Part shown: positions 1 to 7,532 of the stretch, one piece after another
Numbering within the stretch: the stretch's first letter is position 1
How the letters are laid out: the number at the start of each line of letters is the position of its first letter
Virus record (IMG/VR): IMGVR_UViG_2675903336_000001
Origin: a virus
Taxonomy: Duplodnaviria; Heunggongvirae; Uroviricota; Caudoviricetes
Length of the DNA: 7,532 nucleotides
Direction: 5' to 3' (one strand)
Position numbers and translations under genes: made by a program
The notes under the pieces: generated by a model
Told to the model about the DNA's origin: nothing
The model's database searches: none
The model's input: only the letters and a program-made list of their open reading frames with translations

Positions 1-40
1 GCATTTGCTTTATCATGTAAAAGTCCTCTCTGCTCAGCAT
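1..40 (-). CDS. istA: IS21-family transposase IstA, N-terminal 13 codons (partial, continues past window edge)
   Basis: Reverse complement of 1..40 translates from ATG to MLSREDFYMIKQM, which matches the N-terminus of IS21-type IstA as I recall it. Too short for an independent statistical call. Confidence 0.65.
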   Translation of the reverse strand, partial: MLSREDFYMIKQM

Positions 41-141
41 GTTGATGTCCTTTCTGGTGTGAGAACCTTAAGGAAACAACATGTTGGGTGGAGCGGACAA
101 TCCAAATGGCGAATTACCGTCTTATATCACTGGCGCTGACA
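1..141 (-). mobile_element. IS21-family insertion sequence, left end only (rest lies beyond the window start)
   Basis: The minus strand carries a transposase start at 40..38 (see istA feature). A TGTCAG motif, which I recall as typical of IS21-family termini, sits at 141..136 on the minus strand, about 100 bp upstream of that start. Stf-like coding sequence ends abruptly at the same place. The exact boundary is an estimate. Confidence 0.6.
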
Positions 142-453
142 CTTCATCACCTCCGGACGTAAATCACCATCCTTTGGTGCATTCAGAAACGCGTTCAGTG
201 TCCCCGGTGCATCAGTCGGTGCCACATCAATATCCCCGACACGGGTTGGCTGCCAGCCGTTACAGTGAAGCGCAACCTCGTAATACCCCGGCTCAGCCTC
301 AATCACATAAGCACCGTTATTGTCCGTCACGCAAGTGGCAACAACGTGTGCCACAACGGTCGGACTGGTTCTTCTGGCCCGCAGTTCAATCGCACAATTT
401 ACGACAGGTTTACCCGCCCCATCTTTCAGTACACCTGAAATCTTTACTGCCAT
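127..453 (-). pseudogene. stf: Side tail fibre (Stf-like) N-terminal fragment, truncated by the IS21-family insertion
   Basis: ATG at 453..451 begins MAVKISGVLKDGAGKPV..., resembling the lambda Stf N-terminus (MAVKISGVLKDG...). The frame stays open only about 108 codons and reaches a stop at 129..127, inside the presumed IS end. Position after lom matches lambda order J-lom-stf. The ORF-track start at 495 is an upstream extension that overlaps the lom terminator. Confidence 0.6.
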
Positions 454-463
454 ATTCACCCCA

Positions 464-489
464 CAAAAAGCCCGCCTGAACCAGCGGGC
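464..489 (-). terminator. Putative rho-independent terminator downstream of lom
   Basis: Plus strand has gcccgc (470-475), an 8-nt loop, then gcgggc (484-489), preceded by aaaaa (465-469). On the minus strand this reads as a GC-rich 6-bp stem followed by TTTTT, 28 nt past the lom stop. Confidence 0.5.
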
Positions 490-516
490 AGTCATAACAC
501 TGTGTTACCTGGCTAA

Positions 517-1116
517 TCAGAACTTATAACCGACACCCACGATGAAACCGTCAGTGCGCCAGTCACCACTGCCGGAACCTTCATAAGCAAGGTCAATGGC
601 CACGGATTCGGTCGGGTTAAACTGCACGCCAGCCCCCCACGCCAGAGACGTGTTGCTGTGGCGACCGCCATCACTTCCGGTCAGCACATCGTGCGTTTTC
701 CCCTTGTTGTCAGTTACGCGGAGATAATCCCCGGAGAAGGTCGACACACGGCTGTAAGCCACGCCCGCCATCGCATACGCGCTGAACCATTCATTCACGC
801 GCACAGACGGCCCCGCCATCACGCTGAACCAGCGGTTACGCACGGAATCCTCATGCCAGCGGGTATCGCTGTAATGCGTTTTTTGCTCATCTTCAGCGTT
901 GGCATAACTGAATGACGTAATCAGCCCCAGCGTGTCCGTAAACTCATAACGGTATTTCACGTTAATGCCCTTCAGGTCATCGCTGCCTGGCATATCAGTA
1001 TGGGTCTGAAGATACCCGGCGCTCAGCGTGGACTGATGTTCAGACGCCCATGCAGGCGCACCGGATACGGCCAGACAGATGGCTGCGGACAAAATGGCTG
1101 CACAAACTTTACGCAT
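517..1116 (-). CDS. lom: Lom outer-membrane beta-barrel protein (Ail/Lom/OmpX/PagC family), prophage moron
   Basis: 199-aa ORF with a signal peptide (MRKVCAAILSAAICLAVSGAPAWA). C-terminus ...AYEGSGSGDWRTDGFIVGVGYKF matches the lambda Lom C-terminus, including the terminal aromatic residue typical of OMP barrels. SD-like GAGAGG lies 4-5 nt before the ATG at 1116. Confidence 0.9.
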   Translation of the reverse strand: MRKVCAAILSAAICLAVSGAPAWASEHQSTLSAGYLQTHTDMPGSDDLKGINVKYRYEFTDTLGLITSFSYANAEDEQKTHYSDTRWHEDSVRNRWFSVMAGPSVRVNEWFSAYAMAGVAYSRVSTFSGDYLRVTDNKGKTHDVLTGSDGGRHSNTSLAWGAGVQFNPTESVAIDLAYEGSGSGDWRTDGFIVGVGYKF

Positions 1117-1140
1117 AATTACCTCTCGCTTTTCTGCAAT

Positions 1141-1164
1141 AAAAAAGGCACCATTTCTGGTGCC
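1141..1164 (-). terminator. Putative rho-independent terminator between J and lom
   Basis: Plus strand has aaaaaa (1141-1146), ggcacc (1147-1152), a 6-nt loop, then ggtgcc (1159-1164). On the minus strand this is a 6-bp GC stem followed by TTTTTT, 20 nt past the stop of the J C-terminal ORF (1186..1184). Confidence 0.55.
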
Positions 1165-1183
1165 CGTATCTGGGTTATAAAAT

Positions 1184-4100
1184 TCAGCTAATCGTGATGC
1201 CTGCAGTGGCTTTCTTCATCACCACAACCAGCAAATCGCTGATACTTGCTGTGGGATACCAGCCATTTACCAGCCATGCCGATACAGAAAACTCCAGCGT
1301 CATGTGACCGTGACCGGCAGGCATATCAATAACACCCGTATATATCAGCGTATTATCCAGGGTCGTTCGGTTATAAATTTCAGCACCGTTTTTCTTCACT
1401 ATCAGGCGGCATGACGAATAAATATTGTTATTCTTCCGCTCATGTTTAGCACCGCGAAACGCCACCGCGGGAATAACAATTTGCCGATCAAACGGCTGAT
1501 CGTCATAAACCCTGACGGTAATGGTCCCTGATGGCCACCTCTCCGGTGCCCGGGAGTCCCGTGGGAAAGGTTTGCCCACTGTTTTAACGAGATCGCCTTC
1601 AATCTGGTTCGCGGACAATTTTCCCAGAACCCGACNNNNNNNNNNNNNNNNNNNNNNNNNNNNNNNNNNNNNNNNNNNNNNNNNNNNNNNNNNNNNNNNN
1701 NNNNNNNNNNNNNNNNNNNNNNNNNNNNNNNNNNNNNNNNNNNNNNNNNNNNNNNNNNNNNNNNNNNNNNNNNNNNNNNNNNNNNNNNNNNNNNNNNNNN
1801 NNNNNNNNNNNNNNNNNNNNNNNNNNNNNNNNNNNNNNNNNNNNNNNNNNNNNNNNNNNNNNNNNNNNNNNNNNNNNNNNNNNNNTCGCAGGATTAATCA
1901 TCGCAATCCTGTCTGCCGCCAGCAGCACCTGACTCTGCATTCCTGCTGGCGTATTCTCAATACCGGCACCGATACCCGCAATATAAAGGCGTCCGTCCTT
2001 CATCTGTTGCAGCTTCACAGCCCACATGCTGTTCAGGTTATTATTTGTATCAACCTGAACTTTCTGTATCTGCTGGATTGCAGCACTCTGATTTTCCAGT
2101 TTTTTATTGACGGTTTGCGTGATTTCATTGCTGACATTCGTAATGGACGTCCTGATTTCAGTCAGGTCCGGCGCAAGCTGACCGTTATCAATCTGCGTCC
2201 ACAACTCCTTGCCGAGATGCGTTTTATTGATCAACCCTTTATAAAAATTCAGATAACCTTCTGCATCATCGCTCGCCCGACCGATGGCCTCCACAAATGC
2301 CGATTTGCCAACGGTGTTCACACTGCGAACGTAAAAATAATAATCATGGCCCGGCCTGATATTGATACTGGCGGCTATCCAGTACAGCGCCGTGCCAAGA
2401 TAGCGGGCGCTGGTTTCAACCTGCCTGATATCCGCAATCCGCTTTTCCGAAAACCAGAACTCAAACTGCACCGTCGGGTCATATACAGCCAGTTTCGGGA
2501 CCGCCGTTATCTGAAAATACCCCGGTATCAGTTCAATAGTGACAGGCGCTGCCGGTGCCGCAATCCGGAACGATACCGACGCCGGATCGCCCTGCTGCCC
2601 CCGGGCATTTACCGCCCGGACTGTCAGACTGTAATTCCCCAGCGCCAGCTGCCTGAAGCGGTATGTGGTTTCCGTCGTCCTGGCTGTGCTGACCAGCCGC
2701 TCACTGCCGTCGTCCGCTGCCACGGTCAGGCGAAGCAGGAAGCTCACACCCTTCACCACCTTCGGCGTGTCCCATCGCGCCAGCACCTGATATTCCCCGC
2801 TGTCTGCGGTGACTTCGGCGGTCAGATGCTGCACCGCTGGCGGCGTGACACCATTCACCGTGCCGCGCCGGTCACCGTCAAAGTGTGCCCCGTTATCCAC
2901 GATGGCCTCTTTTTCCGGCACATGCTGCACGGCGGTGATGGCATACGTGCCGTCGTCGTTCTCACGGATACTCACGCAGCGGAACAGACGCTGGCGCAGC
3001 GTCGGCAGCTTCAGCCCCCACACGCTGTATTCTGCAACGCCGTCAGGAACCCGGCTCACTTTCACCTTCACGCCGTCGGTGACGGACTGGACCTCCACGC
3101 TGACCGGATTGCCACTTCCGTCAACCAGGCTTATCAGCGTGGTACCGGAGGACGGCAGCGTGATTTCACGGTCGAGCGTCAGCGTCCGGGTCTGGCTGTT
3201 CACCGCCAGTACGCGACCACCGGTGCTGATACCGGCATAATCATCATCGCAGATTTCAATGACATCACCCGGTACATGGCGAAGCCCTTCTGCGCCCACG
3301 CTGAAGTCCACGGTCTGCGTTTCCAGCAGTTCCGTTTTAATCAGCCACAGCCCGGCTCGGTGTGCCTGCCCCCGGCTGGTACAGCCAAAGGCATCCATCT
3401 TCGNNNNNNNNNNNNNNNNNNNNNNNNNNNNNNNNNNNNNNNNNNNNNNNNNNNNNNNNNNNNNNNNNNNNNNNNNNNNNNNNNNNNNNNNNNNNNNNNN
3501 NNNNNNNNNNNNNNNNNNNNNNNNNNNNNNNNNNNNNNNNNNNNNNNNNNNNNNNNNNNNNNNNNNNNNNNNNNNNNNNNNNNNNNNNNNNNNNNNNNNN
3601 NNNNNNNNNNNNNNNNNNNNNNNNNNNNNNNNNNNNNNNNNNNNNNNNNNNNNNNNCATACAGCGCATCGCCGAGCAGAAATCACTGAGAACATCCCACG
3701 CCTTACGCTGTGTGGTCAGGTAAGAGTTACAGGTGATGCGCGGCTCCGTGCCGCCAAATCCGTCCGTCACTGACTGGTCGCAGTACTGGCCGATGACATA
3801 CAGCGCCCATTTGTCCACATCTGCCGCACCAAGACGTTTCCCCATGCCGTAGCGCGGATGAGTGAGCATGTCCCACAGACACCAGGCCATGTTGTTGCTG
3901 TATGCTGGCTTAAGCGTTCCGTCCCAGATACCGCTGTATTGCCGCGTCTGCGGGTTATAGTTCGACGGCACCTGCAGAATGCGCCCGCGAAGATGATAAT
4001 TGCGACTCACCTGCTGGTTACCGAACTGCTCTGAATCCACCTGCACGCCGACCAGCGCCGTGTTCGGGTAGCACTGTTTCACATCGATGATTTCGGTGTA

Positions 4101-4703
4101 CGACGACCAGAGCGTTTTGTTCTGCAGCTGGTCTGTGGTGCTGTCCGGTGTCATCCTGCGCATCCGGATATTAAACGGGCGCGGCGGCAGGTTACCCACC
4201 ACCACCGAGGCCAGATACTGCGAAGTGGTTTTGCCCTTAATGGTGATGTCTTTTTCCGTCACCCAGCCACCGTTACGCTGTATCTGAACCAGCAGGCGGA
4301 CTTCCGACGGATTCCGGTCACCCTTTGAGGTGGTTTCCACCAGTGCCTGCACACCGAAGGTCAGGCGCAGACGGTCGATGTTTGCCGACGTGATGGTCCG
4401 GGTGATCGGCGTGTCATATTTCACTTCCGTACCCAGCACCGTCTCGGAGCCGGAGGATTCAAAACCCTCCGGCGGTGTCTGCTCCTGCTCACCTGCACGG
4501 AACACCACCGTAACACCGGAAAAGTTTGTCTTCCCCTCGCTGTCCAGGACCGGCGTACCGTTCAGCAGCACGCTTTTTAATCCATCCACCGGACCGTCAA
4601 CCGGCCCTTCGCTGATGGCATCAATCACACTCAGCAACTGCGTGGATTTCAGGTTGTCCTTCGCTTCGCGCGGGGTATGCCCCTTACTGCTGCCTTTACC
4701 CAT
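1184..4703 (-). CDS. J: Tail tip / host specificity protein J (central tail fibre); interrupted by two N-masked blocks, with a frame change across the first
   Basis: ATG at 4703..4701 begins [34 protein letters not shown]..., closely matching the lambda gpJ N-terminus. The frame is collinear through the 3404-3656 mask (...FCSAMRCM / [22 protein letters not shown]...). The body frame runs to ...[11 protein letters not shown] at 1887. The C-terminal domain (...[21 protein letters not shown]...[13 protein letters not shown]...[14 protein letters not shown], stop at 1184) matches the lambda gpJ receptor-binding C-terminus but lies in a different frame. The ORF-track stop at 1599 is a short read-on in the body frame after the mask. 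Confidence 0.85.
1636..1885. other. Masked or unsequenced block (250 N) inside J
   Basis: Run of n characters; no sequence information. Would correspond to the J region between the fibronectin-like body and the receptor-binding domain. Confidence 1.
3404..3656. other. Masked or unsequenced block (253 N) inside J
   Basis: Run of n characters. The J frame is preserved across it, so about 84 codons are hidden. Confidence 1.
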
Positions 4704-4763
4704 TCCTCACGCTCCATAAACGACAAAACCGCCCGCAGGCGGTTTCACATAAAACATTTTGCA

Positions 4764-5405
4764 TCAGCGACCAATCACCACAACCTGACCACCATCCCCT
4801 TCGTCTGCCGTGCTGATCTCCTGAGAAACCACACGTGACCCCACGCGCATTTCACCGTACAGAACGGGCAGAACATTGCCCTGGGCAACCATGTTATCCA
4901 GTGACGAGAAATACGTGTTCTGCTTACCGTTATCCGTTGTCTGTGTACGGGGAGTTCTGGCTTTCGGTGCCAGCATCTGTGCAACACCGCCAAGCGTCAT
5001 ACTGGCACCGAGAGAAAACAGCAGATTACTCGCCATAATTCCTACCCCCGGCATCCATATAGCAACCGCCATAACAGCCGCCCCCAGCACCGCCTGAAAC
5101 ACACCGCCACTTTTAGCTCCCACCAGACGCGGTACTATGTGGATCACTGCACCATTTGCCAGCGGCTCATTAAGACGGGCAGACAATTCGGTTTCACCTG
5201 CATCACGCCCGGCAATGCGCACCTGATACCAGCCGTCACTCAGTTTCTGACGAAACGCCGGGAGCTGTGTGGCCAGTGCCCGGATGGCTTCAGCCCCCGT
5301 TTTCACACGAAGGTCGATGCGGCGACCAAATCGTTGTAAATCCCCGTAAAGGCAGATGCGCGCCATGCCCGGTGACGCCAGAGGGAGTGTGTGCGTCGCT
5401 GCCAT
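4764..5405 (-). CDS. I: Tail tip assembly protein I (ubiquitin-like N-terminal domain)
   Basis: 213-aa ORF beginning MAATHTLPLASPGMARICLYGDLQRFGRRIDLRVKTGAEAIRALATQLP... and ending ...VSQEISTADEGDGGQVVVIGR, matching lambda gpI as I recall it. The ATG at 5405 overlaps the 3' end of K by 103 nt in another frame. A GTG at 5306..5304 overlapping the K stop (GTGA) is an alternative start. Confidence 0.85.
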   Translation of the reverse strand: MAATHTLPLASPGMARICLYGDLQRFGRRIDLRVKTGAEAIRALATQLPAFRQKLSDGWYQVRIAGRDAGETELSARLNEPLANGAVIHIVPRLVGAKSGGVFQAVLGAAVMAVAIWMPGVGIMASNLLFSLGASMTLGGVAQMLAPKARTPRTQTTDNGKQNTYFSSLDNMVAQGNVLPVLYGEMRVGSRVVSQEISTADEGDGGQVVVIGR

Positions 5406-6046
5406 TTGTCGGTGTACCTCTCTCGTTTGCTCAGTTGTTCAGGAATATGGTGCAGCAGCCCGCCGTCACCGCAGTAAATGGCGGCATGATTCGGCACCGA
5501 TGAACCAAAACAGCACAGCAGCACATCGCCCGGCTGTGCCTCTGTCAGTGCGACACGGTAAAAACCCGTCACCTCCATATTGTCAAGATAGAGATTCTGA
5601 CCGTTACGCCACCAGTCATCCCCGCGATGAAAATCCGGCATCTCAATCCCTGCCAGATGATAAGCATCCCGGAACAGCGTGTAACAGTCCGTCACCCCGT
5701 GCTCAAAGCGCCGCCCGGTGAGATGCGGCACACAGCGGAACTTGTGAATCGCCCCCCGGCAGACCAGCCACCACGGCAAATCACTCTGCACCTGCAGCCG
5801 CCGGTCAGCCTCACTCAGCCAGGGCAGACCACCGGGATGACTGTGGACCAGCGCCACAATCTCACCCTGCATTTGTGCCCGCAGCCAGTCCTCCGGAGCC
5901 ATCCGGAACCGTTCCTCCGGCTCACCGGAGATATTCTCGCTGGGAAGATACCTGTCTCCCTCCGGCGTTCTTACCACGAAGCCACACGACTCCGCTGGCG
6001 CACATCGCCGGGCGTGCGCCAGAATCGCTGATTCTGTCTGTGTCAT
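5303..6046 (-). CDS. K: Tail tip assembly protein K (JAMM/MPN metallopeptidase plus NlpC/P60-like domain)
   Basis: ATG at 6046..6044 begins MTQTESAILAHARRCAPAESCGFVV..., 5 nt after the L stop. JAMM-type motif HSHPGGLPWLSEAD (HxH-x7-S-x2-D) is encoded at about 5845..5804. The C-terminal half has Cys and His residues (GVTDCYTLF ... NHAAIYCGDG) consistent with an NlpC/P60 fold. The ORF-track version (5303..6310) is an upstream extension into L. Confidence 0.85.
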   Translation of the reverse strand: MTQTESAILAHARRCAPAESCGFVVRTPEGDRYLPSENISGEPEERFRMAPEDWLRAQMQGEIVALVHSHPGGLPWLSEADRRLQVQSDLPWWLVCRGAIHKFRCVPHLTGRRFEHGVTDCYTLFRDAYHLAGIEMPDFHRGDDWWRNGQNLYLDNMEVTGFYRVALTEAQPGDVLLCCFGSSVPNHAAIYCGDGGLLHHIPEQLSKRERYTDKWQRRTHSLWRHRAWRASAFTGIYNDLVAASTFV

Positions 6047-6050
6047 GGAT

Positions 6051-6749
6051 TTACTGAGAAAGTTTATTGATGGAAAGGAAACCGCCGAAATTACCGGTAT
6101 TGTTGCGCAACTCACACCCGCGCATACACTTGCTGCATTTGTCCTTCCGGATATCCGTCGTTGGTTTGTCGAACTCGTCAGCCACTGCCCTGCCCGTGTA
6201 ACCACACTCATCAGAACGGTAAGTCCACATACAGGTATTCGCCAGCATGATACGCCCCGGGAAAACCGCGCCATCCGTCTCCGTTGGTGTGGCCAGCACA
6301 AAAGAGGCACTGACCGCGCTCAGTTCGCTGCACTGCTCGATGCGCCAGCGGCTGATCACCTCCTGTTCCGGATCGGCGTCGCTGTTTCCGTTGACGAAGT
6401 TCACCGCATCCAGAAAACGGGCGTAAACCTTACGCCTGACCACCGTTCCGCCGACCAGACTCTGCAGGTCTTCCGCCATCCCGGTGACCATTCCGTGCAG
6501 GTTAGAAACCGTCAGTGTCGGACGGGCAGCACTGCCCTTGCCGTTCAGTTCAAATCCCGTCCCCTGAATGGGGTATGCCTGATACTGCCGCCCCTGCCAG
6601 GTAACCGGCTCACCTTTTTCGTTCTGCTCATTACAGAAAAAATAACGTTCACCACCGACCTCTGTCAGATCGATTTCCCAGAGCACCACCTGGGCTGACT
6701 GAGTGAGGCGTGTCGTCTCATGATGTGTTTCCTGTGGAATATCCTGCAT
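6051..6749 (-). CDS. L: Minor tail protein L (tail tip complex; C-terminal cysteine cluster)
   Basis: 232-aa ORF, MQDIPQETHHETTRLTQSAQVVLWEIDLTEV..., same length as lambda gpL. Strong SD GGAGG lies 5 nt before the ATG at 6749. C-terminal Cys-rich segment (CMWTYRSDECGY...DKCSKCMRGC). Confidence 0.9.
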   Translation of the reverse strand: MQDIPQETHHETTRLTQSAQVVLWEIDLTEVGGERYFFCNEQNEKGEPVTWQGRQYQAYPIQGTGFELNGKGSAARPTLTVSNLHGMVTGMAEDLQSLVGGTVVRRKVYARFLDAVNFVNGNSDADPEQEVISRWRIEQCSELSAVSASFVLATPTETDGAVFPGRIMLANTCMWTYRSDECGYTGRAVADEFDKPTTDIRKDKCSKCMRGCELRNNTGNFGGFLSINKLSQ

Positions 6750-6758
6750 CAGAGCCTC

Positions 6759-7088
6759 CTATGCCACGACCTGTTCAAAATCTGCCGTTATGGTTACCCA
6801 CAACGCCCCCACGCTTGCCGACCATTTACGACAAACCACCCTGATCGGCTTCCAGTCATAAGGTGGCGTCCACTGAAATGCGCGGACGCCACCGTGCCGT
6901 TCCAGAAAGGCTTTTAAAAATGGGTGTTCACCTTTACGAACACGTATCTTCACGCTGTAAGTCGACAACTGGTTATTCAGTCCCGCCGCACGACGCTGTT
7001 CATAACCATCGCCCAGCTTCACTGTCACCACTTTCGGCTCTGATACCACATTCATATCCGGGCGCACTTTCCAGTGAAACGTCTCCAT
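6759..7088 (-). CDS. M: Minor tail protein M
   Basis: 109-aa ORF, METFHWKVRPDMNVVSEPKVVTVKLGDGYEQRRAAGLN..., same length and start as lambda gpM. Its ATG (7088..7086) overlaps the H stop TAA (7090..7088) as TAATG, implying translational coupling. Confidence 0.9.
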   Translation of the reverse strand: METFHWKVRPDMNVVSEPKVVTVKLGDGYEQRRAAGLNNQLSTYSVKIRVRKGEHPFLKAFLERHGGVRAFQWTPPYDWKPIRVVCRKWSASVGALWVTITADFEQVVA

Positions 7089-7427
7089 TACCGGTATGCT
7101 CCACTTAACCGGCCACCATCACGGGCCTGCTGTTGCATAAAGTCCGCGGCCGCTTTTTTCCCGAGGTCATAAACCACCTTCAGGGCAGCCGGACCTATCT
7201 GCCCGTTCGTGCCATCGTTATTGATCTCAATGTTGTACTGCGGGGCAAACATCACCATGCCTGAACCACCAGTATCCGCCACACCCCCCAGCTTACCATC
7301 AGCACCGCGACGCAGTGGCAGAATGGCTTCAGGTCCCGCTTCCCCCATCACACCCGCGCCTTTTGCAAAAGCAAAAAACGTCGGACGGTTAACCACCGTG
7401 CCACTGTAGCGACTCAAATCAGCAGAC
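7088..7427 (-). pseudogene. H: Tail tape measure protein H, C-terminal fragment (5' part removed by IS insertion)
   Basis: Open frame ending ...EAGPEAILPLRRGADGKLGGVADTGGSGMVMFAPQYNIEINNDGTNGQIGPAALKVVYDLGKKAAADFMQQQARDGGRLSGAYR, with stop overlapping the M start. Position and synteny (H-M-L-K-I-J) match lambda. Upstream of about 7427 the frame runs into IS sequence, so the ORF-track start at 7453 is not native. Confidence 0.75.
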
Positions 7428-7532
7428 TGAGGTAGCCTGAGTTTAACGGACACTCCTTCCTGAAATAGAATGGCATCAGAAGGAGCTAATAATGAGCAGA
7501 AAAACCCAACGTTACTCTAAAGAGTTCAAAGC
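7428..7532 (+). mobile_element. IS3-family insertion sequence (IS600-like), left end, continues past the window
   Basis: Begins TGAGGTAGCCTGAGTTTAACGG... at 7428 (IS3-family ends typically start with TG). It contains an SD AGGAG and the orfA start at 7492. The end position is an estimate. Confidence 0.65.
7492..7532 (+). CDS. IS3-family transposase OrfA, N-terminal 13 codons (partial)
   Basis: ATG at 7492 is preceded by AGGAGctaata and translates to MSRKTQRYSKEFK, which matches the start of IS600-type OrfA as I recall it. Confidence 0.65.
   Translation, partial: MSRKTQRYSKEFK

Follow-up and report, generated by a model that had tools for sequence, protein, structure and literature searches.

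A lambda-like tail-tip gene remnant cut by IS600 and IS21 at the sit island of Shigella sonnei

How does a block of phage tail-tip genes come to stand between two unlike insertion sequences, and is it still part of a phage, a mobile unit, or neither? The question is raised by a stretch of 7,532 nucleotides (IMG/VR record IMGVR_UViG_2675903336_000001), the whole of which we call the window. Outside two runs of N, the window is 100% identical to the complete Shigella sonnei chromosomes CP023645, CP102341 and CP019689 (the last being strain 75/02; the Shigella reference 2015C-3794 is CP022455). A sequence-only reading had pointed to a Shigella-type genome, and this attribution holds: IS600 and IS21 are both listed among the IS of S. 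sonnei, with IS21 present in strain 53G, and IS600 has expanded in all Shigella (PMC7373316). Based on the evidence below, the window is almost certainly a non-functional remnant of a lambda-like prophage, consisting of tail-tip genes in the S. sonnei chromosome and cut at both ends, by IS600 and IS21. We hold with the same high confidence that this remnant belongs to the known IS-riddled, phage-derived sit island, which encodes the SitABCD iron/manganese transporter near uspF-ompN. The case is one of ordinary IS-driven genome decay, in DNA that was already sequenced and with biology that is known.

Between the two IS ends, the minus strand carries the last 112 codons of H, then M, L, K, I, J, lom and the first 104 codons of stf, that is, a lambda-like tail-tip module (M-L-K-I-J) preceded by the tape measure gene and followed by lom and stf. 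As had been read from the letters alone, the block from M to lom is otherwise intact, its six genes all scoring above the curated Pfam cut-offs and lying in the expected lambda order. The tape measure remnant H' (7088..7427, minus strand; coding part 7426..7088, the last 112 codons and the stop) matches TIGR01541 tape_meas_lam_C over profile positions 259-332 of 332 (1e-22). It is followed on the same strand by the intact minor tail protein genes M (6759..7088, 109 aa; Phage_min_tail, 6e-39) and L (6051..6749, 232 aa; Phage_tail_L, 8e-97), the intact tail tip assembly gene K (5303..6046, 247 aa; Prok-JAB and NLPC_P60) and the second tail tip assembly gene, I (4764..5306 in its 180-aa form; Lambda_tail_I, 9e-24), for which alternative upstream starts exist up to 5405. 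Beyond J, lom (517..1116, minus strand) encodes an intact Ail/Lom outer-membrane beta-barrel of 199 aa (Ail_Lom over its full length, 4e-129), and 1874 blocks of the assembly collection contain exactly this protein. The side tail fibre remnant stf' (142..453, minus strand) matches phage_tail_N over profile positions 1-104 of 134 (1.6e-36). An Rfam scan of the window gave no match.

The gene for the tail tip attachment and host specificity protein, J (1184..4703, minus strand), contains both N masks, at 1636-1885 and 3404-3656, which put 250 Ns in place of 219 real bases and 253 in place of 244. Because the masks are not of native length, J seems to be frameshifted in the window. A candidate frameshift near 1599-1618 is apparent only and comes from the excess length of the masks (31 and 9 bases). 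In unmasked loci that are otherwise 100% identical, J is an intact gene of 3480 nt encoding 1159 aa with all GpJ Pfam domains.

The right-hand boundary lies between 7427 and 7428. The earlier claim that an IS3-family element abuts H at 7428 proved exact: in 7428..7532 (plus strand) we find the left end of IS600, which agrees at 100% identity with positions 1-105 of the 1264-bp element. Its left inverted repeat, TGAGGTAGCC, begins at 7428, and the orfA ATG at 7492 opens a frame coding MSRKTQRYSKEFK. The 1264-bp copies begin with TGAGGTAGCC and end with ...ACACCTCA, are bounded by terminal inverted repeats (TG start, CA end) and are 99.8% identical to annotated IS600. In these full copies, OrfA (100 aa) and OrfB, an IS3-type DDE transposase, lie in different frames, and OrfB reaches about 349 bits (348.7) against NF033516, for which the cut-off is 160. 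A 3-bp target-site duplication, GTT, stands on both sides of the full copy that is nested in istA. The copy in the window keeps only the left repeat and orfA; in full genomes it is a dead fragment of 479-482 bp that lacks orfB and the right end. In a prophage of an ipaH-carrying E. coli (locus L001), H runs continuously through the junction point and spans 2956 nt. A chimeric ORF of 121 codons also crosses the H junction, starting from a GTG at 7453 inside the IS600 repeat.

At the other end, positions 1..141 (minus strand) belong to an IS21-family element, of which they form the left end, and share 98-99% identity with annotated copies of this family; istA begins at 40 and continues past the edge of the window, and the reverse complement of positions 2-40 reads MLSREDFYMIKQM. 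In a three-way alignment, IS21 identity ends at base 141 (...GCGCTGACA) and identity to the uninterrupted stf of locus L001 begins at base 142, with the IS21 terminal repeat TGTCAGCGCC... reading inward from base 141. The boundary at 141 that had been proposed is therefore the one that the alignment gives, and the cut in stf, placed at roughly 105 codons, falls after 104. An end at base 151, suggested by a match to E. coli 2/0, was rejected, since by alignment its last 10 bases are a chance similarity. Past 142, the stf' frame continues through four IS21-coded codons (CQRQ) to a TGA at 129-127. The E-values of the end matches, 7e-67 and 4e-48, mean that these are not chance. When the nested IS600 is removed, the reconstructed IstA transposase (first 332 aa) scores 279 bits against NF033546 (cut-off 160), which identifies the family. 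Further parts of a complete element, namely the helper ATPase IstB, the right terminal repeat and a target-site duplication, are lacking in this copy, whose last base is IS21 position 1098, followed directly by IS600 position 88. What remains is a dead IS21-family fragment rather than an active element: istA is split by IS600, and positions 1099 to the end, with istB and the right repeat, are absent. Since both flanking copies lack their far ends, target-site duplications at those ends are impossible.

The IS map of locus L004 places the window in its wider setting. On the H side, a full IS600 (1987-3250) is followed by IS600 positions 1-479 (3251-3729). On the stf side lie IS21 positions 1-428, the full IS600 with GTT on both sides, IS21 positions 426-1098, IS600 positions 88-1264 and then the 3' part of stf. 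The interruption of stf at 141/142 stands, but the gene was not simply cut away, and its 3' part persists 3.5 kb beyond the window with the DUF4376 gene, beside sitABCD, 433 bp of stf having been lost. Upstream, past the IS600 copies, full genomes have the Q antiterminator region of the phage and four tRNA genes, and further left only nin-region genes and IS1/IS600. Downstream come sitDCBA, uspF and ompN; the sitA-D genes, named from RefSeq annotation at 99% identity, are 5 kb from the left end of the window, and thus sitABCD here lies in phage-derived, IS-rich DNA, as in the sit pathogenicity island. The loss of the rest of H and of everything upstream, also claimed at the outset, is borne out locally: up to 10 kb on each side we found nin/Q genes, tRNAs, IS and sit, and none of the lysis, head and tail-shaft genes or the remaining 88% or so of H. 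Hence a functional or tail-producing prophage, with a tape measure, V, U, Z, G, GT, head and lysis genes, is not present within 10 kb on each side. Instead of being deleted, the head and tail-shaft genes and the 5' part of H might have been carried elsewhere by an IS-mediated inversion. Without a tape measure, tube, terminator, chaperones, head or lysis genes, the 7.3-kb tail-tip cassette cannot build a tail. On this ground we infer that the remnant lacks function as a phage; lom could still be expressed, and the six intact genes fit recent decay and are no proof that function was lost.

These features can be accommodated in a history whose order of events we infer from the locus. A lambdoid prophage would have carried the late genes H-M-L-K-I-J-lom-stf-(DUF4376)-sitDCBA, and an IS21 would then have inserted into stf after codon 104. 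IS600 may next have entered istA of that IS21, the distal part of stf, and H or a site upstream of H. Later deletions would have shortened IS21 by its 3' half, stf by 433 bp and one IS600 by its first 87 bp, and on the other side a deletion could have removed everything from the Q/tRNA region to the last 112 codons of H.

In S. sonnei 75/02 (CP019689), and in this one assembly only, the module is tandemly duplicated with a period of 9,417 bp. Two complete IS600 copies, both outside the window, lie in direct orientation and are spaced 9,417 bp apart, exactly the period of the duplication. A tandem copy with this period is the signature of unequal homologous crossing-over and not of transposition. 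The two direct full copies would provide the homology for such an exchange, which could have produced the tandem duplication of the unit, and the same recombination predicts deletions of the 9,417-bp unit.

Both junctions are found in 23 of 23 related loci, all at one chromosomal place between Q and sit. Neither junction occurs in 5,426 complete E. coli genomes, where the best matches cover only 142..7429, nor, as an exact pattern, among the GTDB species-representative genomes. In the assembly collection, 543 blocks carry the chimeric Stf' protein that is specific to the stf junction. In several assemblies, errors are frequent even within the sit genes. One could argue that the cassette is kept because it is useful, either through Lom as a virulence or adhesion factor or as a reservoir of J/stf host-range alleles that lambdoid phages could acquire by recombination. 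M, L, K, I, J and lom are indeed intact over 7.3 kb in a genome with frequent IS hits, and none of the S. sonnei loci examined lacks the block. There is almost no variation among strains, however (0-2 differences in 7,246 bp), so that intactness is what recent decay would lead us to expect and selection is unmeasurable; in addition, some assemblies have single-base frameshifts in K, lom and other genes, although these may be sequencing errors. We therefore consider retention for use very unlikely. There is a similarly slim prospect that the 9.4-kb unit, duplicated in 75/02 and perhaps deleted in other strains, varies in copy number in S. sonnei populations, and that its intact lom and J genes persist for a function, be it at the outer membrane or as a store of host-range alleles that newly arriving lambdoid phages, including Stx phages, could take up by recombination.

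It had also been suggested that two unlike IS flanks could let the segment move or be deleted as a unit. With IS on both sides and the unit present twice in 75/02, a mobile composite transposon moved by its two flanking IS has some appeal, but it would need two copies of one IS, or ends that serve one transposase, and intact outer ends. The elements that touch the module come from separate families, each with its own transposase and ends: the IS600 copy is down to 479 bp, which include neither orfB nor a right end, and the IS21 copy has a split istA and lacks positions 1099 to the end. The outer full IS600 copies are direct repeats, and the second copy in 75/02 stands in tandem at a period equal to their spacing. 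Furthermore, the unit occupies the same place, from Q to sit, in all 23 loci, among which no second-site copy with a target duplication was seen. Such a transposon is extremely improbable, and mobilisation by the dead flanking fragments finds no support; what survives of the suggestion is duplication as a unit, through the like, full IS600 copies. That the junctions are assembly artefacts, in a chimeric contig joined through repeats, has a practically negligible probability: the window does end in repeated IS sequence, and contigs bearing its proteins are mostly 5-10 kb, as expected if short-read assemblies break at IS, but more than 20 chromosome-scale S. sonnei sequences, each assembled independently, have both junctions base for base and in the same flanking context.

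The reading that we prefer, a prophage remnant left by IS-driven decay, provides a base-resolved example of IS600 and IS21 dismantling a prophage in Shigella, and beyond correct annotation it offers little. In S. sonnei assemblies from short reads, the block will stand alone on a contig of about 7.5 kb with ends in IS sequence, from which gene callers will predict chimeric "hypothetical proteins" that span each junction. False frameshifts, such as the one in J, can also arise where N masks differ in length from the sequence they stand for. Through the direct IS600 repeats, both the block and the sit island next to it would be liable to duplication or deletion, in agreement with the account, relayed in PMC7545054, of the sit island as rich in IS and phage DNA and unstable through homologous recombination (Fisher et al., 2009).

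Among known systems, phage lambda has an H-M-L-K-I-J-lom-stf block with the same gene order and families, and the N-terminus of J and the C-terminus of H are recognisably lambda-like here. Unlike in lambda, H is reduced here to its last 112 codons and stf to its first 104, and Z, U, V, G, T and the head and lysis genes are absent from the locus. The closest relatives are a prophage of an ipaH-carrying E. coli in which H and stf are both complete (97.8% identity) and intact lambdoid phages (PhiR55_1, Ayreon, cdtI and mEp460; 92% DNA identity to the module). The ipaH-carrying E. coli CFSAN029787, which we take to be EIEC O96:H19, has the stf-DUF4376-sit module joined to a different, baseplate-bearing prophage. 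The sit island of Shigella and E. coli, in the description of Fisher et al. (2009) that PMC7545054 passes on, is alike in having sitABCD right after stf/DUF4376 together with phage genes and IS, whereas the window carries the tail-tip part only and no sit. The defective, IS600-flanked Stx prophage of Shigella dysenteriae 1 is likewise a lambdoid remnant without most structural genes and offers a parallel to the 9,417-bp tandem duplication (McDonough and Butterton, 1999, cited in PMC7819885); it differs in species, site and cargo (stx rather than tail-tip genes), and the amplification described here is read from the sequence of one assembly. Finally, in the loss of the tra region from the pINV plasmid of EIEC and Shigella (PMC7283534), two IS600 copies also bracket a segment that recombination is proposed to delete; those copies are inverted and on a plasmid, whereas the IS600 copies around the S. 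sonnei module are chromosomal and direct.

The phage tail-gene block runs into insertion sequences at both ends. At the left end, positions 1-141 share 98-99% identity with elements that over 2,400 E. coli genomes carry under the annotation 'IS21-like element IS21 family'. Read as reverse complement, 2-40 give MLSREDFYMIKQM, and the reconstructed IstA matches the IS21-family model at 279 bits. A three-way alignment of the window, an annotated IS21-family copy and an uninterrupted stf places the switch from IS21 to stf exactly at 141|142, position 141 closing ...GCGCTGACA (which is TGTCAGCGCC read inward). At the right end, TGAGGTAGCC begins at 7428 and the orfA ATG lies at 7492 (MSRKTQRYSKEFK); 7428-7532 are positions 1-105 of a 1264-bp element that is 99.8% identical to annotated IS600 and whose OrfB matches the IS3-family model at 349 bits. 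The sequence-only reading had an IS21-family element ending at about 141 and an IS3-family (IS600-like) element abutting H at about 7428, and both families and positions hold, with exact boundaries at 141|142 and 7428. The observation of a two-IS truncation is thus confirmed, and its interpretation is supported with corrections.

Within the window, every long ORF of phage identity found by ORF scan lies on the minus strand. Pfam identifies M (6759-7088), L (6051-6749), K (5303-6046, with JAB and NlpC/P60 domains), I (4764-5306, with alternative starts up to 5405), J (1184-4703, with all GpJ domains) and Lom (517-1116, matched full-length by Ail_Lom). Ahead of M, the truncated tape-measure gene H' (7088-7426) keeps 112 codons, which match TIGR01541, the model of the lambda tape measure, only at its very C-terminal end (positions 259-332 of 332). 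The truncated side tail fibre gene stf' (142-453) retains the N-terminal 104 residues, with phage_tail_N ending at profile position 104/134, in agreement with the earlier estimate of about 105 codons. Past the junction, the stf frame reads four IS21-coded codons (CQRQ) and then TGA, and the chimeric Stf' (ORF at 127-495, 122 aa) takes this tail and stop from the IS21 repeat. At the other end, a GTG within the IS600 repeat opens 121 codons running into H' (ORF at 7088-7453, 121/127 aa); gene callers name both chimeras hypothetical protein. An Rfam scan found no Rfam families in the window. A break in J at about 1600-1620 was rejected: J appears frameshifted because two N runs, 1636-1885 (250 nt) and 3404-3656 (253 nt), differ in length from the 219 and 244 real bases beneath them, as determined from otherwise identical genomes, and identical genomes free of the masks carry an intact J of 1159 codons (1159 aa).

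We mapped the wider locus on a Shigella-type locus (L004) in which the tail genes lie on the plus strand. IS600 and IS1 copies and nin-region genes (DUF4014, HNH, DUF551, hok, DUF1367, ybcO) lie further left of 750, followed by the Q antiterminator gene (750-1304). Four clustered tRNA genes (Met-CAT, Arg-TCT, Thr-TGT, Gly-TCC; 1494-1804) follow just downstream of Q, an arrangement shared with many lambdoid and Stx phages, and the cluster stops about 180 bp short of IS600. A full minus-strand IS600 (1987-3250) directly adjoins, in the same orientation, the 479-bp fragment beside H' that is seen in the window (IS600 positions 1-479; 3251-3729). The cassette H'-M-L-K-I-J-lom-stf' (3730-10975, plus) is followed by IS21 positions 1-428 (10976-11403), a full minus-strand IS600 (11404-12667), IS21 positions 426-1098 (12668-13340), plus-strand IS600 positions 88-1264 (13341-14517), the stf 3' part (14518-15188), a DUF4376 gene (15139-15762), sitDCBA (15963-19412) and, beyond 19412, uspF and ompN. 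As for target-site duplications, GTT flanks both sides of the IS600 nested in IS21, and the full IS600 at 1987-3250 has none (GTG vs CTT). In CP023645 (L003 1397-3729), an additional 590-bp fragment lies between the 479-bp fragment and the full IS600. Both internal IS600 joins lie at a TGA within the older copy, coinciding with the end TGA of the incoming copy, which could reflect 3-nt microhomology or end-like targeting. At 13340/13341, IS21 position 1098 is fused directly to IS600 position 88, with both break points internal and no obvious microhomology, which implies a deletion that took istB together with 433 bp of stf and the left end of IS600.

The claim that stf is truncated stands with a correction: the gene is cut at 141/142, but its 3' part survives, with 433 bp lost when compared with L001, the closest uninterrupted stf (from ipaH-carrying E. 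coli FDAARGOS_944). The loss of the rest of the tape measure at this locus is borne out, as about 88% of H (a gene of 2956 nt where ipaH-carrying E. coli has the prophage at 97.8% identity) is absent from the locus, along with the lysis, head and tail-shaft genes. The IS600 copy touching the cassette is reduced to positions 1-479 and the IS21 copy lacks istB and its right end, so both are dead fragments. The suggestion that two unlike IS flanks could move the segment fails because the elements belong to different families and both are truncated. Lambda tail assembly requires full-length H, G/GT, V, U and Z, and the tail-tip genes would therefore be unable to make a tail on their own. A retained function of the cassette (Lom, or a reservoir of host-range alleles) is unlikely.

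The tail-tip region of the lambdoid phages PhiR55_1, Ayreon, cdtI and mEp460 is 92% identical to the block, and E. coli FDAARGOS_944 and others carry a fairly complete prophage at 97.8% identity, beside bioA-ybhB and next to ipaH (ipaHa in L001), in which H and stf run continuously across both break points. In E. coli CFSAN029787, the stf 3'/DUF4376/sitDCBA/uspF/ompN stretch is 99% identical, and its sit-stf-DUF4376 end is attached to a different, unrelated baseplate-bearing prophage. These prophages therefore have mosaic cargo ends, and the sit module is a 'moron' end common to different phages.

Searching for exact copies of the Lom and M proteins and of the Stf' ORF that spans the junction led to chromosome-scale records of about 4.8 Mb. 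Outside the masks, the window matches CP023645, CP102341 and CP019689 at 100% identity, the last being Shigella sonnei 75/02 (PMC5447701); the Shigella reference 2015C-3794 has the accession CP022455 (PMC8627651). All 23 chromosome-scale loci fetched carry both junction sequences, and the chimeric Stf' protein is on record in 543 blocks of the assembly collection, mainly on contigs of 5-10 kb, the size expected from short-read assemblies that break at both IS. Neither junction is found in GTDB species representatives or in any of 5,426 complete E. coli genomes, the best of which match 142..7429 only. The 7,246-bp block shows 0-2 differing positions among fetched genomes, which fits 'recent and neutral' and 'maintained' alike. 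K, lom, L or J now and then shows a single-base indel; these are probably sequencing noise, because the same assemblies have sit genes that also look broken. Many scattered frameshifts, sitA-D and ompN included, mark L017 and L019-L025 (JBEAA... and similar assemblies), which suggests uncorrected long-read errors, and the apparent pseudogenes in these records are therefore untrustworthy.

In L004 the left ends of the two complete IS600 copies, at 3250 and 12667, are separated by 9,417 bp, and the copies are direct repeats. One assembly only, that of S. sonnei 75/02, has the unit IS600 fragment-H'...stf'-IS21(1-428)-IS600 twice in tandem as identical copies, and the period of the tandem equals this 9,417-bp spacing exactly. 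Judged from its structure, the tandem is what unequal homologous crossing-over between the direct IS600 copies would be expected to produce; the reciprocal deletion is predicted as well, and would yield no novel junction.

Hawkey et al. 2020 (PMC7373316) count IS600 as one of five IS expanded in every Shigella species and give IS21 as one of twelve IS in S. sonnei 53G. The IS-truncated cassette is an ordinary outcome of Shigella IS expansion, already known in the sense of having been sequenced and annotated before. The proposed recombination between IS600 copies at the cassette has direct parallels in the instability of the sit island via homologous recombination, in the passage of PMC7545054 that cites Fisher 2009, and in the IS600-bracketed deletion in pINV (PMC7283534).

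Follow-up and report, generated by a model that had tools for sequence, protein, structure and literature searches.

The tip attachment and host-specificity protein of phage lambda, gpJ, consists of 1132 aa, and its structures are available in the PDB (8iyk, 8xcj and others). It is composed of hub domains, two FNIII domains, a helical shaft (residues 809-861), a beta-prism central fibre and a receptor-binding domain (PMC11101478). In the lambda genome the neighbours of J are arranged in the order M-L-K-I-J-lom-stf. Another solved structure is that of 'A8 gpJ 713', a C-terminal fragment (PDB 9wca and 9wcb); among solved structures it matched the receptor-binding end of the J protein described here best. 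In draft (WGS) bacterial assemblies, leaving scaffold gaps of estimated size is a described practice (PMC5320598).

We analyzed a stretch of 7,532 nt, called here the window, and all coordinates given below refer to it unless stated otherwise. It contains a gene J of lambda type on the minus strand (1184-4703, 3520 positions including 503 N). The initial annotation of this DNA had noted that the two parts of J lie in different frames on both sides of a block of N. It proposed that J is a frameshifted pseudogene linked to IS damage, or else that the length of the N block is not exact. Our results make it very probable that the frame break is an assembly artefact of a scaffold gap of estimated length within a known gene, and not a mutation.

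Results

We read the window directly and translated its minus strand. The first N-run occupies exactly positions 1636-1885 (250 N) and the second, also located inside J, occupies positions 3404-3656 (253 N); the initial annotation of the frame break had made no mention of the latter. The frame of the J body starts with the ATG at 4703 and runs to the residues AMINPA; its last complete codon ends at 1887. Past the first N-run this frame gives 11 more residues and then a stop (1599-1601, minus strand), so that the ORF ends at 1599. The C-terminal frame reads without interruption from 1633 down to the stop codon at 1186-1184; it differs from the body frame and has a stop triplet at 1900-1898, above the N-run. 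There are 253 nt from 1886 to 1634, which is indivisible by 3, and the flanks are therefore out of frame as deposited. In this way all of the coordinates and readings of the initial annotation (the 250-N block, 1887, 1633, 1184, 1599, 1900-1898 and the 253 nt) were reproduced. A gap of estimated length will put its flanks out of frame in two thirds of cases, and the observed break is not beyond chance. Mechanical lists of ORFs gave very long ORFs running across the Ns, namely 1521-3773 on the plus strand (750 aa) and 1599-4703 on the minus strand (1034 aa with X). ORFs of this type are artefacts, because N is translated as X. Neither this 1034-aa ORF nor the product read from the edge of the first N-run (1184-1633) had a counterpart on record.

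The window is the exact reverse complement of the whole public record CWTK01000175.1 (7532 bp, assembly GCA_001252215.1), with both N-runs included. Since the window is an entire draft WGS contig, the Ns are part of the deposit; they are neither biology nor the result of later masking. The gene list of this record is empty between 2769 and 5915 (coordinates of the record), after which there is a 144-aa product with a match to PF12421 only (5915-6349). No J was called between the end of gene I and this fragment, and calling resumes where a start codon first occurs beyond the Ns. As J was skipped in the gene list, the Ns must have been present already when the genes were called. In the window the 144-aa ORF corresponds to 1184-1618 (minus strand, TTG start at 1618), and it has been called as a gene on only two public contigs, one of which is CWTK01000175.1. 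This 144-residue public 'protein' is an artefactual fragment of the J tail, called because of the gap.

The Lom protein of the window (517-1116) occurs in exactly the same form on many contigs, and through it we fetched ten loci from finished chromosomes (L002-L011). These loci cover positions 1-7156 of the window. All ten were 100% identical to the window at 1-1635 and 1886-3403. At 3657-7156 the identity was 100% in 6-8 of the 10 loci, and in the others there was one difference per locus, which was a mismatch (up to four loci) or, in L010, a gap. In all ten loci 219 nt stood in place of the 250 N, and 244 nt in place of the 253 N. Further, the hidden 219-nt and 244-nt sequences were the same in each of them; in L003 the 219 nt occupy 5263-5481. 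At least two of the ten matching loci come from Shigella sonnei. CP019689 is the chromosome of S. sonnei 75/02 (PMC5447701), and CP022455 is a PacBio chromosome, taken as the reference for the Shigella cluster when outbreak clusters of S. sonnei were studied (PMC8627651).

The first N-run is thus 31 positions too long (250 N versus 219 real bases) and the second is 9 positions too long (253 N versus 244 real bases). The second gap keeps the frame by luck, because its excess is 9 nt, while the excess of 31 nt in the first gap breaks it. Since the second gap is also wrong in length, the lengths of the N-runs in CWTK01000175.1 are not true lengths. With the real bases in place, base 1886, the 219 nt and bases 1635-1634 together give 222 nt, which is 74 codons, and therefore the body and the C-terminal segment share one frame. 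The gap-filled window has 7492 nt and contains one J ORF of 3480 nt (1159 aa), the product of which is identical to the J protein of L003. The stops at 1599-1601 and 1898-1900 are spurious, as they no longer fall in frame when the true 219 nt replace the Ns, and there is no premature stop in the authentic frame. The real bases of the window can all be aligned with intact J genes without any indel, and the sole difference in length lies within the N-runs, which is not the picture of a pseudogene.

These results decide between the two readings offered by the initial annotation in favour of the second one. The Ns belong to a deposited draft, and the 219 nt found in ten finished loci join the frames; the length of the N block was indeed inexact. 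The initial annotation had also stated that its frame break would fall if a resolved sequence placed both segments in one continuous frame, and finished genomes with matching flanks provide such a sequence. The check that it proposed was for one continuous ORF of about 1170 aa. The ORF in the finished genomes is continuous, and its length is 1159 aa.

We compared J in 20 copies of the locus, ten obtained through Lom (L002-L011) and ten through gpM (L018-L027). One continuous J ORF was present in 19 of the 20 copies (the window itself holds 503 N in this place). In these 19 copies J was intact, with 3480 nt and 0-1 nt differences, and the view that J is a frameshifted pseudogene tied to IS damage was not upheld. 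J was also intact, with the same gap lengths, in a close E. coli relative (approximately 99% identical) and in one S. flexneri chromosome. In spread samples of E. coli, which ranged from approximately 100% to 88% identity, the matches spanning the first gap had 219 nt in 41 of 42 cases and 221 nt in one. The second gap was spanned by 244 nt in all matches but one, which was 2 nt longer. Lengths of 250 or 253 nt were not found at the gaps among the spanning matches of these E. coli samples. The 219-nt stretch was covered in at least 80% by 4346 records and the 244-nt stretch by more than 4300; among the top matches listed, the full-length ones spanned exactly 219 nt and exactly 244 nt, respectively. 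A scan of genome contigs with a 52-nt flank detected only relatives in S. flexneri, E. albertii and E. coli at 93-99% identity.

A broken J was seen in two other records. In L016 (AFGW01000025.1, 4957-8435) J is 98.6% identical and split into 976 + 144 aa. One T is missing there from a run of four T at J nt 2923, within the 219-nt stretch that is hidden in the window, and genes I and lom of this record are likewise split at homopolymer runs. The breaks in L016 are likely to come from sequencing error, though real decay is also possible. In L023 (JBDZZZ010000011.1, S. sonnei-type, 12386-15866) an additional G at J nt 1322 divides J into parts of 452 and 726 aa, and lom is split too. Because in both records a neighbour (I or lom) is also broken at homopolymers, sequencing error fits them better than decay.

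We searched the J protein of L003, which equals the gap-filled J, against Pfam. Six families were found, namely FNIII-A_GpJ, Phage-tail_3, Ig_J, Ig_J_second, Phage_Tail_Tip and Ig_GpJ_C, all far above the cut-offs and in the set and order of TipJ/gpJ. The protein is collinear with lambda gpJ from end to end and shares 947 of its 1159 residues with it (82%), and PDB structures of lambda gpJ match the completed J with E = 0. This J shares the domain order with lambda gpJ. It differs from it in being 27 residues longer, owing to an insertion at approximately 836-864 in the region of the helical shaft. The 29 gap positions of the alignment lie there, except for a gap of a single residue within the final 20. 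In the window the gene is written as three segments. The N-terminal one (3657-4703, minus strand) starts with the ATG at 4703. It is followed by the second gap (3404-3656), where the 253 N stand for 244 bases (J nt 1048-1291, residues approximately 350-431, in the Phage-tail_3 hub). The middle segment (1886-3403, minus strand) extends from the last part of the hub through two Ig/FNIII domains and the helical shaft into the first part of the central fibre, and these 1518 nt are those that were 100% identical to L002-L011. The first gap (1636-1885) has 250 N for 219 bases (J nt 2810-3028, residues approximately 937-1010). The hidden 74 codons show no alignment gap against lambda gpJ. Judged by position, they correspond to lambda residues of approximately 909-983, which is the central fibre. 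The beta-prism central fibre joins the helical shaft to the receptor-binding domain, and most of it would be encoded by the hidden 219 nt.

The C-terminal segment (1184-1633, minus strand, stop at 1186-1184) holds the end of the central fibre and the Ig-like receptor-binding domain. The initial annotation had recognized it as the receptor-binding end of gpJ, and this was borne out by a match to PF12421 (Ig_GpJ_C, E = 7e-38) and by its alignment to lambda gpJ 985-1131 (E = 7e-28 to 1.5e-28). The segment aligned better to 'A8 gpJ 713' of PDB 9wca (E = 7e-50). The two proteins share the terminus (A/S)TAGI(T/S)IS, and they differ by many substitutions and by two indels, of 4 and 5 residues, within the domain. 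Compared with lambda gpJ, this J has diverged far more in its last approximately 150 residues than elsewhere, so its receptor need not be LamB. The receptor-binding domain is closer in sequence to 9wca than to the LamB-binding domain of lambda, which hints that the receptor specificity may be other than that of lambda.

The gene order in the source record and in the 20 related loci, based on gene lists and Pfam, was M-L-K-I-J-lom-stf as in lambda. The gene lom (517-1116, minus strand) encodes an Ail/Lom outer-membrane beta-barrel protein of 199 aa (PF06316, E = 4e-129) and lies directly downstream of J, as it does in lambda. In the ten loci from finished chromosomes the exact Lom protein of the window adjoins an intact J. 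Next to lom there is an N-terminal fragment of the side tail fibre (127-495, minus strand, 122 aa), which matches 104 of the 134 profile positions of PF08400 (phage_tail_N) and forms the truncated end of the remnant. In the finished genomes IS transposase genes are present on both sides of the remnant, and the right end of the window (7454-7532) enters the start of an IS transposase gene. In the loci obtained through gpM (L018-L027) we inspected the 10 kb upstream of window position 7532. This region contains an antiterminator-Q-like gene, IS elements, a short ORF of 121-127 aa directly upstream of M that has no Pfam match, and M itself. M is followed by L-K-I-J-lom, the truncated stf and further IS elements. 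No lysis, head or tail-tube genes were found between Q and M in L018-L027. We conclude that J is an intact ORF within a defective prophage remnant known in Shigella sonnei-type genomes; in this respect the locus differs from lambda, where J belongs to a phage.

Two further observations concern the neighbourhood. In CP019689.1 (S. sonnei 75/02, L007 and L008) the M-L-K-I-J-lom remnant is present twice, approximately 9.4 kb apart and with an IS element between the copies. This arrangement resembles a tandem duplication of the tail-tip module bounded by IS elements. A terminator-like hairpin with a T tail is located just past the J stop (1146-1165, minus strand; GGGCACC-AGAAAT-GGTGCCT followed by TTTTT), and a second one is found near the start of the truncated stf (470-489, minus strand). 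A promoter and terminator scan of positions 1-1400 gave no more sites than shuffled sequence.

Discussion

The window is an entire draft contig, most probably scaffolded, of a Shigella sonnei-type genome. We propose that a short-read assembler broke twice within J, and that a scaffolder bridged both breaks with N-runs, the lengths of which (250 and 253) would have been estimated from read pairs. CWTK01000175.1 presumably came from an assembly pipeline of this kind. With the true 219 nt in place, the parts that were read as a body and a receptor-binding C-terminus would form one ORF of 1159 codons. We infer, by comparison of the flanking sequence, that this particular isolate carries the same hidden bases as the finished genomes. 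The gaps resemble ordinary scaffold gaps of estimated size, and we found no feature in which they differ. The N-runs stand within a WGS contig, their flanks are collinear with finished genomes and 100% identical to them up to the edges of the Ns, their lengths contradict the resolved sequence by tens of bases (+31 and +9), and they fall in a prophage gene that often has several copies per E. coli genome.

The assembler probably failed where segments of J are repeated among the prophages of one genome. J-like sequence was found in a median of 2 places per E. coli genome, and in up to 11-15, and the hidden stretches were found in a median of 2 places and in up to 11-13. The second hidden stretch was 95-99% identical in 4350 of 4460 records. 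Breaks of the assembly are plausible here, because repeats such as multi-copy J disrupt short-read assemblies. Histograms of the longest contig for the collection blocks that bear Lom or gpM contained several hundred blocks in which this contig was only 2-5 kb long; this corresponds approximately to the spacing between the second gap and either end of the remnant. All ten places returned for gpM belonged to the same locus, with no second prophage among them.

Could the isolate nevertheless carry a damaged J? A small indel may be present inside the gap, for example in the runs of four T or five A that occur in the hidden 219 nt, whatever the number of Ns, and this would make J a true frameshifted pseudogene. 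The locus is an IS-flanked defective remnant in which selection on J may be relaxed, and J is broken in two other records, in one of them within this very stretch (L016, J nt 2923) and in the other elsewhere (L023, J nt 1322). However, the sole argument for a pseudogene that came from the window was the N count, which proved unreliable, and 19 of 20 copies are intact with at most one base different over 3480 nt. The two broken records are better explained by sequencing error, as their neighbouring genes are also broken at homopolymers. We therefore regard a true pseudogene as very improbable. It is even less credible that the N-runs are exact in length and that the isolate has 250 and 253 nt in these places, that is, private insertions of 31 and 9 nt, the first of which disrupts J. 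The record as written does give these numbers, but two independent insertions would be needed exactly inside the N-runs, while the remaining approximately 6650 bases are identical to finished genomes. Moreover, neither length was present in any sampled J of E. coli or Shigella, lambda has the same 74 codons, and the gene calls of the source record show that the Ns preceded gene calling.

Taken together, it is very improbable that this isolate alone has a genuine frameshift, or 31 additional nt, in the part of J that encodes the central fibre, which would make J a pseudogene in an otherwise perfectly conserved remnant. Programmed ribosomal frameshifting that would join the frames in vivo, as it does in G/GT of lambda, has a negligible probability; the apparent change of frame is all that speaks for it, whereas J is in a single frame in the finished genomes and in lambda, and there is nothing to recode. 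We dropped this explanation, since the ORF is continuous in finished genomes whose flanks are identical.

We thus return to a scaffold gap of estimated length as the cause of the frame break. The gap had side effects in public data: a public collection contains an artefactual 'protein' of 144 residues because of it, and J is missing from the gene list of the record. N-runs inside draft WGS contigs are estimates of size, and reading frames are not transferable across them; about two thirds of such gaps inside a gene will mimic a frameshift. The significance of these results is one of caution only. The gene itself is an ordinary, well-known J of lambda type, and its apparent frameshift is not a real feature.

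Follow-up and report, generated by a model that had tools for sequence, protein, structure and literature searches.

Gene content of the locus

The window, by which we mean the whole 7,532-nucleotide stretch of DNA that was analyzed (IMG/VR record IMGVR_UViG_2675903336_000001), carries the tail genes of a lambdoid prophage in the order H'-M-L-K-I-J-terminator-lom-stf' (Table 1). This tail module is a defective prophage remnant that has been cut by an IS21-family element and by IS600. The IS21-family element interrupts the side tail fiber gene (stf) at the junction between positions 141 and 142 and leaves its 5' part, where a relative has a 1413-nt gene. At the other end of the window, similarity to relatives stops at position 7429; the tape measure gene continues in one of those relatives (L001).

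Table 1. Features of the window, with positions counted from its first nucleotide
Feature	Positions	Strand	Remarks
IS21-family element, terminal 141 bp	1..141	-	ends TGTCAGCGCC...; start of istA (MLSREDFYMIKQM)
Side tail fiber gene, 5' part (stf N-terminal domain)	142..453	-	Pfam phage_tail_N, profile positions 1-104 of 134
lom (Ail/Lom outer-membrane beta-barrel protein), full length	517..1116	-	Pfam Ail_Lom 1-199 of 199, E = 4e-129
Terminator-like hairpin with T run, between J and lom	1146..1165	-	
Gene J (tail tip attachment / host specificity protein)	1184..4703	-	two N masks inside; ORFs 1599-4703 and 1184-1618
C-terminal receptor-binding domain (RBD) of J	1187..1633	-	149 aa readable; Pfam Ig_GpJ_C match at 1187-1576
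Loop G of the RBD, aa 121-133	1235..1273	-	second predicted receptor-contact loop; G, N, or D at position 124
Beta-hairpin of the RBD, aa 60-70	1424..1456	-	predicted main receptor-inserting loop; aligned with phi330 E953-S962
Loop A of the RBD, aa 22-35	1529..1570	-	non-strand segment in AF2 model; indel site; corresponds to phi330 T918-Y921
Mask 1 in J, 250 N	1636..1885	.	apparent frame change between J body and RBD
Mask 2 in J, 253 N	3404..3656	.	244 nt in relatives L001 and L009 (equal modulo 3)
Tail assembly protein I	4764..5405	-	Pfam Lambda_tail_I
Tail protein K (JAB + NlpC/P60)	5303..6046	-	Pfam Prok-JAB, NLPC_P60; C40 peptidase, 744 nt, in L001
Minor tail protein L	6051..6749	-	Pfam Phage_tail_L, E = 8e-97
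Minor tail protein M	6759..7088	-	Pfam Phage_min_tail
Tape measure gene H, last ~114 codons	7088..7427	-	remainder cut off by IS600
IS600 (IS3 family), left end	7428..7532	+	TGAGGTAGCCTGAG...; start of orfA (MSRKTQRYSKEFK)

Family and fold of the receptor-binding domain

Positions 1184 to 1633 of the minus strand encode the C-terminal RBD of a lambda-type tip protein J. The frame at 1187-1633 gives 149 readable amino acids, with a stop codon at 1184-1186, and includes both the conserved DMPAG block and the stretch that had been quoted in an earlier reading of this DNA from its letters alone (the sequence-only reading). The upper limit of the RBD region has no biological meaning; it reflects a run of 250 N. 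Within J, the RBD sits at the C-terminus of a protein with hub, FNIII, and fiber domains, and J itself lies in an M-L-K-I-J tail-tip module.

The sequence-only reading placed these residues in the family of gpJ C-terminal domains, and database searches bore this out. Residues 20-149 match PF12421 from Pfam (Ig_GpJ_C, [quoted passage not shown]) with 130.1 bits (E = 7e-38) where the cut-off is 26.2; this is far beyond chance, and the match spans profile positions 2-135 of 135. When we compared the RBD to the sequences in the PDB with phmmer, it aligned with residues 985-1131 of lambda gpJ (E = 7e-28) and with A8 gpJ (E = 7e-50). The lambda sequence quoted in the sequence-only reading was also correct: the phmmer alignment shows TFRGSKRTVSGRTTYSMCYLKVLMNGAVIYDGAANEAVQVFSR in lambda, exactly as given.

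The predicted fold agrees with this assignment. A monomer AF2 model of the RBD (pLDDT 82.9, pTM 0.77) has nine DSSP strand segments, and Foldseek matched it to the solved gpJ RBDs 9wca, 9wcb, 8xck, and 8xcj with TMq of 0.81-0.84 and E values of about 1e-14 to 1e-16; like them, it is an Ig-like beta-sandwich. In particular, the comparison with the gpJ-LamB complex that the sequence-only reading had proposed gave TMq of 0.82-0.84 (8xck and 8xcj). The alignment behind the model was shallow (30 rows) because the protein homologue search returned mostly partial fragments of J, at 52-99% identity, and no lambda-type sequences were among the homologues returned.

Sequence type and abundance

The window RBD is 92.6% identical to the J RBD of VT1-Sakai over 149 amino acids, with no indels and equal loop lengths, and it is 94.6% identical to that of vB_EcoS-640R1. 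Identity is 67% to phage 21, 64% to the A8/phi330/YYZ-2008 type, and just 39.6% to lambda, from which all four receptor loops differ. Near-identity to lambda gpJ residues 990-1132, which would have spoken against the difference from lambda described in the sequence-only reading, was not found, and the domain does not belong with the lambda-type LamB-binding RBDs, for which we would expect near-identity to gpJ 985-1132 including loops L1-L4. Instead, with at least 90% identity across the RBD and identical loop lengths, it belongs with the VT1-Sakai / gpJ-1A2 type.

The 1A2 sequence is available as recoded DNA in the supplement of PMC11338833, which we had to read by machine from a PDF with base errors and to compare by frameshift-tolerant alignment. 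Read in this way, 1A2 agrees with the VT1-Sakai type at 136 of the 141 residues that are readable. Of the 11 positions that set the window apart from VT1-Sakai, 1A2 has the VT1-Sakai residue at 10, and the eleventh is unreadable.

The window RBD belongs to the commonest type in lambdoid prophages of E. coli and Shigella. Related DNA is present in 3,378 of 5,426 complete E. coli genomes. Identical RBDs are found in 12 of the best 80 IMG/VR loci and in the gpJ of CFSAN029787, and prophages of E. coli/Shigella carry copies that are identical at the protein level. The window as a whole also has close relatives: the best match among complete E. coli genomes is 97.8% identical, and when one genome per species was scanned for exact 50-mers, S. 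flexneri SFBU1023 and E. coli ECMA0423 matched (97-99% identical). The domain had been described as divergent from the sequence alone. This holds relative to lambda, but since the type is the commonest one in E. coli prophages, the RBD is not unusual. Thus, the finding is real but ordinary, and the sequence type was already known.

The likely receptor is OmpC

We consider OmpC, rather than LamB, to be the likely receptor of the window RBD, because both the 92.6%-identical 1A2 type and the 64%-identical A8/phi330 type use OmpC. The gpJ protein 1A2 delivers DNA via OmpC and not via LamB (Brödel et al., Nature 2024, PMC11338833). Delivery into MG1655 without lamB and ompC works only with certain supplied variants of OmpC: for the two variants at the top of the list in the source data it is 2% or less, and for the third and fourth it is about 98% (PMC11338833). 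1A2 is efficient with OmpC from EDL933 and fails on K-12 OmpC (PMC11338833). The receptor of A8 gpJ is also OmpC, as genetic work has shown (Brödel et al. 2024, PMC11338833), and an A8-type RBD has been solved bound to OmpC (PDB 9wcb). For phi330, the use of OmpC was established by an ompC knockout with complementation. By analogy, these systems support the proposal, made from the sequence alone, that the outer-membrane receptor is probably not that of lambda.

Nevertheless, receptor choice is labile in the gpJ RBD family: 1A2 fails on one OmpC, and phage 21 (OL657228), whose RBD is 81% identical to the OmpC-using A8 type, natively uses LamB and gained the use of OmpC through one mutation in J. 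We therefore considered whether a functional RBD might bind a porin other than OmpC, such as LamB (like native phage 21) or OmpF, or a narrow set of OmpC variants that is not shared with 1A2. Phage 21 can switch to OmpC and OmpF with few mutations in J, most departures of the window from 1A2 lie in the predicted contact loops, and 1A2 itself discriminates among OmpC variants. However, the window is far closer to the OmpC-using 1A2, from which no indels separate it, than to the LamB users lambda and phage 21, the latter of which also differs in loop lengths; and both of the nearest natural types with a tested receptor (1A2 and A8) use OmpC. This alternative seems unlikely to us.

We also searched the literature for receptor assignments of the closest RBDs (vB_EcoS-640R1, PhiR46/47/49, and 2G7b) and found mentions of these phages but no assignment. 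A preprint of 2026, in which receptors are predicted from a set of 255 coliphages, covers GpJ of the Drexlerviridae type and calls the lambda C-terminus not comparable, so it held nothing that we could use.

In the arrangement that we propose, the RBD would form a trimer of Ig-like beta-sandwiches at the far end of the central tail fiber. The conserved DMPAG block and its companion block would lie at the fiber-joining end, and the variable loops (aa 22-35, the 60-70 hairpin, 91-95, and 121-133) would be at the opposite end, facing the host receptor. With OmpC as the receptor, the hairpin would insert into a barrel of the trimeric porin, with loop G on the rim of the barrel, and engagement of the porin would trigger opening of the tail, as described for lambda with LamB.

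Variation at the receptor end

We base the proposed loop roles on an AlphaFold3 model that another group made of an RBD 64% identical to that of the window, and on our own monomer AF2 model. In the AlphaFold3 model, the phi330 segment that aligns with the window hairpin (E953-S962, ENFNSNNQQS) sits inside the OmpC barrel, and the contact hairpins of phi330 map to aa 65-70 and 122-127 of the window RBD.

The window differs from 1A2/VT1-Sakai by 11 substitutions (P22A, R60S, R66K, K67E, N68H, N69T, N70D, K80R, T91A, T99S, and G124N, with the window residue first). Six of the 11 are in the hairpin (aa 60-70), which is the most variable patch within the VT1-Sakai/1A2 type, and eight are within one residue of the four receptor-end loops (hypergeometric P = 0.0016 in a post hoc test). 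At the tip of the hairpin (1424-1441, minus strand), five of six residues differ, with ERKNNN in the window versus EKEHTD in 1A2; R60S and G124N are additional differences. Because the predicted contact hairpin and rim loop do not have the same residues as in 1A2, we regard the window RBD as a distinct allele of the VT1-Sakai/1A2 type.

Other natural alleles at the tip include EKEHTD, EREHTD, and ERENND, and the latter two are intermediate between the window and 1A2. Most occurrences of the ERKNNN allele came from Shigella or from E. coli strains with ipaH in the prophage flank. The range of OmpC variants that the window allele recognizes may differ somewhat from that of 1A2. More speculatively, the commonest J RBD of E. 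coli prophages could exist as a series of natural alleles that track the variation of OmpC loops, with the ERKNNN hairpin, R60, and G124 together marking one of them; we offer this as a tentative idea, with doubts of our own. If it is true, then the OmpC variants that are recognized would differ from those of 1A2 and might be those of Shigella/EIEC, or the receptor might even be another porin. The hairpin sequence would then be a readable code for which hosts are open to a lambdoid phage or to an engineered lambda particle.

Is J intact?

In the window as written, the frames of the J body and the RBD differ across the 250-N mask, whose bases cannot be read. By comparison with related sequences, this apparent frameshift is most likely an artifact of masking, and J itself is probably intact as a gene. 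Its expected product is about 1159 amino acids, as in relatives, and contains the Pfam domains FNIII-A_GpJ, Phage-tail_3, Ig_J, Ig_J_second, Phage_Tail_Tip, and Ig_GpJ_C; a RefSeq relative, WP_046880234.1 (3480 nt), is annotated as intact gpJ. The stretch that corresponds to the mask is 219 nt, a length that keeps the frame, in L001, L009, and 52 of 54 IMG/VR relatives. In one of these relatives (L021), which shares the IS21 junction and whose flanks of the mask are 100% and 99.9% identical to the window, the frame is open across this stretch. The second mask also departs from the length in relatives (253 versus 244 nt), which suggests that the masks do not preserve the true lengths of the stretches they cover.

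Given the lengths of this stretch in relatives, we think it very unlikely that J is a pseudogene in which the mask has its true length and the RBD, being out of frame with the J body, is never made: ORF 1599-4703 does end in a different frame from ORF 1184-1618, the mask does exceed the 219 nt of relatives by 31 nt, and further decay is plausible because the prophage has already been hit by two IS insertions, but exactly 219 nt lie between the same flanks in nearly all of the relatives, the frame is open in L021, and the visible parts of J contain no stop or frameshift.

The sequence-only reading had made its receptor proposal conditional on an intact gene. This proviso matters: J is probably intact, but it lies in an IS-truncated prophage remnant. 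Since that prophage is defective, with H cut by IS600 and stf cut by the IS21-family element, J would not be able to build an infectious tail on its own.

Implications

As a discovery, the window RBD carries little weight: the family is curated in Pfam, a gpJ with an identical RBD is in RefSeq, and the type is present in most E. coli genomes. It has modest practical value. Engineered lambda particles have already been directed to OmpC with 1A2 as the targeting module, and the window adds one natural hairpin allele to an RBD type that is in use. With alleles of this kind, the OmpC variants that such particles reach, and hence the strains, could become wider in range or shift. More broadly, predicting the receptor from the sequence of J requires about 90% identity or more to an RBD whose receptor has been tested, and even then the prediction is provisional.

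Comparison with known gpJ systems

The RBD of lambda gpJ (residues ~985-1132; 8xck, and 8xcj bound to LamB) has the same Ig-like structure as the window RBD (TMq 0.82-0.84). The two share the conserved WPSG, DDxPFDRQIV, and DMPAG blocks, and their genes are in the same order (M-L-K-I-J-lom-stf). Four bottom loops are another shared trait, and in lambda they enter the lumen of the porin. However, lambda uses LamB, or OmpF after mutation, and at 39.6% identity its four receptor loops are different. The central tail fiber of phage 434 has a lambdoid J RBD that uses OmpC (PMC12502783). The RBDs of lambda, 434, and phi330 have only 35-40% pairwise identity, with unrelated loop sequences (PMC12502783).

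The central tail fiber of phage 21 (OL657228, CPT_21_21) is from the same family, and phage 21 has an annotated terminator after J, in the same place as the hairpin in the window. On E. coli K-12 its native receptor is LamB, unlike that of the OmpC-using types, and it uses OmpC and OmpF only after mutations in J. Therefore, at the level of identity between phage 21 and the window (67%), the receptor cannot be read from the RBD type.

The A8 gpJ, whose RBD is of the type of the Stx2a phage phi330 and phage YYZ-2008, has the same family and fold as the window RBD (TMq 0.81-0.82), and its RBD has been solved in a closed form (9wca) and in an open form bound to OmpC from E. coli EDL933 (9wcb). Its hairpin is five residues longer than the window's (ENFNSNNQQSYW in A8 versus ERKNNNI in the window), and its loop A is four residues shorter. 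A8 also accepts K-12 OmpC, which 1A2 does not (PMC11338833).

The closest counterpart is gpJ 1A2, which represents the type of J RBD that prophage VT1-Sakai (Sp15) shares with many long-tailed Stx1a/Stx2a phages. It is of the same type as the window RBD and is found in the same place, at the end of J with lom next. The substitutions that separate the two are concentrated in the hairpin and the other receptor-end loops.

Identity of the J receptor-binding domain

Nucleotides 1187-1633 encode 149 residues, with a stop codon at 1184-1186, and match the Pfam family PF12421 ([quoted passage not shown]) with a score of 130 bits, where the threshold is 26. Residues 985-1131 of lambda gpJ align to this receptor-binding domain (RBD) with E = 7e-28 and 39.6% identity. 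These results bear out the sequence-only reading, which had assigned the domain to the gpJ C-terminal family but as unlike lambda's. The alignment also shows both of the sequences quoted in that reading, so the lambda sequence given there was correct. An AlphaFold2 model of the RBD (30 homologues; mean pLDDT of 82.9) is a beta-sandwich that superposes on the solved RBDs of A8, a natural prophage gpJ variant, and of lambda (TM of 0.81-0.84). We tested sequence, fold, position, and context, and all four place the domain in the gpJ RBD family.

We also compared the domain to 1A2, another natural variant. The 1A2 and A8 gene sequences are printed in the supplement of PMC11338833, where the machine-read text contains base errors, so we aligned 1A2 by a frameshift-tolerant method. 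Of the 141 readable residues in its C-terminus, 136 agree with the VT1-Sakai type; the five exceptions are all at obvious reading errors, one of which is an internal stop. The window's RBD is 92.6% identical to the VT1-Sakai/1A2 type, with no indels, and both overall identity and loop lengths place it in this type.

Variation in the putative contact loops

The Ig-like RBD of lambda has four bottom loops that enter the lumen of LamB, and the spreading of these loops is passed up the fiber so that the tail opens. From the strand order in the AlphaFold2 model, we infer that the conserved blocks, including DMPAG, lie at the fiber-joining end of the window's RBD and that the loops at residues 22-35, 66-69, 92-94, and 122-133 lie at the opposite end. 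When the RBD of the Stx2a siphophage phi330 was modeled on OmpC, a hairpin (E953-S962) pointed into the barrel and a second hairpin (A1015-P1020) lay on the rim (PMC12502783). These hairpins, ENFNSNNQQS and ANNWTP, align to E65-N70 and V122-P127 of the window's RBD.

Eleven positions differ between the window's RBD and 1A2, and 8 of them are within one residue of the four predicted receptor-end loops (P = 0.0016, hypergeometric test, post hoc). At the hairpin tip, five of six residues differ (ERKNNN versus EKEHTD in 1A2). Other natural alleles of this type have the tips EREHTD or ERENND, and position 124 is G, N, or D. Given these differences, the window's RBD is one allele in a loop-variable series, and it is a distinct allele of the VT1-Sakai/1A2 type in the predicted contact loops. 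It is doubtful that the hairpin alleles encode different ranges of OmpC variants, and this would be of modest interest even if true.

Among prophage J fragments (alignment columns ~195-270), the scaffold is conserved except at the hairpin and rim loops, which are a patchwork of sequences and lengths unrelated to one another (for instance, hairpin VVIGGNGANGSESYL and rim loop SGANNWTP). This looks like diversification by loop swapping.

Intactness of J and state of the prophage

The genes of interest in the window are all on the minus strand and make up a lambda-type tail-tip module; each module protein was recognized by its Pfam family.

Features of the tail-tip module and its flanks
Feature	Coordinates	Strand	Remarks
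IS21-family element, terminal 141 bp	1-141		inverted-repeat end TGTCAGCGCC; istA (IstA) start MLSREDFYMIKQM
Side tail fiber gene (stf), first 104 codons	453-142	minus	Pfam; counted from probable MAVKISG start at 453
Terminator-like hairpin with T run, before stf	489-470	minus	
lom	1116-517	minus	Pfam
Terminator-like hairpin with T run, after J	1165-1146	minus	
J	4703-1184	minus	Pfam
Run of 250 N	1636-1885		inside J
Run of 253 N	3404-3656		inside J
I	5405-4764	minus	Pfam
K	6046-5303	minus	Pfam
L	6749-6051	minus	Pfam
M	7088-6759	minus	Pfam
Tape measure gene H, last ~114 codons	7427-7088	minus	
IS600 (IS3 family), left end	7428-7532		orfA start MSRKTQRYSKEFK

As written, J could be taken for a pseudogene: its body (ORF 1599-4703) and the RBD (ORF 1184-1618) are in different frames, and the switch occurs across the first run of N. 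However, the flanks of this mask are separated by 219 nt in E. coli CFSAN029787, in S. flexneri SFBU1023, and in 52 of 54 IMG/VR relatives. One IMG/VR contig, L021, is 100% and 99.9% identical to the window on the two sides of the mask, and its frame is open across the 219-nt stretch. The length of the second mask is also off (253 N versus 244 nt in relatives), with the frame kept. Together, these comparisons favor a masking artifact: most likely, J is intact and the masks do not reproduce the true lengths. That J is a pseudogene is very improbable.

Although J is probably intact, the prophage is a defective remnant, as IS600 cut gene H down to its last codons. The side fiber gene is cut after its N-terminal domain by the IS21-family element, and L021 shares this junction. 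Relatives have full-length side fiber and tape measure genes at both places. Whatever J could bind, this copy of the prophage cannot make an infectious tail by itself.

Terminator-like hairpins flank lom on both sides, in keeping with lom as a "moron" that is regulated separately. In phage 21, a terminator is annotated in the same place as the hairpin after J.

Distribution of the domain

Of 5,426 complete E. coli genomes, 3,378 contain DNA similar to 1184-1635, typically with two copies per genome; the identity is mostly 90-95% and is 99.8% in eight genomes. Among E. coli prophages, the window's RBD is the common form and lambda's is a minority form. Deposited phages whose RBDs are about 90% identical or more include VT1-Sakai, PPompW prophages, many long-tailed Stx1a/Stx2a phages, vB_EcoS-640R1, and the ECOR-derived PhiR phages. 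The same 149 residues are encoded by 12 of the best 80 IMG/VR loci and by the RefSeq gpJ of CFSAN029787 (WP_046880234.1).

The closest relatives that we found are a Shigella flexneri genome and E. coli genomes, including the ipaH-bearing CFSAN029787. A heavy IS load is typical of such genomes. In CFSAN029787, the closest relative among complete genomes, a frameshifted T3SS effector gene, ipaHe (3462-5104 of that locus), lies just past the prophage's tail fiber genes, and the window's allele also occurs in records from S. flexneri and S. dysenteriae (a partial protein). This suggests that the allele circulates in Shigella/EIEC lineages.

Receptor and comparison with characterized J proteins

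Brödel et al. (Nature 2024, PMC11338833) joined natural prophage gpJ C-termini to lambda gpJ at residue 964. With the A8 and 1A2 variants, LamB was no longer needed, and delivery into MG1655 without lamB and ompC was set by the OmpC variant supplied on a plasmid. A8 delivers with the OmpC of K-12 and of EDL933; 1A2 fails with K-12 OmpC but delivers with EDL933 OmpC and with most variants in the panel of 23. In the source data for Extended Data Fig. 2 (supplementary file 10), the 1A2 and A8 values are the same in panels B (OmpC-MG1655) and C (OmpC-EDL933). This is at odds with the text and Fig. 1b of that paper and could have arisen by miscopying within the file.

A8 has the RBD type of phage YYZ-2008 and phi330, and phi330 does not plate on the Keio ompC mutant unless it is complemented (PMC12502783). 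The A8 fiber has been solved alone (PDB 9wca) and bound to EDL933 OmpC (9wcb); the window's RBD is 64% identical to this type. The RBD of phage 21 (OL657228) is 67% identical to the window's. Despite its 81% identity to A8, phage 21 natively uses LamB on K-12, and it gained OmpC and then OmpF by a few mutations in J. Thus, at 60-80% identity, the receptor cannot be read from the RBD type. The 92.6% match to the OmpC-using 1A2 supports the earlier proposal of a non-lambda receptor, and OmpC is probably the receptor of the window's RBD. The domain has been annotated before, is abundant, and is functionally characterized via a close relative.
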